DNA of 64,000 nucleotides from Candidatus Babeliales bacterium (GTDB lineage Bacteria > Babelota > Babeliae > Babelales > JANWKD01). The position numbers and the translations under genes are program-made. Location of the stretch: the NCBI GenBank assembly GCA_963722255.1, contig CAVRJO010000001.1:96001-160000 (forward strand), in the 5' to 3' direction. This document shows positions 1 to 64,000 of this stretch, one piece after another; within the stretch, counting starts at the first letter, position 1; every line of letters starts with the position of its first letter. The notes beneath the pieces are model-generated. The model saw only the letters and a program-made list of their open reading frames with translations, made no database searches and had not been told where the DNA came from.

Positions 1-1
1 T

Positions 2-163
2 ACTACACTATTCAATTTCGTTTTTTACCACAAAACTTTTACTACAATTAGATTTCATCAATATAAATATGAAGAACTTCCGTCTCTTTATTCATTTACG
101 GTTGCTATTGAATCTGCAAAATATAACCAAAATTATGAGGCATTGGAAAGGGTTAGAGGATAA
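2..163 (+). CDS. 3' end of a hypothetical protein (truncated by the window edge)
   Basis: Frame 2 is open from the window start to TAA at 161-163 (...YEALERVRG*) and is followed by a terminator-like hairpin. Confidence 0.5.
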   Translation, partial: TTLFNFVFYHKTFTTIRFHQYKYEELPSLYSFTVAIESAKYNQNYEALERVRG

Positions 164-204
164 AAATTGCTTGATAAGTTAACCTAGGGAGATCATTGTC
201 AAAA

Positions 205-244
205 AGAGAGAGCCAACCTGTTTTTAAAAACAAGTTGGCTCTCT
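205..244. terminator. Bidirectional intrinsic terminator between convergent genes
   Basis: Inverted repeat agagagccaac...gttggctctct flanked by A/T runs. Confidence 0.75.
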
Positions 245-260
245 AAATTAAGATTATTCT

Positions 261-1694
261 TTATTGATATGTTAATCGCGGTGTAAAATCCAGCACTCCT
301 GTTTTTATGAGACCATAGGCAGCAAGCCCGACGGTTAAACCCCCGTAGGTAAATAACGCAGGTTTTGAAGAAAGAGCATAAGAACCAAACGACACTGAAT
401 TAGCAAAATAACGTTTATACCAAGGTTGAGTTATTGCTTTTTTAATACGAGAAATTGAAGGCATTACAACTATATCATCATCTTCATCTGTCAATCTCAA
501 ACCTTGGATCTCGCTAGTACAGTTCTGCAATGCAGCAATTTGGTCTTGAACATTAGTCAAGATCTTATCAATTTCTTCATTCAAGACTGAATGAGTAATT
601 TCACCATTTTTCCTCAAAAACCTCCTGTATGAATATTCTTCACTTATAAGTTGAGATCTAATTTCAGGAACCATTTTTGCATATGCAGATTCTAGATGAC
701 AAGGTGCAATTGCAGGATTTTTTAACCTAACAGCTTCGCAATGGGCATTTTTAACAAGATCCGATAGATCTCTTCCTGAAAAACCAATAGTCAATTCTGC
801 AAGCGATTCTAAATAATCAATCCCGGTGCCTGAAATTGGAAAAGATTGCGAAAATTTCATTAAAATATCTTTACGATGTGCTGCCACAGGCGGCTCAATT
901 TTAACACAACTAAACCTTTGAATAAAAGCTCTATCAAGCTCAAAAAGATGGTTTGTAGTACCTATTAGTACTACATTTTTTGGCAGCTGCTGGATTAATG
1001 TATTCAACTTGCTAATGACATCTGCGTTTTTGGTTTTACTTTTTGGACCAACGCGTTTACCAATAGCCTCAATTTCCTCAATTCTAACAATAACCTTTTT
1101 TCCTTCTTTCATTGCTTTTTTAGCAACCTTATTTATTTCTGCTATAAGAACATCAGTAAAATGCAATCCATAACTTTCAGCTATGTTTGCAAAATCTGTT
1201 CCTAAGTAATCAAGATAATAAGAATCAAGGGCGGCTGCAATTTGAGGAACTACAGAAGATTTACCAACCCCTGGTTGTCCATAAAAAATATAATGAGTTC
1301 TATCTTGATCAATTTCGTTTTCAGGGTGTTCACTTTCAGTATTGTGATCAACTGCAGCAATATCTTTTACAATATCATGAATATTTGTCGAAAAAATAAA
1401 CCTACTATCTAATGACGGCATTGTATATTTCTTTTCTTTAACTGCTTTGCCCATACGCATTTTTTGATATAATTCCGATGCACCATTTGATGCAAAGACA
1501 TTATAAAAAATTGAAGCGGTATGAAATGCCAAATTAATACCTATATTAAGGCCTATGTTTAATGCCTGTTGTTTTAATGTTGGCTCTTGCTTGAACTCAA
1601 AATTTTGCCCACGAAACTGAGCATTCGAAATACCAGGAGAAAGGACAAGAAAGGCGCCTAAAAAGAGCGTAACTCTAGAATAATTTATATTCAT
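261..1694 (-). CDS. AAA+ family ATPase with N-terminal signal peptide and C-terminal hydrophobic segment
   Basis: Walker A GQPGVGKS, Walker B-like VIVRIEEIE, second region of homology TTN..LDRAFIQRF, lid motif GFSGRDL. Confidence 0.8.
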   Translation of the reverse strand: MNINYSRVTLFLGAFLVLSPGISNAQFRGQNFEFKQEPTLKQQALNIGLNIGINLAFHTASIFYNVFASNGASELYQKMRMGKAVKEKKYTMPSLDSRFIFSTNIHDIVKDIAAVDHNTESEHPENEIDQDRTHYIFYGQPGVGKSSVVPQIAAALDSYYLDYLGTDFANIAESYGLHFTDVLIAEINKVAKKAMKEGKKVIVRIEEIEAIGKRVGPKSKTKNADVISKLNTLIQQLPKNVVLIGTTNHLFELDRAFIQRFSCVKIEPPVAAHRKDILMKFSQSFPISGTGIDYLESLAELTIGFSGRDLSDLVKNAHCEAVRLKNPAIAPCHLESAYAKMVPEIRSQLISEEYSYRRFLRKNGEITHSVLNEEIDKILTNVQDQIAALQNCTSEIQGLRLTDEDDDIVVMPSISRIKKAITQPWYKRYFANSVSFGSYALSSKPALFTYGGLTVGLAAYGLIKTGVLDFTPRLTYQ

Positions 1695-1830
1695 TTATAT
1701 CATCCAAAAAAAGTGTTAAACATCAACAAACACAAAAACTATTATGATAAAAGATTATCACAATTAATAGTTTTGTCGACATATAAGCAATATTTATTAA
1801 ATAATTAACTATTAAAAAATATTTTTAGTA

Positions 1831-4458
1831 TTATTTTATAACACTATTAGAATTTAGTTTTTTGAGATATCGACCCGTATGACTTTGTGAATTACGCATA
1901 ATATCAGCCGGCGTTCCTTGCGCAACGATATAACCACCCTCATCGCCACCTTCAGGGCCCAAGTCAATAATATGATCAGCGACTTTAAGCACATCAAGGT
2001 TATGCTCTATGATAATCATAGAATTTCCTTTTGCAACTAAACGATTGAGCACCATTAATAACTTTTCAATATCATGCGTATGCAATCCGGTGGTCGGTTC
2101 ATCTAAGACATACAACGTTTTTGAGCCACGTTTTGCAAGTTCATCAACTAATTTTATCCGTTGAGCCTCTCCGCCTGATAGGGTTGTCGATGGTTGTCCC
2201 AACTTGAGATAATCAAGCCCCACATCACAGAGCAGCTGTAACCGTTTTGCAAGATTTTTATGAGCAGCAAAGAATTCAACGGCCTCTAATGCTGAAAGAT
2301 CAAGAATATCCGCAATAGATTTACCCTTATACATTATTTGCAAGGTTTCTTTGTTATACCGTTTACCTTTACACATTTTACAGGTCATAATAACATCAGC
2401 TAAAAACTGCATTGAAACAGTAATGGTGCCATCGCCTGAACATTCAGCGCACCGACCCTCAGGCACATTAAAACTATAGCGGCCTACCTTATAGCCTCGT
2501 ACATTACTTTCAGGCAGCTGTGCAAAAAGTCTCCGTATTTCGTCAAAAATGCCTAAATAGGTAGCAGGATTTGAGCGTGATGTTCTTCCAATAGGCGATT
2601 GGTCAATAACCACCAATGCTTCTAGATTTTCGGCTCCGGTTAAGCTTTCTGGCTCTTGGCTCACAAACTTTGTTCTTCCTCTACTTTGTAATGCTCGCTC
2701 AACAGAAGGAACCAATTGATCGAGAACCAATGAACTTTTACCCGATCCTGAAACCCCTGAGACACAACAAAAGACACCCAATGGAAACTTTATGGTAATA
2801 TTTTTCAAATTGTTTTTTTGTGCGTTATGCAACGTTAAAAAGCCTGTCGGCTTACGCAGTTCATTTGGAATAGCAATATATCGCCTTCCTGACAAATAAG
2901 AACCCGTTAAAGAAGCATTATTCTGTGCAAGCTCTTGTGGCGTTCCGTAGGCCGTAACGTTACCGCCTAAAATACCCGCAGCTGGCCCCATATCAATAAG
3001 ATAATCAGCTTGTTGCATCGTATCGGTATCATGTTCAACAACAACAACAGTATTGCCTTGATCACGTAATGTTTTGAGTGTTTCGATCAAACGGTCATTA
3101 TCGCGCTGATGCAAACCGATACTTGGTTCATCTAAAATATACAAAACTCCGCTTAATGCTGAACCAATTTGCGTTGCTAAACGAATTCGTTGACCTTCGC
3201 CTCCTGAAAGCGTCACGGCCGTTCTTGTTAAAGAAAGATACCCTAACCCCACATTACGTAAGAAGGTATAACGATTTATAATCTCTTTTAATAAAGTCTT
3301 ACTAATAGCAGCATCATTACTGCTCAGTTTAAGCTGAGTAAAAAATTGCAATGCTTCTTTTACTGAAAATGAGGCGATATCATATATTGTTTTATCACCA
3401 AGAAAAACCGACAATGCATACTTGTTAAGACGCTTGCCTTTACATTCAGGACATTCTTTTTGATGGCGATAATCGGTATACACGCCTAAAGCTTCACCGG
3501 CCATAAAGCTCCAATCATAAAGCATTCCTAACCCATTACACTTTTTACAAGCTCCAATAGGCGAATTAAATGAGAAGAGTCTGGGTTCAAGCTCAGGAAA
3601 TGAGATTGAACAATTAATACACATACGGTGTGATGAATAGGTATATTCTTGCGGCCCAACAATAATTTTACAAAATCCTTGCGCAAGCTTGAATGAAGCC
3701 TCTATTGCTTCGTTAAGGCGAGATTGTTCATCAGCATTAACTTCACAGCTATCAATGAGGACATCAATAGAATGTTTGAATGTTTTTCCAAGTTTTAATG
3801 CCTTAATTTCATCTTGATGAGAAAATCTTATTTTTTGGCCATCGATACTAAAGCGATAATAGCCATTTTCAAAAAGCTGAATAAGTTGTTGTACAAATTC
3901 ACCCTTTTTAGCTATAGCAACAGGAGCTGCAACCGTAATGGTCTGTTTATAAAACTGATTCTGAATCATAGAACCGATATTCTCAGGCGATTCAGCAGAA
4001 ATTGGTAAGGAACAGGTAGGACAACTTGGCTTGCCAATTCGGGCAAAAAGAACGCGTAAATAATCATAAATTTCAGTAATAGTCCCCACGGTAGAACGAG
4101 GATTGTGACCAACTGTTTTTTGTTCAATAGCAATTGAAGGGCATAAGCCATCAATGCGATCAAAATCGGGCTTTTTTGCAATACCCAAAAATTGACGTGC
4201 ATAGGAAGACAATGATTCCATATAACGGCGTTTACCTTCAGTATATAAGATATCAAGTGCTAATGAGCTTTTACCTGAACCCGAAGGGCCGGTAATAACG
4301 GTTAGTGCATTCTTAGGAATAGCAACATCAATATTTTTTAGATTATGCTCGCGAGCTCCTATAACTGTAATCCATTGCGTTAACTTTGTACTCTTTTTTG
4401 CTTCTTGAGCGGTATCTTTTTTTATTTTTTTACTAATTTTTTGTGAACAAATCTCCAT
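1831..4458 (-). CDS. uvrA: Excinuclease ABC subunit A
   Basis: GAREHNLKNI, two Walker A motifs (GPSGSGKSSL, GVSGSGKSSL), two LSGGE signatures, Zn-finger CxxC pairs; ATG at 4458 preceded by GAGGGG. Confidence 0.97.
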   Translation of the reverse strand: MEICSQKISKKIKKDTAQEAKKSTKLTQWITVIGAREHNLKNIDVAIPKNALTVITGPSGSGKSSLALDILYTEGKRRYMESLSSYARQFLGIAKKPDFDRIDGLCPSIAIEQKTVGHNPRSTVGTITEIYDYLRVLFARIGKPSCPTCSLPISAESPENIGSMIQNQFYKQTITVAAPVAIAKKGEFVQQLIQLFENGYYRFSIDGQKIRFSHQDEIKALKLGKTFKHSIDVLIDSCEVNADEQSRLNEAIEASFKLAQGFCKIIVGPQEYTYSSHRMCINCSISFPELEPRLFSFNSPIGACKKCNGLGMLYDWSFMAGEALGVYTDYRHQKECPECKGKRLNKYALSVFLGDKTIYDIASFSVKEALQFFTQLKLSSNDAAISKTLLKEIINRYTFLRNVGLGYLSLTRTAVTLSGGEGQRIRLATQIGSALSGVLYILDEPSIGLHQRDNDRLIETLKTLRDQGNTVVVVEHDTDTMQQADYLIDMGPAAGILGGNVTAYGTPQELAQNNASLTGSYLSGRRYIAIPNELRKPTGFLTLHNAQKNNLKNITIKFPLGVFCCVSGVSGSGKSSLVLDQLVPSVERALQSRGRTKFVSQEPESLTGAENLEALVVIDQSPIGRTSRSNPATYLGIFDEIRRLFAQLPESNVRGYKVGRYSFNVPEGRCAECSGDGTITVSMQFLADVIMTCKMCKGKRYNKETLQIMYKGKSIADILDLSALEAVEFFAAHKNLAKRLQLLCDVGLDYLKLGQPSTTLSGGEAQRIKLVDELAKRGSKTLYVLDEPTTGLHTHDIEKLLMVLNRLVAKGNSMIIIEHNLDVLKVADHIIDLGPEGGDEGGYIVAQGTPADIMRNSQSHTGRYLKKLNSNSVIK

Positions 4459-4629
4459 GGGCCCCTCTTTAGATCGATTTCTCGTAAACAAATCTACTCA
4501 TTAATTGATTATTAGTAATTTTACACTTATTTTATTTTTTTGCAACGCATACCACATTGACCAACAACTATGCTTCAAGTATTCTAAACTCAAATTATAC
4601 TAGCTTCTAAGAGGAGTGCACAGTTTAGC

Positions 4630-5151
4630 ATGAAACACACTATTAAGCTTTTCATGGGAATGATATTGCTTTTGTGGACATTATCAAACAACGGGATAAC
4701 AACCCCTTTACAAGCTCAAGCTTACCATGCCTACAGCCCTTATAAAGAAAGCTTTCGTTACTTCTGGCATTCTTTAAGCGAAGATCAACAAAACAAGCTA
4801 AAAAAAGAATTAAATGAACATCTTACCCTATATTTAGAGAGCAAAAACAAAAGCAGATCATACTTAAAAAGTAAAAAAATTAGCTCGGGCGCCTTTTGGG
4901 CATTTATTATTCCTTCTTTAAGTTTACTAACCGGGGTATTACTTATTATTATGATTAAAGACTTTACAACTCTTTCGCAAACGATTCGCGCAACCTTTGC
5001 TGCGCTTATAGCCTGCCAGGCCGGAGCTAGCTTTATTTCGGGGCTTTCAAAAATTATTAAAGGAATATGTTACAAACGGCGACTAGAAAAACGTTGTAAC
5101 CGAGATCAAATACTTTTACAAGCGATTGGAACCTATGAACAAGAATCTTAA
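4630..5151 (+). CDS. Hypothetical membrane protein (signal peptide + 2 TM)
   Basis: 173-aa ORF, GAGGAG upstream, hydrophobic segments; same layout as the next gene. Confidence 0.7.
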   Translation: MKHTIKLFMGMILLLWTLSNNGITTPLQAQAYHAYSPYKESFRYFWHSLSEDQQNKLKKELNEHLTLYLESKNKSRSYLKSKKISSGAFWAFIIPSLSLLTGVLLIIMIKDFTTLSQTIRATFAALIACQAGASFISGLSKIIKGICYKRRLEKRCNRDQILLQAIGTYEQES

Positions 5152-5692
5152 TTATATACTAATGTTACTGGTAATTTTTAGTTTTACATCTTTTATTATT
5201 AGTATGGAGCAAAAGATGCCCCTGAAAAGCGTGCTTGATGCCGCACAAGAATCACAATTGGATTTCAATCATTTCCATGCAAAACATTTATATGACTTCG
5301 AACAAGATCGTATTAAGGATGCTTTAAAAACTCAAAAAGCAGTTATCAAGGCCAAAATACAATCATTACCAACATCTCCCTTTATACTTAATGAAAAATT
5401 GAAAAAAGGTATTCGGTATTCTCTACCAACAGTCATAACCACATTACTAGGCGCATGTGGCTTATATGAGGTACAGAAAAGTCTTCAAACTGATAATGGG
5501 AACTTGCAGAATTTAGTATATTCTTGTGCTGCTGTTTTTACCTGCGGATATTGCCTAAAGCATACATTGCCCTATTTCAAAATTGGCATTTTCTCATTGT
5601 ATAAAGGTTTCTCTTATAAAAAATACTTGGAAACTAAATTAGAAAAAAACAAAGAAGCTTCTAAAAAAATCAATGCTACAACAAACAATTAA
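5135..5692 (+). CDS. Hypothetical membrane protein, probable paralog of the upstream gene
   Basis: Signal peptide, 2 hydrophobic segments, C-terminal KGFSYKKYLE resembles KGICYKRRLE upstream. Confidence 0.7.
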   Translation: MNKNLNYILMLLVIFSFTSFIISMEQKMPLKSVLDAAQESQLDFNHFHAKHLYDFEQDRIKDALKTQKAVIKAKIQSLPTSPFILNEKLKKGIRYSLPTVITTLLGACGLYEVQKSLQTDNGNLQNLVYSCAAVFTCGYCLKHTLPYFKIGIFSLYKGFSYKKYLETKLEKNKEASKKINATTNN

Positions 5693-5755
5693 TTTTCAAA
5701 ATAGTTATTTTTAGGTTGATTTTATACGTAAAATAAAGTAATTTTATCTTCGTAC

Positions 5756-5832
5756 GGTGAGCGTAGCTCAGTTGGTAGAGCATCAGGTTGTGGTTCTGAG
5801 GGTCGTGGGTTCGATCCCCACCGCTCACCCCA
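5756..5832 (+). tRNA. tRNA-His(GTG)
   Basis: G-1, acceptor GTGAGCG/CGCTCAC, anticodon arm TCAGG-TTGTGGT-TCTGA, GTTCGAT T-loop, C discriminator, CCA. Confidence 0.96.
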
Positions 5833-5916
5833 AATAAGCGCAAAAAAAGAAGTTGCCTTAATCAGAAAAAAAATATAAAGTGGTCTTGGTTGATTGAATA
5901 AATCTGAATTTAACGT

Positions 5917-5992
5917 CGGGGCGTGGCGCAATTGGTAGCGCACTCGCTTTGGGAGCGAGGGGTTGCCAGTTCGAGTCTGGCCGCCCCGACCA
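5917..5992 (+). tRNA. tRNA-Pro(TGG)
   Basis: Acceptor CGGGGCG/CGCCCCG, anticodon arm CTCGC-TTTGGGA-GCGAG, GTTCGAG, ACCA end. Confidence 0.96.
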
Positions 5993-6048
5993 TTAGTTTC
6001 AAAAAAAGTAGTAAAGAAATTCAAAACTGTTCTATAAGGTTACCTTTC

Positions 6049-6312
6049 ATGAAGAAATTCTTTGTAGTCATCTGCTTATTATCAGCAACTTTATCACTGA
6101 CCATGTCGATGAATGAGCAAAAAGTAATTCAAATGATAGCTAACAATCATCCCCGCTCTGTTGATGAATTTATTGAATACTATGAACCATGCACTCTTTT
6201 ACTGAGTGGTGCATGTTCAAAAATTTTAGCGGTCGGCAATGACTTATTAAAACAAATTGAGCTTCTTAATCGAGCATTTAATGCTTCTGAACAAAAAATA
6301 AAGCAGGATTAA
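6049..6312 (+). CDS. Small hypothetical secreted protein
   Basis: MKKFFVVICLLSATLSLTMS signal peptide; the upstream part of the tracked ORF overlaps tRNA-Pro and is excluded. Confidence 0.65.
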   Translation: MKKFFVVICLLSATLSLTMSMNEQKVIQMIANNHPRSVDEFIEYYEPCTLLLSGACSKILAVGNDLLKQIELLNRAFNASEQKIKQD

Positions 6313-6316
6313 TATC

Positions 6317-7195
6317 GTGAATACCGTAAAAAGAATAGTTCTATCGCTTCTCTTTATTGTTAGTAGTTATATCTCTCAATCATGGTGTGATTTAAATGAC
6401 TTACCCATCATTCAAGAATCAAATGATTTTATTATGAAATCAATCAACGAAATGAATGAAGAACTATTTACACCAAAAACATTACAGATACTGTGTAATA
6501 TTTTCTTTTCAGCATTTGAATATGCTCGATTTGATTTGGAATCAAATTTTCTTAAAAGATCAATCATAACAGAACTGGATAAACTTACTAAGGAATCAGC
6601 TTGTGCTACTTGTGCATTTAACAAGTCACTAAAAATGCTTGATCAGTACGAAAAAAATAAAAAACTCGCTTTGCAACGCTGGAATCATGTTTCTGCCTTT
6701 ATGAATGAAAATGAAGCGCTTACGGAACTTTTTACGCTCATTGCAACTGCGCGTTTAGAATTCTTGAATACCGTTGTAAAAAATAACTCTGATGAGATTT
6801 CAGTTCTTATAACATCATTACTCACCGCCACTCGAACAACAACACAAAAAATTCACATAGTTTCAAATTTTTTACAAGCTGCTTCTGAAAAAGCATTACC
6901 TATAGATTATGAAGAATCTTATGCACAATTAAAAGAGATAGATATTCTTAGCACTATTACACAACAATTAAATAATGAAATAGATTCTTTACGAAGCTCT
7001 CTTCATGCTTTTGAACAGTATAATGATACCTTTTTAACCTTGTGTGCAATTCTTGATATGCTCTATTTCAATAGGCTTCATGAAATATTGCTTAAAAAAT
7101 CGGAAGATACTGTATATAATACCATTCTTTTTAATGAAAATGGTTTAATTCCTGAAGATGAACGAGTAGATCTATTGCCTTATGCTATTAATTGA
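6317..7195 (+). CDS. Hypothetical secreted alpha-helical protein
   Basis: 292-aa ORF with signal peptide, overlapping the rodA start. Confidence 0.7.
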   Translation: MNTVKRIVLSLLFIVSSYISQSWCDLNDLPIIQESNDFIMKSINEMNEELFTPKTLQILCNIFFSAFEYARFDLESNFLKRSIITELDKLTKESACATCAFNKSLKMLDQYEKNKKLALQRWNHVSAFMNENEALTELFTLIATARLEFLNTVVKNNSDEISVLITSLLTATRTTTQKIHIVSNFLQAASEKALPIDYEESYAQLKEIDILSTITQQLNNEIDSLRSSLHAFEQYNDTFLTLCAILDMLYFNRLHEILLKKSEDTVYNTILFNENGLIPEDERVDLLPYAIN

Positions 7196-8294
7196 TCGAC
7201 GTTACCTAAGATACTTTGATTGGTTAAGTTTATTCATTATAATTCTTCTTTCATGCATTAGTCTCCTTTTTGTTTTTAGCGCAACCTATAAGGTTACTCA
7301 ACCATTTTCTCTTTTTTTTAAGAAGCAAGCTTTTGGAATAGCCTCAGGATTTTGCATTTATTGCACATTTTGCTTTATTGATTATCGAACACTCTACCGT
7401 TGGGGCTATTTTTTCTATTATATTCTTCTTGGGCTTCTTGTTATTACACTTGTTAAAGGTTCCACGGCAATGGGAGGACAACGTTGGATCAACCTTTTCT
7501 TTTTTAAATTTCAACCTTCTGAATTAGCAAAGCTCTTATTACCTGCATACATTACCTATTATTGCTATACACAAAAGAACTTTCCTCACCTTGATCTTAA
7601 CCATTTTATGCCTATAATTACCACCATCTTTATCAGCTTTATTCTCATTTTAAAACAACCCGATTTAGGAACAGCCATTATTGTCTTGCTATCCGGACTT
7701 ATTCTTTTATGGTTAGCCGGCATTAATCATAAATTTTTTATTTTGGGAGCACTAATTTTTTGCATAACCACTCCACTTAGTTGGAAAATTCTAAAGCCCT
7801 ATCAAAAACAACGAATTATGGTTTTTTTAGGACAAGGAGAACGACACAAGGAACGCTATCAAATAGAGCAATCAAAAATTGCCATTGGCTCAGGAGGCGT
7901 TTCTGGAAAAGGATTTTTACAAGGAACCCAAAATAAACTTATGTTTTTACCTGAAAGTCGTACCGATTTTATCTTTTCTGTGATTGCAGAAGAGTTTGGT
8001 TTTTTTGGCACGATTGTTCTTCTTATTCTCTTTTGTTTACTCTTTTTTCGTATTTTTTACATCATACTCTCAATTAAAAATGCTAGTGCACAACTGCTTG
8101 CCACAGGCCTTTCTATCCATATCGTACTTTCAACCATTATCAATATTGCTATGGTTATTGGATTGTTACCGATTGTTGGGATTCCATTACCTCTGATTAG
8201 TTATGGAATATCGCATCTTTGGATAACATTCGCCAGTTTAGGTTGGTTTAATGGCATTGCAATGCGACGATTTTATATCAACTTTAGTCAGTGA
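7182..8294 (+). CDS. rodA: Rod shape-determining SEDS glycosyltransferase RodA
   Basis: GGQRWI, FQPSELAK, QPDLGTA, QSKIAIGSGG, LPESRTDFIFSVIAEEFG, GIPLPLISYG. Confidence 0.93.
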   Translation: MLLIDRRYLRYFDWLSLFIIILLSCISLLFVFSATYKVTQPFSLFFKKQAFGIASGFCIYCTFCFIDYRTLYRWGYFFYYILLGLLVITLVKGSTAMGGQRWINLFFFKFQPSELAKLLLPAYITYYCYTQKNFPHLDLNHFMPIITTIFISFILILKQPDLGTAIIVLLSGLILLWLAGINHKFFILGALIFCITTPLSWKILKPYQKQRIMVFLGQGERHKERYQIEQSKIAIGSGGVSGKGFLQGTQNKLMFLPESRTDFIFSVIAEEFGFFGTIVLLILFCLLFFRIFYIILSIKNASAQLLATGLSIHIVLSTIINIAMVIGLLPIVGIPLPLISYGISHLWITFASLGWFNGIAMRRFYINFSQ

Positions 8295-8368
8295 TTTTTG
8301 TATAAATTTGCTCTTCATATAACAAAAAAGTAATATAATAGCGTAGCTTTCTCTTATTTTTAGTACAT

Positions 8369-8425
8369 AATTCCGAAATATTCTTATGAACACCACCTCC
8401 AAAATTTTCACTTTCCTCTGTGGAC
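8369..8425 (+). repeat. Direct repeat copy 1: duplicated 5' end of the prohibitin gene (remnant sORF 8386..8442)
   Basis: 52/57 nt identical to 16590..16646 by manual alignment; encodes MNTTSKIFTFLCG versus MNNSSKIFTFLCG. Confidence 0.85.
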
Positions 8426-8634
8426 CTCAAGAAATACGATAGCTCTCATATCTTATGACAAACATTAAGATGCGATCTCTATTTTTTTAAATTTTTAAAA
8501 ATCTTTCATTTAGATCTCAAATTATAGTAGATATAGTAAACAGGCATTGTTAATGCTGTAGTACAAAAATTTAATTATTTTACCTAATAACTATTTTGTA
8601 TAATAGTCTTTACTATAAAAAAAGGATTCTATAA

Positions 8635-10701
8635 ATGAAGTTCTCTCTTAAAACCTCTTTAAAAGCAATAGTATTGCTTGCTTGCTCTATCACTATGTTT
8701 TGTGGATTTATTATATCTGAATGTACAAATAATATATATGCTACTAAACAAAAACCTTTTTCAATGGGTCATGGGAATCAAAAATATAGCGTAATTCCTT
8801 GTATGCTAGATCTTAAAAATATAATACAAGCTCTTATTGAACATCATATTCAAAATAAAATAGAAGATGAAATTCCAGAAGAGTTTTTTATTTGCTACAA
8901 AACATTACTCGAAGGCAAAAATATATTTTTGACCGAAGATTTATTAAAAGCATTAACCTATATAGCTTTGAAACTTGATGAACTCACTCAGTCCAAAGCT
9001 CCTCGAGAAGATGCACCAAATGGGAATCCAATTGTTGGCCCATTAATTGCTTGTGATATTAGTTCGAAAATTATTTTAGTAAATCAAATAATTAACCTTA
9101 TTAAAAATTGCTGTAATCAATTAGAAGAAGATTTTAATCTTACTTTTAGTTTAGTTACTGATTTAAATACTACGATCACAACGTGCATAACTGTCATTAC
9201 TGCTTTAGACTTTTCAGCTACTGCGACAGTATTAGCTGATATACAAAATACTCTAACAGCATGTTGCCAAGAGATAGCAAATGAATTTCAACAAACATGG
9301 ACCATTCTAGCAGCTGGATTCAATGAAACTTCAACGGTACTCGCTGATATAAAAAATACCATGACCTCATGTTGTGCGAATACTCAACTAAATTTTCAAG
9401 GAACATTTACTCTCATTACATCTATACAAAATAGCAAGCGGTGTCCTCCTATTTCACTCTGCTCGCCAATTCAAATTATGGCACCAACAACTATTTCTAC
9501 ACCAGGTTTTTACTGTTTAAATAACGATATTAGTGGTCAAATTGTTATCAATGCAAATGATGTTACACTCGATTTAAATAGTCATACGATTACCGGAGGA
9601 GGTATTGGATCAGGAAGCGGCATTATTGTCAACTCAGGATTTAATAGGCTTATTAAGAATGGAAATATCACTGCATTTGATAATGGTATTCAATGTATAG
9701 GAAACACTGATACCGTTATAGAAAATCTTATAATCACAAACTGTTTTATTGAAGGTGTTACCATAAATACAGGAACTGCCATTTTTCTAGATTCATTATC
9801 AATACATAATATATCAGGAATTGGTGTTCATTTTGTTAATGGAAATGATGCAAGTAGTATAAAAAATAGTACCGTAACACAATCTGAACAAGGATTTGTT
9901 TTTGATTTTATTTATAACAGCTTAATTCAAAATTGCAATGTTCTTGATTGTAGTTCAAATTTAAACATTACTGCAGGAAACGTTGGCGGTTTTATTATCA
10001 ATAATGGAAGCTTTATTCAAATTAATAACAGCTCTGTTAAAAACTATGTAGGGCTTCAACGCATAGCAGGGTTTGCATTAGTTAATGCGGTAGAAAACGT
10101 TATTTTTAGTAACTGTACTGCTCAAAATATTGTTGCAACATTGCCTGGACAGGTCGTTTCAATCGCCTTTGGATATATAGCAGGTTTATTCACATCGCAT
10201 TTAGAATTCACTGATTGCTCAGCTTTATCTGTTACTGCTGATCAAATTGCTGTTTGCTTTGAAATAGAAGGCCCCGGAGTAACGCTTGATAAATGTAGCG
10301 CCCAAATTTGCACATCAAATAGTATTCTTGCCGATGGTTTTCACTCCATAAGCAATAATGTATCTATAAGTTATTGCCAAGCTTATAAATGCAAACAAAA
10401 CGGCTTTAATCTAGATTCATTTAACAATAGTACGGTACTTCAATATTGCCAAAGTGCATACAATAATAATGGATTTATCATTCAAACACCTTCCAGTCTG
10501 CTTGATAATTGCGTTGCATTTAAAAATAATATTGGATTTAATCTTAATATTGCAGGAATCTCCCTTGTACATTGCTTTGCAGCACAAAATACTACTAATT
10601 ACACATTTTTTGCTAATAATGTACAAAATGCAAATACCCAAGTTAATAATGCCGCCCCTCTCCTTACCGGTCCCTTTGCAGGAGCAAACCTATTTATGTA
10701 A
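8635..10701 (+). CDS. Secreted CC-repeat coiled-coil + right-handed beta-helix protein (paralog 1)
   Basis: Signal peptide, DIKNTxTxCC repeats, PTTISTPGFYCL cap, N..GF beta-helix repeats, C-terminal NANTQVN..LTGPFAGANLFM. Confidence 0.85.
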   Translation: MKFSLKTSLKAIVLLACSITMFCGFIISECTNNIYATKQKPFSMGHGNQKYSVIPCMLDLKNIIQALIEHHIQNKIEDEIPEEFFICYKTLLEGKNIFLTEDLLKALTYIALKLDELTQSKAPREDAPNGNPIVGPLIACDISSKIILVNQIINLIKNCCNQLEEDFNLTFSLVTDLNTTITTCITVITALDFSATATVLADIQNTLTACCQEIANEFQQTWTILAAGFNETSTVLADIKNTMTSCCANTQLNFQGTFTLITSIQNSKRCPPISLCSPIQIMAPTTISTPGFYCLNNDISGQIVINANDVTLDLNSHTITGGGIGSGSGIIVNSGFNRLIKNGNITAFDNGIQCIGNTDTVIENLIITNCFIEGVTINTGTAIFLDSLSIHNISGIGVHFVNGNDASSIKNSTVTQSEQGFVFDFIYNSLIQNCNVLDCSSNLNITAGNVGGFIINNGSFIQINNSSVKNYVGLQRIAGFALVNAVENVIFSNCTAQNIVATLPGQVVSIAFGYIAGLFTSHLEFTDCSALSVTADQIAVCFEIEGPGVTLDKCSAQICTSNSILADGFHSISNNVSISYCQAYKCKQNGFNLDSFNNSTVLQYCQSAYNNNGFIIQTPSSLLDNCVAFKNNIGFNLNIAGISLVHCFAAQNTTNYTFFANNVQNANTQVNNAAPLLTGPFAGANLFM

Positions 10702-10735
10702 GGTAATAGAAAAATATACTATATAAGGAATAAGA

Positions 10736-12562
10736 ATGAAGCATACTATCTATAAAAAAATAAAAACAGTTTTGGGCTTTGTAATAATTGTAGTACCACT
10801 CATATGTTATTCACAAACAAACAGCGATTATTTGCATAATCGTGCTCCTCGAATAGATGCGATAGAATTAGCCGATGGAGCTGTTGTAGGACCATTACTT
10901 AATTGTAATTCAGTAAAAGTTTTAGGATTACTTAACATTTTAAAAAAAGACATCAACTCTTGCTGTATTGAGTTGGAAAATGATTTTATAGGAACATTTA
11001 CGATTTTATCAGATATAAAAAATACATTTACAGCGTGCTGCACAATAATCCAAAGTGATATTAATGGGACTTTTACAACGTTATCTGATGTTTTAACTAC
11101 GTTAACGAATTGTTGCAATGAAATAACCAATGAATTTAATCAAACATGGACCATTTTAGCAGCTGGATTTTCAAATACATTCACTGCATATTTTGATTTT
11201 AAATCAACCTTAACAACATGTTGCGATCAAATCGAAACAAATTTTACAAACATATTCATTGCATTAGAAAATCTTTCTGCTATCTGTCAAGGTTCTGTGT
11301 GCAACGCAATTACCATAACTGCACCAGGAACCATATCCATTCCTGGTTCATATTGTCTTGCTAACGATATTATTGGATCAATAATAATTAATGCAAATAA
11401 TGTTACCTTTGACTTAAATAATCATACAATTTCAGGTTCAGGTGCAGGAAGTGGTGCAGGGATTATACTTAATGCTGGCTCCAATCGCGTTGTAAAAAAT
11501 GGACGTATAACCAATATTGATTCTGGGATTGTATGCAATAACAATAACCAAACAATCTTAGAGGGTATTGTTGTTGAAACAGCATTTGTTGAAGGCATAA
11601 CCATTAATAATGGTAATACTATACTGTTAGATTCTTTAATTACCACAAGCGTCCTTGGTATCGGCGTTCACTTTACCGGTAACAACAACGGTACTCTCAT
11701 CAATAATACGACCGTTACTCTCTCCCAACAAGGTTTTGTTTTTGATACTATAACCAATAGTTTAATTAGGAATTGTAACGTTCTTGATTGTAGCACCACC
11801 GTAGTTACTCCATTAGGAACCACCGTAGGCGGTTTTACTATTATTAATGGTAGCTTTATACAGTTCGAAAACTGCTCTGTCAAAAACTACATTGGAGTTG
11901 ACTCAGTGGCAGCATTCTCACTTAATAATAATGTTAATAACGTAATTTTTAAAGCTTGTACTGTGCAAAATATAATTGCAACTATTTCATCTTCGTTTGG
12001 ATCCATAGCTGTTGGTTTTAATTGTGGCGTTACCAATACTATTCAACTTCTTAATTGTTCTGTTTTAGATGCAGCAGCAGATCTATTTGCAGGTGGTTTT
12101 TTATTCACAGGATCGAACATACAAGCAGAAAATTGTATTGCGCGCCATTTTACTACTTTTACTATTCCTCCTAGCTCTGGCAATAGTATCGGATTTCAAG
12201 TTACCAATAATAACGTTATACTAAAAAATTGCGAAGCCTATGAATGCGCCCAAACAGGATTTTTCATATCACCCACAGGAACCCTTATTAATGTTTCACT
12301 CATTAACTGTCAAGCTGCGTATAATAATTCTGGTTTTTCAACGCAATCAGCAGGTACCATTTTTGAACAATGTGTAGCATTTAAAAATGGCACCGGATTT
12401 TTTTCGTCAGTGGTGGGGGTTTCACCTTTCAGATGCTTTTCTACACAAAACACAACTAATTATGGTGGATCCATTGTCAATGTACAAAATGCCAATACCC
12501 AAGTAAATAATTCAGCGCTTGGACTCACAGGTCCATTTGCTGGTGGTAATTTATTTATTTAA
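10736..12562 (+). CDS. Secreted CC-repeat coiled-coil + beta-helix protein (paralog 2)
   Basis: Same architecture and C-terminal motif. Confidence 0.85.
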   Translation: MKHTIYKKIKTVLGFVIIVVPLICYSQTNSDYLHNRAPRIDAIELADGAVVGPLLNCNSVKVLGLLNILKKDINSCCIELENDFIGTFTILSDIKNTFTACCTIIQSDINGTFTTLSDVLTTLTNCCNEITNEFNQTWTILAAGFSNTFTAYFDFKSTLTTCCDQIETNFTNIFIALENLSAICQGSVCNAITITAPGTISIPGSYCLANDIIGSIIINANNVTFDLNNHTISGSGAGSGAGIILNAGSNRVVKNGRITNIDSGIVCNNNNQTILEGIVVETAFVEGITINNGNTILLDSLITTSVLGIGVHFTGNNNGTLINNTTVTLSQQGFVFDTITNSLIRNCNVLDCSTTVVTPLGTTVGGFTIINGSFIQFENCSVKNYIGVDSVAAFSLNNNVNNVIFKACTVQNIIATISSSFGSIAVGFNCGVTNTIQLLNCSVLDAAADLFAGGFLFTGSNIQAENCIARHFTTFTIPPSSGNSIGFQVTNNNVILKNCEAYECAQTGFFISPTGTLINVSLINCQAAYNNSGFSTQSAGTIFEQCVAFKNGTGFFSSVVGVSPFRCFSTQNTTNYGGSIVNVQNANTQVNNSALGLTGPFAGGNLFI

Positions 12563-12589
12563 TTTTAAATACAAAAAAAAGGAATATAA

Positions 12590-14323
12590 ATGAAGCTTAT
12601 TTCTAGCAATAAAAATAGATTACTTTGTATTGGTTTGGTTTTGCTTGTATGGTCTCAAGACCTTTTAGGAGACGAAATAAATAGGAAGAATCCAATTATT
12701 GTTTGCGATTTTAATCCTACCATTGAAACGATACTTGAGATAACTACGCTTTTTAATAGTTGCTGTAATCAGTTACAACAAGATTTTAGCGAAACATTTA
12801 CAACTCTTAATGACATTAAAAATACCCTAACAACCTGTTGCACTTTAGCTCAATCAGAATTCGATGCAACATTTACTGCCCTTGCAGATTTAAAAAATAC
12901 TCTTTCTGCATGCTGCTTTGAAACCACCTTAGAATTTCAGGGAACCTGGACAATATTGGCAGCAGCATTCAATGGTACATTTACCGCAACTGCTGATATA
13001 AAAAATACCCTTACGAGTTGTTGTAACATTATTCAGAATGATTTTCAAGCTACCCTTAGTGTTATTAGTTCACTCAGTTCTATCTGCTTGTTTGCTTGTT
13101 CAGCTATACCTATAACTGCTCCAACAACAATTTCAACTCCAGGATATTATTGTCTTGCAGCCGATGGTGCAGGTCCCATTATTATTAATGCAAACAATGT
13201 TACGTTAGATCTCAATAATCATACGTTAGCAGGAAGTGGCATAGGATCGGGTTCTGGTATTATTGTAAACAGCGGCAATAATAGAATTATTAAAAATGGA
13301 AAAATAAGAAATTTTGATACGGCAATTCTTTGCAATAGCAATATTAATACTCTTATAAACACACTAGAAATTGATACCTGTTTTGTACAAGCAATAGAAA
13401 TAATAAGTTCTACTGCAACATATTTAAATAGATTATTAATAAGCAATATAACAGGTATTGGCGTTCAATTTTCTGGATCCAATAATCATGCAAATATACT
13501 AACAAAGGTCACTGTTATTGAAGCACAACAAGGTTTTGTTTTAACAAGTTTTTTTACTGGTTTATTACAAGAATGTGAAGTAATAGATTGTATATCTTCG
13601 ATCATTCCGGGTACAACTTTGAATGGTTTTGTTATTAATGAAGGTAATTCTAATCTATTTGATACTTGTTCAGTAAAAAATTTTGCTTCTTCTCGTTCTC
13701 GAGGGTTTGCTTTCAATAATGCATCTACTATAATTCTACGGAATTGCTCAGTGCAAAATCTTGTTACTTCACCCATCTTATCAAATGAAGTGATCGGGTT
13801 TGATTGCACAGCTTCTTCAACCGATATTCAATTGTGGAGCTGTTCTTTACACGATGCTCAATCTTCCTCAGTTTGTACAGGATATGAGTTTGCAGGTAAT
13901 ACCATTACCGCAAAAAACTGTTTAGCACAAGCTTGCACATCACTCGGGGTAAATGCTGGAACTGGTTTTGATCTTACTGGAATCAATATTTCTCTCATTA
14001 ATTGTCAAGCATTGAGCAATACTCAAAATGGTTTTAATGCTGTAACGAACAATCCAGGTCTTATGCAATACTGCCAAGCTGGTTTTAATGCCAATAATGG
14101 ATTTATCATTGGTGCAAATACCACTACCGGAAATTGTTCATCATTCAATAACAATATAGGCTTTAATGCTCCTTCTAATGCAATTATTTATAACTGTTTT
14201 GCATCAAAAAATAGTACCAACTATGTTGCAACAGTTCCTAATACGGAAAATGCTAATACTCAAGTTAATAAAGCTGCTCCAGGGCTCACAGGTCCATTTG
14301 CTGGAGGCAATGTATTTATGTAA
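12590..14323 (+). CDS. Secreted CC-repeat coiled-coil + beta-helix protein (paralog 3)
   Basis: Same architecture and C-terminal motif. Confidence 0.85.
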   Translation: MKLISSNKNRLLCIGLVLLVWSQDLLGDEINRKNPIIVCDFNPTIETILEITTLFNSCCNQLQQDFSETFTTLNDIKNTLTTCCTLAQSEFDATFTALADLKNTLSACCFETTLEFQGTWTILAAAFNGTFTATADIKNTLTSCCNIIQNDFQATLSVISSLSSICLFACSAIPITAPTTISTPGYYCLAADGAGPIIINANNVTLDLNNHTLAGSGIGSGSGIIVNSGNNRIIKNGKIRNFDTAILCNSNINTLINTLEIDTCFVQAIEIISSTATYLNRLLISNITGIGVQFSGSNNHANILTKVTVIEAQQGFVLTSFFTGLLQECEVIDCISSIIPGTTLNGFVINEGNSNLFDTCSVKNFASSRSRGFAFNNASTIILRNCSVQNLVTSPILSNEVIGFDCTASSTDIQLWSCSLHDAQSSSVCTGYEFAGNTITAKNCLAQACTSLGVNAGTGFDLTGINISLINCQALSNTQNGFNAVTNNPGLMQYCQAGFNANNGFIIGANTTTGNCSSFNNNIGFNAPSNAIIYNCFASKNSTNYVATVPNTENANTQVNKAAPGLTGPFAGGNVFM

Positions 14324-14359
14324 TTCTTTTGATAAAAAATGTACTTAAGGAGAACCGTA

Positions 14360-16369
14360 ATGAAATTTTATGATGTATTAAAACTATCGTTATTAATGAT
14401 TTTTTGTGTTTTTTGTCATATCAGCTCACAACCATTCGAAGATACCATTGCACAACTATCTCTTATTAATGATTATGTAGAACTTACTTCTTTAACATCT
14501 ACACAATTAGGATCTAAACTCAAGGAGATACTAACGCAAATACTTGAACATCAAGACAATATCCCGGAAGAGATTAATCGATGTTATCAAGCGTTACATG
14601 AAAAAGCTCAATCAGTAAAAATTAACGATCTAATCATAACATTGATGTATAGTATTGATTATAAAGCACCAGGATTACTTTTACATAAAAGTCTACGTGC
14701 TCCTCGCCCCAATGCATCTCAAAATAACAATTCAGTAGTAGGGCCAATAATTAACTGTGATCTTCATCAGCTCACTGAGCTGCTTGAATTTTTGCGAATT
14801 TTAATAACGCTTTGTTGCGAACAATTAGAACAGGATTTTAACATTCTTTTTAGTGATTTAACTACCATACTAAATAATCTCAACACCTACTGCATTTTAA
14901 TAACAGCTACGTCCGATTTTCAGGGTACATTTACCACAATTCAAGATATAAAAAATACCCTGACCACATGTTGTGCAAACATTACCCTTGATTTTGAAGC
15001 TACCTGGACTAGTATCTTTGCTGGCTTTGCAACAACTTTTACTGAGATTTCAGATATAAAAAATACATTTACGATCTGTTGTGATGAAATTCAACAAAAT
15101 TTTCAAGGAACATTTACAGCATTACATAGTTTAAGCACAACAAATACCTGCATATCTCCCTGTGGCGCAGTTCCTATTACACAATCTACTATTATTACCG
15201 TCTCAGGTTCTTACTGCCTTTCTAAGGATATTGCTGGTCCAATAACTGTTAATGCAAATAATGTAACATTAGATTTAAATAATCATACCGTTTCAGGTTC
15301 AGGTGCAGGCAGTGGTGCGGGCATTATACTTAATGCTGGATCTAACAGGTTAATTAAAAATGGACGTATTGAAAATTTTGATACCGCAATTTTTAGTACA
15401 AACAATGTCACAACTGCGTTATTAAACATTGTTATTAACACCTGCTTTATTGAAGGAATAACAATCAATAATGGAACCGATATTCATTTGGATTCACTCG
15501 TAATAACAAGTATTATTGGTATCGGAGTTCATTTGACAGGAATTAACAATGCATATCTTATAAAAAATGTTTTAATTAACTTGGCAGAGCAAGGATTTAT
15601 TTTTGATACTATTTCTAATAGTCTGATACAAAATTGTGAAGTTACTGATTGTAACTCTCCTCTTTCGACACAAGGTTATGCAGTTAATGCTGGAAGCTTT
15701 AATCAATTTGATAATTGCTCAGCTAAAAATCTTGTTTCAATAATTAAGTCAGTAGGTTTTTTCTTATTAAATAGCAACAATACCATACTCACAGACTGTA
15801 CTGTTGAGAATATGATTACTAACGTTGGAGCCTCTGCCGAAGGTTTTGAATGTAATACTCTCTCAAGCGATAATGAATTATTACATTGTTCAGTTTTAAA
15901 TGTTAATGCTCCCGTTTTCACCGCTGGATTCGCTTTAGAAGGTACTGCTATTACAGCAATCGATTGTCTTACACAATCCTGTTTTACCTCTGATTTTAAT
16001 GGTAATGGCTTTGTGTGTACTGGTTCAAATATAGCATTAACAGATTGCCAGGCATTTAACTGTCAATCTGTTGGATTTAACATAACATCAACAAATATTA
16101 CGCTGCAATTTTGCCAAAGTGCTTATAATGATACTGGGTTCTTGATTAACAATCCTAATGTTCTTATTGGCAATTCAGTTGCAGTAAATAATGGCTCCAT
16201 TGGTTTTAATAGTAACTTTTTAACTCTAGCACTCTATCATTGTTTTGCTTCTCAAAATGGAATCAATAATTATGTTGGTATTCCTAATGTTCAAAATGCA
16301 AATACCCAGGTAAATAATACAGCACCAGGACTTACAGGACCTTTTGCAGGAGCTAATCTCTTTATCTAA
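14360..16369 (+). CDS. Secreted CC-repeat coiled-coil + beta-helix protein (paralog 4)
   Basis: Same architecture; ATG at 14360 follows AAGGAG. Confidence 0.85.
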   Translation: MKFYDVLKLSLLMIFCVFCHISSQPFEDTIAQLSLINDYVELTSLTSTQLGSKLKEILTQILEHQDNIPEEINRCYQALHEKAQSVKINDLIITLMYSIDYKAPGLLLHKSLRAPRPNASQNNNSVVGPIINCDLHQLTELLEFLRILITLCCEQLEQDFNILFSDLTTILNNLNTYCILITATSDFQGTFTTIQDIKNTLTTCCANITLDFEATWTSIFAGFATTFTEISDIKNTFTICCDEIQQNFQGTFTALHSLSTTNTCISPCGAVPITQSTIITVSGSYCLSKDIAGPITVNANNVTLDLNNHTVSGSGAGSGAGIILNAGSNRLIKNGRIENFDTAIFSTNNVTTALLNIVINTCFIEGITINNGTDIHLDSLVITSIIGIGVHLTGINNAYLIKNVLINLAEQGFIFDTISNSLIQNCEVTDCNSPLSTQGYAVNAGSFNQFDNCSAKNLVSIIKSVGFFLLNSNNTILTDCTVENMITNVGASAEGFECNTLSSDNELLHCSVLNVNAPVFTAGFALEGTAITAIDCLTQSCFTSDFNGNGFVCTGSNIALTDCQAFNCQSVGFNITSTNITLQFCQSAYNDTGFLINNPNVLIGNSVAVNNGSIGFNSNFLTLALYHCFASQNGINNYVGIPNVQNANTQVNNTAPGLTGPFAGANLFI

Positions 16370-16380
16370 CAATATAAGTA

Positions 16381-16422
16381 AAGCTCCATTTTTGGTTTTA
16401 AATAAAATAAAAAATGGAGCTT
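16381..16422. terminator. Hairpin terminating the four-gene array
   Basis: aagctccattttt...aaaaatggagctt inverted repeat. Confidence 0.7.
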
Positions 16423-16548
16423 CTTAAGTTAAAAATTAATTTTTATAATAATTTGCATGCCCTAACACACGATTGTCAAAAGATTTGCACATTTTACTTC
16501 AAAGAAGTATTATTCTTATTAATGTAAGTTTGACAAATTAAACACTAT

Positions 16549-16580
16549 GTCATCACGAGGAACGAAGTTCCGTGGTGACC
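16549..16580. repeat. REP/RPE-like short palindromic element
   Basis: gtcatcacg-aggaacgaagttc-cgtggtgac; resembles the GTCATTGCGAGGAGCGAAGCGACGTGGCAATC class of palindromes. Confidence 0.55.
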
Positions 16581-16589
16581 CAGTGAAAA

Positions 16590-16646
16590 AATTCCGGAAT
16601 ATTTTTATGAATAACTCCTCCAAAATTTTCACTTTCCTCTGTGGAC
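16590..16646 (+). repeat. Direct repeat copy 2 (intact start of the prohibitin gene)
   Basis: 52/57 nt identical to 8369..8425. Confidence 0.85.
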
Positions 16647-17407
16647 TCATAATTTTTATTGTTATAGGTCTTTTGCCGTTAAGTTTTTACATAATAAATC
16701 CCGGGCATACAGCCATTCAACTGCGATTAGGCAAAGTTATAGGAACACAATCTATTTCAGGTTTTTATTATAAATTTCCTTTGATTGACAACATTGTTAT
16801 CATCAATACACAAATTAATAAGGCCGCGATAGAAACAACGGGTATGTCACGAGATTTACAAACGGTATCAGTTGGCATGGTCATTAACTATAGAATCAGT
16901 GATGTTCTTAAATTGTATCAAGAAATTGGGACGAATTTTGAACGAGTGATTATTGATCCTTTCACACAAGAAAGCGTAAAAGCGGTTATTGCTAAATTTA
17001 CCGCAGAAGATCTTATTCAAAGCAGACATGAAGCAAAAGAGAAAGTTATTCAAGAACTACAAGATCGTTTAGCGCCCCGCTATTTACAATTAGTTGATTT
17101 TAACTTTATTCATCTTGATTTCTCTCCAGATTTTATTAGAGCAGTTGAAGAAAAACAGATTGCAGAACAAAGTGCCAAAACCGCTAAAAATTTAACAGCA
17201 AAAGTACAAGAAGAAGCGCTGCAAACCCGCACAAGAGCTGAAGCAGAAGCATATACGTTACGTATTAAAAAAGAATCGGTAACAAAAGAGCTTATTGCTT
17301 TGCAACAAGTTGAAATTCAATTAAAAGCAATTGAAAAATGGAATGGTGTTCTTCCCCGCGTTAATGGAGGTGCAATGCCATTTCTTTCACTGACAGATAA
17401 TCAATAA
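16607..17407 (+). CDS. Prohibitin/SPFH (band 7) family protein
   Basis: N-terminal TM, SRDLQTV, ESVKAVIAKFTAEDLIQSR, FSPDFIRAVEEKQIAEQ, IEKWNGVLP. Confidence 0.9.
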   Translation: MNNSSKIFTFLCGLIIFIVIGLLPLSFYIINPGHTAIQLRLGKVIGTQSISGFYYKFPLIDNIVIINTQINKAAIETTGMSRDLQTVSVGMVINYRISDVLKLYQEIGTNFERVIIDPFTQESVKAVIAKFTAEDLIQSRHEAKEKVIQELQDRLAPRYLQLVDFNFIHLDFSPDFIRAVEEKQIAEQSAKTAKNLTAKVQEEALQTRTRAEAEAYTLRIKKESVTKELIALQQVEIQLKAIEKWNGVLPRVNGGAMPFLSLTDNQ

Positions 17408-17424
17408 AAATTATAGGATGTAGA

Positions 17425-17850
17425 TTAAATAGTATTAATGTCAATGACAATTCGCTCTAATAATTTTAACGTTATAAAATATTCACCAATACGTGCACAT
17501 GATTCTCTTGCAGTTTCTTCATTATAGTCATGTGTTGTAGCATTTCTTGCTTCAGAAATATCTAATAACTTTTTAGTCTCGTCTTCATTTATTATTTTTA
17601 AAACAAAACATTCACGAAAAATTGCTTTTGGCGATGCGAGCTCAATAGAATAAAATTTTTTAATATATTGCTGAAGAAATTTCCAAGACATTTCATAGCA
17701 CATCTCAAAATGTTTTACCAATGAAGCAACTGAATTTTCCAGCTCATCCGTTTCTGCGCCCGAACTATATTTAAGTGAAAACTTTAAGCTACGTTCCAAT
17801 GCATTTAAAGATTTTAAAAATTTTTGATGTGCCGATACTAACTTTTCCAC
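17425..17850 (-). CDS. HEPN RNase toxin (HI0074-like nucleotidyltransferase substrate-binding family)
   Basis: KHFEMCYEMSWK, SPKAIFRE, Rx4H motif RNATTHDY. Confidence 0.88.
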   Translation of the reverse strand: MEKLVSAHQKFLKSLNALERSLKFSLKYSSGAETDELENSVASLVKHFEMCYEMSWKFLQQYIKKFYSIELASPKAIFRECFVLKIINEDETKKLLDISEARNATTHDYNEETARESCARIGEYFITLKLLERIVIDINTI

Positions 17851-18119
17851 AAAATGCCTTCTTTCAAGATATTTTCTTTTAATGCATCAGGGACTCTGTT
17901 AAAGTCAACAACGTCGACCTTCTGTGGGATATTAAGTGCATCAATCATGCTAACGATTTGGCCTTTTTGCGTCATAGATATAGGATTTTTTGCATCTATA
18001 GCTATATCTATGTCGGAAGTTTCAGAATTGTCCCCACGAGCACGTGATCCAAAGAGATAGACTTTTGCTTCAGGAAAAAATATTTCAATAACTTTAATAA
18101 TTTGTTCTTTATTTGGCAT
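17838..18119 (-). CDS. Minimal nucleotidyltransferase (MNT) antitoxin
   Basis: LFGSRARGDNSETSDIDIAID (GSx10DxD), KVDVVD, ILKEGILW; overlaps the HEPN gene. Confidence 0.9.
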   Translation of the reverse strand: MPNKEQIIKVIEIFFPEAKVYLFGSRARGDNSETSDIDIAIDAKNPISMTQKGQIVSMIDALNIPQKVDVVDFNRVPDALKENILKEGILWKS

Positions 18120-18217
18120 ATTTTTTTTCTAACTAACTTGTTAAATTACGAATCATTATATTTTATCAAAATTTTTATCTAAGCACCATGATAAATAACT
18201 TTGAATAAAAGTAACAA

Positions 18218-18778
18218 TTATTGAGCTCCCGCTTTCTTAAGCATCTCAACGAGTTCTGCATCACCTTTTTCTTCTGCCAGTTTTAATGCAACATCACCTG
18301 CATAAAACTTAACTCCTGCATCAATAAGTAATTCAACCAATTCTTTACGATTCTTATCGATAGCATCCCGAAGCATTTTTCGTAATGTAACTTTTGTTAA
18401 TCTCACCTGGCATGCATGAACATCTCCCACATCACATGACCAATAAATACTCCTGTACTTTTGCAAATCATCGTTATTAAAAACTCCAGCATGCAATAGA
18501 TTAACCTGCGGGTTATTAAGCAAGCTAATTAATAGTTTCTTTTCAGATATTGAACAATCTACACAACCTAAAATTTTCTTAATTTTTTCAGCAAGTTTGA
18601 GAACATCTTCATCTACCTCTTTACCTTGAGCAATATCCCAGGCTTTGACAAATTGCGGTGAAGCATCTTTAACGTCTAAATACGTTTCAAGAGAAGTTTC
18701 ACTTTGTTCTGCTGCATACACAGTAGTTAGAAAAACACAGCATCCTACGATTATTATTTGCTTTAAACTCTTCATCAT
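18218..18778 (-). CDS. Secreted protein with C-terminal ankyrin-like repeats
   Basis: Signal peptide; ELVELLIDAGV, ALKLAEEKGDAELVEMLKKAGA. Confidence 0.75.
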   Translation of the reverse strand: MMKSLKQIIIVGCCVFLTTVYAAEQSETSLETYLDVKDASPQFVKAWDIAQGKEVDEDVLKLAEKIKKILGCVDCSISEKKLLISLLNNPQVNLLHAGVFNNDDLQKYRSIYWSCDVGDVHACQVRLTKVTLRKMLRDAIDKNRKELVELLIDAGVKFYAGDVALKLAEEKGDAELVEMLKKAGAQ

Positions 18779-18966
18779 TTTCTCCTGATTGCATAAAACT
18801 AACTATTAAATTCTATTCTTAAAAAATCATCTTTATCATTATCATAAACCATATATAGGTTCAAAATCAATAATATTTTATTTAAAACATTGCTATTTGA
18901 AAATAATTTATGCCATACTTATAGTGTAGTATTTTATAATATGGATTATTTGAAAAAGGATACGCT

Positions 18967-19338
18967 ATGAAAAAGTATATCATTGTTGGCTTAATGCTTT
19001 TCACCTCTCTTTCACTAAACGCTGCCTCTAGTTTTGATACGTATAAAAATGAGATAGAGAACCAAATCAAAGTAGCTCACTCATATTTTGATCAAATTGA
19101 AAAACTTAAATCTACAACACCAGGACTCGCAATTTCCGGGGTAGCAGAACGCGCAAAAAATCAAAAAATCCATTCACTTGAAGTTGCAATACAAAAAGCC
19201 ATAAATAACGCCACCGATGCTTTGCAGATGATCAATAATTTGACCTTAACACCCGCCCAAAAAAGCTTAACAGAAAAACTAACTAAAGAAGTTGAGTTGT
19301 TACGGGAAAAAGCTCTTCCATTTGGTATTGATTTTTAA
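18967..19338 (+). CDS. Small secreted helical hypothetical protein
   Basis: Signal peptide MKKYIIVGLML..LNA; AAGGA RBS. Confidence 0.75.
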   Translation: MKKYIIVGLMLFTSLSLNAASSFDTYKNEIENQIKVAHSYFDQIEKLKSTTPGLAISGVAERAKNQKIHSLEVAIQKAINNATDALQMINNLTLTPAQKSLTEKLTKEVELLREKALPFGIDF

Positions 19339-19366
19339 CTACATTTGTTAAAAAAAGGAATTAATT

Positions 19367-19726
19367 ATGAAGAAATATATGATGTTAAGTATAATGCTCA
19401 TCACTGCATTCTCATCACTTTATGCCGTTGAAATATTTCAATTCGTTTCTCAAGCAAGAAAAAAAATTAACGAAGGTGATAAAATAGCCAATCTCATCAA
19501 CGTAACAAACAATAGCTTAAAAAATACGGCGAATGCTCAAACAAGAAAAAATATAGCTAATAAAATTCAAAATTTACGAAAAAAAGCGTTATCTAATTAT
19601 CAAGAAGCACTATCCTTTTTTGATGAAGCAAACAAGCTACCAGAATTAAATAAAAGCCAAAAAAACTTCATAGATAAGCAAAAAGAAGATATTGAAAAAA
19701 AAATAGACACGCTTAACGTACTCTAA
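19367..19726 (+). CDS. Small secreted helical hypothetical protein (likely paralog of the upstream gene)
   Basis: Signal peptide MKKYMMLSIML..LYA; AAGGA RBS. Confidence 0.75.
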   Translation: MKKYMMLSIMLITAFSSLYAVEIFQFVSQARKKINEGDKIANLINVTNNSLKNTANAQTRKNIANKIQNLRKKALSNYQEALSFFDEANKLPELNKSQKNFIDKQKEDIEKKIDTLNVL

Positions 19727-19750
19727 AAAAATGTTATAGGTGATAATAGT

Positions 19751-19792
19751 ATAAGCAGCAATAATTCTACAATTAGAAACATTGCTGCTTAT
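19751..19792. terminator. Intrinsic terminator-like hairpin between convergent genes
   Basis: ataagcagcaat...attgctgcttat 12-bp inverted repeat. Confidence 0.7.
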
Positions 19793-19976
19793 ATTTTATT
19801 TAGTTTCTTATATTGTCAATCCGCCTCACCAAAAATTATAAAATCGTTTACTACATTTAAATTAAAACCATTGGTTAAAGTCGCCGGGATTACAAGTTGC
19901 GAGTGATAAATCGTCATTTACAATTACTGGTGTTTGCACAAAAGAACAAAATCCGCATAGCGAATTTTTATACCAA

Positions 19977-21098
19977 CTATTTTTTTAATTTTTTTGTTTT
20001 TTTATTTTGCGCTTCTAAAGCTTCACTTTTTTCAAGTTCAGCCTCAATTTCTTCTATAGTAGGCAAACTACTTTTAAACTCTTTGGGCAACTTATTCATA
20101 ATTTCTGTTTCATATTCAGCAACACCAATTGGTTTCTTAATATCCCGTAATGCATACTCAGCGGTAAAATTCTTTTTCGTTTTACACAATAACAAGCCAA
20201 TTGTTGGTTTATCGTACTCATCACGAACTAAATCATCGACGGCAGATAAATAGAAATTGAGCTGGCCAACATCTCGAGGATCAAATGCTCGTGCTTTTAA
20301 TTCAACCACAACGTAGCATTTTAGTTTTAGATGATAAAAAAGAAGATCAATATAATAATCATCACCATCTACTTCTAAATGATATTGCCGCCCCACCAAT
20401 GAAAAACCTTTACCCATTTCAAGAAGAAGCTGCTCAACATTATGGATAAGCCCTTCCTCTAGATCTCGTTCAATATGATCTTCATGTAAAGTAAGAAAAT
20501 CAAAAATATAAGGATCTTTAAATGATTGTTGCGCCATGGCAGAATGAGGTAAAGGTAATGTATGTTTAAAATTTGTTATCGCCTTTCCTTCTCTGCTAAA
20601 AAGATCAGACTTAATCCACGTTTCCAAAGCGCTTCTACTCCAGCCGCATTCTAAAGCTTTTTTTGCGTACCACAAGCGTTTTTCGATGGTTTTGACTTTC
20701 TCCAAGAGTACAGCATTATGACCCCAGGGAATAGTAAAAATAGGTAACTCTTCTAATTGTGCCACAGCTTGTGGCACAATTTCATAAGCCTTATAAAAAG
20801 CTAACATTCTAAAGACATTACGCTTTGAAAAGCCTCCCATTCCAGAGCATAAATTTTGCAAATCATGCGCTAATTTTTCAAGAACACGAGCCCCCCAACC
20901 TTCTTTTTTCTGTTTTTCGACAATGAGCTTACCAATTGACCAATAAAGTTTAATAAGCTCTTTATTAACAGAAAGAATCGCGTTTACTTTTGATTGCTCA
21001 ATTTGACTCTTTATTTCCGCCAACGTTGATACATACTCTTTTGTAGAAATTGCTTCATCTTTTTTTAAGGTTGTTTTTTTTGCGCTATTTTTTTTCAT
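19977..21098 (-). CDS. DUF1016/YhcG family PD-(D/E)XK nuclease
   Basis: LYWSIG, IPWGHN, FKDPYIFDFL, LLEMGKGF, IDLLFYH, VVVELK, GQLNFYL, PTIGLLLC. Confidence 0.92.
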   Translation of the reverse strand: MKKNSAKKTTLKKDEAISTKEYVSTLAEIKSQIEQSKVNAILSVNKELIKLYWSIGKLIVEKQKKEGWGARVLEKLAHDLQNLCSGMGGFSKRNVFRMLAFYKAYEIVPQAVAQLEELPIFTIPWGHNAVLLEKVKTIEKRLWYAKKALECGWSRSALETWIKSDLFSREGKAITNFKHTLPLPHSAMAQQSFKDPYIFDFLTLHEDHIERDLEEGLIHNVEQLLLEMGKGFSLVGRQYHLEVDGDDYYIDLLFYHLKLKCYVVVELKARAFDPRDVGQLNFYLSAVDDLVRDEYDKPTIGLLLCKTKKNFTAEYALRDIKKPIGVAEYETEIMNKLPKEFKSSLPTIEEIEAELEKSEALEAQNKKTKKLKK

Positions 21099-21276
21099 TG
21101 AATAACTTTCAATAAAAGTAGATTCTAAATCTTAAAATTAACAAATTACTCTTCATACTACCCAGTTTCACTGTAAAGATAAATCTATCCTACTTTTCAT
21201 AAAATATTGGATTTATCCAACCCAGTTGGTATATATTGTATATACATTAAACAACTATTAAACTATAAAGTTACCT

Positions 21277-22296
21277 ATGATCGAATCATCAACAATAAAC
21301 CTTTTACTTCAGCAAGAATCTCCCGAAGAACAGTTACAGGCTTTTATTCCAAAGACATTTGATGATTATTTAGGCCAACATGAACTGAAAAAAAAGTTAG
21401 CAATCTATACGCAAGCTGCTAAAATGCGCGGTGAGCCTTTAGATCATCTTTTATTATTTGGTCCTCCGGGCCTTGGCAAAACGACACTCTCACAAATTAT
21501 GGCCCAAGTAATGAATGTCGGCATAAAAATCTGCAGTGGTCCCATGCTTGAACGTACGGGTGATTTAGTTGCATTGCTTTCAAGTTTAGAACCACGCGAT
21601 ATTTTTTTCATTGATGAAATTCACCGAATGCCCACTAATGTTGAAGAGGTTCTTTATAGCGCCATGGAACATTATCGTATTGACGTCATTATTGGGCAAG
21701 GCGTTGGAGCAAAATCAATCAATCTCCCTATTCACCCTTTTACCTTAATTGGCGCTACCACCAAAAGTGGTATGCTTTCGGCGCCCTTGCGAAGTAGATT
21801 TGGTATTATAGAGCGCTTAGATTTTTATTCTGATGATGAACTTAAAGCGATAGTTTTACAAAATGCAGCATTTTTAAAGCTTAATCTTTCAGAAGCATCG
21901 GCTTTACATATTGCTCGTTGTTCACGAGGAACACCTCGAACTGCAAAAAAAATTATTCGTAGAATCCGAGATTTTGCGCAAGTAACCAATGACAATAGCG
22001 CAACTGATGCATTGGTACTTACTGCACTTGAGTTTTTAGGAATCGACCACGAAGGATTAAATACGCTCGATAACCTTCTTTTAAAAAAAATTGTTGAAAA
22101 TTTTAATGGTGGTCCCGTTGGTCTTGAAACCTTAGCAAGTTTAATCGGCGAGGACAAAGATACTATTGAAGAGGTGTACGAACCTTTTTTATTGCGTAAA
22201 GGATATTTAGAAAAAACATCTCGCGGTCGACAGATTCCTGCTCTTATGTTACCCTTATTAAAAAGAAAATTTTTGGGTCAAAGCACCCTCTTGTAA
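21277..22296 (+). CDS. ruvB: Holliday junction branch migration helicase RuvB
   Basis: LDHLLLFGPPGLGKTTL, FIDEIHR, LYSAME, GATTKSG, SRGTPR, GGPVGLETL, EEVYEPFL. Confidence 0.97.
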   Translation: MIESSTINLLLQQESPEEQLQAFIPKTFDDYLGQHELKKKLAIYTQAAKMRGEPLDHLLLFGPPGLGKTTLSQIMAQVMNVGIKICSGPMLERTGDLVALLSSLEPRDIFFIDEIHRMPTNVEEVLYSAMEHYRIDVIIGQGVGAKSINLPIHPFTLIGATTKSGMLSAPLRSRFGIIERLDFYSDDELKAIVLQNAAFLKLNLSEASALHIARCSRGTPRTAKKIIRRIRDFAQVTNDNSATDALVLTALEFLGIDHEGLNTLDNLLLKKIVENFNGGPVGLETLASLIGEDKDTIEEVYEPFLLRKGYLEKTSRGRQIPALMLPLLKRKFLGQSTLL

Positions 22297-22311
22297 CCAC
22301 GTGGAGTTCAC

Positions 22312-23034
22312 ATGTCAGGACATTCAAAATGGGCAACCATTAAAAGAAAAAAAGCCGCAATAGATTCAAAACGCGGAAAAGAATTTACCAAATTAATTAA
22401 AGAAATTACCGTTGCTGCTCGCTTAGGTGGTGGTGATGTTACCGCTAATTCCCGGCTACGTCTTCTTGTTGAAAAAGCAAAAGAGATAAATATGCCAATG
22501 GATAATACTCAGCGCGCCATAAAGCGCGGTACTGGCGAAATGCCCGGCGTTCATTATGAAGAACAAACCTATGAGGGATATGGCCCAAATAGCATAGCAA
22601 TCGTTATTGATACACTCACGGATAACAAAAACAGAACCGTTGCAGAACTTCGTAGATTATTCACCGTCCATGGTGGCTCATTAGCCGAAACTGGTTCTGT
22701 AAGTTGGATGTTCACACGCTTGGGTGTTGTTGAAGTCACTGGAGCACAGTCAGAAGATCAACTTCTTGAACTTTTAATGGATTTTGATGTGAAAGATATC
22801 AGTTCATTAGATAATGTATGGACCATAATTTGTGATCCAAAATCATTAGAACCTATAAAAAAAGCTGTACATGACGCAGGAATGAAAGTTGAACGTGCTG
22901 AACTAGATTTGGTTGCACAAAATTATGTAACCTTAACAGGTGACGAATATGAAAAGGCGACCGAATTTTTGGCAGAACTTGAAGACCATGATGATGTTCA
23001 AAATATCTACACCAATCTAAAAAATGAAGGATAA
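22312..23034 (+). CDS. yebC: YebC/PmpR family protein
   Basis: MSGHSKWATIKRKK, YEGYGP, TDNKNRT, LEDHDDVQNIYTN. Confidence 0.95.
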   Translation: MSGHSKWATIKRKKAAIDSKRGKEFTKLIKEITVAARLGGGDVTANSRLRLLVEKAKEINMPMDNTQRAIKRGTGEMPGVHYEEQTYEGYGPNSIAIVIDTLTDNKNRTVAELRRLFTVHGGSLAETGSVSWMFTRLGVVEVTGAQSEDQLLELLMDFDVKDISSLDNVWTIICDPKSLEPIKKAVHDAGMKVERAELDLVAQNYVTLTGDEYEKATEFLAELEDHDDVQNIYTNLKNEG

Positions 23035-23036
23035 TA

Positions 23037-23927
23037 ATGACTTTTAGCATGACCGGATTTGCGACCAAGACCATTGAGGTTGCTTTGCTTAACAATAAAG
23101 CATATCTTTCAATGACGCTCAAATCATTAAATTCCAGATTTTTTGAAGCGACTTGCAAATTACCCCATGCATTACAATCATTAGAAATTGAATTTATTAA
23201 ACTTTTAAAAGATTCTTTACATCGGGGTAAAGTAACATTTTCAATATCAATAAGTAATCCTTTAGTATTCAAAGGACCTATTGAACCATCTTTCTATATG
23301 GTGCAAAATTATCTAGAATCTCTGAATCAGATACAAAAAAAATATGCAATTCCCGGAACTATTACTATTTCTGATCTTGTAACATTACCCCATATTTTTA
23401 TTGAAGAAGAAGCAACTCTTGATGATTCAATGCTCAATCTTATCAAACAAACTGCGCAAGAATTAATCGCTGAGCTTCGCAAAGAACAACTTACAGAAGG
23501 AGTTGCTTTACAAAATGATATTCAAGCTCGCCTTATACTCTTAAAACAAGAAATAAGGGAAATTGAAAACTGTGCTATCAACGTTAGTCAACAAAGAAAA
23601 TTGGAAATTCATAATAAACTCAATGAGTTAGAAAAAAGCTCCTCAGATGTCATTGAACTTACAAAACATCAATTATTTGCTGAACTCGAGCGTATGGATA
23701 TCAATGAAGAAATTGTTCGATTCAATAGCCACCTCTTAAACTTATCTGATGTCATGCAATCAAATCAACAAGAAAAAGGCAGAAAAATCGATTTTATTAT
23801 ACAAGAATTAACTCGTGAAATTAATACTATTGGTGCTAAAACAAGTGAAGCTGCAATTGGCACTCGAGCAATTTCTATTAAGGTTGAATTAGAAAAAATT
23901 AGGGAGCAAGCACAAAATATTGTATAA
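23037..23927 (+). CDS. yicC: YicC/YloC family endoribonuclease
   Basis: SMTGF, KSLNSRF, RGKV, DINEEIVRF, GRKIDFIIQE..REINTIGAK, ELEKIREQAQNI. Confidence 0.93.
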   Translation: MTFSMTGFATKTIEVALLNNKAYLSMTLKSLNSRFFEATCKLPHALQSLEIEFIKLLKDSLHRGKVTFSISISNPLVFKGPIEPSFYMVQNYLESLNQIQKKYAIPGTITISDLVTLPHIFIEEEATLDDSMLNLIKQTAQELIAELRKEQLTEGVALQNDIQARLILLKQEIREIENCAINVSQQRKLEIHNKLNELEKSSSDVIELTKHQLFAELERMDINEEIVRFNSHLLNLSDVMQSNQQEKGRKIDFIIQELTREINTIGAKTSEAAIGTRAISIKVELEKIREQAQNIV

Positions 23928-23963
23928 ATAGTCACTATCTTTATTAAAAAAAGGAAGATACTA

Positions 23964-25712
23964 ATGAACGCAGGAGTAAAGAAGTTTATAGTAGGTCTGT
24001 TCTGTATTGCATTTACGTCTATCCATGCCATTGAATCTTATAACGAAAAAAAAACAGTTTTTGATGAAAATTTTAGTAAAACTTTAGAATCAGAAATTCG
24101 TTCCATCATCTCACGTGACTGTTCCTTCTCTATCGGACAAATTTCACAATTCAATATTCCTTTTGTTATTAATAATAGAATCAGCCCGAATAACAGTTTC
24201 AATAATATTACACCAACAACAAATGCATTCAGTAATAACACGTTAATCGGACTTTCTGCGACCAATAATACCACGAACTCATTTAATACTGACAATACAA
24301 TTAATACTAATAACATTACTAACGGCTTTAGTTCCTTTAATAGCAATGCAAATCCAATAAACTGTAATGTTACGGTTAATAATAGCAATAATCCATCCGG
24401 TCTTTATTGTCTGGCTCCAAACTTTGCTTCACAAGTTACCAATAATCCTCAACTCGTTGGGAAAATTGCTGTTCCTTGTAATGTTGGAATTACTATTAGT
24501 GCAAGCAATGTTATTATAGATTTTAATGATACCGTGCTTATGGGTAGCGGAGGGTCAACAGGAATCTTAATTAATGGTGGCGTTTCAAATATCATTATAC
24601 GAAACGGTACCATAAGCAATATGACAAATGCAGGGATTACTATAAACAATGGTAGTAGTGCCATGACAGGTTCGATTCTTATTGAAAATATGAAATTCTT
24701 CAACAACGGAACAGCTGTCAATGTTATTGGTGGATTCAATGTTATACTACAAAACTCTCGAGCCTATTTTTCAAATTCTAATGGATTTTCATTTTCCCAA
24801 GTAACCGACTGCTTTTTAAATAATTGCATAAGCAATAGCAATAACAACCATGGCTTTAACATTGCAAATTCAAATTCTATTGTTATATCAAATTGCCAAT
24901 CTGATGAAAATACCCAAAATGGTTTTAATATCACTGGGCTTACGGGAAGTGTCATCGAACAATGCGTGGCTAATAATAATCAAAATGGTTTTGTAATTGC
25001 ACCAGGGAGTGCTCTATCACAAAACGTATTAATAAATCATTGTTTTACCGCGCAAAATACGATTATAGGATTTTCAATAACAGGAAATGCCATAAATGGC
25101 GATGAATGTGTTTCTTATAATAACACGACGGGATTTCAATGTATTGGCAACGCTATTTCATTAAGTGATTCTGTTGCAAAAAATAACTCCGGTAATGGAT
25201 TTCAAGTTACCGGTAATTTTGCTCAACTAACCAATACAGAATCAATGAGCAACACGGCTCAAGGATTTCAAATTAATGGAATTACTAATTCACTGTTACA
25301 TGCTCTAGCAAAAAATAATGGCACCAATGGATTTCAAATTACCGGTACCGGGTCAGAGATACAATATTGCACTGCTTCAAGCAACGGTTCAAATGGAATC
25401 ATTATCAATGGCAACAATCATGCCATCTTAAATTGCATAGCACAACAACATAATATAGGTAATGGAACAACGACAGGAAATGGAATTTTATTAGCAGCGC
25501 TTAATGGATTTGGCCCAATTTCAACGACCTGCCAAGTTAGAAATAATACAACAATTGGTAATGTAACCGGTATCAACAATCAAGGAACCAATAATAGAAT
25601 CTATTCAAATTTTTCAAACAATAATACCACTAATTATATCAATGTTCCCAATGTAGCAACATCCCCACTGATAACGGATCCAATTAACTTCACAGCAAAT
25701 ATCTCAGAATAG
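23964..25712 (+). CDS. Secreted right-handed beta-helix repeat protein (distant relative of the 8.6-16.4 kb array)
   Basis: Signal peptide, Asn/Thr-rich linker, SGLYCL cap, many ~22-aa NN..GF.I.G repeats, C-terminal NNTTNYINVPNV. Confidence 0.85.
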   Translation: MNAGVKKFIVGLFCIAFTSIHAIESYNEKKTVFDENFSKTLESEIRSIISRDCSFSIGQISQFNIPFVINNRISPNNSFNNITPTTNAFSNNTLIGLSATNNTTNSFNTDNTINTNNITNGFSSFNSNANPINCNVTVNNSNNPSGLYCLAPNFASQVTNNPQLVGKIAVPCNVGITISASNVIIDFNDTVLMGSGGSTGILINGGVSNIIIRNGTISNMTNAGITINNGSSAMTGSILIENMKFFNNGTAVNVIGGFNVILQNSRAYFSNSNGFSFSQVTDCFLNNCISNSNNNHGFNIANSNSIVISNCQSDENTQNGFNITGLTGSVIEQCVANNNQNGFVIAPGSALSQNVLINHCFTAQNTIIGFSITGNAINGDECVSYNNTTGFQCIGNAISLSDSVAKNNSGNGFQVTGNFAQLTNTESMSNTAQGFQINGITNSLLHALAKNNGTNGFQITGTGSEIQYCTASSNGSNGIIINGNNHAILNCIAQQHNIGNGTTTGNGILLAALNGFGPISTTCQVRNNTTIGNVTGINNQGTNNRIYSNFSNNNTTNYINVPNVATSPLITDPINFTANISE

Positions 25713-25728
25713 TTTCATCCTCAATGCA

Positions 25729-25757
25729 AAAGGCCCAGCATTTATTGCTAGGCCTTT
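25729..25757. terminator. Bidirectional terminator-like hairpin
   Basis: aaaggcccagca...tgctaggccttt between convergent genes. Confidence 0.65.
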
Positions 25758-25785
25758 ACATCATAGAACTATTTCAGAATATTCA

Positions 25786-26937
25786 TTAATCCCAAGGATT
25801 CCACTCTTCTTCCTCTTCACCCTCTTCTTCTTCAGGATTCATTGATTTATAACGCTCCCCAAGTACTTTTTTCAATCGCTCTTGCAAAGAACCTTCTCCC
25901 TCTCCCGTTTCAGGCTTTTTTTCTTCCATTTCCGGTTTTTTAAGTTTTCCCATCTTTTCTTTTAATTGTTCTTCTAAACTCTTTTCTGGCGCTTGCGGAG
26001 CTCCAGGTTCTTTTTTTTCAGGTGAAGGTGGCGGAGGAGGTATTGTTCCTTCATGTTCTTCTTTTTGAGGCTTCTCAGGCTCTACTCCAGGTAAAGGAGG
26101 CAACGGTCTTTCTTCTTCTGATCCTTCAGGCAATTCTCGTTTAGGCACCGGCGGTGGTTCATTTCCTTCATATCCTTCTTGCCATGATCTTTTAACATTT
26201 CTATAGGCATTATTTAGTTGGTTTACATAACTTTTTCGCGTCCCAAGAATATTCTTTTCTTTCATGATCTCTTTCATGAGAGATGCATGCCGAGCCATTA
26301 AATCTTTTTCACGCTGCAATTCTTCAGGTGTATAAACTAATTCTTCTTCTTTTTTAGGCAAGATAGGCAATTCTCTGAGAGATTCCAATATTTTTCTATA
26401 TATTTGTAGTGCATAAGGTGATTGATCAATTGCTTGCAATAATGCACTGATCTTATCTTGAATTTTTTTATTTTTTATTTGTGTTTCAAGCAGTGGCAGC
26501 TTTTGGGAAAAACGTTTTAATAGTTCTTCTAAATGAGAGTTAACAAATGATCGTAAAATTTCAGGATTACTAGATTGATCAACTTCCTGCAATAGATCTG
26601 AAAATTCTGCAAGAATGCTCTTTTGCGCTTGCTTTTCTACAGGAGTTAAATCTTGTAGTGGTAATTCTGACTTGCTTATAGATGGGACAAGGTTTGCCTC
26701 ATCAAAGAGCGCGTAAATAACAGCCAGAGGTTTTCCCTGAGCACCAATTTTAGTGAAAAATATTTGTAACTTTTCTTTTAACGGCTCAAGCGTCTCATCT
26801 CCTGCCAAAACCAAAACAAGTTCTTGCAATGTTGCCCGCAAGCTTTTTAACTGATCAACAATAGTATATGAGGCATACACAGAGGCAGAACACAGTAACA
26901 AAACAAACAAGAGACTCATAGTTTTACATTTGTTCAT
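25786..26937 (-). CDS. Secreted proline-rich protein with C-terminal WH2-Central-Acidic (VCA-like) module; putative Arp2/3 nucleation-promoting factor mimic
   Basis: Signal peptide; PPPVPKR, RPLPPLP, PPPPP; SLEEQLKEKMGKLKKP; SLQERLKKVLGERYKSM; EEEEGEEEEEWNPWD*. Confidence 0.7.
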   Translation of the reverse strand: MNKCKTMSLLFVLLLCSASVYASYTIVDQLKSLRATLQELVLVLAGDETLEPLKEKLQIFFTKIGAQGKPLAVIYALFDEANLVPSISKSELPLQDLTPVEKQAQKSILAEFSDLLQEVDQSSNPEILRSFVNSHLEELLKRFSQKLPLLETQIKNKKIQDKISALLQAIDQSPYALQIYRKILESLRELPILPKKEEELVYTPEELQREKDLMARHASLMKEIMKEKNILGTRKSYVNQLNNAYRNVKRSWQEGYEGNEPPPVPKRELPEGSEEERPLPPLPGVEPEKPQKEEHEGTIPPPPPSPEKKEPGAPQAPEKSLEEQLKEKMGKLKKPEMEEKKPETGEGEGSLQERLKKVLGERYKSMNPEEEEGEEEEEWNPWD

Positions 26938-27111
26938 AGGTAACTCTTTTTTTAGGCTAAAAATATGTCACATCACTATAAACTATAAAAATTTCTCCAA
27001 TTCAAACTCAAGAATTAAATACAACAAAACAATAAACCTCTATAAAACAGATCTTTTTTGTCGAAAACAATTCAATTTTTTAAATTCTCGTTTACACTAA
27101 TTACTGTAGAG

Positions 27112-27120
27112 TTATCCACA
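27112..27120 (+). promoter_or_regulatory. Perfect DnaA box upstream of dnaE
   Basis: TTATCCACA ending 25 nt before the dnaE ATG. Confidence 0.55.
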
Positions 27121-27145
27121 AAAATAATCATTAAGACCCATTTCT

Positions 27146-30100
27146 ATGCTGCAAAAACATTTTACCCATCTGCATTTACATACTGAATTTTCCCTTCTTG
27201 ATGGGGCAATACATATTGATAAGCTCATAGATTTTGGTAAAAAAAATAATTTCAAAGCCCTTGCTATCACTGATCATGGAAATATTTTTGGTGCCGTAAA
27301 GTTTTTCCAAAAATGTAAGAAAGCTGGTATTAAACCAGTTCTTGGGATGGAAGCTTATTTTACCGAAGATGTAGCAATCAAATCCGCCGACCGCAAATAT
27401 TACCATCTTATTTTGCTGGTACAAAACGAAACAGGTTATAAAAATCTTTGTAAACTCATTTCTTTTGCCTATCAGAGCGGATTTTATTTTAAACCTCGTA
27501 TTGACTACGCAATACTTAAAAAATATTCTGAAGGACTTATTGCAACATCGGCGTGCCTGGGCGGACACATCCCAACACTGTTGATGAATAATCAACTCGA
27601 TGAAGCACGAGAAAGGCTTCTTTGGTTTTTAGAAGTTTTTGGCCCTGATAGATTTTTTTTAGAGGTGCAACCGGAAGATCAACACGAGCAAGCAGAACTT
27701 AATACTAAGCTCTATGAGCTTAGTGCACACTATGGAGTAAAACTTGTCGCAACAGGAGATTGCCATTACATTCATGCTACTGATCGCGAAGCACATGAAG
27801 TCATGCTTGCCATACAAACGCAGCACAAAATCACTGATCCTGATAGGTTTTCTTTTGGACAGGCTCGAGTACATATGCGCACTCAAGATGAGATGCTTAA
27901 TCTCTTCTCAGAACACCCTGACGCAGTATGGAATAGCGGCGCAATAGCGGACTCATGCAACTTTGATTTTACTACAGGCAAACTTTATTTCCCTGAGTTT
28001 CAAATTCCGGACCAACATACACCTGAATCTTTCTTTACCGAACTTTGCCATCAAGGGTTGCATAATCTTATACAAAACGACCTTATTGATAAACAAAAAG
28101 AGCACGAATACTGGAATCGTCTCAATTTTGAACTTGATCTCATTATTAAAATGGGATTCGTTGGTTATTTTCTTGTCGTAAGCGATTTTATTCAATGGTC
28201 AAAAAGAAATGGCATTCCTGTTGGCCCCGGACGTGGTTCTGCAGCAGGATCATTAGTTTCATGGTCGTTACAAATTACTAATATTGATCCTTTAAAATAT
28301 AACCTACTTTTTGAACGCTTTTTAAATCCAGAACGAATCAGCATGCCCGATATTGATATAGATTTTTGTATCGAAGGTAGAGATGCTGTTATTAATTACG
28401 TTCGAGAAAAATATGGCCATGATAAAGTTGGTCAAATAATCACCTTTGGTACCATGATGGCAAAAGGTGTTATCAAAGATGTTGCACGTGTTTTGGGAAT
28501 GCCATTTGAAGATTCAAATGCAATATCAGCACTTATACCCGAGCAACTAAAAATAACGCTTAAAGAAGCAATCGAACAAGAACCAAAACTCAAAGAGCTT
28601 ATCGATAATAATTCCCAAGTTGCAAAAGTCTTTGAAATTGCATTCACCTTAGAAGGCATTACTCGTCATGCCTCCAAACATGCCGCAGGTATTGTTATTT
28701 CTCCCGAGCCTATTGATGAAGTTCTTCCTGTGTATGTTCCACCAAAAAGCAGCGAACTCGTTACACAATATGCAATGACAGAATTAGAGGCATTGGGTTT
28801 TTTAAAAATCGATTTGCTTGGGTTAAAAAACCTTACACTTATTGAACGAACTCTTCAACTTATTAAAAAAAATCATGACATTGTGATCAATTTGGATAAG
28901 TTACCCCTTGATGATGCTAATACCTTTAAACTCATTTGCCAGGGAAAAACATCGGGGGTATTCCAGCTTGAATCAAATGGTCTTAAAGAAGTTTTACAAA
29001 AGCTTCAACCGGAGAAATTTGAAGATATTATTGCTGTAAATGCTTTATATCGTCCCGGACCTCTTGGCTCCGGAATGGTAGATGACTTTATCGAGCGCAA
29101 ACAGGGTCGTCAAAAAATAATCTATATCTTTCCGGAACTTAAACCTATTCTTGAAGAAACCTACGGTGTTATTGTCTATCAAGAACAGGTTATAAAAATC
29201 GCATCTGCAATAGGAGGCTATAGTTTAGGCGAAGCAGATATTTTACGTAAGGCTATGGGGAAGAAAAAAGCTGACGTAATGGCAGAACAAAAGGAGATTT
29301 TTTTAAAGAAGTCTTTAGCACTTAATTTTGATGCAAAAAAATCTGCTGAAATTTTTGACTTAATGGCCTATTTTGCCGGTTATGGTTTTAATAAATCACA
29401 TTCTGCTGCTTATGCATTAATTGCGTATCAAACTGCTTATTTAAAAGCTAATTTCCTTCCTGAATTTATGGCTTGTTTGATTTCGCTTGAATCGGCCAAT
29501 GCCGAAAATATGGTTTTTTATTTACAGGAAGCAAAAGATATGGGGTTACCAATTTTGCCGCCCAATATTAACAGCTCTGAAATCGATTTCAGCATTATTA
29601 ATAACGCACTTCTTTTTGGTTTACGCGGTATAAAAAATGTTGGCATGGCATCTCTTGATAATATTATTAATGAACGTAAAAAAGGACCCTTCACTGATCT
29701 TTTTAATTTTTGTAAACGAATAGATTTACGAACTTCAAATAAACGTGTAATAGAAAACTTAATTTGTGCAGGTGCATTTGATTCTTTACCGGGCAATCGA
29801 GCTCAAAAATATGAAGAGCTTCCTAAAATTATGGAACAAGCTTCTGCCAAAAAAAAGAGTGAAGAAACCGGACAATTAGGGCTATTTGATATTCAGAGCA
29901 GTCCTAGTCCTGATCTTTCAGTACACCAAGAGCCTTCCTATTCATTCAGTTCTCGCTCAGAATGGGATAATAAAACAAAGCTTGAAAAAGAAGAAGAGGT
30001 CATTGGTTTTTATTTAAGCGCACATCCACTCGATGCCTATAAACACTATTTACAATGGTTTAAAATTCAACCATTTCAACATATATTGAACGCGTCCTCT

Positions 30101-30607
30101 TCTCTAAATTCGATGCAAGAACCGGTTATTATTGCATGCGGATTACTTAAAGCAACCAAAGTTATTATGACAAAAAAAGGCGATCGAATGGCTTTTATAA
30201 CTCTAGAAGATACCGTCTCAACCGCTGAAATAATTCTTTTTCCAAAAACATATGCAGTAACAGAGAAATGGCTCAATGAGCATCATGTCTTTATTGTTAA
30301 AGGAAATTTAGATATAACTTCAACACAGAAATGCAAAATCAAAGCTCAATCTATGATTCCACTAGATTTGCTCTTTGAAGAATGGCCTCATATAGAAACT
30401 ATTATTTTAGAGTTACCACCGGAATTTAACGAAACAATGCTTCATAATCTTAATCAAAAGCTTGTTGCAGGCAAAACGGCTCTTAATTTTATATTTTATG
30501 AAAATGGAAAAAAATTATATTTAAAAAGCCAAAAGAAGATCAACTTAAGCTCTAATTTTATTAAAGAAATTAATGAACAAAACATTCAAATACATATTAC
30601 GCTCTAA
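27146..30607 (+). CDS. dnaE: DNA polymerase III alpha subunit
   Basis: HLHLHTEFSLLDG PHP domain, GPGRGSAAGS, PDIDIDF, HAAGIVI, YGFNKSHS, OB-fold region. Confidence 0.98.
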   Translation: MLQKHFTHLHLHTEFSLLDGAIHIDKLIDFGKKNNFKALAITDHGNIFGAVKFFQKCKKAGIKPVLGMEAYFTEDVAIKSADRKYYHLILLVQNETGYKNLCKLISFAYQSGFYFKPRIDYAILKKYSEGLIATSACLGGHIPTLLMNNQLDEARERLLWFLEVFGPDRFFLEVQPEDQHEQAELNTKLYELSAHYGVKLVATGDCHYIHATDREAHEVMLAIQTQHKITDPDRFSFGQARVHMRTQDEMLNLFSEHPDAVWNSGAIADSCNFDFTTGKLYFPEFQIPDQHTPESFFTELCHQGLHNLIQNDLIDKQKEHEYWNRLNFELDLIIKMGFVGYFLVVSDFIQWSKRNGIPVGPGRGSAAGSLVSWSLQITNIDPLKYNLLFERFLNPERISMPDIDIDFCIEGRDAVINYVREKYGHDKVGQIITFGTMMAKGVIKDVARVLGMPFEDSNAISALIPEQLKITLKEAIEQEPKLKELIDNNSQVAKVFEIAFTLEGITRHASKHAAGIVISPEPIDEVLPVYVPPKSSELVTQYAMTELEALGFLKIDLLGLKNLTLIERTLQLIKKNHDIVINLDKLPLDDANTFKLICQGKTSGVFQLESNGLKEVLQKLQPEKFEDIIAVNALYRPGPLGSGMVDDFIERKQGRQKIIYIFPELKPILEETYGVIVYQEQVIKIASAIGGYSLGEADILRKAMGKKKADVMAEQKEIFLKKSLALNFDAKKSAEIFDLMAYFAGYGFNKSHSAAYALIAYQTAYLKANFLPEFMACLISLESANAENMVFYLQEAKDMGLPILPPNINSSEIDFSIINNALLFGLRGIKNVGMASLDNIINERKKGPFTDLFNFCKRIDLRTSNKRVIENLICAGAFDSLPGNRAQKYEELPKIMEQASAKKKSEETGQLGLFDIQSSPSPDLSVHQEPSYSFSSRSEWDNKTKLEKEEEVIGFYLSAHPLDAYKHYLQWFKIQPFQHILNASSSLNSMQEPVIIACGLLKATKVIMTKKGDRMAFITLEDTVSTAEIILFPKTYAVTEKWLNEHHVFIVKGNLDITSTQKCKIKAQSMIPLDLLFEEWPHIETIILELPPEFNETMLHNLNQKLVAGKTALNFIFYENGKKLYLKSQKKINLSSNFIKEINEQNIQIHITL

Positions 30608-30613
30608 GCGAGC

Positions 30614-31270
30614 TTACAATTCTTGCATATGCATAGTTGCATCAAAATAATAATCTTCATGTAATGCTTCAATTGTAGACAAAAATGTTTGTAAAATAGA
30701 AGCATTTTTACAAAGCAGCAGAAGATTAATTGATTTCTTTAAAAAAGCACGAACCACATCAGCATCATTTTTATTTTTGATCAATGCTACGGTAATTGCA
30801 TTATAGAGACTCGCTACATCTGTATTGGTTATTTTTTTTTCCCAATCTTCCATAAATTCTTCTAATCTATCAATTTGGTTAGTATAAACAAAAAGAGAGC
30901 ATAATTTGTTCAAATGTACGCATAATCTTGAGTTAATACCCAATTGTTCATATAATAAAATAGTTTGCATAAGATCATCCTGAGATGTCTCATCGAGCAA
31001 AAGAATATGCTCATATACAGCTGCAGCTTCTATTAATTTTTTATTTTGAATATACAGTAGTGCGGCTCCCCGGTATCGCAGACAAGCGGCAGGTATATCA
31101 TTAAAAGAAAGTAGAATATCACCCTCTAATTGAGCGGCAAGGGCATAATCATCAAATGAATGGATAAGTAATTTATATAAGCAAAGCGCCCGTTCTCGTT
31201 CACCACGAGAAACAAATTCTGCTAACTTAAACCATGCAACATTATATTTATCCGACGGGAGCTGCCTCAT
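30614..31270 (-). CDS. Hypothetical TPR-like helical protein
   Basis: 218-aa ORF with TPR-like helices (AWFKLAEFV, AAAVYEHIL); AAGGGA RBS. Confidence 0.7.
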   Translation of the reverse strand: MRQLPSDKYNVAWFKLAEFVSRGERERALCLYKLLIHSFDDYALAAQLEGDILLSFNDIPAACLRYRGAALLYIQNKKLIEAAAVYEHILLLDETSQDDLMQTILLYEQLGINSRLCVHLNKLCSLFVYTNQIDRLEEFMEDWEKKITNTDVASLYNAITVALIKNKNDADVVRAFLKKSINLLLLCKNASILQTFLSTIEALHEDYYFDATMHMQEL

Positions 31271-31359
31271 TATTTATATCCCTTTGCTTCTCAACCAATT
31301 TACTCTCATAATCTTTACCCTATCACGGGGAAAATTTGAGAACAAGCTTTTGTGCTAAA

Positions 31360-31451
31360 TCAAATATTTTTAATTTCTGCAGGGATATATTTTCCATCAA
31401 TATCTGGAAGAGGATTTGCTTTATGTGACTCCAAAATAATTTGAGCGGCAA
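31360..31451 (-). pseudogene. Probable 3' remnant of the gene starting at 32636, separated by transposase fragments
   Basis: Open reading IAAQIILESHKANPLPDIDGKYIPAEIKNI* begins where IS3 homology ends. Confidence 0.45.
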
Positions 31452-31955
31452 TTCCATCCCATGATTTTTCGACTAAAAACATCAATTAAGCAAACCAAAT
31501 ATACAAAACCACCCCGTATTTTTATATAGGTTATATCTACTTGCCAAACCTGATTTGGTCGATTAATAAGCAACCCACGCAATAAATAAGGAAATACTTT
31601 GTGCCCCTGATTTCGTATGGTTGTTTTTTTGCGAGGGTAAATGGCCTGGATGCCCGCTATCTTAAGCAACATAAAGACTTTTTTATGATTAACCAAAAAA
31701 CCATTTTCTCTTAAAGCTACTGTCATGCGCCGATAGCCATAGGAAGGCGTTTCTTGATAAATTTCACGTAGCTCATTCATAATAATTGCATCATTATTTT
31801 TTTGAGGTTTAGGCTTGTAATACATCGATCCTCTCGATACATCTAAAAGTTCACATTTTCTTTTAAAGTCTATTGCTTCATTTACACACTCAACCATTTC
31901 CTTACGCTGCTTTAAATCTATCGATTGAGCGAGCGTTCTAAAAAATCACGCTCTC
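31452..31955 (-). mobile_element. IS3-family internal fragment (end of orfA, 5' half of orfB); no terminal repeats seen
   Basis: orfA tail ERDFLERSLNR*, orfB YGYRRM, PNQVWQVDITYI, LIDVFSRKIMGW; 31452..31837 near-identical to 45143..45528. Confidence 0.9.
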
Positions 31956-32470
31956 CAATAATAAGCAACACTTAAAACAAGAATAAGACGTTCTATTCGT
32001 TCTGCATGGCGTAACTGAGTAGTAGTGATATCAAAGCCTCTTGATTTAAAGTCTGAGAACATAGGCTCAATAGACCATCGCATGCCATAATCAAGAACTT
32101 TATATTCGGTAGGAACACAATCCATAGCAATGATCCAAGGTTCATCTTTGCCTTCATCTTGTAGTGCACCAATGTTAGTTGTAACGCCAGAATTATTCAA
32201 CTGAACATTGCACAACGATGTTTGTTTTAATCTGATAAGCTCGCCAGAACTCAATTCCCCACCATGATGAAAAAGAATAAGATTACCTTTCAAGCGAATG
32301 CGGTATCGCCATTTGAAACTTTGACATAATTGGATAAGCGCAGGATTCCCATAGAATCTATCCGCCATTAAAATAATTTTTGCATAGCTTGGTATGTTAG
32401 CAAACACCGCCTCAAGCAGTTGTTTTTGAATGGTAAAGCCAATTTCTCCTTGAGTTTAGTCTCCATTTTT
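31946..32470 (-). mobile_element. Internal fragment of a DDE transposase (IS4/IS5-like, DDE_Tnp_1 type)
   Basis: ADRFYG, YRIRLKGN, EPWIIA, YGMRWSIEPMFSDFKSRGF (Y-x2-R-x3-E-x6-K); homology extends upstream as QGEIGFTIQKQLL. Confidence 0.85.
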
Positions 32471-32636
32471 CTCTTTGTATTGAGTCACCCTTCCTTTGCA
32501 CAAGAGCTCTGTATTTGTCTTTGGGTGAAGCAATAACCTGCCCCGATTGATTTATTTCTTTAACTTCTGATTTTTGCATTGTACACATTAAAAAAGTACA
32601 GGATATACTACAAAAAAATATAATTTTATTATTCAT
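32470..32636 (-). pseudogene. 5' part of a secreted hypothetical gene interrupted by transposase fragments
   Basis: AGAGGG RBS, signal peptide MNNKIIFFCSISCTFLMCT; reading frame runs into transposase sequence. Confidence 0.6.
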
Positions 32637-32769
32637 AAAACCCTCTTTTACTAATCGCTAAGATCGGTAAAAATAGTTTAAAACAATTAGAGCGAGTTTT
32701 GCAAGAAAGAAGGAAAGATATGCATTAATTTAAGAAACTGGCCTGTCAGGCATTTCTGAAGGAAATGAC

Positions 32770-32844
32770 TGGTGCCGAGGAGTGGAATTGAACCACCGAC
32801 ACTGTGCTCTTCAGGCACATGCTCTACCACTGAGCTACCTCGGC
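32770..32844 (-). tRNA. tRNA-Phe(GAA)
   Basis: Reverse complement: acceptor GCCGAGG/CCTCGGC, anticodon arm TGTGC-CTGAAGA-GCACA, GTTCAAT, ACCA. Confidence 0.96.
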
Positions 32845-33067
32845 TAGACACTGCTTATGGTACAGATATGAGATTTTTTGTCAATAAAATTAACTAAAAA
32901 AATAGATTTTCTATAATGAATTTTTCTTATAATGGTGCTACAATGCCTGAAATAATAAAACGTATTCACAATTAACCCAACAAATAGTCTTTTTTAGGTT
33001 TGCTAATCCTATCTGTCTTTGCTACATTTAAGATAAATAATTTAGGTCCCTAAACAAAAATGATACA

Positions 33068-34096
33068 ATGCTTAAAGATAAAATTGAACAGTTGCTTCAA
33101 GAATTTAATCATGCTTTATCGACTATTACTAATTTAGTTGATTTGGAAGAGGCTAGAATTAAATTCCTTTCACGCAATGGAAAAATTGCTGAACTAATGT
33201 CCGAATTAAAAAAACTTTCACTCCAGGACAAACAGCTCTTTGGTCCCCTCATGAACAACCTAAAACAGTTTACCTTAGAAGCTTATGAAGCTAAAAAAAA
33301 GAGTATTGAAAATTCACTCTTACAGGAGCATTTGGCAAAAGATTTACATTTTGATGTCACAGCATACCTACCAAAACCTGTTTACGGAAGTTTACATCCG
33401 CTAACTCACATCTATGAAAAAATATATTCGATTTTCAGCTCCATGAGTTATGAGATTTTAGAGGGCCCGGAAATTGAAACAGAGTATTATAACTTTGAAG
33501 CATTAAATATCCCTAAAAATCATCCTGCTCGAGATATTATGGACACCTTATGGTTAACTAAACCCGGTTATTTACTAAGAACTCATACCTCTACAGTTCA
33601 GGTTCATGGCATGGAATCTAGAAAACCCCCACTTGCAGTTATTGCTCCAGGAAGAGTGTATCGACATGAAGCAACTGACGCAACTCACGATTTTCTTTTT
33701 AATCAGATTGAAGGGCTTGTTGTCGCTGAAAATATCTCCTTATCTCATTTGCTGGCTACACTAAAAGTTTTTTTCAGAACACTCTTTAATAAAGAAGATT
33801 TAGAGCTTAAAATTCGTCCTGACTATTTCCCTTTTGTTGAACCAGGTATAGAAATTAATATTTCTTGTCCCTTTTGTAAGTCTGGTTGCTCCGTTTGTAA
33901 AAAATCACGCTACATTGAAATGGGCGGCGCTGGACTTGTTCACCCAAATGTTCTACAATGCAGTAACATTGACCCAAAAAAATACAACGGATTTGCCTTT
34001 GGACTAGGGGTAGATCGAATCGCAATGATCATGTATACTATTAATGACATTAGACTTTTTGCGAGCGGCAAAATAGATTTTTTAAAGCAATTTTAA
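33068..34096 (+). CDS. pheS: Phenylalanine--tRNA ligase alpha subunit
   Basis: GSLHP, NFEALNIPKNHPARD, LRTHTS, PGRVYR, DATH, YFPFVEP, GFAFGLGVDR. Confidence 0.97.
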   Translation: MLKDKIEQLLQEFNHALSTITNLVDLEEARIKFLSRNGKIAELMSELKKLSLQDKQLFGPLMNNLKQFTLEAYEAKKKSIENSLLQEHLAKDLHFDVTAYLPKPVYGSLHPLTHIYEKIYSIFSSMSYEILEGPEIETEYYNFEALNIPKNHPARDIMDTLWLTKPGYLLRTHTSTVQVHGMESRKPPLAVIAPGRVYRHEATDATHDFLFNQIEGLVVAENISLSHLLATLKVFFRTLFNKEDLELKIRPDYFPFVEPGIEINISCPFCKSGCSVCKKSRYIEMGGAGLVHPNVLQCSNIDPKKYNGFAFGLGVDRIAMIMYTINDIRLFASGKIDFLKQF

Positions 34097-34143
34097 TGAC
34101 TTTTAATAAAATTTCAATTGCATAATGATACTAAAGGAGTAAT

Positions 34144-35061
34144 ATGGATATCCTTAAAACAGTAATCCCCGCTGCTGGATTGGGAACACGCTTTCTTCCT
34201 TTTACAAAAGCGGTACCTAAAGAGATGTTGCCTTTGCTCAATAAACCCGCGATTCAATATCATGTTGAAGAAGCTCTTTATTCTGGCATCAAGAATATTT
34301 TAATGATTATTAGTAAAAATAAACAAGCGATAGCCGATCATTTTGATGCTGACCTTGAATTAGAACTTACTCTAAAAGAACGTGGCAATCTTGAATTACT
34401 TGGAAATCTTAAAAAAATTCATAATGATAGCTATTTTTCTTATATTAGGCAAACTGAGCCGCTTGGCCTTGGGCATGCAATTTGGCTTGCCCGGCATGGC
34501 ATTAACAAAGAATATTTTGGTGTCCAGCTCCCTGATGAGATACTAATCTCTAAAACGCCGGGCCTTGCTCAATTAATAAAAGTTGCTCGACAAGAAAAAG
34601 CAACCGTTGTTGGAGTGCAAGAAGTTCCTTCTGATCTTGTTTCAAACTATGGAATAGTTGCAATAAAAAAACAGATAACGCCGAACCTCTTTCAAGTTTC
34701 ACATTTAGTTGAAAAACCGGATCAAAAAGACGCCCCTTCAAATCTTGCATTGGTTGGAAGATATGTTTTATCTCATAAAATCTTTCCAGCTCTTGAAACC
34801 ATTGAAACTGATATTAAAGGTGAACTTCAACTGACTGATGCTATTAGCCAAATGATGTTTAATAATGAAAAAGTTTTTGCCTATAAAATTCAAGGCACGC
34901 GGTATGATATCGGTAATCCTATTGGATGGCTTAAAGCTCTTATAGGTTGTGCTCTTCAGGATCCTTATTATCAGCCGCATATAAGCAAATTTTTAGCTGA
35001 TAAAGAACTTATGGAATCATTTATTTATAATCCTGTTTCTATTACTGAACATACGCTCTAA
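34144..35061 (+). CDS. galU: UTP--glucose-1-phosphate uridylyltransferase
   Basis: VIPAAGLGTRFLPFTKAVPKEMLP, QTEPLGLGHA, LVEKP, GELQLTDAI, RYDIG. Confidence 0.95.
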   Translation: MDILKTVIPAAGLGTRFLPFTKAVPKEMLPLLNKPAIQYHVEEALYSGIKNILMIISKNKQAIADHFDADLELELTLKERGNLELLGNLKKIHNDSYFSYIRQTEPLGLGHAIWLARHGINKEYFGVQLPDEILISKTPGLAQLIKVARQEKATVVGVQEVPSDLVSNYGIVAIKKQITPNLFQVSHLVEKPDQKDAPSNLALVGRYVLSHKIFPALETIETDIKGELQLTDAISQMMFNNEKVFAYKIQGTRYDIGNPIGWLKALIGCALQDPYYQPHISKFLADKELMESFIYNPVSITEHTL

Positions 35062-35063
35062 AA

Positions 35064-35099
35064 AAAATCTCCTCAATGCATAGACATTAAGGAGATTTT
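35064..35099. terminator. Bidirectional terminator
   Basis: aaaatctcct...aggagatttt between convergent genes. Confidence 0.75.
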
Positions 35100-35123
35100 A
35101 AAATTAAGTACAACTAATTTTGA

Positions 35124-35750
35124 TCAAACCAATTCTTCAAAAGTTATTTCAAGCATTGGGCAAACTTTCCATCCTGCTAGTTCAAAATGCCACCAGGGAT
35201 CTTGACTGTTTTGTACAAACCCATGCTTTACCATGATTATTTTTAAAAGATCACGATTTTTACACGCTCTTTCTGAAATATCACACGCATCGCATGAAGC
35301 CTTACAAGTGATACAATCAAATGATGTTGGCATATCAATTTCTAACCCTGTTTTTAAATCAAATAAGGTTACATCAACTGCCATTCCTCGGGTATGAGAA
35401 TCACCATGAGATGGATTTGTAATATAGTTTTCATCAGGAAGTAGTTTCCATATTTTTTCTAACTCTTGTTTTGGTTGAAAGGCATCCCAAATTACAATGC
35501 CAAATCCATAGTGTTCAAATTCTTGAACTGCACCTTTCAAAGCATGTGCAACATCTTTATGAACATAACAACAGGTGCATGAATCATAAATCTTTTGTTG
35601 AGTAATATTCTGTTCCGTTGCATAACGTAGATTCATTACAATCGCAGGATTGTGTAGGGTATCAAGTGATACCAAATCATGTGCATCTGCCCTCCTTAAT
35701 GAAAAGCTGAATACAACGGCTGTTATTATTGCTATTTTTGAAATGTTCAT
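35124..35750 (-). CDS. M15 family D-Ala-D-Ala dipeptidase-like protein (VanX/DdpX) with signal peptide; catalytic residues altered
   Basis: LRYATEQN, SHTRGMAVDVTL, DMPTSFD, NRDLL, WWHF. Confidence 0.85.
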   Translation of the reverse strand: MNISKIAIITAVVFSFSLRRADAHDLVSLDTLHNPAIVMNLRYATEQNITQQKIYDSCTCCYVHKDVAHALKGAVQEFEHYGFGIVIWDAFQPKQELEKIWKLLPDENYITNPSHGDSHTRGMAVDVTLFDLKTGLEIDMPTSFDCITCKASCDACDISERACKNRDLLKIIMVKHGFVQNSQDPWWHFELAGWKVCPMLEITFEELV

Positions 35751-35998
35751 GAAATTCTCCTTTTTTTAGCGTTTATTAGTATACCGCAGTATAAACTAAC
35801 AATGTATGAAAATACAAGATCGTTGTATCTGTACTAAAGTCATATCACTAAAAATCAAAAAATCATTTCATATCATTAACAATTATTGCAAATTGAAAAT
35901 AAAATAAGTTATGCTTAACATGAATATGTTTAAGCAATTTAGATTGTGGAAATCTGCGTAATTCACCAAATTCACGTTATATAAAAAAGGAACTAACA

Positions 35999-36181
35999 AT
36001 GAATTTTTCGACTCTCACTTATCTCCTTATTTTTTTTAGTAGCAGCGCACTCAGTGCAGCATGCCCAACTTGTGTAGCAAAAGTTCAACAGAACTCACCA
36101 CCCTTTTTTGCAGATGAATTTTATACATCAAATAATGATGATCTTGATATCGATTTAGTAACAACCGGAACGGGTTCTTAA
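35999..36181 (+). CDS. Small secreted CxxC protein
   Basis: AAGGA RBS, signal peptide followed by ACPTCV. Confidence 0.6.
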   Translation: MNFSTLTYLLIFFSSSALSAACPTCVAKVQQNSPPFFADEFYTSNNDDLDIDLVTTGTGS

Positions 36182-37398
36182 CAATTACTTTGCTTCAAAA
36201 GGCGAATAATAGCTTTATAATCTTTCTGTTGTCCAAGATGAAAGAATACTTTATAAAATGTCGTTTCTTTATTTTCGGTTTCAGCAAGCATCATAATTGC
36301 AATTTCTTCCGCTGTCCCCCCGCCATAGCCTCTTATCGTTCGATCGGCCCCATGCTTTAATAACGTTGAAACAATCGTTAAATTACCATACTTTGCAGCA
36401 TACATAAGGGCGGTCATTCCTTGATGGTCTCGCACATTAATTAGAGCTTTGCATGCTAGTAGTTCATTTGAGGCAAAATAGTTATTATAGATCGCACTAA
36501 ATATTAATGGTGTCGCACCTGAATTATCTACGTTATTAACATCCGCACCATTTGCAAGCAATAAAGCTGTTGTTTTATGCGTATGATTAAATATCGATAA
36601 TGCTAGCGACGTTACTCCTAAACTATTTCTATTATTAACATACGCCCCCCTTTGAATTAGCTCTTTAACTATTTCAAAAGGAAGTTGTTTATACATAAGG
36701 GGTGTTTTCCCCTGATTATCAATTTCATTAACATCAATCTTTCGGCTCAAAAAAACCTTAAGCACATTTATATTATTATTTTTTGCCAACGCATAACTGA
36801 ATAATGGCGTCTCATATCTTACCATAACTTTTTGATGTACATTTGCGCCATGATCAAGTAAAAAATCAACCATTTCTGGATATCCGCTTTGTACAGCAAT
36901 TACAATAGGTGTAAAACCTTTCTTGTTCTTTTGATCAACCAGCGCACCTGCAGAAAGCAGTAACTGTGCATATACTAAAGATCTGCTTTTAATAGCACAT
37001 CCCAAAGGAACATCATCACGCACATTACTATTATTAAGATCTATTCCTGTTGTTAAACAATCACGGACATCATCGTAACTATATTTACCCCGATTTTTCA
37101 TTGCTAAGCATAAAGCCTCTACAAAATTAAAGTTTACATCAATCAATAACTGTACAAAACTACAAAGCTCATCCGGACATTGTTTATGATCATCTAACTT
37201 AATTTTTTTTTGCTTTATTTCTTGGGCAACAACAATTGCCGCTCTCATTCTCAATGATGGCATTGGTTTAAAAAGCATCTTAGATTCTCTATCGCCTTCC
37301 TCCATGCCATAGACATTATTTTTTCCAACTGATAGAACGAAACTTATAATAACAAAATACAATGAGCAGCTCTTACGTCGTTTATTTATTATTTTCAT
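36178..37398 (-). CDS. Secreted ankyrin repeat protein with an N-terminal SOCS-box-like segment
   Basis: About 7 ankyrin repeats (GFTPIVIA, GKTPLM, GATPLIFSA, GMTALMYAA); PSLRMRAAIVVA...CPDELCSFV. Confidence 0.9.
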   Translation of the reverse strand: MKIINKRRKSCSLYFVIISFVLSVGKNNVYGMEEGDRESKMLFKPMPSLRMRAAIVVAQEIKQKKIKLDDHKQCPDELCSFVQLLIDVNFNFVEALCLAMKNRGKYSYDDVRDCLTTGIDLNNSNVRDDVPLGCAIKSRSLVYAQLLLSAGALVDQKNKKGFTPIVIAVQSGYPEMVDFLLDHGANVHQKVMVRYETPLFSYALAKNNNINVLKVFLSRKIDVNEIDNQGKTPLMYKQLPFEIVKELIQRGAYVNNRNSLGVTSLALSIFNHTHKTTALLLANGADVNNVDNSGATPLIFSAIYNNYFASNELLACKALINVRDHQGMTALMYAAKYGNLTIVSTLLKHGADRTIRGYGGGTAEEIAIMMLAETENKETTFYKVFFHLGQQKDYKAIIRLLKQSNC

Positions 37399-37451
37399 TA
37401 GGCATTTGCTTTCTCGTCAATAACTGGGCTGTTATTTATATACAAATTTTT

Positions 37452-39849
37452 TTATGAATATCTCTTCAAAAACGGAATAACCGAATCAGGATTTAATGAT
37501 AACGATGTTATACCTAAATCAACTAAGAACTGGGCAAATTCAGGATAATCTGATGGCGCTTGACCACAAATACCTATTGGTTTTTTATGACGCAATGCAC
37601 CTTCAATAACCATTGCACACATTTTTTTCACTGCCTGATCTCGTTCGTCAAAAAGAGGTGCAAGAAGCGCCGAATCTCTATCAACGGCAAGAGTAGTTTG
37701 TGTCAAATCATTTGATCCAATCGAAAATCCATCAAAAAGCTTACAAAATTCATCAATGAGGAGAACATTTGATGGTATTTCAACCATCATATAAATTTTC
37801 AAACCATTATGACCTTGAACAAGCCCATACTTCTTCATAACCGTTATCACTCGCCAAGCTTCATCAACGGTTCTAACGAAAGGAATCATAACAATAATAT
37901 TGGTAAGGCCCATAGTATCTCGAGCTTTTTTTAATGCAGCACATTCAAGTGCAAAAGCAGGCTCATACAATGGATTATAATAACGAGATGCGCCGCGTAA
38001 TCCTAACATCGGGTTACTTTCTACGGGTTCAAAAAACGAACCACCAAGTAAATCTCGATATTCATTCGTTTTAAAATCAGAAAAACGTACTATAACAGGA
38101 TGAGGATAAAATGCCGCGGCAATAGATCCGACACCTTGGGCTAAAGAATCAATAAAAAAATCTTCACGTGTAGCGTAAGCGCTTGTTAAAAGATCCAGCT
38201 CATGAATAATTTTTACGTCCTTAATAACAGCGTTTTGAGTAAATGCCATTGGATGAGCTTTTATTGTGTGCGCTATTATAAATTCTACGCGCGCCAGACC
38301 AACTCCAGATACAAAAGGCAATTGACACACCACAAAAGCATTATTTGGATCAGCAATATTAACCAGTATTTCTTTTGGTGGCTTTACAAGTTTTGTTGTA
38401 TCAATTTCTGAAATGGTAAAAGGTATCTGACCATTATAAACAAATCCTTGTGCGCCCTGGCTACAATCTAAGGTAATTATGTGCCCATCTTTTATTAAGG
38501 TAAGCGAATTGGCTGCGCCTACAACAGCAGGAATACCCAATTCTCTGACTTACAATTGCTGCATGGCATGTTCTCCCACCTTCTTCGGTTACAATACCGG
38601 CCGCTTTTTGCATCAAAGGAACCCAATCGGGATCTGTCATTTGAGTAACTAAAATGTCTCCCTCATTGAAAATGGCTGCATCTTTTGCGCTTTTAATGAT
38701 ACGAGCTTTTCCTGATACTATTTTTGTACCAACACTTTGCCCTTCAACAAGAATCTGTTGCGCAGCATCTTTTTTATGAGCCTCTTGCAAAGAATAAAGT
38801 TGCATAAAAGCACTCTGCTTCTTTAAGGAATGTACCGTTTCCGGACGCGCTTGAACAATATAGAGAGAACCATCTAATCCATCTTTTGCCCATTCTATAT
38901 CCATAGGCGACCAAAAACCATTGAGTTGCGTATAATAGTCCTCAATGAGCACAATATTTTTTGACAGCTCTTGTATTTCGGAGTCAGTTAAACAAAATCT
39001 TTGAGCATCAGATTGTTCAACAGGCACCCATTCAACTTTTTTTTGCTCAGTTGCATAGATTAGTTTTTTTCTCTTAGAACCTATCACTTTTTTTATAATG
39101 GGATTAAATCCCTCTTTAAGCGTTGTTTTAAAAACACGATACTCATCAGGATTAACAATGCCTTGAACCACAGCTTCGCCAAGTCCATACGATGCATCAA
39201 TCATAATTAAATCTTTAAAACCTGTTTCAGTATCCAATGAAAATGCAACGCCGGAAACAGCTAAATCTGAACGCACCATTTTTTGTACAACAATTGAAAG
39301 CGCTATATCAAGATGATCAAAGCCTTTTGTTGAACGATACATAATTGCTCTATCGGTAAATAATGAGGCAAAACATTTTTTACATGCCTCTATCAACTGT
39401 TTTTGACCTTGAATATGCAAAAAACTTTCTTGCTGTCCTGCAAATGATGCTCCAGGAAGATCTTCCGCGGTTGCTGAAGAACGAACTGCAACATCAACTT
39501 CATCAGTATGATATTCTTTTGAAAGCTCTTGATATGATTGAGCTATTTCATCAAATAAATCTGAAGGCATCTCTGCTTTACAAATGAGTTCTCGAACTTC
39601 TTTCGCTTTTTTAGTAAGACTGGATAAATCATTAAGATCTATCGAGTTTACTATTTTTTTTATGAGCGGTGCCAGACTATTATAATCTAAATAATGCCGG
39701 TATGCTCGAGCAGTTATTGCAAAACCGTCAGGAATTTTAACTCCTTTCTGAGTCAAATATTGAATCATTTGACCAAGAGATGCAGTTTTACCACCAACTA
39801 ATGGACTATCATGTATACCCACTTGATGTAGCGATTTAATATATTCCAT
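37452..39849 (-). pseudogene. ppsA: Phosphoenolpyruvate synthase, split by a 1-nt insertion near 38547
   Basis: VGGK, VAVRSSATAEDLP.ASFAGQ, GGRTCHAAIVS-(extra C)-RELGIPAVVG, GVGLAR.EF, NPMLGLRG, SIGSNDLTQ, GICGQAPSD. Confidence 0.9.
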
Positions 39850-39856
39850 TAATAGT

Positions 39857-40408
39857 TTATTTCCTTTCGTATGTTGCCATTAATTCTGCTTTTTCCAAGA
39901 TATGACCATCAATTGCTTTCATTATTTCATTTTTTGAAGCACCTTCAGGAAGATTAAGCATACTATCTAAAGCATAAAGAATAAAATAATACCTGTGCAT
40001 TTTATCAGGAGGGCAAGCTCCGTGGAATTCATTTTTCCCGCTATTGGTCAAACCCTGTTTTGCACCCTTTAGTGTACCAATATTACTATTTTCATCAATT
40101 TTGTTTATAAAGGGAGGAATATTAAAAACAATCCAGTGAACCCAAGGGTTAGGTTTTGTAGCAGGCGCATCAGGATCTTCCATGATGAGCATAAAACTTT
40201 TTGTACCTGCCGGTGCATTCTGCCATTCTAAAGGAGGATTTATATCTTTACCATCACACGTATAAGCTGTTGGTAGAACAGTACCATTTTTAAATGCCGG
40301 ACTCGTTAACTGCATAAAATTTCCTTCCGCTTCACTTTTTTTTAGATTTAACAATAGAAAGCATATAGTTACTACAATAATCAATACACAAACAATTCTT
40401 TTCATCAA
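39857..40408 (-). CDS. YbhB/YbcL family Raf kinase inhibitor-like (PEBP) protein
   Basis: LTSPAF, YTCDG, DPDAP, WVHW, GACPP, HRYYF.LYALD. Confidence 0.93.
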   Translation of the reverse strand: MMKRIVCVLIIVVTICFLLLNLKKSEAEGNFMQLTSPAFKNGTVLPTAYTCDGKDINPPLEWQNAPAGTKSFMLIMEDPDAPATKPNPWVHWIVFNIPPFINKIDENSNIGTLKGAKQGLTNSGKNEFHGACPPDKMHRYYFILYALDSMLNLPEGASKNEIMKAIDGHILEKAELMATYERK

Positions 40409-40832
40409 TTCCCCTTTTTTTATACTATTGATCCTTCAATTCTACTAATAAATAATTGCTAAAATCATTGTTTTAGCATTCTTTTTCTAACAAGCTATAC
40501 AAAAAAATGAAAAAAAAGCTATACTGTATAAAATAATAATTATTCATACATGATAGAAATAGAATTTATATCTATTCTTCAACGATAAGGAGCCTATGAT
40601 GAATCGTAGTTCATCTCATACCTTTCCTACTTCTCTTACTCCAAAACACAACAAGTCAAATAAAGTCATTTTCAATGATTATTAGAACTTCAATGTGTGG
40701 CTCCATTTCTTTATGTATTCCCGCCGTGGATATAACAATTTGCACATTATAGTGCTTTTTTAACCAAATTCGATCTTAATTTATTAATATACTCATAAGG
40801 GTTTATTCTATTAAACCTTAAGGATTTTTTAT

Positions 40833-41996
40833 ATGAAACGTTTTTTCCAATCCCAAACTATAGCTACTGGACTCGCTATTTTTTCTATGTTTTTTGGCGC
40901 AGGTAATTTAATTTACCCTCTTAATGTTGGATTTATTGCCGGTGCAAAAAATCTCTGCGCTATTTCAGGCTTTATGGTTACCGGTGTTCTTCTACCTTTA
41001 TTGGCACTCATAGCAATAATACTTTTTAATGGTGATTATCATGAGTTTTTCAATCGACTTGGTAAAATACCAGGCGCACTCTTTATTTTATTCTGTATGC
41101 TTATTATTGGGCCTCTTTTTGCAATTCCTCGGATTGTTACTGTTGCACATATCATGATTGCACCTTTCATAGGAAATATTTCATTGCCAATTTTTACTTT
41201 TCTTTTCCTTGCATTAACTTTTCTTGGGACGTATAAAGAAAGTCGCATTATTAATCTACTTGGTAATGTGATAAGTCCACTCTTGCTTGTTTCTCTTATA
41301 ATTATTATTGTAAAAGGTCTTCTTTTCCGTGGAGAAATGACACAAGAAATTACATCAAGTTGTCTGGCACTCTTTTGGGAAAGTATTAAGATCGGTTACA
41401 AAACACTCGATATGCTTGGAGCCATTTTCTTCTCTTCTATTGTGATCACTATCTTAAGAGAAAAGCTTAAAGACCAATCAGAAAAATCGCTAAAAAAATT
41501 AGCGATTATGGGTTTAAAAGCAGGTCTTCTAGGGGTAGCCTTACTCGCAATTGTTTACCTTGGAATGAGCTATTTGGGTGTATTTCATGGTGCTGGACTT
41601 GGCCATCTCAATGAAGGAGAGCTTTTTAGTGCACTTTCATTTAGAATTCTTGGCTCACATGGTGCAATTATTATTGCTCTTGCTGTTTTAATGGCGTGTT
41701 ATTCGACAATTGTTGCACTGACTGCTGTAGTATCAGAATATGTTCAGAAAACCATTTTTATCAATAAAATAAACTATATACAAGCATTACTCATAGTGTT
41801 GGGTATAGCAGCAGTTGTTTCTAATTTTGGATTAAGCAAAATTTTAAAATTTTCTGGCCCTTATATTGACGTTTGCTATCCCGCACTTATAGTACTTGTG
41901 TTCGTTAATATTGCTTATAAATTATTTGGTTTCAAACCAGTAAAAATACCAGTGTTAGTAACCCTATTAGTCTCTTCATTATTTTATTTATGGTAA
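40833..41996 (+). CDS. brnQ: Branched-chain amino acid:cation symporter
   Basis: GLAIFSMFFGAGNLIYP, IGPLFAIPR, GYKTLDMLGA, LMACYST. Confidence 0.92.
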   Translation: MKRFFQSQTIATGLAIFSMFFGAGNLIYPLNVGFIAGAKNLCAISGFMVTGVLLPLLALIAIILFNGDYHEFFNRLGKIPGALFILFCMLIIGPLFAIPRIVTVAHIMIAPFIGNISLPIFTFLFLALTFLGTYKESRIINLLGNVISPLLLVSLIIIIVKGLLFRGEMTQEITSSCLALFWESIKIGYKTLDMLGAIFFSSIVITILREKLKDQSEKSLKKLAIMGLKAGLLGVALLAIVYLGMSYLGVFHGAGLGHLNEGELFSALSFRILGSHGAIIIALAVLMACYSTIVALTAVVSEYVQKTIFINKINYIQALLIVLGIAAVVSNFGLSKILKFSGPYIDVCYPALIVLVFVNIAYKLFGFKPVKIPVLVTLLVSSLFYLW

Positions 41997-42067
41997 AGAA
42001 GGTTGTAAAAAATTAGATTTTTCTTACACTAAATGCAGAATAACTTTATTACATCGAAAGTCTACCT

Positions 42068-42232
42068 ATGATTACAAAGAATTTTTTATTGGTTGTTGTT
42101 TGTTTTGGAATTGCAATGACTTTAACAAGCTGCAAAAAATCAAGACAAGAAATTGTTGAAGTTCAAGAAAAAAGAATTTCAGGACCTTTATCAGATAGCT
42201 CTATTGAATGGTCAGAGTCTGATTATAAATAA
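42068..42232 (+). CDS. Small lipoprotein (54 aa; absent from the ORF track)
   Basis: MITKNFLLVVVCFGIAMTLTSC lipobox, followed by a terminator. Confidence 0.7.
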   Translation: MITKNFLLVVVCFGIAMTLTSCKKSRQEIVEVQEKRISGPLSDSSIEWSESDYK

Positions 42233-42238
42233 CTAAAA

Positions 42239-42278
42239 AAAAAGAGGATGAATTATAATAATAACTCATCCTCTTTTT
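42239..42278. terminator. Bidirectional intrinsic terminator
   Basis: aaaaagaggatga...tcatcctcttttt with A-run on the left and T-run on the right. Confidence 0.8.
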
Positions 42279-42301
42279 CATGAAAATTTTTTTTGAAAAA
42301 A

Positions 42302-42614
42302 AACGCTTTCGCGTTGGAGGTAATAACATGGTTTTCACCACGCCCCTTTTACGCTCAAGTCTCTACATGCTTAGTCTTTATACCTACATATACCTCCTAA
42401 AGACCGGTAACAGTATAAGTCACATGGTTTGTTCCTTTGTTCATGATACTAATCATGTAAACCTCTCATGAACATCTTACTTTTATTTACCCCTATTAGT
42501 CTAAATTAGTAAGAGAATCTATTAACTAATCGGTGAAGTTTCTTTTACGGAAAACTTCTAAAATCCGGCATGCTGCCCCAAACGTAATGGGAAAGCTTTC
42601 GCTTTTACCTCCAA
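42302..42614 (-). ncRNA. Candidate large structured non-coding RNA of unknown family
   Basis: 10-bp closing stem (42605..42614 with 42314..42323), nested stems, three GAAA tetraloop hairpins, dedicated promoter, boxA and terminator; no credible ORF. Confidence 0.7.
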
Positions 42615-42615
42615 A

Positions 42616-42724
42616 TTTTCAAAGAACTTTTTTGAGAAAAAGTGCAGTAATTAGAATTTCTTCTAGCTTCTCTACTCCCGTTCCTCTTATTTACAACTTT
42701 AGCATAAATATTTCTATTTGTCAA
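42616..42724 (-). promoter_or_regulatory. Sigma70 promoter with boxB-like hairpin and boxA antitermination element
   Basis: TTGACA (42724-42719), 17 nt, TGcTAAAGT (-10 at 42701-42696); TAGAA-GAAA-TTCTA hairpin; GTTCTTTGAAAA (42627-42616). Confidence 0.75.
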
Positions 42725-42829
42725 GCAAAATTTGAAAATTGCATATTTTTCTCTGTAAACTCTAGAATTTTTGTCTAAAATCATGCTAGGTTAAAAAAAG
42801 CTAAGATAAAACTGCTTTATGGAGCTTAT

Positions 42830-43141
42830 ATGATAAAAAAGTGTATACTATTTTTATTGATTTGCATGAAAATACATGATTGTAGTTCAATGGGTAATAA
42901 CCGTAAAGATTCATCGGATGAAGATACATCTCAGCACGTCTACAATACTCGAGAGCTCTTCTCTTCAACTGAAATAAGTTTTTATGTTTCTCCTCCAACA
43001 AGTCCCCGAGACATAGTACCTACTAAACCTCACAAAAAACCAAACTGTTTTTTACAGTGCTTAAAAAAACTTTGTTGCTGTTTATGTTGTTGTAAAAAAA
43101 ATGACAAACGTCTCATTGTCAGTTATGACACTATTCAATAA
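42830..43141 (+). CDS. Small secreted protein with a C-terminal cysteine string
   Basis: GGAG RBS, signal peptide, CFLQCLKKLCCCLCCCKK. Confidence 0.7.
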   Translation: MIKKCILFLLICMKIHDCSSMGNNRKDSSDEDTSQHVYNTRELFSSTEISFYVSPPTSPRDIVPTKPHKKPNCFLQCLKKLCCCLCCCKKNDKRLIVSYDTIQ

Positions 43142-43215
43142 AGCAAAATTTATAATTCACTTTCACCATAAACATCAGTATACTGCTCATCGTTACTAAA
43201 TTATTATAGTATGAA

Positions 43216-44289
43216 TTGGATATAATGAAGCTGCCGATTGTATTCGTCTTGTACGATAGCATAACTAACTCTATTTTTGATTCTCAAATAGCACAACCTT
43301 TACTTCAGCAACAAACTGATCTTGGCACAGTAATCACCATTGTTAGCTTCGAAAAGAGAATGGTGACTCAAGAATTAAACACGATTGCACAGCAATATCC
43401 AACGCTCAATTTTATTTTTTTAAAAAATAGAATCTTCGTGCACAAAGCTTTACTCTCTACATTAGCAAACAAATTACATGCATTATTAAGTAAGCTTGCC
43501 TCATATAAACTCATAGCGCGAGGACCTATAGCAGGATATCTTTGCATGCAAGCTTTGCAAAAAACAAACTGTTTTGAATTCATTATTCAAGCGCGAGGAA
43601 TTTTGGCTGAAGAATATCGTTTTACCCATGCAAGAACAAACAATAATTACCTAAGAGCTCTTCATTACTTTCGTTCATATCAATTTGAAAAAGTCGAAAA
43701 ATCGGTCTATAGCAAACAAACTGCTTATGTTGTTCCAACAACAATAGAAGCAGTCAGTCCTGCATTAAAAGAATATCTCATACAACATTATCAGGCTGAT
43801 CCAAATATGATTCATATTGCGCAGATAGATATTCCTTTACCATTTTCGACCGACGTAATACAGAAATGGAGAAAAATCACTCGTTCTGAATTAGGTGTTT
43901 CTGAAAAAACCTCTATCTATTGCTATAATGGCTCATTAAAACCGTGGCAATGCCCTCAAGAAACCATCTCCTTTTTTAAAGAACAACTCATTAAAAATAC
44001 CGATGTGTATTTATTAGTTCTTACACAAGATAAACATGATTTTGAAAAAATCATTCAAAACTATTTGATTGATCCTACAAAATACAAAGTAATTACTGTT
44101 CCTCATAAAGAAATCTACCGTTATTTAGCCGGTTGCGATTCGGGAATCATATTCAGAGAGAAAAATAGTATAAACTGGACATCGCGACCTACAAAAATTT
44201 TAGAGTACCAAGCAGTAGGTCTTCCTATCATTCACAATAATACGATTGCAATGCTTCAGAATTCTTCTTCAATACAAGAAGTTCAGTAA
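43216..44289 (+). CDS. GT-B fold glycosyltransferase (family 4-like)
   Basis: ARG..AEEY, YCYNGS..PWQ, RYLAGCDSGIIFR, PTKILEYQAVGLPII. Confidence 0.85.
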   Translation: MDIMKLPIVFVLYDSITNSIFDSQIAQPLLQQQTDLGTVITIVSFEKRMVTQELNTIAQQYPTLNFIFLKNRIFVHKALLSTLANKLHALLSKLASYKLIARGPIAGYLCMQALQKTNCFEFIIQARGILAEEYRFTHARTNNNYLRALHYFRSYQFEKVEKSVYSKQTAYVVPTTIEAVSPALKEYLIQHYQADPNMIHIAQIDIPLPFSTDVIQKWRKITRSELGVSEKTSIYCYNGSLKPWQCPQETISFFKEQLIKNTDVYLLVLTQDKHDFEKIIQNYLIDPTKYKVITVPHKEIYRYLAGCDSGIIFREKNSINWTSRPTKILEYQAVGLPIIHNNTIAMLQNSSSIQEVQ

Positions 44290-44801
44290 CATTTTGACAA
44301 AATTGGAGAAAGAACTCCTACAAATAAACAAATGGTAAAAACCAGTTCAGTCACAAGCACACCAACTCCTAAACGACTTACTAGGCTATTGGTTGACCTT
44401 ATTTTATCGCAATCTTCAATGTATCCATTGAGAGAGTTAATAAGAATTTTACTTCCTATTTTTTGAACGCTAGAATTTAGTTTAGCTATTTTATCATCTT
44501 TTTTACTATCTAAAAAATTATTTTTTTGATAGCGCATTAATTTTTTTAATAATCGATATTTTTTTGGTTTGTGCTCCTGTAATTCTGCAATATTTTTCTC
44601 CAAAAATGGCCTTATTGAAACAATGCCAATCAAAAAAGATCGTGATAAAAAATCGCAGATCTCTTTGTGCTCATTGAGGCAAGAAACAATGTGCGTATCT
44701 TTTGAACTATTTTCAATATCAACGTTTTCCTTCATTTCCATACCCATAAGAAAAGAAAAGTTCAAAACATATACAAGGGTTACCGTAAAAAAATATTTCA
44801 T
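44283..44801 (-). CDS. Hypothetical secreted protein with C-terminal TM
   Basis: AAGGAG RBS before MKYFF; signal peptide; paralogous to the interrupted upstream gene. Confidence 0.7.
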   Translation of the reverse strand: MKYFFTVTLVYVLNFSFLMGMEMKENVDIENSSKDTHIVSCLNEHKEICDFLSRSFLIGIVSIRPFLEKNIAELQEHKPKKYRLLKKLMRYQKNNFLDSKKDDKIAKLNSSVQKIGSKILINSLNGYIEDCDKIRSTNSLVSRLGVGVLVTELVFTICLFVGVLSPILSKCY

Positions 44802-44817
44802 CCTGGCTCCTTTATAG

Positions 44818-45944
44818 TTATGCATAACAATTTAAAAAAAGAGGAAGAAACGTTGAAAGGATTCCAACACTACAGGTAATAAAACATACGGTGCATGCAC
44901 CACATATACTGTTGCGCCAACATCGTGAACTTTTAATTTTTAATTTTTTTTCATTTTCAATTTCTAACCATGCACCCATAAGCAGCTGAGCGAAACTTAT
45001 CTTCATCTGATTATCGGGATAGAAAAAATTCTTCTGAAATAACAGTTTTTTTTGAGAATCATTCTTATTGTTTTCAATAAGCTGTGCAATGCGATAATAT
45101 TCTTGGGGAGATTTATTTTTTAATTCTTCAACTTTCTCTTGCTCGAGAGGATCGATGTATTACAAGCCTAAACCTCAAAAAAATAATGATGCAATTATTA
45201 TGAATGAGCTACGTGAAATTTATCAAGAAACGCCTTCCTATGGCTATCGGCGCATGACAGTAGCTTTAAGAGAAAATGGTTTTTTGGTTAATCATAAAAA
45301 AGTTTTTATGTTGCTTAAGATAGCGGGCATCCAGGCCATTTACCCTCGCAAAAAAACAACCATACGAAATCAGGGGCACAAAGTATTTCCTTATTTATTG
45401 CGTGGGTTGCTTATTAATCGACCAAATCAGGTTTGGCAAGTAGATATAACCTATATAAAAATACGGGGTGGTTTTGTATATTTGGTTTGCTTAATTGATG
45501 TTTTTAGTCGAAAAATCATGGGATGGAAATTGTCAATTTCTCTTGATACAGCGTTATGCATAGAGGCGTTCAATAGTGCTTTGCAACATGGTATTCCAGA
45601 AATTGTTAATAGCGACCAAGGATGTCAATTTACCAGTGCTCTGTGAGGTTTTTAATATAGCGTTCTTTTCCAGTATGCTTTATACCAAAAAATTGTTCTG
45701 CCAAAGCGATTATATCGATTTCAACATTATCTTCAACATCATGTGAATTCATTGAAGTCGAACCGGATGAATATAATTCCTCATCCAGATCTTTGATCAT
45801 GCTGATCTCTTTTTTCTTCACTGATCTTCTTAAGGTATCTTTCCATGATCCTTCTTCAGATGAATAACCAGGTTTTTCCAATTCCATGCTCATTAATCTT
45901 AATGAAATGAACAGGGAAATTATGAGTAGATTACTTATTTTCAT
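44818..45944 (-). pseudogene. Hypothetical secreted protein interrupted by an IS3 internal fragment
   Basis: Deleting 45148..45635 rejoins ...KNLTEH|LEQEKVEELKNKSPQEY... in frame through to the stop at 44818. Confidence 0.75.
45143..45637 (+). mobile_element. IS3-family orfB internal fragment; no terminal repeats seen
   Basis: YGYRRM, WQVDITYI, PEIVNSDQGCQFTS; first 386 nt near-identical (inverted) to 31452..31837. Confidence 0.9.
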
Positions 45945-46070
45945 ACAAAACTCTTCTTATAGACTTTCTATGACTATAAGAGTTTTTACAAAGTTGATGC
46001 AATGGTTTTCTATTTAAAAAAAGGAAATAGTGTAATCAAATATTGTAACTACTCATAAAATAAAAAAATT

Positions 46071-47342
46071 TTAGATAAGCAATCCGACGATCATTGCAGA
46101 AAGCAAATTGGATAATGATCCACCAAGCACAGCTAATACGCCTAATTCGGTAAGCCATTCTCTTTTTTCGGGAACTAATGAACCAATGCCACCAATTTGG
46201 ATACCAATGCAAGAAAAATTGGAAAACCCGCACAATGCATACGTCAATAATGCAACTGACCGTTCAGAGAAGTTTTGTGACAACAAATGCCCATAGGCAA
46301 TAAGCTCATTAATGGTCACTTTTATCCCCAGCAAATTCCCGGCTTTCAATGCTTCTTGGCCTGTAAAACCAAGCAAGTAACCAAACGGAGAAAACAGCCA
46401 TGAAAAGATATATGACAAATTTATTATTGGAAATTGCACCGATAATCCTAGATACTGCAAAAGCTCCTGTACCTGTAATGAGGAAAACTCAAGAACTTTA
46501 TTAAATAATGCAATAAGTGAAATAAACGAAACCAACATTGCGCCAACATTGAGCGCAAGATATAATCCATCAGTTGTTCCTGTTGAAATAGCATCAAGTG
46601 CATTTTTTGATGAACTGGTAACTGCATGAGCACCTGCTGCTGTTTCTGGTTTTTCAGTTTCAGGATACAATATTTTAGCTATCATTAGGGTACCGGGAAT
46701 CGCCATGATACTTGCTGTTAATAAATGCACGGCAGGAATTCCCATAGCAGCAAAAACCATAAGAATTGCACCACTAATGGTACCCATACCACTCACCATG
46801 ACAACAACAATTTCGGATTTGGTCATATTTTTTAAATAAGTACGCACTAATAACGGCGCTTCTGTTTGGCCTAAAAAACTATTTGCAATAGCACATAACG
46901 TTTCAGCTCCTGAAGTGCCTAAAAGAGGTCGCATTATAAAACTCATCGCAGAAACAATCTTTTGCACAATTCCAAGATAAAAAAGCAATGACATAAGTGC
47001 ACCAAAAAAAATGATAAGAGGCAAAACCTTAAAGGCAAAAATAAATGCCCATGCCCCCGATGCATCAATTAAATTCCCAAATAAAAAACGAGAACCTTCA
47101 TCAGCACAACAATAAATTTTATTAATACCATCTGCCAAAGCATGTACAATGCTCACTCCAATTGAAGTTTTTAGCATACAAAATGCTAAAACAATTTCTA
47201 AAAGCAATGCCTTAACAATTAAAAGATAATTTATTGAACTTCGCTTGCGGGACGCCAGAATCGCAATGCCAAGAATTATAAAAATGCCCAAAAGATTACA
47301 ATAACGATTATACTGTAGCAAATATGATATCATAAATCTCAT
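46071..47342 (-). CDS. nupC: NupC/CNT family concentrative nucleoside transporter
   Basis: EGSRFLFG, FAFKVLP.IIFF, FLGQTEAPL, NELIAY, YALCGFSNFSCIGIQIG. Confidence 0.93.
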   Translation of the reverse strand: MRFMISYLLQYNRYCNLLGIFIILGIAILASRKRSSINYLLIVKALLLEIVLAFCMLKTSIGVSIVHALADGINKIYCCADEGSRFLFGNLIDASGAWAFIFAFKVLPLIIFFGALMSLLFYLGIVQKIVSAMSFIMRPLLGTSGAETLCAIANSFLGQTEAPLLVRTYLKNMTKSEIVVVMVSGMGTISGAILMVFAAMGIPAVHLLTASIMAIPGTLMIAKILYPETEKPETAAGAHAVTSSSKNALDAISTGTTDGLYLALNVGAMLVSFISLIALFNKVLEFSSLQVQELLQYLGLSVQFPIINLSYIFSWLFSPFGYLLGFTGQEALKAGNLLGIKVTINELIAYGHLLSQNFSERSVALLTYALCGFSNFSCIGIQIGGIGSLVPEKREWLTELGVLAVLGGSLSNLLSAMIVGLLI

Positions 47343-47376
47343 CCCGAATGTCTAGAGTGTCTATAAAAAATCTATT

Positions 47377-48462
47377 TTATTTTTTTACTGTTAATGCCGC
47401 AAGTGCTTGTTGTTTTTTACGCTCTTGTCGGCCATAAATGATGAGTGCATCTATAATTTCATCAAGATCACCTTCCATCACCATATCAAGTCTTTTTAGA
47501 GTAAGATCAATTTGATGATCAGTAATTCGATTTTGAGGATAATTATAAGTACGTACTTTTTCAGAGCGTAACGCTCCTCCAACCATCTCTTTTCTTTTTT
47601 GGCTTTGTTCAGCTTCATGCTTTTCTTTTTGCGATGCAAGAAGACGAGCTTGAATAATTTTCATCGCTTTAGCTCTATTTTTATGCTGCGACCGCTCATC
47701 CTGGCAGGCAACAACAATGCCTGACGGAATATGCGTAATGCGCACTGCTGAGTCCGTTTTATTGACATGCTGCCCACCGGCACCACTTGCTCGGTAGGTA
47801 TCAATACGTAAATCAGAAGGGTTTATTGCAATATCAACTTCTTGCCCTTCAGGCAATACAGCAACAGTTGCCGTTGACGTATGTATTCTTCCTGCTGTTT
47901 CTGTTTGCGGAACCCGTTGCACGCGATGAACGCCAGACTCATATTTTAAATGAGCGAACACTTTTTTTCCTTGAATATGCAAAATAGCTTCACGTATTCC
48001 ACCCAAATCAGTTGAACTTGAATCAACCAAAGAAACTTCCCACCCTTTTGAAAGAGCATAGTTGGAATACATCTTAAGAAGATCTCCCGCAAAAAGAGCA
48101 GCTTCTTGTCCACCGGTTCCCGCTCGAGTTTCAAGAAAAACGGAAGTATCATCAAGAGGATCCGGAGGATATAATACCTCATCAAGTTCATTCTGATGCA
48201 CTTTAAGCTTTTGCTCAACAGCAAGAACCTCTTCGGCAAAAAGCTCAATTAATGCAGGATCTGTGGCATTTGCTTGTTGTTCTTTAAGCTCATTAAGTTC
48301 GCGCTGTGTTGCTTCAATCGCTTCATGAATCCCAAGAAGATTCTTAAGATATGAATGCTCCCTCTGAATTTCTTGACGTTGCATGACTTCAAGTGAGGGT
48401 TGAAGCAATTTTTGCTCTAGCTGGCTATACCGCTCTTGTAACTGTTCCCATTGAATATCCAT
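47377..48462 (-). CDS. prfA: Peptide chain release factor 1
   Basis: RAGTGGQEA, ESGVHRVQRVPQTE (PxT), GAGGQHVN, RTYNYPQNRITDH; follows rpmE; alternative TTG start at 48474. Confidence 0.97.
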   Translation of the reverse strand: MDIQWEQLQERYSQLEQKLLQPSLEVMQRQEIQREHSYLKNLLGIHEAIEATQRELNELKEQQANATDPALIELFAEEVLAVEQKLKVHQNELDEVLYPPDPLDDTSVFLETRAGTGGQEAALFAGDLLKMYSNYALSKGWEVSLVDSSSTDLGGIREAILHIQGKKVFAHLKYESGVHRVQRVPQTETAGRIHTSTATVAVLPEGQEVDIAINPSDLRIDTYRASGAGGQHVNKTDSAVRITHIPSGIVVACQDERSQHKNRAKAMKIIQARLLASQKEKHEAEQSQKRKEMVGGALRSEKVRTYNYPQNRITDHQIDLTLKRLDMVMEGDLDEIIDALIIYGRQERKKQQALAALTVKK

Positions 48463-48497
48463 AGGTTGTTGCAATTTCGTTTAAAAAAGACCTATTA

Positions 48498-48710
48498 TTA
48501 GGCTCTTTTAATACCTTTTTTAAAGCGTTTTTCAAACTTTTCAATTCTTCCAGCAGTATCAAGGAACTTTTGTTCGCCGGTATAATAAGGATGACATGCA
48601 GAACAGATTGTTGCTCTGATATCAGTCAATGTTGATTGTGTAGTAAATGAATTGCCGCATGCACAATGTGCAACAACTTCATGCATTTCGGGATGAATAG
48701 CTTGTTTCAT
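48498..48710 (-). CDS. rpmE: 50S ribosomal protein L31 (Zn-binding type)
   Basis: [31 protein letters not shown]. Confidence 0.97.
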
Positions 48711-48941
48711 AAGAAAAACTCCTAATAATCATATAATGAATCTAAGTACCAATTAGTATCTCTAAAATCCAATATCTTGTAAAGTTACTAGTATAAAAAC
48801 TCCTATTCCAATTTTTTATGTTTTTTACCTGTCTAACTTATTTTTTTTAAAAATTATTTACAAATATAAATATTTATTGATCTAATGTCAAGCTTTATGG
48901 TACCTTTATAATAGAAATTATGTAAAATAGAGGCATTTATT

Positions 48942-49898
48942 ATGAAAAAACAGTTAAAATTGATAAAAATTATCATAATTCCAGTAATATGCATACTTTG
49001 CATGCCTTTTACTAAGGCTACGGCTCCTTTTGGTAGATGCCAACAACCTATTCTTAAAAAAGCACCCGCTAAAGCTCCTGTAAAAAAGATTGGCGATTGG
49101 TCGCTTATCGAAGAACCTCAAGAAGTTCCGCTTTCTGAAGATACGCTTCTTGCAACGATTAAAGAAACGGCTTTTTTTGCTATAGATTCTGAAAATTTCG
49201 AATCATTTAATAGATGGGTAAATTTACTGAGCTGTATATATAATTGGATGGAACAATCGAAATCTTCCGCTAAAAAGCAGTATCTTAAAGATTTAGAGCA
49301 ATTGTATTTGATATCTGATTTTGCAAATCTTCTAGCGAGAGAATTTTCAGATGCAAAATCTCATACTGATGTTCAAAAAAATGCATGGAAAGAAACAGCT
49401 CAAACCATGATACATAAATTGGTAGCCATAACTGCTTCTACCTTATCCATTTTTGAAAAAACATCCGACAACTCATCAGCATGGAAAAAAACGGTTCCTA
49501 AACCATCAGAATTAGAATCGTTACATAGAAAATATGGTAACATTTTAGATAATAAACCAACAAAAGAATCTTATGACATTTATTTTAAAAATTATATTGC
49601 AAATAATGTTTTTTCTGGAAAAACATTAAAATCGATTGTTGATGACCTTGAAAAAATTATCTATCGCTATAATCATAGCTACTTTCATAAATCAAGCGAA
49701 GTAGCACTTGCTCAATTCTGCCAAAAATTTCTTGCATATATACAAAACCATTTTGGTAATGGTTTATTTTTTAGCTCAGATTCATACCTGGATAGATTTA
49801 AAAACAGCAAAGATATTGCCTCAAAAACGATACTAACAATTTCAAAGGAACTATTCGATTTCTTTCATAAATTTATAACCAAAATAAGTAGAAACTAG
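48942..49898 (+). CDS. Hypothetical secreted protein
   Basis: 318-aa ORF, signal peptide, GAGG RBS. Confidence 0.7.
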   Translation: MKKQLKLIKIIIIPVICILCMPFTKATAPFGRCQQPILKKAPAKAPVKKIGDWSLIEEPQEVPLSEDTLLATIKETAFFAIDSENFESFNRWVNLLSCIYNWMEQSKSSAKKQYLKDLEQLYLISDFANLLAREFSDAKSHTDVQKNAWKETAQTMIHKLVAITASTLSIFEKTSDNSSAWKKTVPKPSELESLHRKYGNILDNKPTKESYDIYFKNYIANNVFSGKTLKSIVDDLEKIIYRYNHSYFHKSSEVALAQFCQKFLAYIQNHFGNGLFFSSDSYLDRFKNSKDIASKTILTISKELFDFFHKFITKISRN

Positions 49899-49904
49899 TT
49901 ATAT

Positions 49905-50522
49905 CGCCCCAGTCAAGCTGGGGGCTTGACGGCTGTGAGCAGTCCCAAGGACTGCCAGAGTTTAAGTTTTAATTAAAAATTCCTGTCTTCATCAAAGCCT
50001 AGACCATCTAGTCTATCTTGATTTGCTACATATTGCTTTGATCGTATTCACTTCAAAACCAACAGTTGAAACGGCATAACCTCGAGCCCACAACGCCTCG
50101 CCGTTAAAGTTTTTTTGCCTATCCGCTAAATTGCCTAGCAACCGCAATAGCGCTTTTGCCTTTAATATAACCTATTATTTCCGAAACTGAATATTTCGGC
50201 GGTATGCTTATAAACATATGCACATGATCTTGAACCATATTCCCAGAAATAATTTTACACTCTTTTTGTGCAGCTAACTCATGAAATTTAGTTCGCTAAA
50301 AATTTCTTAATTTCTCCATACAATATCTTCCTCCTAATTTTGGAACAAATACGATATGGTATTTGCAGTCCCATTTAGAATGATTTAAACTTTCATATGA
50401 TGTTTCCATGATATATTTACTTTCGAGCCGTCAAGCCCTTAAGTAATTTATCATGGGGAACATTTTTTTACACTAAATCCAAGGGCCAAACCTTGATAGT
50501 CACACTAGTCAAACTAGTGGTT
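49905..50522 (-). mobile_element. Degenerate IS200/IS605-family element (tnpA pseudogene 49973..50409)
   Basis: METSYESLNHSKWDCKYHIVFVPK, QDHVHMFISIPPKYSVS, KGKSA, LWARGYAVSTVG across several frameshifts; end hairpins ccccagtcaagctgggg and cactagtcaaactagtg; 13-bp inverted repeat 49922..49934 / 50426..50438. Confidence 0.88.
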
Positions 50523-50558
50523 TACCTATCTTTCAATTATTAAAAAAAGGAGAAAATC

Positions 50559-50786
50559 ATGAAGAAACTTTTATTATTACTCAGCATTACAGCATGTGCA
50601 CTTACAAGCAACCTTCAAGCAAGTGCCGATTTAGGGGAACTTACCGAACCATTAGGCTCAAAAGAAGATTGTGGAAGTTTGCAAACAGATATTAAGTCAT
50701 TAGAAAAAAAGCCTAAAAAAACCAAAGATGATATTGTAAAATTAAATACACAAAAGTTTTATTCTAATAAATATAAGTGTAAATAA
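50559..50786 (+). CDS. Small secreted hypothetical protein
   Basis: AAGGAG RBS, signal peptide ending LQA. Confidence 0.7.
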   Translation: MKKLLLLLSITACALTSNLQASADLGELTEPLGSKEDCGSLQTDIKSLEKKPKKTKDDIVKLNTQKFYSNKYKCK

Positions 50787-50831
50787 AAGCTTAAAGCAAA
50801 ATTTAAAAAATAATTGTTTGAGGGGACGAAA

Positions 50832-51893
50832 ATGTTAAAAAAATTCACAATAACTTTCTTAGTTATAACGCTCTGCATTGCAAATACTATGCACGCCAAT
50901 GGTGTTTGCACAGGCGATACCTATGAATATCTGAAAGGGTTAACGGGGAAAAAACTCGTGGACTATATCGAGCATCTGGGTGAACAGGCTTTTCTCATTA
51001 CTGATTTATATAAACCGTTAGATCTTAAGAACAAATCGGCTGTTGATGAGGGCTTTAAAAAATGGGAAAATTTTACAACATGTTTTAAGTCATGGTTTAA
51101 GAATACAAACCCAAAATATTATGAACAATTTTATCAACTCGGTGCATGGTCTTCATATAAATACTTGTTGATTGATTCAGATGATGCATTTGATACTATA
51201 AAAACCAATTATTTAATGCTAAATGACAAAAACAAACTAGGTCAAATAAAAAACAATTTAAATACAAGCATCAAAAAACTTGCTGAAACTCTTGAACATA
51301 CCTATGATTCATTAACAGAGCTTTCAAGTAAAAACATGCAAGAAAAATTGCCTGAAGCAGTTGCAGATGAGTATAAAATAGCAACAGGAATCACTTTTGA
51401 TCCAATTACATTTTTAACAGAATATAAAAAATCAAAGTTGTATATAGAAAAAGTAAAAAATAAAAATAAAAAATCATCGGAAATATCACCTGAAGAGGTT
51501 TTTGGAATTTTGAAAAATGTTATGCACGTTATAGATTATAAAATATCAACACAAATTCCAGAGCTTGAAGCAAACAGACAACAGGCAATAACAACCTTTA
51601 TCAATATGATCGAAGAGCTTATATATCAATCTAACCGTATAAATAAAGCAAGAAGATTTTGGCACACAAAGCCTAAGCCTAAATATTTGCTCAGCAGCTC
51701 ACAAATACGAGATATGGAAGAAATTGTTGCAAAACTCTATGCCCTTTATCCAGCTATTATCACTGAGTCATTAGAACAAAGACTTAACAGCTCTGATAAG
51801 TATGATATCTTATTTTTTGCTCAAGCACGAATGATGATGATTGTCTTGCGATCATATTTGCGAACAGTTAATGCGTTATTACAAAATAAATAA
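50832..51893 (+). CDS. Hypothetical secreted helical protein
   Basis: GAGGGG RBS, signal peptide ending MHA. Confidence 0.7.
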   Translation: MLKKFTITFLVITLCIANTMHANGVCTGDTYEYLKGLTGKKLVDYIEHLGEQAFLITDLYKPLDLKNKSAVDEGFKKWENFTTCFKSWFKNTNPKYYEQFYQLGAWSSYKYLLIDSDDAFDTIKTNYLMLNDKNKLGQIKNNLNTSIKKLAETLEHTYDSLTELSSKNMQEKLPEAVADEYKIATGITFDPITFLTEYKKSKLYIEKVKNKNKKSSEISPEEVFGILKNVMHVIDYKISTQIPELEANRQQAITTFINMIEELIYQSNRINKARRFWHTKPKPKYLLSSSQIRDMEEIVAKLYALYPAIITESLEQRLNSSDKYDILFFAQARMMMIVLRSYLRTVNALLQNK

Positions 51894-51906
51894 AAGACCT
51901 AAATTA

Positions 51907-51942
51907 TTTGAGCCCATATTTTAACTTATATATGGGCTCAAA
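51907..51942. terminator. Bidirectional terminator
   Basis: tttgagcccatat...atatgggctcaaa. Confidence 0.8.
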
Positions 51943-51944
51943 AT

Positions 51945-52532
51945 CTAAAGATAAAACTTTGCAATCTCTTTATATTCTGATCGATCTGATGAAAAGAGAA
52001 TAAGTATGTCAGTTCCTACACAAAAGGCTTCTTGAAATTCTTGTTCGATTTCATCCAAGATCTCTGTGGCCCTTCTAGTGAAATCATTATACTTTTGCGG
52101 CTCAATTTTTTTTATTCGAGCAACAGTAACATGAGGCAAGAAAGACCTTGTCTCCTTCTGATTGATATCAAATGAACGGGCAAAAAGAGCATGGAGATTG
52201 GATAAGAGCTCAGAGGGCTCTAAAATAATGGCTATAACACCATGCCCAATAATTTTTATTGAAATTCTTGAGGTATATTCTAGAAGTGAACCTAATCCAT
52301 ATTTCTTTATATGCAAATCAATATCCAAACCGCATCTATTTTGTAGTGCGAGATTATCAGCTTGTGGTTTTTCGCCCAAAAAAAATAGGGTCATATGAAT
52401 GTGATTTTGCGGTTTAAGAGTACCATTATATTCTGTAACAAGAGGCTGTAATTGTTCCATAATCTTTTGTTGCAAAAATCTAAAAAATTGATGACCATCA
52501 TAAGAAATTGCAATGAATAAACGATTATGCAT
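51945..52532 (-). CDS. thpR: 2H phosphoesterase (RNA 2',3'-cyclic phosphodiesterase/LigT-like)
   Basis: RLFIAI, HMTLFFLGE and FLPHVTVAR (two HxT motifs). Confidence 0.85.
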   Translation of the reverse strand: MHNRLFIAISYDGHQFFRFLQQKIMEQLQPLVTEYNGTLKPQNHIHMTLFFLGEKPQADNLALQNRCGLDIDLHIKKYGLGSLLEYTSRISIKIIGHGVIAIILEPSELLSNLHALFARSFDINQKETRSFLPHVTVARIKKIEPQKYNDFTRRATEILDEIEQEFQEAFCVGTDILILFSSDRSEYKEIAKFYL

Positions 52533-52560
52533 CAGCCTCTCGTATATATTGATCAGCTTA

Positions 52561-52764
52561 TTACTTAATTTTTGCAGCCCACATAAGTAAGCCTACAGAA
52601 ACTGCTCCATTAAATAAGGCAGCTAAAAGAGTAAGCTGTGGCGTTAGGGTGATAAAAAAAATGTGTAAAGGAAGAAGTCCTGAAAAATAGAATAAGAGAT
52701 GGCTCCATGCATGGAAAGCTTCTACTCCCGCAAAAAAAATTAATAGATCTCTTTTTGAAAACAT
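52561..52764 (-). CDS. Small two-TM membrane protein
   Basis: AAGGAG RBS, 67 aa, hydrophobic, AFHAWSH. Confidence 0.7.
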   Translation of the reverse strand: MFSKRDLLIFFAGVEAFHAWSHLLFYFSGLLPLHIFFITLTPQLTLLAALFNGAVSVGLLMWAAKIK

Positions 52765-52825
52765 AGAAACTCCTTTTTTTATAACAAGATTTTATATTTT
52801 TATAAGAAGATATAAAGCTTGCGCA

Positions 52826-52981
52826 TCAAAATGCAAGACTATTGAAAATCAGAGATACGAAAAAAAGGGAAAAAGAGGTACAAGAAAGGAAAAGAATTAA
52901 GGACTGTTGACTTATTTGTTGAGAAAAATATTTTGATTGATGATCATGCACATAACAATGAGCTGAACTCATACTGGTCAT
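52826..52981 (-). CDS. Possible 51-aa small protein with C-terminal hydrophobic segment (absent from the ORF track)
   Basis: AGGAG RBS, upstream TTGACA; MTSMSSAHCYVHDH...SLILFLSCTSFSLFFVSLIFNSLAF. Confidence 0.4.
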   Translation of the reverse strand: MTSMSSAHCYVHDHQSKYFSQQISQQSLILFLSCTSFSLFFVSLIFNSLAF

Positions 52982-53085
52982 GGCAAACTCCTATTTAAAA
53001 AGATTAAAAAAATTAATAATTCTAAAAACAAATAATCTCATTTTTTTGATATTTGTCAAATCTCTTTTTTTTTAAAAAATAATCT

Positions 53086-53784
53086 TCAAATAAACGCTGA
53101 AATTAACGGGCAACTCTTTAACATTTGTAGGCCATCGCAATATTCAACTATTGTGCCATCTTGCATATAATAAACTCTATCAAAAAGCTTACGAGCAAAG
53201 CTCATATCTTGGCTAGAAAGACCAATGGTGAGACCTTGCGCTGCTAGTTTTTTTAAGATAGCCACCAAAATATCAGTATTCAAAGGATCAAGAGAGGCCG
53301 TTGGTTCATCTAGCAGCAAAATACGAGGATTTAAACAAAGCGCACGTGCAATAGCAACACGCTGCTGTTGCCCTCCTGAAAGCTCCGCAGGGTATGAATC
53401 TATAAATTTATTCAGTTCAAGCAACTCTAAAACTTCACGTGCTCGTTGCTCAGCTTGCTTGTATGACATCCCATGAACAACTAACGGATCTATACAATTT
53501 TTCATTACTGATAGATGAGGAAAAAGATTGAAATCTTGAAAGACATAACCAATTGTTTCAGATCGTTGCTTGCATGATAAATCTGCAAGTTTTTTTTCAT
53601 CAATCGTTATCGTGCCTTTTGAAAAAGGGATAAGACCAATTAAAGATCTAAGAAGAGTGGTTTTACCGGCGCCACTTTTACCAATAAAAAGCGTTATTCT
53701 TCCTGCAGGTAGCAAACACGAAACAGAATGTAAAAGATTTTTGGTTTGTAATGTTACATCGAGATCTTTAACGATAATCATCAT
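53086..53784 (-). CDS. Polar amino acid ABC transporter ATP-binding protein
   Basis: GKSGAGKTT, VFQDFNLFPH, LSGGQQQRVAIARAL, LLDEPT. Confidence 0.93.
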   Translation of the reverse strand: MMIIVKDLDVTLQTKNLLHSVSCLLPAGRITLFIGKSGAGKTTLLRSLIGLIPFSKGTITIDEKKLADLSCKQRSETIGYVFQDFNLFPHLSVMKNCIDPLVVHGMSYKQAEQRAREVLELLELNKFIDSYPAELSGGQQQRVAIARALCLNPRILLLDEPTASLDPLNTDILVAILKKLAAQGLTIGLSSQDMSFARKLFDRVYYMQDGTIVEYCDGLQMLKSCPLISAFI

Positions 53785-54421
53785 AAACTCCTTTTTCAAT
53801 GGTAGTAGTTAGCAGATGTAGCAAAGCAGAAAAAAGCAAATATATACACGCAATGGTAAGATAGATTGGCATGGGATTTAGTTCTCTTGAAATAATATTC
53901 ATGCCTGTTCTTGTTAACTCACTAATGCCAATCGTTGCAAGTAATGAAGTTGTTTTAAGAAGTTGTTCAAGCTCGCCAAGCAAGGTTGGCATAGCATTCT
54001 TAAAAGCCTGTGGTAGTATAATACGAAACAACGTATCTTTAACAGAGTATCCTAAAGCAAAGCAAGCATCCCATTGCCCACGTGAAATTGTGTTAATTGA
54101 TGATCGCACAATCTCAGTAACATAACCACTTGAACAAAAAGCCAAAGCAGCAAGAGCAGCAGGAAATGCTGATACTGTAATCCCGAGGAGCGATGGAATA
54201 ACAAAATATGCAATTAAGAGTTGCACGTAAGCAGGAACCCCTTTTGCAATAAAAGTATACCATCCAATTATGCGTCTCAATCGTACTGTTGTTAAAGAGC
54301 GACAACTTACTATTCCTAAAACCGTGCCAATGAAAAGACTCATGCTGCCGGAAATAATCCATGCACAAAGCGTAACAACTGTTCCTTTAAAAAATAATGG
54401 GAGATACTGTATAAAACTCAT
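53768..54421 (-). CDS. Polar amino acid ABC transporter permease
   Basis: KGVPAYVQL, GYVTEIVRS, GQWDA..ALG, ILPQA, LLKTTSL. Confidence 0.93.
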   Translation of the reverse strand: MSFIQYLPLFFKGTVVTLCAWIISGSMSLFIGTVLGIVSCRSLTTVRLRRIIGWYTFIAKGVPAYVQLLIAYFVIPSLLGITVSAFPAALAALAFCSSGYVTEIVRSSINTISRGQWDACFALGYSVKDTLFRIILPQAFKNAMPTLLGELEQLLKTTSLLATIGISELTRTGMNIISRELNPMPIYLTIACIYLLFSALLHLLTTTIEKGVYDDYR

Positions 54422-55200
54422 TCTGCAATTCCCCATTTTTTTTCTAGCAATTCAATAACTCCTTCTTCTTTAAGTTTTGTAATTGCTTCCTGCACTTGCT
54501 GTATCGTGGTAGCATTATCTTTTTTTATAACAATACCAACTCCTTGAACTTGATCTTCAGATGCTAAGGGAACATCTAATAATTGAATTTCTGAGTATTT
54601 ATTTTTAAATTTTTTTGCAATCGCCGGTTCAACAAACGCAGCATCAGTTTTTCCATATTGAAGATTTAAGAGTGCATCATCAACTTTTTCTATTGGCAAC
54701 AGAATAATTTGATCATAGTTACGCAAAACAGCTTCCTGCGATGAACCCGGCTCAACACAAACTACCCTGCCCTTCATATCTTCAATTGATCGAATTTCAT
54801 TTGGAATATTTTTCCAAAAAATAAGTGGATATGATTTTGTGCTCTTGCCTTGATAGTGTATCATGGCAACTTTTTTCAATCGATCCTGCGTAATTGATAA
54901 ACCCCAGAGAATAACGTCAATACTACCTTGATCAAGTGCCATAAAAAGAGACGTCATAGAGCCTAAATCTTTCACTACTAATTTTTTTCCCATCTTTTTG
55001 GCCAGCTCATTGGCTACATCAATATCAAATCCTTCATATTCTCCTTGAGGATTGATGCTTGCAAAAGGTGCATAGCCTGCTGCTGTGCCAACAATAAGTT
55101 GATTAGAATCTGACAATGCAACGGATTCTTTTAAACATAGATAGAGCGCACTACTGCAAATAACTAATGCGCATGCAATAACTATTTTTTGATATTTCAT
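54418..55200 (-). CDS. Amino acid ABC transporter substrate-binding protein (family 3)
   Basis: VGTAAGYAPF, GFDIDVA, ITQDR, LLEKKWG. Confidence 0.93.
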   Translation of the reverse strand: MKYQKIVIACALVICSSALYLCLKESVALSDSNQLIVGTAAGYAPFASINPQGEYEGFDIDVANELAKKMGKKLVVKDLGSMTSLFMALDQGSIDVILWGLSITQDRLKKVAMIHYQGKSTKSYPLIFWKNIPNEIRSIEDMKGRVVCVEPGSSQEAVLRNYDQIILLPIEKVDDALLNLQYGKTDAAFVEPAIAKKFKNKYSEIQLLDVPLASEDQVQGVGIVIKKDNATTIQQVQEAITKLKEEGVIELLEKKWGIAE

Positions 55201-55224
55201 AAAAAAACTTTCCACTAAAAATTT

Positions 55225-55545
55225 TTATTCTTTCGATTTTTTTTCAATCATTCTTTTCAAAATAAGTTGATAACCGTGATGAGGTTCAGTATTAAGAAAC
55301 CGTGCTACTCTACCAATTGTTGCCAGACTTGCGCCTGTTACACTACTAATTTCCCGATATGACAAGGTTCCCTGAGCAAGCAATTTGCAAACACGCCAAC
55401 GCTCAGCCAATGCCTTGATCTCTTGTGGAGTACAAAGGTCTTTAAAAAACCGATTCATTTCTTCATTTGTTTTCAGAAGCAACAAAGCCTCATACAGTTC
55501 CTGAATCACCGTATCTTCTTGTAGAGTGTTATGATGATATTCCAT
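55225..55545 (-). CDS. YerC/YecD family TrpR-related repressor
   Basis: FFKDLCTPQEIKALAERW.V, SYREIS..TGASLATIGRVAR.L. Confidence 0.92.
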   Translation of the reverse strand: MEYHHNTLQEDTVIQELYEALLLLKTNEEMNRFFKDLCTPQEIKALAERWRVCKLLAQGTLSYREISSVTGASLATIGRVARFLNTEPHHGYQLILKRMIEKKSKE

Positions 55546-55570
55546 GTTATTCCTTTTATTTTTTAAGGCC

Positions 55571-55621
55571 TTCTTGCATTATTGTACTATCATGCTAGCA
55601 CAATAATACAAGAAATGTCAA
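55571..55621 (-). promoter_or_regulatory. Promoter overlapped by a TrpR-type palindromic operator
   Basis: TTGACA (55621-55616), 18 nt, TAGCAT (55597-55592); core GTACTA-N6-TAGCAC (55584..55601) inside a 44-bp imperfect palindrome. Confidence 0.75.
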
Positions 55622-55685
55622 CATATTTGCTTTAAAGAAATCATATGTTCTCTTGACCTCAATAAGCAAAAAAAGTTATCTTAAA

Positions 55686-55718
55686 AGCTGAAGGTAAGAA
55701 AAAGTCTTACCTTCAGCT
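55686..55718. terminator. Perfect 14-bp hairpin, probably insulating the ABC operon promoter
   Basis: agctgaaggtaaga-aaaag-tcttaccttcagct. Confidence 0.6.
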
Positions 55719-55780
55719 CATATAATGAAATTCATACAAGGAATTAGATGCAAAAAAATTTTTTAAAAGAGTTAATAAAT

Positions 55781-56372
55781 TTCACCCGCAGCAAGCAGCG
55801 GGGTATTGAATTTTTTTAAGGATTTCTATCTACATGAAGAACATCTGACCCAGATCTCTTGGCGTACGAGTAGGGTCTTTTTTGTGCAACATCATGTAAT
55901 CCCTTCCCTGGTTTTTTACGTATTCTGCCACTCGTTTTTCGCTTCCATGCTTACTTACCGTGTTTACGAAATATCCATCAGACCAAAATTCTCCACCCCA
56001 TAGCTGCCTCTTTACTTCGGGAACTCGTTTGAAAATTTCCCGCGCCGTTATACTTTTTATTTTTCTAATGATATTCGTAGGACTATACGTCGGTACGGAC
56101 TGCACAAGAAAATGAACGTGATCCCCATCTGTTCCTATTTCTAGAAACTCTATCTGATAACGTTTTTCTATCTCAAGACACACCAACCTCAATACTTTGT
56201 CTACTTCCTCTGTAAAAACCGCTCGCCTATATTTTGCTGGACAAACTATATGATACAGATTATAAACCTACTTAATTTACTCATTCTCCCAATTTATCAG
56301 GACTTTTTATTTATTCCATTTTTTTATCTGACTACGCGGCAAGCCGCGGGGAATTGTACCCGTAGAGATTAA
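55781..56372 (-). mobile_element. IS200/IS605-family element with a 5'-frameshifted tnpA (55830..56284)
   Basis: LYHIVCPAKYRR, DHVHFL, KSITAR, LWGGEFWSDGYFV, YVKNQ; end hairpins ccgcagcaagcagcgg and cgcggcaagccgcg. Confidence 0.9.
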
Positions 56373-56433
56373 AATCACCAGAAACGGTATTTTCTTTTAA
56401 AGAGCTCTTGCTTAAAAATAGATAAACAGCGCT

Positions 56434-56976
56434 TTATTTTTTTGTTGACGATAATGTCATCATAAAACCAAAAAAACCAACAAGAGCCAACCCCACAAAA
56501 AGCCCAAATAACGTCGAATAAATCGTTATTTCATGACCATCAAAAAAGTACGCTGCATACACGCTTGGTACAACAAAACAGGTAAATAATCCAATAAAGG
56601 TATGACACGCATCGGGAGCTGGATGGTTATCATAAGTACGAAGAAATTTATAAGTTCTTCCAAATGTCTCTTGATAATCGAGCATTGCATCGTCTGATGC
56701 CCCAAAAAAGTAAGGAACCCACCATGCCATTATATGTCCATATAACCAGAGCGACCAAAAAACAAGGCCAACAATCATTAACCAATTGATGTGATATGCA
56801 AATCCAATGATCAAAACAATTTGAATACAATGCATAAATGCATTAAGTTGCCTTTCATACTTAAATGAAACATGTTGCAAATCATTCCAAGGATACAAAG
56901 AAATCCAATGGGTAATCATAAAATATATTGTAAGTGCACATTGTGATACAACAGCAAAAAGCGTAAAACTATTCAT
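56434..56976 (-). CDS. Hypothetical multi-TM membrane protein
   Basis: 180 aa, ~5 hydrophobic segments, W.SLYPWND, WWVPYFFG, PAPDACH. Confidence 0.75.
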   Translation of the reverse strand: MNSFTLFAVVSQCALTIYFMITHWISLYPWNDLQHVSFKYERQLNAFMHCIQIVLIIGFAYHINWLMIVGLVFWSLWLYGHIMAWWVPYFFGASDDAMLDYQETFGRTYKFLRTYDNHPAPDACHTFIGLFTCFVVPSVYAAYFFDGHEITIYSTLFGLFVGLALVGFFGFMMTLSSTKK

Positions 56977-57041
56977 TAAATTAATTCCGTTAATAATTTC
57001 TGATAATTCATATCAACTATAACAAAACTGATGCTTGAAAG

Positions 57042-57536
57042 CTACTTGCTCAACGTACATGCAGCTTTATACACCGTTTTAAGATCATGAATTCTAACCG
57101 ATGCCAATCCGTGGAGTGGATAATGCATTACATATATCTTAGAAGATCCAATTGATGGTTGCCAACCAAACTGAAAATCTGATGATCCACTAAATAAAGT
57201 GTAAGTAATTTTACCAATAAAACAAACAACAAGAGGCTTATACAAATAGATAGCATCGGTAATAAGTTCAGTGCCGGCAAGAGCATCATTTTTTGTAAGC
57301 TTTGAAACATTTATTGATGGGAAAGCTATCAAATCAATATAGCCATACCGGTATTTTTGGGAAAACTTGTTTTCATAGTGATGTAAAAGCATAGCATCAT
57401 TTTTTAAATCCTGCCTCGATTCTTTTAACAAGCCTGCATCAGAAAGAAGATACCAGAACATTTTGTTATTTGAATGCGGAACTCCCCTTCTATAAGATCC
57501 CGGATGAGGATTAATTCCAACAAATAAAATTTTCAT
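57042..57536 (-). CDS. mug: Mismatch-specific uracil/G:T DNA glycosylase (MUG/TDG family)
   Basis: KILFVGINP, NKMFWYLL..AGL, PLVVCFIGK. Confidence 0.8.
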   Translation of the reverse strand: MKILFVGINPHPGSYRRGVPHSNNKMFWYLLSDAGLLKESRQDLKNDAMLLHHYENKFSQKYRYGYIDLIAFPSINVSKLTKNDALAGTELITDAIYLYKPLVVCFIGKITYTLFSGSSDFQFGWQPSIGSSKIYVMHYPLHGLASVRIHDLKTVYKAACTLSK

Positions 57537-57601
57537 ACCATAAAAAAGGTGATATTTAATCATAGAGTATACTATCTTATTAGTATCTTATTTTAGATCA
57601 G

Positions 57602-58817
57602 TTATTTTTTAATAGTTAATGCTACTTTAATCCAGCCATCATCCCGTTTATCAAAATGTTTATATCCATTAACAATATCAGTTAATGGTAATGTATGTGA
57701 AACAAAATCTCGAGAATCAAATATCCGATTTTGAACCCATGTAACTAATTTTGGAATATATTTTCGATGATTACAATCGCCCATTCGTATAGTCAAGTTT
57801 TTCCCCATCGCTTCACCAATAGGAAATGTTTTTAATCGTTCAGTATAAACCCCTATTATTGAAATAGTGCCATTTTTGGCAACAGCTTTAACAGCCCATT
57901 GTAATACTTGAGAAGGCCCATTTCCCGGAATCCAATTTCCACCATGAGGATTTGTTTTGGGCGCAATTTTTTTTAGTTCTTTTTTGAATTCTTTCTGAAT
58001 AGAAAGATTTTTAAGCGCATCTGCAGGTGAATAATTTGGTTGATCAGCATCAATACCAACTGCATCTATTATTTTTGTTGGTCCTTTATTATTGGTCATT
58101 TTCTTGAGCTCTTCAACTGGATCTTTTTCATCAAAATTGATGACCGAAGCACCTTGCTGTTTTGCTTTTTCCAAACGAGATTTAATGCGATCGATTGCAA
58201 TAATACTGAACTCCTAACTGCTTTAAACAAAAAATAGCTAATTGCCCCACTGGACCACAACCAAAAACAGCAACGGTATCTGTCGGCTTAGCATCTGCCA
58301 TTTCAACAGCCATATAGGAAGTTGGCAAAATATCTGATAATAAAATTACTTGATCATCACTCACATCATCTGGAATAGCTATAAGTGAAGTATCTGCAAA
58401 AGGAACGCGGACCTTTTCGGCTTGCATACCATTAAAGGGGCCCGATTCTTTTGGTCCACCGTAAAATGCCGCACCTGCATAAGGGCCATTAGGATTTGCC
58501 CTATCACATTGAGAATATATTCCTTGCAAACAATATTCGCACTCTCCGCATGCAATAGTCGAAGGAACGATAACACGATCACCAACGCGAAAATTATTTA
58601 CTGATTTTCCTATTTTTTCAACGACACCAACACCTTCATGTCCCAAAATTGTATTTTTTTTCATGCCCGGTATCGTGCCACGAATCATATGCAGATCTGT
58701 ACCACAAATTGCACTTTTTGTTATTGCTATTATTGCATCAGTTGGTTCTTTTATACGAGGATCCTTAACTTCTTCTAAGGCAATTGAGCCGATTCCTTTA
58801 AAAACTAATGCTTTCAT
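57602..58817 (-). pseudogene. Zinc-dependent alcohol/formaldehyde dehydrogenase (MDR family), frameshifted near 58206
   Basis: ICGTDLH, GHEGVG, CGECEYC..C, LSDILPT, GCGPVG; continues in another frame as IIAIDR...IDAVG...WIKVAL. Confidence 0.88.
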
Positions 58818-58989
58818 AGTAGTGCCCTTATTATAAAATAATAGTTAACTGTAATCTACGAAAGCATTGTAGCCCATTTTCTTTGATAAAAAGAAGAAAA
58901 AAAAATCTGTTGAGAGCAATCACTATTTTTTCACAGTAATTAATCACAACAGATCGTATTATTTGTTAATTATAGTACAAAGCTTCTGA

Positions 58990-59463
58990 TTAATGTTTTA
59001 AAGCATTATGTATATCATTTTTCCAGAGGGATTTAAAGATATATTCATGATAACGAATAGCAGCTACCTCTTTTTGATCCATCAACTTAATCTCATTTCC
59101 CGACATTAAAGCTGTCTCAACTAAAGTATCTTTATCACTTTGCTTTTTTTTCTTCGTATCAGTTAAAGTTTTAACTAATTTAACCATTCTCGTGAGATGA
59201 AAATATAACTGGTTTAATTTGTTTGTATCATTCTTACACTCTTCATAATAACAATACATTTCGGACATTAGTCTATTATTTATTTTATAAAGCGGATTCA
59301 GAACATCACTAAATCTTTGCTCATATTCAGAATTTATCATTGATAAATTAGCTGCTTTGAATGTTACTTTCTTTTGTAACTCCACCAATGGAGCTTCCAT
59401 ACAGAGTAGATGCAATGGCATTGACCCTAAAAGGAGCGCTGCGTATAATTTTGTTGATTTCAT
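58990..59463 (-). CDS. Hypothetical secreted protein
   Basis: AAGGGA RBS before MKSTKLYAALLLG; signal peptide. Confidence 0.7.
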   Translation of the reverse strand: MKSTKLYAALLLGSMPLHLLCMEAPLVELQKKVTFKAANLSMINSEYEQRFSDVLNPLYKINNRLMSEMYCYYEECKNDTNKLNQLYFHLTRMVKLVKTLTDTKKKKQSDKDTLVETALMSGNEIKLMDQKEVAAIRYHEYIFKSLWKNDIHNALKH

Positions 59464-59693
59464 AAAATCCCTTATTAAATATGTTTTATATACATTATAG
59501 ACTATTTTTAATATACCAGTTTTTAATAAGATTAAAAATACGTTTGTTTTCATAAACATTATTATTTTGTAATAATTTAGATGCCTGTAGATCGTACATT
59601 TTTTATCATAAATCTAATAAATAATTTCAATTTACTAGATTTATGATAAACTTTTATTTAAAAATAGATAATCTTACATCACGGAGAATCACT

Positions 59694-60997
59694 ATGCGCC
59701 TATCAAAAATAATCTTTTTATTCTTACTAAACTTTATTGTGTATCATAAAATCCAATCGATGGAGCAAGAATCCTATGAAGAAGAAACAGATAATTATAT
59801 TGCTATTCCTAATATAATTCCTGATGAGCTCTTGTCAGAACTACACACATTTGCAAGTGGCTCAAATACACCGCTTATCTTTGATTCGCAAAAAACATTC
59901 TGTATTCAATTTGGAAAACGTAACGTTCCTTTTACCAAAACCCATAAGGTACGGTTAGCACGAAGTTCGGCCTGGGTTGCTCCAATCAATTTAAATACTG
60001 TAGAATTTTATAGGCACTTTGATATTCCCGGATTTTATTTTCCTATACGATGTGACAAGAAAGCTCGATGTAGTGGTTATATGTTTAATAGAAGGATCTA
60101 TTGTATTGAAATAGAAAATGATACTATTAATCTAAGGCACAATTACTCTACGATAACACGTATAGAAAATAGAGACCTATATTTTGATGGTCCTAATGAT
60201 AATGGCATATTTATTATAGCTGCCAATTCAAAAAAAAAGAAACAATAAAAGAAGAATACTACAAAAAATATACGCCAAAGCTCCTAGGAGCACCTCTCAT
60301 TACATTTAAAAAAAGAATACCTGCGGTTAGCGATTTTGTTTATACGACCAAGATAGGAAATTATTCAACTATGGATACAACTAACTCACCATTAGCACAT
60401 CTAAATAATTACATTAACACTACTTGTGCTCCTCTAGAACGAGGTTCGGCCGTAGCAGTTGCCCTCTGCAAAACTAAAAATCGCTATGTTATAGCAAACA
60501 ATAAGGACCAATTAACACTCCACTCAATACCAAGGACTCGATCAGCAGAAATAAAACAAATCGGTTTTGGACAATTTAAAACCTCTATCAAAAAAATAAG
60601 TTTTTTAACGCCAACTCTGTTGTTAGGCCTTATAGGAAATGGCAAACTCTTCAGCTTTAGTTTGGATGAAAAATCAAAAAAAATTCATGCAGCCAGACAA
60701 AAGATTGTAACCATGGATAAAGAACCGATTTTTTTACATACCTTTGCCGTTGATCCCTGTAATACCCATAAGATCATTTTCTGCACAAAAGATAACCGGA
60801 TTATGTATATAAATCTTACTAATTGCCATGATTCCACGCTATGGAAAAAAGGAATATTTTTGATGGAGGTAAGAGCCAAACCAAAATATCTTTGGTTCTA
60901 CGACTCTAAGGTATGCTTAGGGTATATCAATGCAGATAAAGAGGTTACAACAACCAATTACTCGCTTTATGATTTTAATTGTCATCTGAATAATTAA
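59694..60997 (+). pseudogene. Secreted beta-rich (propeller-like) protein split by a -1 frameshift at an A9 tract (60230..60238)
   Basis: ORF 59694..60248, and the frame of ORF 60371..60997 stays open upstream to 60239. Confidence 0.7.
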
Positions 60998-61189
60998 TTC
61001 GAACTAAGAAAGATATGCTTGAAATAACAATAAATCTGGTTTTGTCATTCTGAGCGGTGTTGAATGGGAAAAATGCTATACACTACCTTGAATTAATTTA
61101 TTATACTAAAAGTAAGCAACATTCAATGATCAAAAACAATAGTTTTTTGGTTGAAATATATTCATCATTCAAATTCAGCAGGAATAATC

Positions 61190-62515
61190 ATGCAACTAAT
61201 TAAATCAGCATTGTGCATCATAACAGTATTTTTATATACCGGTTCTTTTGCTCAGCATCTAGTTCGTAAAATCGATGGTGAAAAATTTTCATTTATTACA
61301 AAGATACGCATTGTACCAATCTTAAAAGAATTATGCTTACCTGCAGTAGCCCTCAATGTTTCAAATCGTATTAAACATGACCCAACCTATGATGTAACAA
61401 AATTTAAAGAATTTTTGGAAGCCCTTACAACAGCATATTCTCTAGATTCTAATAAACTAGTTTCATTGATGCATGAAGAGATCGAAGTTGAATGGAAAAA
61501 ATACTGCTCTGATACTCGAGGATATTCAATAGACCAACTTCATTTTTCGGGTAACAAATTTATCTGGACTAATAAAGTCCTTCAAAAATGGGATATTTAT
61601 GCAAAATTTAAAAATATAGAAAATAATGAACAACCAGAACCTATCGGCACTAATAATTTACGATGCTTTACTATTTCATCTCGGTTTTGCTGCACCTCTC
61701 CTATTAATAGCAGAGCTCTATTGATTAAAGATTTAGAAACAAATAAGAATGGAGAGTTTTTCATAAACAAAAATAGATTCCCAATTGGAGCTCTTGCGCT
61801 TGATCAACAAATAGTGCGGTGTGCTGTGGGTAATGATTATGGTGAAATTTTTATAGGAAAACAATATGGCGCAAATTTTAAGTTCTCCACAACCAAACCA
61901 ACGCACACTGCTTCAATTACCGCTCTTTATTTTACACCTAACTCAACGCTATTTTCATGCGATACCAAAGGTAACATTTTTGTATGGGACAATAAAAATG
62001 TTCGACACCTGCCCTTAAAACAAAAAGTTGCTTCGGTTATAAGCTCAGCAGATAGTATGCTTGTAGCATTTGCTCATGCAGGGGATGAAAACAGATCATC
62101 AATTCTCAATTGGAATGCACTAACAATTACAGAATACAATGTAGGAAAAATAGTAGCTTTCACTTCAACTAATACTATTGTAGTGCAAAATGGTGAATCA
62201 CTTTTAACCTATAATCTGAATGGCGACTTATTACAAAGTACCCAATTACGAAAAGCAGCTCGTTTATTTGGCAATGAAGTTCCTTCATCACGTGCTCCTT
62301 TATATCTAATGACAACTGAGAAAATAAAAAAAAGATTTGATAATTATGGATATGATTACACCGACTATCCTCCGAACTATCATGGACAGATGGATAGAAT
62401 AAAAATTGGCACTGAGGTAGAAATGGTTAAAACAACATTCTGGTTACCAAAACAACTTTCACCTGAAGAGCTTTATGTAAAAATTGCATCTAAAAAATCT
62501 GACATTCTAAAATAG
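61190..62515 (+). CDS. Secreted WD40-repeat protein
   Basis: Signal peptide; HTASITALYFTPNSTLFSCDTKGNIFVWD and PIGALAL..CAVGNDYGEIFI repeats. Confidence 0.75.
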   Translation: MQLIKSALCIITVFLYTGSFAQHLVRKIDGEKFSFITKIRIVPILKELCLPAVALNVSNRIKHDPTYDVTKFKEFLEALTTAYSLDSNKLVSLMHEEIEVEWKKYCSDTRGYSIDQLHFSGNKFIWTNKVLQKWDIYAKFKNIENNEQPEPIGTNNLRCFTISSRFCCTSPINSRALLIKDLETNKNGEFFINKNRFPIGALALDQQIVRCAVGNDYGEIFIGKQYGANFKFSTTKPTHTASITALYFTPNSTLFSCDTKGNIFVWDNKNVRHLPLKQKVASVISSADSMLVAFAHAGDENRSSILNWNALTITEYNVGKIVAFTSTNTIVVQNGESLLTYNLNGDLLQSTQLRKAARLFGNEVPSSRAPLYLMTTEKIKKRFDNYGYDYTDYPPNYHGQMDRIKIGTEVEMVKTTFWLPKQLSPEELYVKIASKKSDILK

Positions 62516-62526
62516 TTTTACAAAGG

Positions 62527-63267
62527 ATGAAATTCAAAATTCAGATACTTACAACAACAATTTATTTAATGTTAATTTTTTCATCTATAAAAACAAACGA
62601 AACTATTGTGCATATCATTGAAAACGAATTTAATCTAATTTCAATCCAACAACCTATTCATACTATCGCTGATAAGATAATAAATAACGATTATAAAATT
62701 ATTGGAATATTTGGACCAAGCGGAGGTGGAAAAACTACAACTGCACATACCCTATTAAACATTCTTGGTCACCATAAGGCTGTTTTAATAAGTGTTGATG
62801 ACTATTGGTGCTATACCAGAGCTGAAATGAAAGAAAAAAATTTAACCGGGTATGATTGGCAAGCACGCGATAAAAATCGATTCTTAAACGATTTAGCGTC
62901 TTTAAAACAAGGCATATCAATCGATAAACCTGTCCAAGATTATGTCTATGAACGGCCTGCACAACATACTGAACGAGTTGATGCCAAAGAAATAATTATT
63001 CTCGAAGCAACTTTGGATTTTTCAGAAATAGCAGATTTGCTTATTTTTGTTTACGCCCCTGATGAAATAATTTTTCAAAGAAGGCTAGAAAGAGATCGCT
63101 CTAAAAGTTCGTTTCATTCAATAGATGAGCTTGCAACATATCTGCGAGAAAAAAGTATCCCGGCCTATAAAAAAAATCTTCTACCATTGGCAACAACAGC
63201 AGACTTTATCTATGATACGCATGAAAATAAATTATATAAAAAACAAGAATGGAAACAACTGAAATAA
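62527..63267 (+). CDS. Uridine kinase/phosphoribulokinase-family P-loop kinase with an N-terminal hydrophobic leader
   Basis: IIGIFGPSGGGKTT, ISVDDY, PVQDY, IIILEA, RRLERD, ADFI. Confidence 0.8.
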   Translation: MKFKIQILTTTIYLMLIFSSIKTNETIVHIIENEFNLISIQQPIHTIADKIINNDYKIIGIFGPSGGGKTTTAHTLLNILGHHKAVLISVDDYWCYTRAEMKEKNLTGYDWQARDKNRFLNDLASLKQGISIDKPVQDYVYERPAQHTERVDAKEIIILEATLDFSEIADLLIFVYAPDEIIFQRRLERDRSKSSFHSIDELATYLREKSIPAYKKNLLPLATTADFIYDTHENKLYKKQEWKQLK

Positions 63268-63269
63268 GA

Positions 63270-63293
63270 GCCGCCGCTCATACGAGCGGCGGC
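63270..63293. repeat. GC-rich hairpin (IS200/IS605-end-like or terminator)
   Basis: gccgccgctc-atac-gagcggcggc, no U-tract, 200 nt from a tnpA. Confidence 0.6.
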
Positions 63294-63493
63294 ATACGGG
63301 CTACTATCCGAGAACAGCGCCCAAATTTATTCATGTTAATGTTACTCTAACACATTTAAAAATAAGTTAAAGGGGCAGCAAATAAAAAAACATAACTTTG
63401 GAACCCATTAATTCCTTAATTTTGCTTTCAGCCATTACCATTCACCATAAAGAAGAGAACAATAGTTACTAATATCTTGGGTAGTAATGGTAA

Positions 63494-63907
63494 TCATAAC
63501 AATGCGTCCTCATGATTTTCTATATATTCTTCTATCTTTGTACTATCAGTATGATTTATAACAGTCGTAACATAATATCCTGTTGCCCAAAGACTGCCGC
63601 TTAAAAAGATTTTTTGAAATCTCACGCTTTCTCTGAGTAGAACATTCGCTGTTTTGCCTTTTAACATCTGCATAAGCTTTGAAATACTTAATGAGGGCGG
63701 CACAGAAACATATAACTCAACATAATCCCTTTTAATACTACTTCCTTTTAAAATTTCAACCTTTAAAGTATGACATAATATCCTAATAATCTCCTGAATC
63801 CTGAGTGCTTCAGGACCATACAAGACTGGTTTTCGATATTTTGTTATCCATACTATACGAAAATTTAAGTTATATACACAATGTGATGCTTTTCTCAAGT
63901 GCTGCAT
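63494..63907 (-). CDS. IS200/IS605-family Y1 transposase-like protein with a degenerate HUH motif
   Basis: SHCVYNL..IVWITKYRKPVL, VSVPP, LKGKTA, LWATGYYV, EYIENH; DHVH replaced by DYVE. Confidence 0.85.
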   Translation of the reverse strand: MQHLRKASHCVYNLNFRIVWITKYRKPVLYGPEALRIQEIIRILCHTLKVEILKGSSIKRDYVELYVSVPPSLSISKLMQMLKGKTANVLLRESVRFQKIFLSGSLWATGYYVTTVINHTDSTKIEEYIENHEDALL

Positions 63908-64000
63908 AATATCCCTAAAACATTAAATGACCTCAGTCTCTACACTCTGCTTTGCATCCAACTGACTTTCAGGCAAATCAAGCTCATGTTTCTTTCTAAC

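Follow-up and report, generated by a model that had tools for sequence, protein, structure and literature searches.

Eukaryotic class I nucleation-promoting factors (NPFs), such as N-WASP (6uhc, 2vcp, 3m3n) and WAVE1 (3p8c, 4n78, 7usc), are built from a proline-rich region, a WH2 motif, a Central helix with an arginine, an acidic run and a near-terminal tryptophan, in that order. Elements of this kind are also found in pathogens: Listeria ActA, Burkholderia thailandensis BimA and baculovirus P78/83 all carry acidic or CA-type Arp2/3-binding elements along with actin-binding motifs. ActA has a Sec signal and a C-terminal membrane-helix anchor, BimA belongs to the trimeric autotransporters, and P78/83 is a protein of the capsid. 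In Rickettsia RickA, the product of an intracellular bacterium, WH2, C and A elements come after a proline-rich region; RickA is not known to have a Sec signal peptide. Another bacterial WASP-like protein, Wbm0076, is described in the intracellular Wolbachia (bioRxiv 10.1101/2022.08.02.502435).

The same order of motifs is found in P0001, a protein encoded within a window of 64,000 nucleotides (the whole stretch of DNA analyzed here) from a Candidatus Babeliales bacterium. Like RickA and Wbm0076 it comes from an intracellular lineage, although of a different phylum, and no NCBIfam model matched it (0 families). Contrary to eukaryotic NPFs, it starts with a putative signal peptide of bacterial type, its N-domain, predicted to be helical, is unrelated to theirs, its WH2 is too divergent for Pfam, and its tail has two tryptophans and ends in NPWD. 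No WH1/EVH1, GBD/CRIB or Scar-homology domain was matched by Pfam, nor was any other N-terminal regulatory domain of the WASP, WAVE and WASH families, including WAHD1 (E up to 10). P0001 thus falls outside these families, and it is the module alone that is alike. Its N-domain is not known to be shared by ActA, BimA or P78/83. For this protein we have computed the motif architecture and its conservation, the profile link to the N-WASP/WAVE VCA, the distribution of modules across the phylum, and the complement of secretion genes.

The P0001 gene and its relatives

P0001 is encoded on the reverse strand by a single ORF running from ATG to stop (25786..26937; 383 codons plus a stop codon at 25786-25788, from the ORF listing and translation), which is present once in the whole genome. 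This ORF and all of the motif strings quoted in an earlier note on the sequence are present in the translation and were mapped back to the DNA. Its 905,774-base contig has dnaE on one flank of the gene and, on the other, a bacterial yicC together with a beta-helix gene, and eukaryotic contamination was rejected on these grounds. A search with the single protein did not find the gene in 60 relatives, one of them a congeneric genome that is 99% complete, where a syntenic gap of about 415 bp lies at the place that the gene would occupy. The gene is thus dispensable.

Homologues are few. Scanning 1.84 billion representatives with HMMER gave six proteins with E no greater than 0.001; P0002 and P0006 are pieces of P0001 itself, and the rest are P0003, P0004, P0005 and P0007. 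A word-index search returned one true homologue only. P0003-P0005, P0007 and P0008 come from Logan or JGI contigs of 1.2-31 kb. Searches of contig collections gave no loci, be it with A1 against genome and metagenome contigs, with P0007 against metagenome contigs, or with the five-sequence family profile A3 against viral contigs.

Architecture and conservation of the protein

The N-terminus of P0001 (residues 1-22, 26872..26937, reverse strand) is a putative Sec-type signal peptide, MNKCKTMSLLFVLLLCSASVYA, with two lysines, a 13-residue hydrophobic core and VYA followed by SY, its n/h/c pattern being judged by eye and by a crude ad hoc rule. Homologues P0003-P0005 begin in the same manner. Residues 23-256 (26170..26871, reverse strand) make up the N-domain, which AlphaFold2, run on the five-sequence alignment, predicts to be purely helical at low confidence (mean pLDDT 49.3 for the protein). 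The signal peptide proposed earlier thus fits by these simple means, and the proposed helical N-domain stands as a low-confidence prediction. This domain is conserved in P0003 and P0004 and partly in P0005, and has no sequence match in Pfam, NCBIfam or the PDB; for the N-domain of P0007, no relatives were found. Over the whole of P0001, Pfam gave three chance-level touches and otherwise nothing at E up to 10, and the best touch among PDB sequences was FliH (E 0.022), dismissed as coiled-coil noise. A leucine-heptad helix behind the signal peptide was considered as a shared leader and set aside: 28 of the 559 ORFs with a crude signal peptide in this genome fit a loose pattern, with no visible family.

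The proline-rich region (residues 257-315, 25993..26169, reverse strand) is predicted to be disordered and lies immediately upstream of the VCA-like tail, as in class I NPFs. It contains three short motifs, all on the reverse strand. PPPVPKR (26137..26157) fits the class II SH3-ligand pattern PxxPx[KR] and is aligned with APPVPER in P0005. RPLPPLP (26089..26109) is the type I SH3-ligand consensus; it is exact in P0003 and P0005 and reads RKLPSLP in P0004. Both patterns are given in PMC11842026 and agree with the ligand types assigned in the earlier note, and the Fyn SH3 domain is bound by an RPLPPLP peptide with a Kd of 8.2 uM (PMC7703624). The third motif, the polyproline run IPPPPP (26026..26043), is a putative profilin or EVH1 site and is nearly invariant in all five sequences (I299, P300, P302-P304). 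The control set for this genome comprised its 2077 six-frame ORFs with a length of 80 aa or more; in it, RPLPPLP occurs in P0001 only and PPPP in six, P0001 included.

The first element of the tail is a WH2-like motif, SLEEQLKEKMGKLKKP (residues 320-335, 25933..25980, reverse strand), which aligns column for column with the Pfam-positive WH2 of two other Babeliales proteins, L084 and L087. The motif is divergent: a glutamate replaces one hydrophobic residue, the linker is one residue longer, and the helix keeps just two conserved hydrophobic positions, L321 and L325. It is followed by a Central-like amphipathic helix, GSLQERLKKVLGERYKSM (residues 349-366, 25840..25893, reverse strand), identified from its conservation and from the AlphaFold2 model, where it forms the sole helix of the tail (351-365, low pLDDT). 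The acidic tail with its two tryptophans, NPEEEEGEEEEEWNPWD (residues 367-383, 25789..25839, reverse strand), completes the protein, whose extreme end is EEEEGEEEEEWNPWD-stop, with the signature EEW-NPWD. In the control set, P0001 is the only ORF with at least nine acidic residues among the last 18 and a tryptophan among the last six. The motifs of P0001 thus exceed what is expected by chance. A TonB-like Pro/Glu/Lys spacer was rejected, as Pfam finds no TonB C-domain.

This order of motifs is retained in homologues that are just 39-49% identical. All four retain the C helix along with the acidic run and the tryptophan, while the WH2-like motif is missing from P0004 and P0005; P0003 and P0007 retain L-x3-L ... 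L[KR]K. The residues singled out in the earlier note as diagnostic are for the most part conserved: the W379 column is invariant (5/5, with a [DN]PW[DE] end in 4/5), the Central arginine (Arg362) is kept in 4/5, P0007 having none at the aligned column, and LKK or LRK in 3/5, which are those having the WH2-like motif.

VCA-like modules in the phylum and their profile link to N-WASP and WAVE1

Searching with the P0001-family profile brings up modules at the C-terminus of ORFs in other Babeliales genomes; these ORFs are of exported type and have unrelated N-domains. Their canonical tails read, for example, RDLLEQIKAGTTLKKT ... LKKQIEERRKAI ... SEWD-stop. These canonical proteins (L083-L087, L099-L102, L105; P0009-P0016) belong to the same phylum as P0001, share its signal-peptide-plus-tail layout and have a homologous V-C-A. 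They differ from it in their unrelated N-domains, in a canonical WH2 of the form LLxxIxxGxxLKKV, and in ending with W[DEQ]x as against the W-NPW[DE] of the P0001 type. Public databases name them just "hypothetical protein [Candidatus Dependentiae bacterium]." An NCBIfam search of P0001 relatives gave no relevant families, P0016 reaching the BimA model only below threshold (E 0.034; 13 bits for a cut-off of 600).

Of six canonical proteins scanned with the Pfam WH2 model, two pass its cut-off of 23.1 bits (L084 with 26.3 and L087 with 26.1), one scores 17.1, and three show no match. Across the phylum, VCA-like modules are present in 26/261 genomes and Pfam-grade WH2 motifs in 21/261. In some relatives two or three WH2 motifs stand in tandem, and in some the acidic Trp end is missing (L104, L109, L111, L112, L114 and L116-L118 for the two sets together). 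Alignments were relied upon here, as the regular expression for the C motif was over-strict: it flagged V+C+A in only 6/27 ORFs and missed good helices such as LKKQIEERRKAI. Eukaryote-type actin (PF00022) was found in 0/261 genomes of the phylum, with controls likewise silent at that threshold, and the target would therefore have to be the actin of the host.

How firmly can P0001 itself be tied to WASP and WAVE? The Pfam WH2 search (PF02205) proposed in the earlier note gave no match at E up to 10 to P0001, to its last 90 residues or to its homologues, and the P0001 ORF was equally unmatched in a six-frame search of its genome. Neither P0001 nor A3 reaches WASP, WAVE or WH2 chains in the PDB, so the link runs only via intermediates, the canonical Babeliales modules. 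A profile of ten of these from which the P0001 family was excluded (A5) matches N-WASP (6uhc_H; profile 1-65, chain 428-493, E 8.2e-12) and WAVE1 (3p8c_D; profile 2-65, chain 217-277, E 2.2e-5). An eight-sequence profile including P0001 (A4) gives the same collinear matches, C region included, and the PDB matches of the Babeliales module profiles also comprise VopL and Spire WH2 chains.

The other half of the link is the alignment of the P0001 family with the canonical modules. Using hhalign, A3 matches A5 with a probability of 97.7% (E 1.7e-12) over 62 columns that span V, C and A. In a rerun, the score of 56.4 was reached by none of 200 column shuffles (mean 8.5, maximum 18.2); when only the V-C columns were shuffled, the mean was 18.8 and the maximum 27.6, and the reversed profile scored 12. 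Ordered V and C columns account for about two thirds of the score, and the acidic run supplies part of it. Because the intermediates were chosen with a profile that contained the P0001 family, the chain from P0001 through the intermediates to WASP is partly circular. For an HMM of five canonical modules, P0001 is the single ORF among the 2077 of the genome whose E-value passes the inclusion threshold (E 8.3e-5, residues 317-379). A protein-atlas search with residues 296-383 gave best scores of 0.84-0.85, including a WH2-bearing cluster at 0.84 in which 19% of members have WH2; we treat this as a lead only.

The succession of proline-rich, WH2-like, Central and acidic-Trp elements read from P0001 alone thus holds up in a small conserved family linked by profile to canonical Babeliales VCA modules. 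The broader WASP-like reading is supported by motif order and profile link; the failure of Pfam WH2, the inability of A3 alone to reach WASP, and the two homologues devoid of a WH2-like motif are caveats to it.

Proposed action on host Arp2/3

We propose, with a rough probability of 0.65, that P0001 is an exported mimic of a class I NPF acting on host Arp2/3, a reading based on its sequence and on the profile comparisons. The setting is that of an intracellular, protist-dependent bacterium of the order Babeliales, phylum Dependentiae. P0001 would pass through Sec by means of its signal peptide and be exposed to the host cytosol via type II machinery, outer-membrane vesicles or surface retention. 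There, RPLPPLP and PPPVPKR would dock host SH3 adaptors and IPPPPP would dock profilin-actin, with a monomer of actin held at the WH2-like motif. Binding of host Arp2/3 would fall to the Central helix and acidic Trp tail, which would presumably switch it on rather than inhibit it. Branched actin formed at the bacterium or its vacuole could then serve uptake, vacuole remodelling or movement.

As regards export, the genome encodes Sec and type II secretion parts, with a pair each of secretins, GspE/PilB ATPases and GspF-type genes, and a search of it for the type III and type IV markers FHIPEP and VirB4 found neither. By itself, a signal peptide takes P0001 only to the periplasm. Type II secretion is described as core in TM6 (PMC4776705), and in Chromulinavorax, an intracellular member, signal peptides are reported on 44% of coding sequences (PMC6561590).

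Could the tail instead be the charged, disordered end of a periplasmic or surface protein, its likeness a matter of convergent low complexity? [DN]PW[DE] might then even be an endocytic-adaptor motif, as the AP-2 alpha ear has DPW and DPF among its ligands and both P0004 and P0005 end in DPWD. P0001 has no direct database matches and about 19 of the 56 points of hhalign score come from the acidic run, which would suit such a reading. We consider it unlikely all the same, as the order of columns matters: not one of the 200 shuffles came near the real score, the reversed profile stopped at 12, and V and C columns in order yield the larger share. Moreover, the module is unique in the P0001 genome, related modules match N-WASP and WAVE1 across the whole VCA, and RPLPPLP with polyproline makes sense only in a eukaryotic cytosol.

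Two further readings retain an effect on host actin. P0001 might be a decoy or inhibitor: its C helix and acidic Trp tail would engage host Arp2/3, but its WH2-like motif would be too degenerate to supply actin, and phagosome or cortical actin would be dampened much as by Arpin, which has an acidic Trp tail without V. The failure of the motif in Pfam, its glutamate at the place of the second hydrophobic residue of canonical motifs, and the two of four homologues (P0004, P0005) that lack it but keep C and A would agree with this. However, L-x3-L ... L[KR]K is kept in P0003 and P0007, which points to selection, the C element contains an LKK[VA] that could replace V, and the upstream polyproline present in all five sequences is typical of activators supplying profilin-actin; inhibition thus seems distinctly improbable to us. 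Alternatively, P0001 may act on actin independently of Arp2/3, as a WH2-based nucleator, sequesterer or elongation factor, in the way of the WH2-type effectors Vibrio VopL/VopF and Chlamydia TARP, with Legionella RavH and MavH as further Arp2/3-independent examples. Tandem WH2 motifs and missing acidic Trp ends among Babeliales relatives lend this some colour, as do the VopL and Spire WH2 chains among the PDB matches. For P0001 it is nevertheless very improbable: the protein has at most one weak WH2, tandem copies were not seen, and conservation is strongest in its C helix and acidic Trp tail, both Arp2/3-binding elements. Activation of host Arp2/3 by an NPF mimic remains our preferred explanation.

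The distribution of the modules suggests a wider picture. The VCA module may derive from protist hosts and have passed later between bacterial genes, and the near-identical LEEQLKEK motif of P0001 and of the unrelated P0007 points in this direction. As similar tails occur in about a tenth of the genomes, host-actin hijacking is probably common in the Babeliales/Dependentiae phylum. More tentatively, and at what we hold to be nearly even odds, the phylum could possess a diversified and shuffled set of Sec/type II-exported VCA and WH2 effectors, mounted on many unrelated N-domains and gained or lost between close relatives, with direct activation of host Arp2/3 as a general strategy that dispenses with type III and type IV secretion.

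In agreement with the earlier note, which knew of no description in this lineage, our literature search found no paper linking Dependentiae with WH2 or Arp2/3. In the Dependentiae papers drawn on here (PMC4776705 and PMC6561590 among them), ankyrin repeats, hydrolases and numerous proteins with signal peptides are described, and no actin factor. The Dependentiae (TM6, "Babelota"), obligate parasites of protists with a wide distribution, deal with the host cell in ways that are almost undescribed, and a recognisable and testable host-actin module would give a first molecular handle on the cell biology of the phylum. Mimicry of WASP-family proteins, known from few pathogens, would also extend to a further bacterial phylum and to a Sec/type II route. 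Finally, the natural variants, with canonical or degenerate WH2, one to three WH2 copies, presence or absence of the acidic Trp end, and a double-Trp NPWD end, would offer a ready series for asking which VCA features are required for Arp2/3 activation.

Architecture of the VCA gene product

The VCA gene is a single open reading frame (ORF) on the minus strand of the window (25786-26937) which, by ORF listing and translation, runs from ATG to stop and encodes P0001, a protein of 383 residues. Every string that the earlier note had read in it is present and maps back to DNA coordinates, confirming the observation. Its modular architecture includes a signal-peptide-like N-terminus (residues 1-22; 26872-26937, minus strand, as for all parts that follow), an N-domain (residues 23-256; 26170-26871) and a proline-rich region (residues 257-315; 25993-26169). 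The latter contains PPPVPKR (residues 261-267; 26137-26157), which fits the type II SH3-ligand pattern, RPLPPLP (residues 277-283; 26089-26109) and IPPPPP (residues 299-304; 26026-26043). The C-terminal part is made of a WH2-like (V) motif SLEEQLKEKMGKLKKP (residues 320-335; 25933-25980), a Central-like (C) helix GSLQERLKKVLGERYKSM (residues 349-366; 25840-25893) and an acidic (A) Trp tail NPEEEEGEEEEEWNPWD (residues 367-383; 25789-25839).

Sequence searches of P0001 against Pfam, NCBIfam and the PDB return no meaningful match. The AlphaFold2 model, of low confidence (mean pLDDT 49.3), predicts helices in the N-domain, disorder over residues 257-350 and a lone tail helix (351-365) corresponding to the C element. 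Of the six-frame ORFs in its genome that reach 80 residues (2077 in all), P0001 alone combines an acidic end (9 or more acidic residues in the final 18) with a Trp in the last 6; RPLPPLP occurs in just one ORF and PPPP in 6. This combination of motifs is unusual within the genome. Right after the signal peptide, residues 26-45 form a leucine-heptad helix (L..L...LK.KL..L) that recurs at L085, L087, L091 and L092, loci in other Babeliales genomes (G033, G166), the protein at L092 having no VCA tail. These proteins may share the helix as a coiled-coil or as a targeting element; screening P0001's genome with a loose pattern gave no clear family.

From the P0001 family to canonical VCA modules

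A word-index search and a HMMER scan covering 1.84 billion representatives yield very few relatives: P0003 (384 aa), P0004 (354 aa), P0005 with its cluster mate P0008 (263 aa) and P0007, plus P0002 and P0006, which are pieces of P0001 itself. All the homologues come from short metagenome contigs and bear uninformative names. The polyproline run, C helix and acidic run are kept in all five aligned sequences and the [DN]PW[DE] end in four, while RPLPPLP is exact in three and reads RKLPSLP in a fourth. The earlier note expected homologues to conserve the Trp, the Central Arg and the LKK. The first Trp is indeed kept in 5/5 and the Arg in 4/5 (it is missing in P0007), but the WH2-like L-x3-L ... 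L[KR]K is found in P0001, P0003 and P0007 and deleted in P0004 and P0005. P0007, a JGI metagenome protein of 347 aa without a signal peptide, matches P0001 over residues 277-380 only; its N-domain is unrelated and no relatives of it were found. In the P0007 tail the string LEEQLKEK, identical in P0001, precedes a C-like helix and EEEEEEEEENEWSD. Because an orphan N-domain carries this string, the common tail suggests module exchange between unrelated genes.

How, then, does P0001 relate to WASP and WAVE? The Pfam WH2 profile, which the earlier note had proposed as a check, finds nothing in P0001 (whole or tail only), in the homologues or in a six-frame translation of the genome, and a PDB search with the profile of the P0001 family alone (A3, five sequences) yields neither WASP nor WAVE. 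Run over 261 representative genomes of the phylum (Dependentiae/Babelota), the family profile matches ORFs of other Babeliales genomes at their C-termini; these ORFs have unrelated N-domains and textbook tails (e.g., ...RDLLEQIKAGTTLKKT...SLKKQIEERRKAIKEEETEENVDASEWD-stop). Two of six such ORFs exceed the Pfam WH2 cut-off (26.3 and 26.1 vs 23.1 bits), one is sub-threshold (17.1) and three give no match. MAFFT places the P0001 tail collinear with these canonical modules, and when an HMM built from five of them alone is run over the 2077 ORFs of P0001's genome, P0001 is the only match with an E-value under the inclusion threshold (E 8.3e-5), its residues 317-379 aligning with model positions 3-66.

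Comparison by hhalign of A3 with A5, a profile of 10 canonical modules without the family, gives a probability of 97.7% (E 1.7e-12, 62 columns). In a control rerun the real score is 56.4, against a mean of 8.5 and a maximum of 18.2 for 200 column shuffles and 12.0 for the reversed profile. When the acidic tail is left untouched and shuffling is confined to the V-C columns, the mean becomes 18.8 (maximum 27.6), so that the acidic run accounts for about one third of the score and ordered V and C signal for the remainder. In the PDB, A5 reaches the whole VCA of N-WASP (6uhc_H, chain 428-493, E 8.2e-12) and WAVE1 as far as its terminal Trp (3p8c_D, chain 217-277, E 2.2e-5), as well as Spire and WIP WH2 chains. 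A4, an eight-sequence VCA profile including P0001, gives the same collinear matches and a weak one to a Vibrio WH2 chain. The chain from P0001 to WASP is partly circular, since the canonical intermediates were picked with a profile containing P0001's family; the circle is broken because these intermediates match Pfam and the PDB independently.

Spread across the phylum and genomic setting

At a per-genome E of at most 0.001, A4 matches 26 of the 261 genomes (27 ORFs, P0001's genome included) and 17 of the 189 of high quality. By crude rules of our own, 12 of the 27 ORFs combine a WH2-pattern match with at least 6/12 acidic residues and a Trp after them, and 17 of the 21 with a complete 5′ end are signal-peptide-like; a stricter rule adding a C pattern retains 6/27 and visibly missed good C helices. 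Pfam WH2 is above cut-off in 21/261 genomes and at E <0.01 in 32/261 (controls 0/14), P0001's genome not being among the positives. Eukaryote-type actin (PF00022) is found in 0/261, with controls equally silent at that threshold. Publicly, these proteins are named just "hypothetical protein [Candidatus Dependentiae bacterium]". Loci L083-L087, L091 and L099-L119 encode many unrelated proteins with a VCA or WH2 module, most of them with a signal peptide; some have 2-3 tandem WH2 motifs (L101, L109, L110, L111, L114) and others miss the acidic Trp end (L104, L112, L116-L118). Both kinds may be Arp2/3-independent nucleators.

The source genome (1.62 Mb, two contigs, 93% complete) has a G+C content of ~30-39% in the window. 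Among named records, its DnaE is closest to that of a "Candidatus Babeliales bacterium" (64% identity). The VCA gene lies among housekeeping genes, on the opposite strand, in the order RuvB, YebC, YicC, a secreted right-handed beta-helix protein, the VCA gene and DnaE. In the same genus, another genome (99% complete) conserves this order without the VCA gene: its beta-helix-to-dnaE gap is ~415 bp (L123, G001:C1:536000-542700), vs 1434 bp in the window (25713-27145). Close relatives thus differ cleanly in having or lacking the gene, which is also absent at the more distant Babeliales locus examined. Since it is missing at the syntenic site in relatives, it was recently gained or lost there.

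The window has several other features. At 8635-16369 and 23964-25712 (plus strand) it encodes five Asn-rich paralogues in which Pfam finds Beta_helix (PF13229) regions, four of them in tandem and the fifth meeting the VCA gene tail-to-tail; these may be adhesin-like proteins of the cell surface. The N-terminus of the adjoining one resembles a signal peptide, and relatives encode a counterpart at the equivalent place. Just downstream of dnaE (31421-32407, minus strand), two short ORFs matching HTH_21 with a truncated rve, and DDE_Tnp_1, are transposase/integrase pieces, probably decayed insertion-sequence remnants near the variable site of the VCA gene. A gene for a YhcG-type PDDEXK nuclease (DUF1016; 19977-21098, minus strand) adjoins ruvB.

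Predicted action, export and novelty

The WASP-like interpretation of the earlier note is supported in silico, with P0001 as a predicted exported protein that would mimic class I nucleation-promoting factors. Its module would work like the VCA of WASP and WAVE, with the WH2-like motif holding a monomer of actin and Arp2/3 being engaged by the C helix and acidic Trp tail. Polyproline runs of this kind bind profilin-actin in WASP-family proteins. RPLPPLP is given as a type I SH3-ligand consensus in a passage of PMC11842026, and binds Fyn SH3 with a Kd of 8.2 µM according to a passage of PMC7703624. Each of these binding steps is inferred for P0001, and the main rival reading makes it an Arp2/3 binder that would inhibit instead of activating, in line with its degenerate WH2 and with the existence of homologues without one.

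For the putative mimic to act it would have to leave the cell. Its genome encodes two secretins, two GspE/PilB-type ATPases and two GspF-type platform genes, and at 93% completeness has no match to VirB4 or FHIPEP. According to passages of PMC4776705, a type II system in which gspD is present twice belongs to the core of TM6 genomes; those on the intracellular Chromulinavorax report signal peptides on 44% of coding sequences and putative outer-membrane vesicles that bud early during infection and might carry effector molecules (PMC6561590).

P0001 falls outside the eukaryotic WASP, WAVE and WASH families, whose regulatory N-domain it lacks (Pfam). Bacterial and viral mimics of VCA are already known, namely RickA, ActA, BimA, P78/83 and Wolbachia Wbm0076. 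New elements are a VCA-like protein in this phylum, a Sec signal alongside type II machinery (no type III/IV marker was found), the unrelated N-domain and double-Trp NPWD end, and the recurrence of VCA modules across Babeliales on many different scaffolds. The earlier statement that nothing of the kind was described in this lineage agrees with full-text searches of mainly open-access literature, which returned no paper joining Arp2/3 or WH2 with Dependentiae; a text search for actin in a few Dependentiae papers, PMC4776705 and PMC6561590 included, gave no relevant passage. More than the single protein P0001, it is this phylum-wide VCA repertoire that is the more interesting result.

Follow-up and report, generated by a model that had tools for sequence, protein, structure and literature searches.

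The window examined here is a 64,000-nt stretch of the genome of an intracellular Babeliales bacterium, and its minus strand carries a separately transcribed, conserved RNA gene of ~300 nt that is a paralog of tmRNA. All features described below lie on that strand. A consensus scan placed a sigma-70-type promoter, TTGACA-17-TAAAGT (score 10/12, extended TG), at 42724–42696, with the -35 hexamer at 42724–42719 and the -10 hexamer at 42701–42696. A leader hairpin with a GAAA tetraloop can be read in the sequence at 42665–42652, and a boxA-like 12-nt motif with the core TCTTTGAAA follows at 42627–42616, its start 13 nt ahead of the initial G of an acceptor-like stem. This closing stem, P1, is a perfect 10-bp helix of 42614–42605 with 42323–42314 and is homologous to the acceptor stem of tmRNA; its 5′ strand starts GGAGGUA (GGGGGCG in the canonical tmRNA copies) and its 3′ strand is followed by AACG, not ACCA. 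A terminator scan found an intrinsic terminator abutting P1, with a GAAA-capped 5-bp stem and a U-run (42315–42294; stem 42315–42302), and a second, long terminator-like hairpin at 42279–42238 that is common to a convergent small ORF (two sites, compared with 0.6±0.8 in shuffles). All of these signals lie where the first-pass annotation had put them, and we uphold its view that the element is a structured non-coding RNA expressed as a gene in its own right, with a dedicated promoter, a boxA-like leader and terminators.

Homologs were found in 5 of the 261 genomes of the order and on one metagenome contig. The sequences compared were those of the source genome (G000), G001 (same genus), G002 and G003 (genus g2) and L027, all of family f1, together with G112. 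The expression signals are partly shared among them: in G001 the -35 hexamer and the next 9 nt are identical to those of the element, leader hairpins recur in L027 (GAGA cap) and G003 (GAAA cap), and the first terminator is conserved in L027, to which the stretch 42233–42313 is 95% identical.

Folding of a 411-nt stretch gave -108.7 kcal/mol (z = -4.34), a stability reached by none of 100 shuffled sequences. Within P1, a GAAA-capped hairpin occupies the D-arm position (42604–42593; G000 and L027 only) and is followed by the long helix P2 (P2a–d), assigned by alignment to the tmRNA model, with the tmRNA-typical GCAUGC in its 5′ strand (42591–42568) and the equally typical GCAUGUAG context in its 3′ strand (42370–42343); its pairs are kept and covary. 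PK1 (42567–42535) aligns with its counterpart in the Rfam model of tmRNA. Its first stem is kept in five of five full-length homologs, with two positions changed on both sides, and involves the 5′ CCGG region in a local pairing in the relatives, at variance with the CCGG/CCGG helix proposed earlier, which is not conserved; its second stem is plausible, the least certain helix of the structure, with a register that varies between genera. PK2 (42530–42475) is a 7-bp hairpin with a 24-nt loop that pairs with the following linker. Both-side changes occur in 3/7 pairs of its first stem and in 2/7 of its second, in which 97% of cells are paired. Taken from the single sequence the second stem is not significant, as an equally long duplex arose in 270–502 of 1000 linker shuffles, and we accept it because of the two compensatory columns and its homology with canonical PK2.

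PK3 (42474–42418) has both-side changes in 5/9 pairs of stem 1 and 2/7 of stem 2, the latter being the helix that had been suggested as a possible pseudoknot from the sequence of the source genome. PK4 (42417–42374) is the most conserved part of the RNA, with one compensatory change of its second stem in G112 and, in family f1, the word AGGAGGU in its linker. At the T-arm position stands a 6-bp hairpin with a GAAA tetraloop (42342–42327), which in L027 shows a compensatory change from U:A to C:G and a GUAA loop instead of GAAA; GAAA-capped hairpins are found at this position in G112 and G003 as well. P2 and PK1–PK4 are present in canonical order, with compensatory changes, in all five full-length homologs. 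The helices listed in the first-pass annotation exist, as judged from the sequence and the homolog alignment, and most are kept in relatives, although the two GAAA hairpins it described beside the closing stem are confined to the source genome and L027, its closest relative. The candidate processing stalk, in which the boxA region would pair with a downstream segment, would be rich in A and U, and its downstream strand is located past the first terminator.

Covariation among homologs, named beforehand as a check of the RNA, points the same way. Across the 52 pairs the paired fraction of cells is 94.5%, and 14 pairs have changed on both sides compared with 6.2±1.7 in shuffles (0/500 reach 14) and 0–4 in slid controls; for the three pseudoknot stems outside the search model, 95.7% of cells are paired and there are four compensatory pairs, a number that 8/500 shuffles reach. 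These statistics are indicative only, because they derive from six related sequences and from a nested-helix alignment fitted to the model.

The AGGAGGU word raises the question of whether the transcript might be read by ribosomes. An AUG lies 3 nt after this Shine-Dalgarno-like word of PK4 in 5/5 family-f1 sequences (G000, G001, G002, G003 and L027), as would suit an mRNA for a tiny peptide, for which frames in the PK2 loop are further candidates. The PK4 frame is M-stop in G000 and G001 and encodes unrelated 5-residue peptides elsewhere, the Shine-Dalgarno-like word is absent in G112, and the two PK2-loop frames, followed by eye, have no common stop across homologs and no conserved residues. 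A cis-acting leader or 3′UTR of a neighbouring gene sits badly with the locus, as the promoter and terminators are the element's own and the flanking genes change by genus, with no neighbourhood conserved across genera. We therefore consider it most improbable that the element is a cis-acting or peptide-encoding sequence.

The relationship of the RNA to tmRNA emerged below the usual reporting threshold. Covariance-model searches had been proposed as a check of novelty, and their outcome depends on the cut-off: in gathering mode, an Rfam scan of the whole window returned three tRNAs only and left the element unmatched, while below the cut-off the tmRNA model RF00023 matched it with 31.2 bits (gathering cut-off 47 bits) and an E-value of 1.8e-10 in a 1.4-kb search, over model positions 23–340 of 374. 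The earlier statement that no tmRNA signature is recognisable therefore does not hold. The Infernal alignment covers PK1, PK3, PK4 and both strands of P2, and the module order P2, PK1, PK2, PK3, PK4 is collinear with that of tmRNA; in alignment, its closing stem and leader motif correspond to the termini of both canonical tmRNA copies of the genome. Three homologs match RF00023, with 35.9, 31.5 and 18.2 bits; for G112 and G001 no match was obtained at E up to 0.001. ARAGORN called no tmRNA at the element, nor in any homolog. Derivatives of this kind are thus missed both by gathering-threshold Rfam scans and by ARAGORN.

A score of 31.2 bits against a gathering score of 47, together with only 18.2 bits for L027 and no match for G112, could be taken to mean that the element belongs to a new RNA class unrelated to tmRNA, matched by chance. 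Such a coincidence has very little probability given the E-value, the independent matches of three homologs, the collinear modules, and the GCAUGC … GCAUGUAG helix, acceptor-like stem and leader motif with its spacing, all of which are common to tmRNA. The converse search agrees, in that a covariance model built on the paralogs (R1) finds canonical tmRNAs across the order and little else. The class of the RNA, described at first as unknown, is accordingly that of a tmRNA relative by sub-threshold Rfam match, module order, acceptor-like stem and leader motif, and on this sequence evidence homology to tmRNA is very probable. A literature search, in which subscription journals were poorly covered, turned up no report of a conserved paralog of tmRNA that is without a tRNA-like domain.

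The tRNA-like and mRNA-like modules have been lost from the element. The third pair of P1 is A:U (A3:U70, not G3:U70) in 4/4 homologs that have this stem (G000, L027, G112 and G001), G3:U70 being the determinant for AlaRS. No CCA end is encoded in G000, L027 or G001, and in G112 the closing stem is followed by A-C-C. The 7-nt T-loop of the canonical copies contrasts with a 4-nt GNRA loop on the 6-bp stem of the element, and the position of the D-loop, which binds SmpB in tmRNA, is taken by the GAAA hairpin in G000 and L027 and by nothing in G112 and G001. A T-like arm is missing altogether from G001. In genus g2, conservation does not extend to the closing domain: G002 and G003 are without an acceptor-like stem, and P1 and the RNA ends are not definable there. 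The gap between PK1 and PK2 is 4 nt in the element and therefore leaves no tag reading frame or helix 5; the Infernal alignment sets 13 nt against 57 tmRNA-model positions in the tag region, no resume codon, tag frame or helix 5 was found in the element, and ARAGORN finds no tag. From its sequence, the RNA is predicted to be incapable of being charged or of donating a tag. Since the tRNA-like end and the tag part are lost, the RNA probably does something other than rescue.

Some traits of the closing domain could still be read as those of a working, highly unusual tmRNA that uses another synthetase or performs tagless rescue, comparable to reduced mitochondrial tmRNAs, which include forms without an mRNA-like part. 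Its closing stem is an acceptor-stem homolog, A-C-C follows that stem in G112, and the four-way junction and two hairpins of G000 have a cloverleaf-like outline. Set against the A3:U70 pair, the tetraloop in place of a T-loop, the missing CCA ends, the relatives without a T-like arm or acceptor-like stem, and the negative ARAGORN result, these traits leave a working tmRNA with a very small chance of being correct. The genome's own complement of rescue genes also speaks against it: two canonical tmRNAs, which score 155 and 148 bits and both encode a tag, are present beside a single copy of SmpB. A canonical tmRNA is in fact present in every genome carrying the paralog, and in the source genome rescue does not depend on the paralog, this job being done by the canonical tmRNAs and SmpB. 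We considered whether a further SmpB might be a dedicated partner of the paralog and rejected the idea, as smpB was found once only.

The paralogs are distinct from the canonical tmRNAs of the order. The R1 model scores them at 148–261 bits and canonical tmRNAs at no more than 58.5 bits; when the order was searched with this model, canonical tmRNAs were matched and otherwise nothing notable. Weaker matches in G128 (L052), G123, G040 and G203 were examined as possible additional paralogs and dismissed as canonical tmRNAs; a second match in G123 adjoins a tRNA-Ser. Exact-pattern scans recovered two known relatives among the genome contigs and one metagenome contig. The five full-length paralogs form a single clade (support 1.0).

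Direct evidence of RNA comes from metatranscriptome run X2, in which one 210-nt contig lies wholly inside the element (covering 42353–42563) and is the sole match on the 1.5-kb stretch compared; at 96% identity it derives from a close relative, and DNA carry-over is possible. The words abundant and processed, applied to the RNA in the first-pass annotation, go beyond this one contig and are unsupported. Two 151-nt contigs in a soil DNA run (X1) are 100% identical to the element, but this run may be the source sample itself and so brings no further evidence. Missing cover on other parts of the element carries no weight in either run. With regard to mobility, no integrase was seen among the ORFs listed for window positions 36000–49000 and for L010/L031 (a listing, as opposed to a family-library scan), and an apparent transposase fragment lies ~2.5 kb from the element.

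A gene that has shed both functional modules of tmRNA may also be a decaying relic, a tmRNA gene that arose by duplication or horizontal acquisition, became non-functional and is now eroding without any role. The narrow spread (5/261 genomes), the variation of the terminal domain between genera and the state of G001 are in keeping with decay; this relative in the same genus has lost PK1, PK2 and PK3 by deletion of ~150 nt and retains P1, P2 and PK4. Pseudogenes and fragments of tmRNA are known in other bacteria (PMC4131195). Conservation points in the opposite direction. At least nine helices are maintained by compensatory changes, and the replacement of the T-arm by a neat, covarying GNRA-capped hairpin is unlike a product of erosion. 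The element is 87% identical to its counterpart in L027, compared with 57–63% at third codon positions in the two genes next to it, and the parts kept in the G001 mini version are 80–88% identical compared with 65% for the adjacent ORF. The paralog is also recognisable across two families, its canonical relatives receiving far lower scores from the paralog model, and promoter, leader motif and terminator have been retained; the metatranscriptome contig is a further argument against decay. On balance a relic is unlikely, and the RNA is probably selected and functional.

The boxA-like word links the element to both the rRNA operon and the canonical tmRNA genes. Its TCTTTGAAA core occurs 64 nt upstream of 16S rRNA and in the 16S–23S spacer of the same genome, so that the leader word of the element matches the organism's own rRNA boxA, and both canonical tmRNA genes carry the core at -13/-14; the genome encodes NusB as well as Rho. 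The boxA reading first made from the sequence agrees with these occurrences. The 10-mer is not rare in the genome, with 31 matches compared with 22 for the reversed control. Beyond the source genome, a rRNA-type boxA-like word stands at a set distance from the 5′ end of Babeliales tmRNA genes, the core being located at -13 to -24 in 16 of the 26 canonical genes examined, and its constant spacing could alternatively reflect a 5′-processing signal. A boxA upstream of ssrA was not found reported in a literature search with poor coverage of subscription journals.

Taken together, we posit that the element arose from a second ssrA (tmRNA gene) copy that kept the body of the RNA and lost its rescue modules, a reading to which we assign a probability of roughly 70%. 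Transcription would start at its own sigma-70 promoter, pass through a boxA-like leader spaced as in canonical Babeliales tmRNA genes, and end at the intrinsic terminator right after the closing stem, which would yield an RNA of ~300 nt (~400 nt with the leader). The retained tmRNA body, consisting of the long P2 and four pseudoknots closed by the acceptor-like stem, would act as a free pseudoknot ring, and translation or rescue would be modulated by the RNA, rescue itself not being performed by it.

The pseudoknots of tmRNA have long been seen as an accessory scaffold of debated role. In the present lineage, selection has maintained a scaffold-only copy beside the normal tmRNA genes, and if the RNA is functional, the pseudoknot ring is capable of something alone. 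By analogy with tmRNA, ribosome docking or a decoy function through the ring may be envisaged as our leading, though tentative, mechanism, one that we would not favour at even odds. The entry of tmRNA into the ribosome via its tRNA-like domain with SmpB and EF-Tu counts against docking, and the loss of PK1–PK3 in G001 fits poorly with any function that requires the whole ring. The docking idea arises from E. coli ribosome complexes (PMC8363625), where the 30S beak is encircled by a ring made up of the pseudoknots, MLD and H5; of the pseudoknots, PK2 alone makes close contact, its partner being the KH2 domain of uS3. In its specific form, which is slightly more doubtful than docking or decoy in general, the stand-alone ring would dock on the 30S beak, with PK2 placed on uS3 where mRNA enters, and regulate translation, ribosome hibernation or the access of canonical tmRNA-SmpB. 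If true, ssrA would have given rise, in these intracellular parasites, to a new class of regulatory RNA that binds the ribosome. A functional paralog would also provide a natural tool for dissecting ring binding, SmpB-dependent entry and tagging both being impossible.

Compared with known systems, the leader resembles the boxA leaders of rRNA operons, which act in NusB/NusE antitermination, in sharing a 9–10-nt core with the 16S leader and 16S–23S spacer of the genome, and differs from them in that its boxA-like word stands only 13 nt before a structured RNA, where Nus binding is predicted. As an extra, non-canonical ssrA-like sequence beside a working copy, the element recalls the tmRNA pseudogenes and ssrA island fragments of Hudson et al. 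2014 (PMC4131195). The cases known from there are either missing one end of the gene or consist of 3′ fragments located at sites of integration. Unlike those, the element is complete at both ends, carries a promoter and terminator of its own, has lost the tag region internally, and shows GNRA-remodelled arms and compensatory evolution across genera; neither a missing end, nor an integrase among the ORFs listed around it, nor neutral evolution was found. With canonical tmRNA (RF00023) it shares the acceptor-like stem, P2 with GCAUGC/GCAUGU, the order of PK1–PK4, and the leader motif and spacing of Babeliales tmRNA genes, and it differs in coexisting with canonical tmRNAs and in being devoid of G3:U70, a 7-nt T-loop, an encoded CCA, a resume codon, a tag frame and helix 5. 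Mitochondrial tmRNAs and the two-piece permuted tmRNAs (alpha, beta and cyano) are likewise derived tmRNAs, with canonical parts lost or rearranged, and a search of the Rfam library that included the mt-tmRNA, alpha, beta and cyano tmRNA families reported no match for the element. These RNAs keep an aminoacylatable tRNA-like domain, the rest being lost or split. The Babeliales paralog has taken the opposite course, keeping the pseudoknot body and losing the tRNA-like features.

The RNA gene on the minus strand of the window carries its own expression signals and a predicted fold. A sigma-70-type promoter with an extended TG (42724-42696; 10 of 12 matches in a consensus scan) is followed, as read from the sequence, by a leader hairpin with a GAAA cap (42665-42652) and a 12-nt boxA-like word (42627-42616). 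A perfect 10-bp closing stem, P1 (42614-42605 with 42323-42314; sequence and helix table), then encloses the long helix P2 (42591-42568 with 42370-42343) and four pseudoknots, PK1 (42567-42535), PK2 (42530-42475), PK3 (42474-42418) and PK4 (42417-42374), all from the helix table and all on the minus strand. Two terminator-like sites on this strand (42315-42302 plus a U-run, and 42279-42238) were located by a terminator scan that returned 0.6±0.8 in shuffles, and the folding energy of a 411-nt stretch, -108.7 kcal/mol (z = -4.34), was equalled by none of 100 shuffles. No ORF of note was found on the RNA gene. The first-pass annotation, made from the sequence without searches, had described an ornate non-coding RNA with this promoter, leader hairpin, boxA-like word, closing stem and pair of terminators; since these features are all present and both fold and terminators exceed shuffled expectation, that description was accurate. 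Gene neighbours differ in each genus, and the element is thus an independent gene.

An Rfam scan at gathering thresholds gave no match on the RNA gene, and ARAGORN called no tmRNA over the window. A sub-threshold match to the Rfam tmRNA model appeared in E-value mode at 42342-42596 (E = 1.8e-10; 31.2 bits, with a cut-off of 47), which leaves the earlier assignment to an unknown class unsupported. The match spans model positions 23-340 of 374 and corresponds to the tmRNA body, the unmatched first 22 and last 34 positions being the tRNA-like domain, and in the tag region 57 model positions stand opposite just 13 nt of the paralog. Compared with the canonical tmRNAs of the same genome (G000), the closing stem corresponds to the acceptor stem but starts GGAGGUA instead of GGGGGCG, with A:U rather than G:U as its third pair, and is followed on the 3' side by AACG rather than ACCA. 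Where the canonical copies have a T-arm and its 7-nt loop, the paralog has a 6-bp hairpin capped by GAAA, and a second GAAA hairpin takes the place of the D-loop. PK2 begins 4 nt after PK1, and the resume codon, tag frame and helix 5 are therefore all missing. We do not class the paralog as a tmRNA because four of the five defining tmRNA features tested are lacking. These comparisons establish, at the level of sequence, both its homology to tmRNA and its loss of the alanine identity pair, T-loop, CCA end and tag frame, and we infer that it can neither be charged nor tag.

The paralog coexists with canonical tmRNA and SmpB. The 1.6 Mb genome, in 2 contigs, encodes one smpB and two canonical tmRNAs (155.4 and 147.8 bits) that lie 2 kb apart, ~650 kb from the paralog, and specify the tags ANFGLAAPALALS and ANAVKGDSSLAHLGYVSANAFGTWSAAAAA. 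Both canonical genes (L001 and L002; G000:C1:795232-795599 and 797383-797822) are on the same strand, and their tags differ, with 13 and 30 residues; G001, a genome of the same genus, has a single canonical tmRNA, which belongs to the long-tag type. Between L001 and L002 are two small ORFs for membrane or secreted proteins, one of which has an HPD (J-domain-like) motif; a similar GC-rich stretch of ~50 nt follows each tmRNA gene, and no integrase was seen among the ORFs listed.

Within the family, BLAST recovered homologs at 69% identity in G002 and G003, which belong to another genus, and matched G001 over a short stretch. ARAGORN called none of these a tmRNA, and each of the three genomes has a canonical tmRNA elsewhere (143-149.5 bits); no paralog was seen in the fifth family genome, G004 (64% complete). 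The G001 copy is a mini version that keeps the promoter, P1, P2 and PK4 and lacks PK1, PK2 and PK3; the terminal domain of G002 and G003 is divergent, and P1 is not definable there. A pattern scan of metagenome contigs found a single close relative, L027, whose downstream neighbours are those of G000. R1, a covariance model of the paralog core, matched in 54 of 151 genomes of the order (E up to 0.001), among which the only ones to stand out were G000, G002 and G003, at 257-261 bits, and a genome of another family, G112, at 147.8 bits; the mini version scored 28.3 bits and every remaining match in this sample at most 55.4 bits. ARAGORN called a canonical tmRNA at 25 of the 27 loci examined behind these matches, the exceptions being the G112 paralog and L052, which was rejected as a paralog on its Rfam canonical tmRNA score of 149.4 bits. 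Among all 10 genomes of its family G112 alone has the paralog, and a second, phylum-level sample of 151 genomes in which G002, G003 and G112 were absent (E up to 1e-12) returned G000 only. BLAST of the G112 element against all 261 order genomes recovered G000, G002, G003, G112 and G203, the last rejected as a canonical tmRNA. The resulting distribution is 5 of 261 order genomes, including the mini version, plus one metagenome contig. The G203 locus (L071, G203:C2, 1447-1807, minus strand; family f3) is the canonical copy nearest to the paralog model, at 58.5 bits, and its PK4 stem is identical to that of the paralog, a likeness that may bear on the paralog's source.

Comparison of six related sequences in an R1-guided alignment shows that P2 and the pseudoknots are retained and covary, with statistics that are indicative only. 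Over 52 pairs, including two pseudoknot stems outside the model and with the nested helices fitted to it, 94.5% of cells are paired and both sides have changed in 14 pairs, against 6.2±1.7 in shuffles (reached by 0 of 500); in slid controls 20-59% of cells were paired and 0-4 pairs had changed on both sides. The 19 pairs of PK2 stem 2, PK3 stem 2 and PK4 stem 1, all three outside the model, are 95.7% paired with 4 compensatory pairs, a number reached by 8 of 500 shuffles. Covariation among homologs was the check that the first-pass annotation had proposed for its helices: in this set of six related sequences it is found, and CCGG/CCGG, which is unsupported, is the sole helix of that list to fail in relatives. 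Between G000 and L027, the T-like hairpin changes from U:A to C:G and from GAAA to GUAA in a hand-registered table. The element is 87.1% identical between the two (257/295 aligned positions), the small ORF adjoining it 78% (third codon positions 34/54) and the end of the transporter gene 75% (third positions 44/77). Between G000 and G001, the retained parts are 80% (36/45) and 88% (64/73) identical and the adjoining ORF 65%.

R1 scores the paralogs at 148-261 bits and 30 canonical tmRNAs at 22.7 to 58.5 bits. In a FastTree phylogeny of 215 model columns (four spurious matches below 15 bits dropped; the G003 canonical copy, having no match, absent), a single clade (support 1.0) unites the five full-length paralogs, to the exclusion of the canonical tmRNAs encoded in the same genomes. 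This tree is indicative only because the alignment was fitted to the paralog model, and as such points to one old origin, via duplication or transfer from another Babeliales lineage.

Several features of the neighbourhood were also recorded. The small convergent ORF (42068-42232) appears by eye to have a lipoprotein-like signal peptide, and the intergenic stretches around it (41997-42067 and 42233-42313) are 91.5% and 95% identical to L027, which exceeds the conservation of the adjoining coding sequence (75-78%). Divergent from the RNA gene is a 103-aa ORF whose C-terminus is Cys-rich, with C and K in a run (42830-43141, plus strand), and a 163-aa ORF (45155-45646, plus) resembles, by eye, an apparently truncated N-terminal IS3-type transposase/integrase core. 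On the minus strand, a PEP synthase/PPDK-like gene (37452-39849) appears broken into overlapping ORFs of 462 aa (38461-39849) and 362 aa (37452-38540), which suggests a frameshift or sequencing error, and a 406-aa ankyrin-repeat-like ORF (36178-37398) is of a kind typical of intracellular parasites.

The boxA-like 10-mer TTCTTTGAAA has 31 matches in the G000 genome, against 22 for its reversed control. One lies 64 nt upstream of 16S rRNA, two lie 5-6 nt before the two canonical tmRNAs and one belongs to the leader of the paralog. The 16S-23S spacer has a variant differing by one letter, after the two spacer tRNA genes. A boxA-like core was found in 16 of 26 canonical tmRNA leaders (2 of G000 and 24 of other Babeliales, omitting the contig-end loci L048, L051, L053, L056 and L064 and the loci without ARAGORN coordinates, L013-L016 and L058), 15 of them between -13 and -15 and the other at -24, and several of the remaining leaders have one-letter variants; in the paralog the core is at -13. 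The tmRNA loci concerned are among L001, L002 and L032-L065, and this rRNA-type core, TCTTTGAAA, is also present in the 16S leader and 16S-23S spacer of G000 (L066, 3109-3118 and about 1045-1055). No paper on a boxA upstream of ssrA was found in the literature searched. With the word shared by the 16S leader, the spacer (as a variant) and the tmRNA leaders, and NusB and Rho both encoded in G000, the boxA proposed from sequence alone is plausible. By these matches the paralog leader is a tmRNA leader, and its fixed spacing could equally be a 5'-processing signal instead.

In a freshwater metatranscriptome run, one contig of 210 nt aligns to 42353-42563 (7 mismatches, 2 gaps), and no other contig of that run falls in the 1.5 kb around the element. 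Mapped onto the structure, the six position-listed differences comprise four in linkers or loops, a change from U:A to U:G at one pair of PK3 stem 2, and the loss of a U from PK1 stem 2 on its 3' strand. The contig is a weak hint that a relative's copy is expressed, DNA carry-over being the alternative.

In E. coli ribosome complexes (PMC8363625), a ring made up of the pseudoknots, the MLD and H5 surrounds the 30S beak; PK2 alone among the pseudoknots makes a close contact, which is to the KH2 domain of uS3. Because the tmRNA ring sits there, we posit that the paralog may act as a free pseudoknot ring, which would dock at the 30S beak or titrate factors recognising the tmRNA body or its precursor; we give this mechanism roughly one chance in four. 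Part of the function may instead lie in the core of P1, P2 and PK4 rather than the whole ring, since the mini version keeps only these under apparent constraint. The PK4 linker reads AGGAGGU in family f1, complementary to the P1 3' strand and to the 16S 3' end, and in G112 includes a CCUC-containing word complementary to the P1 5' strand; an alternative pairing or switch involving this linker is possible.

No description of such a tmRNA paralog was found in the searched literature, in which subscription journals were thinly covered. Reduced mitochondrial tmRNAs keep the tRNA-like part, and the paralog is the opposite form. It also differs from tmRNA pseudogenes and island-integration fragments of the kind described by Hudson et al. 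(PMC4131195) in that it has both ends, signals of its own and remodelled arms, and shows compensatory evolution.
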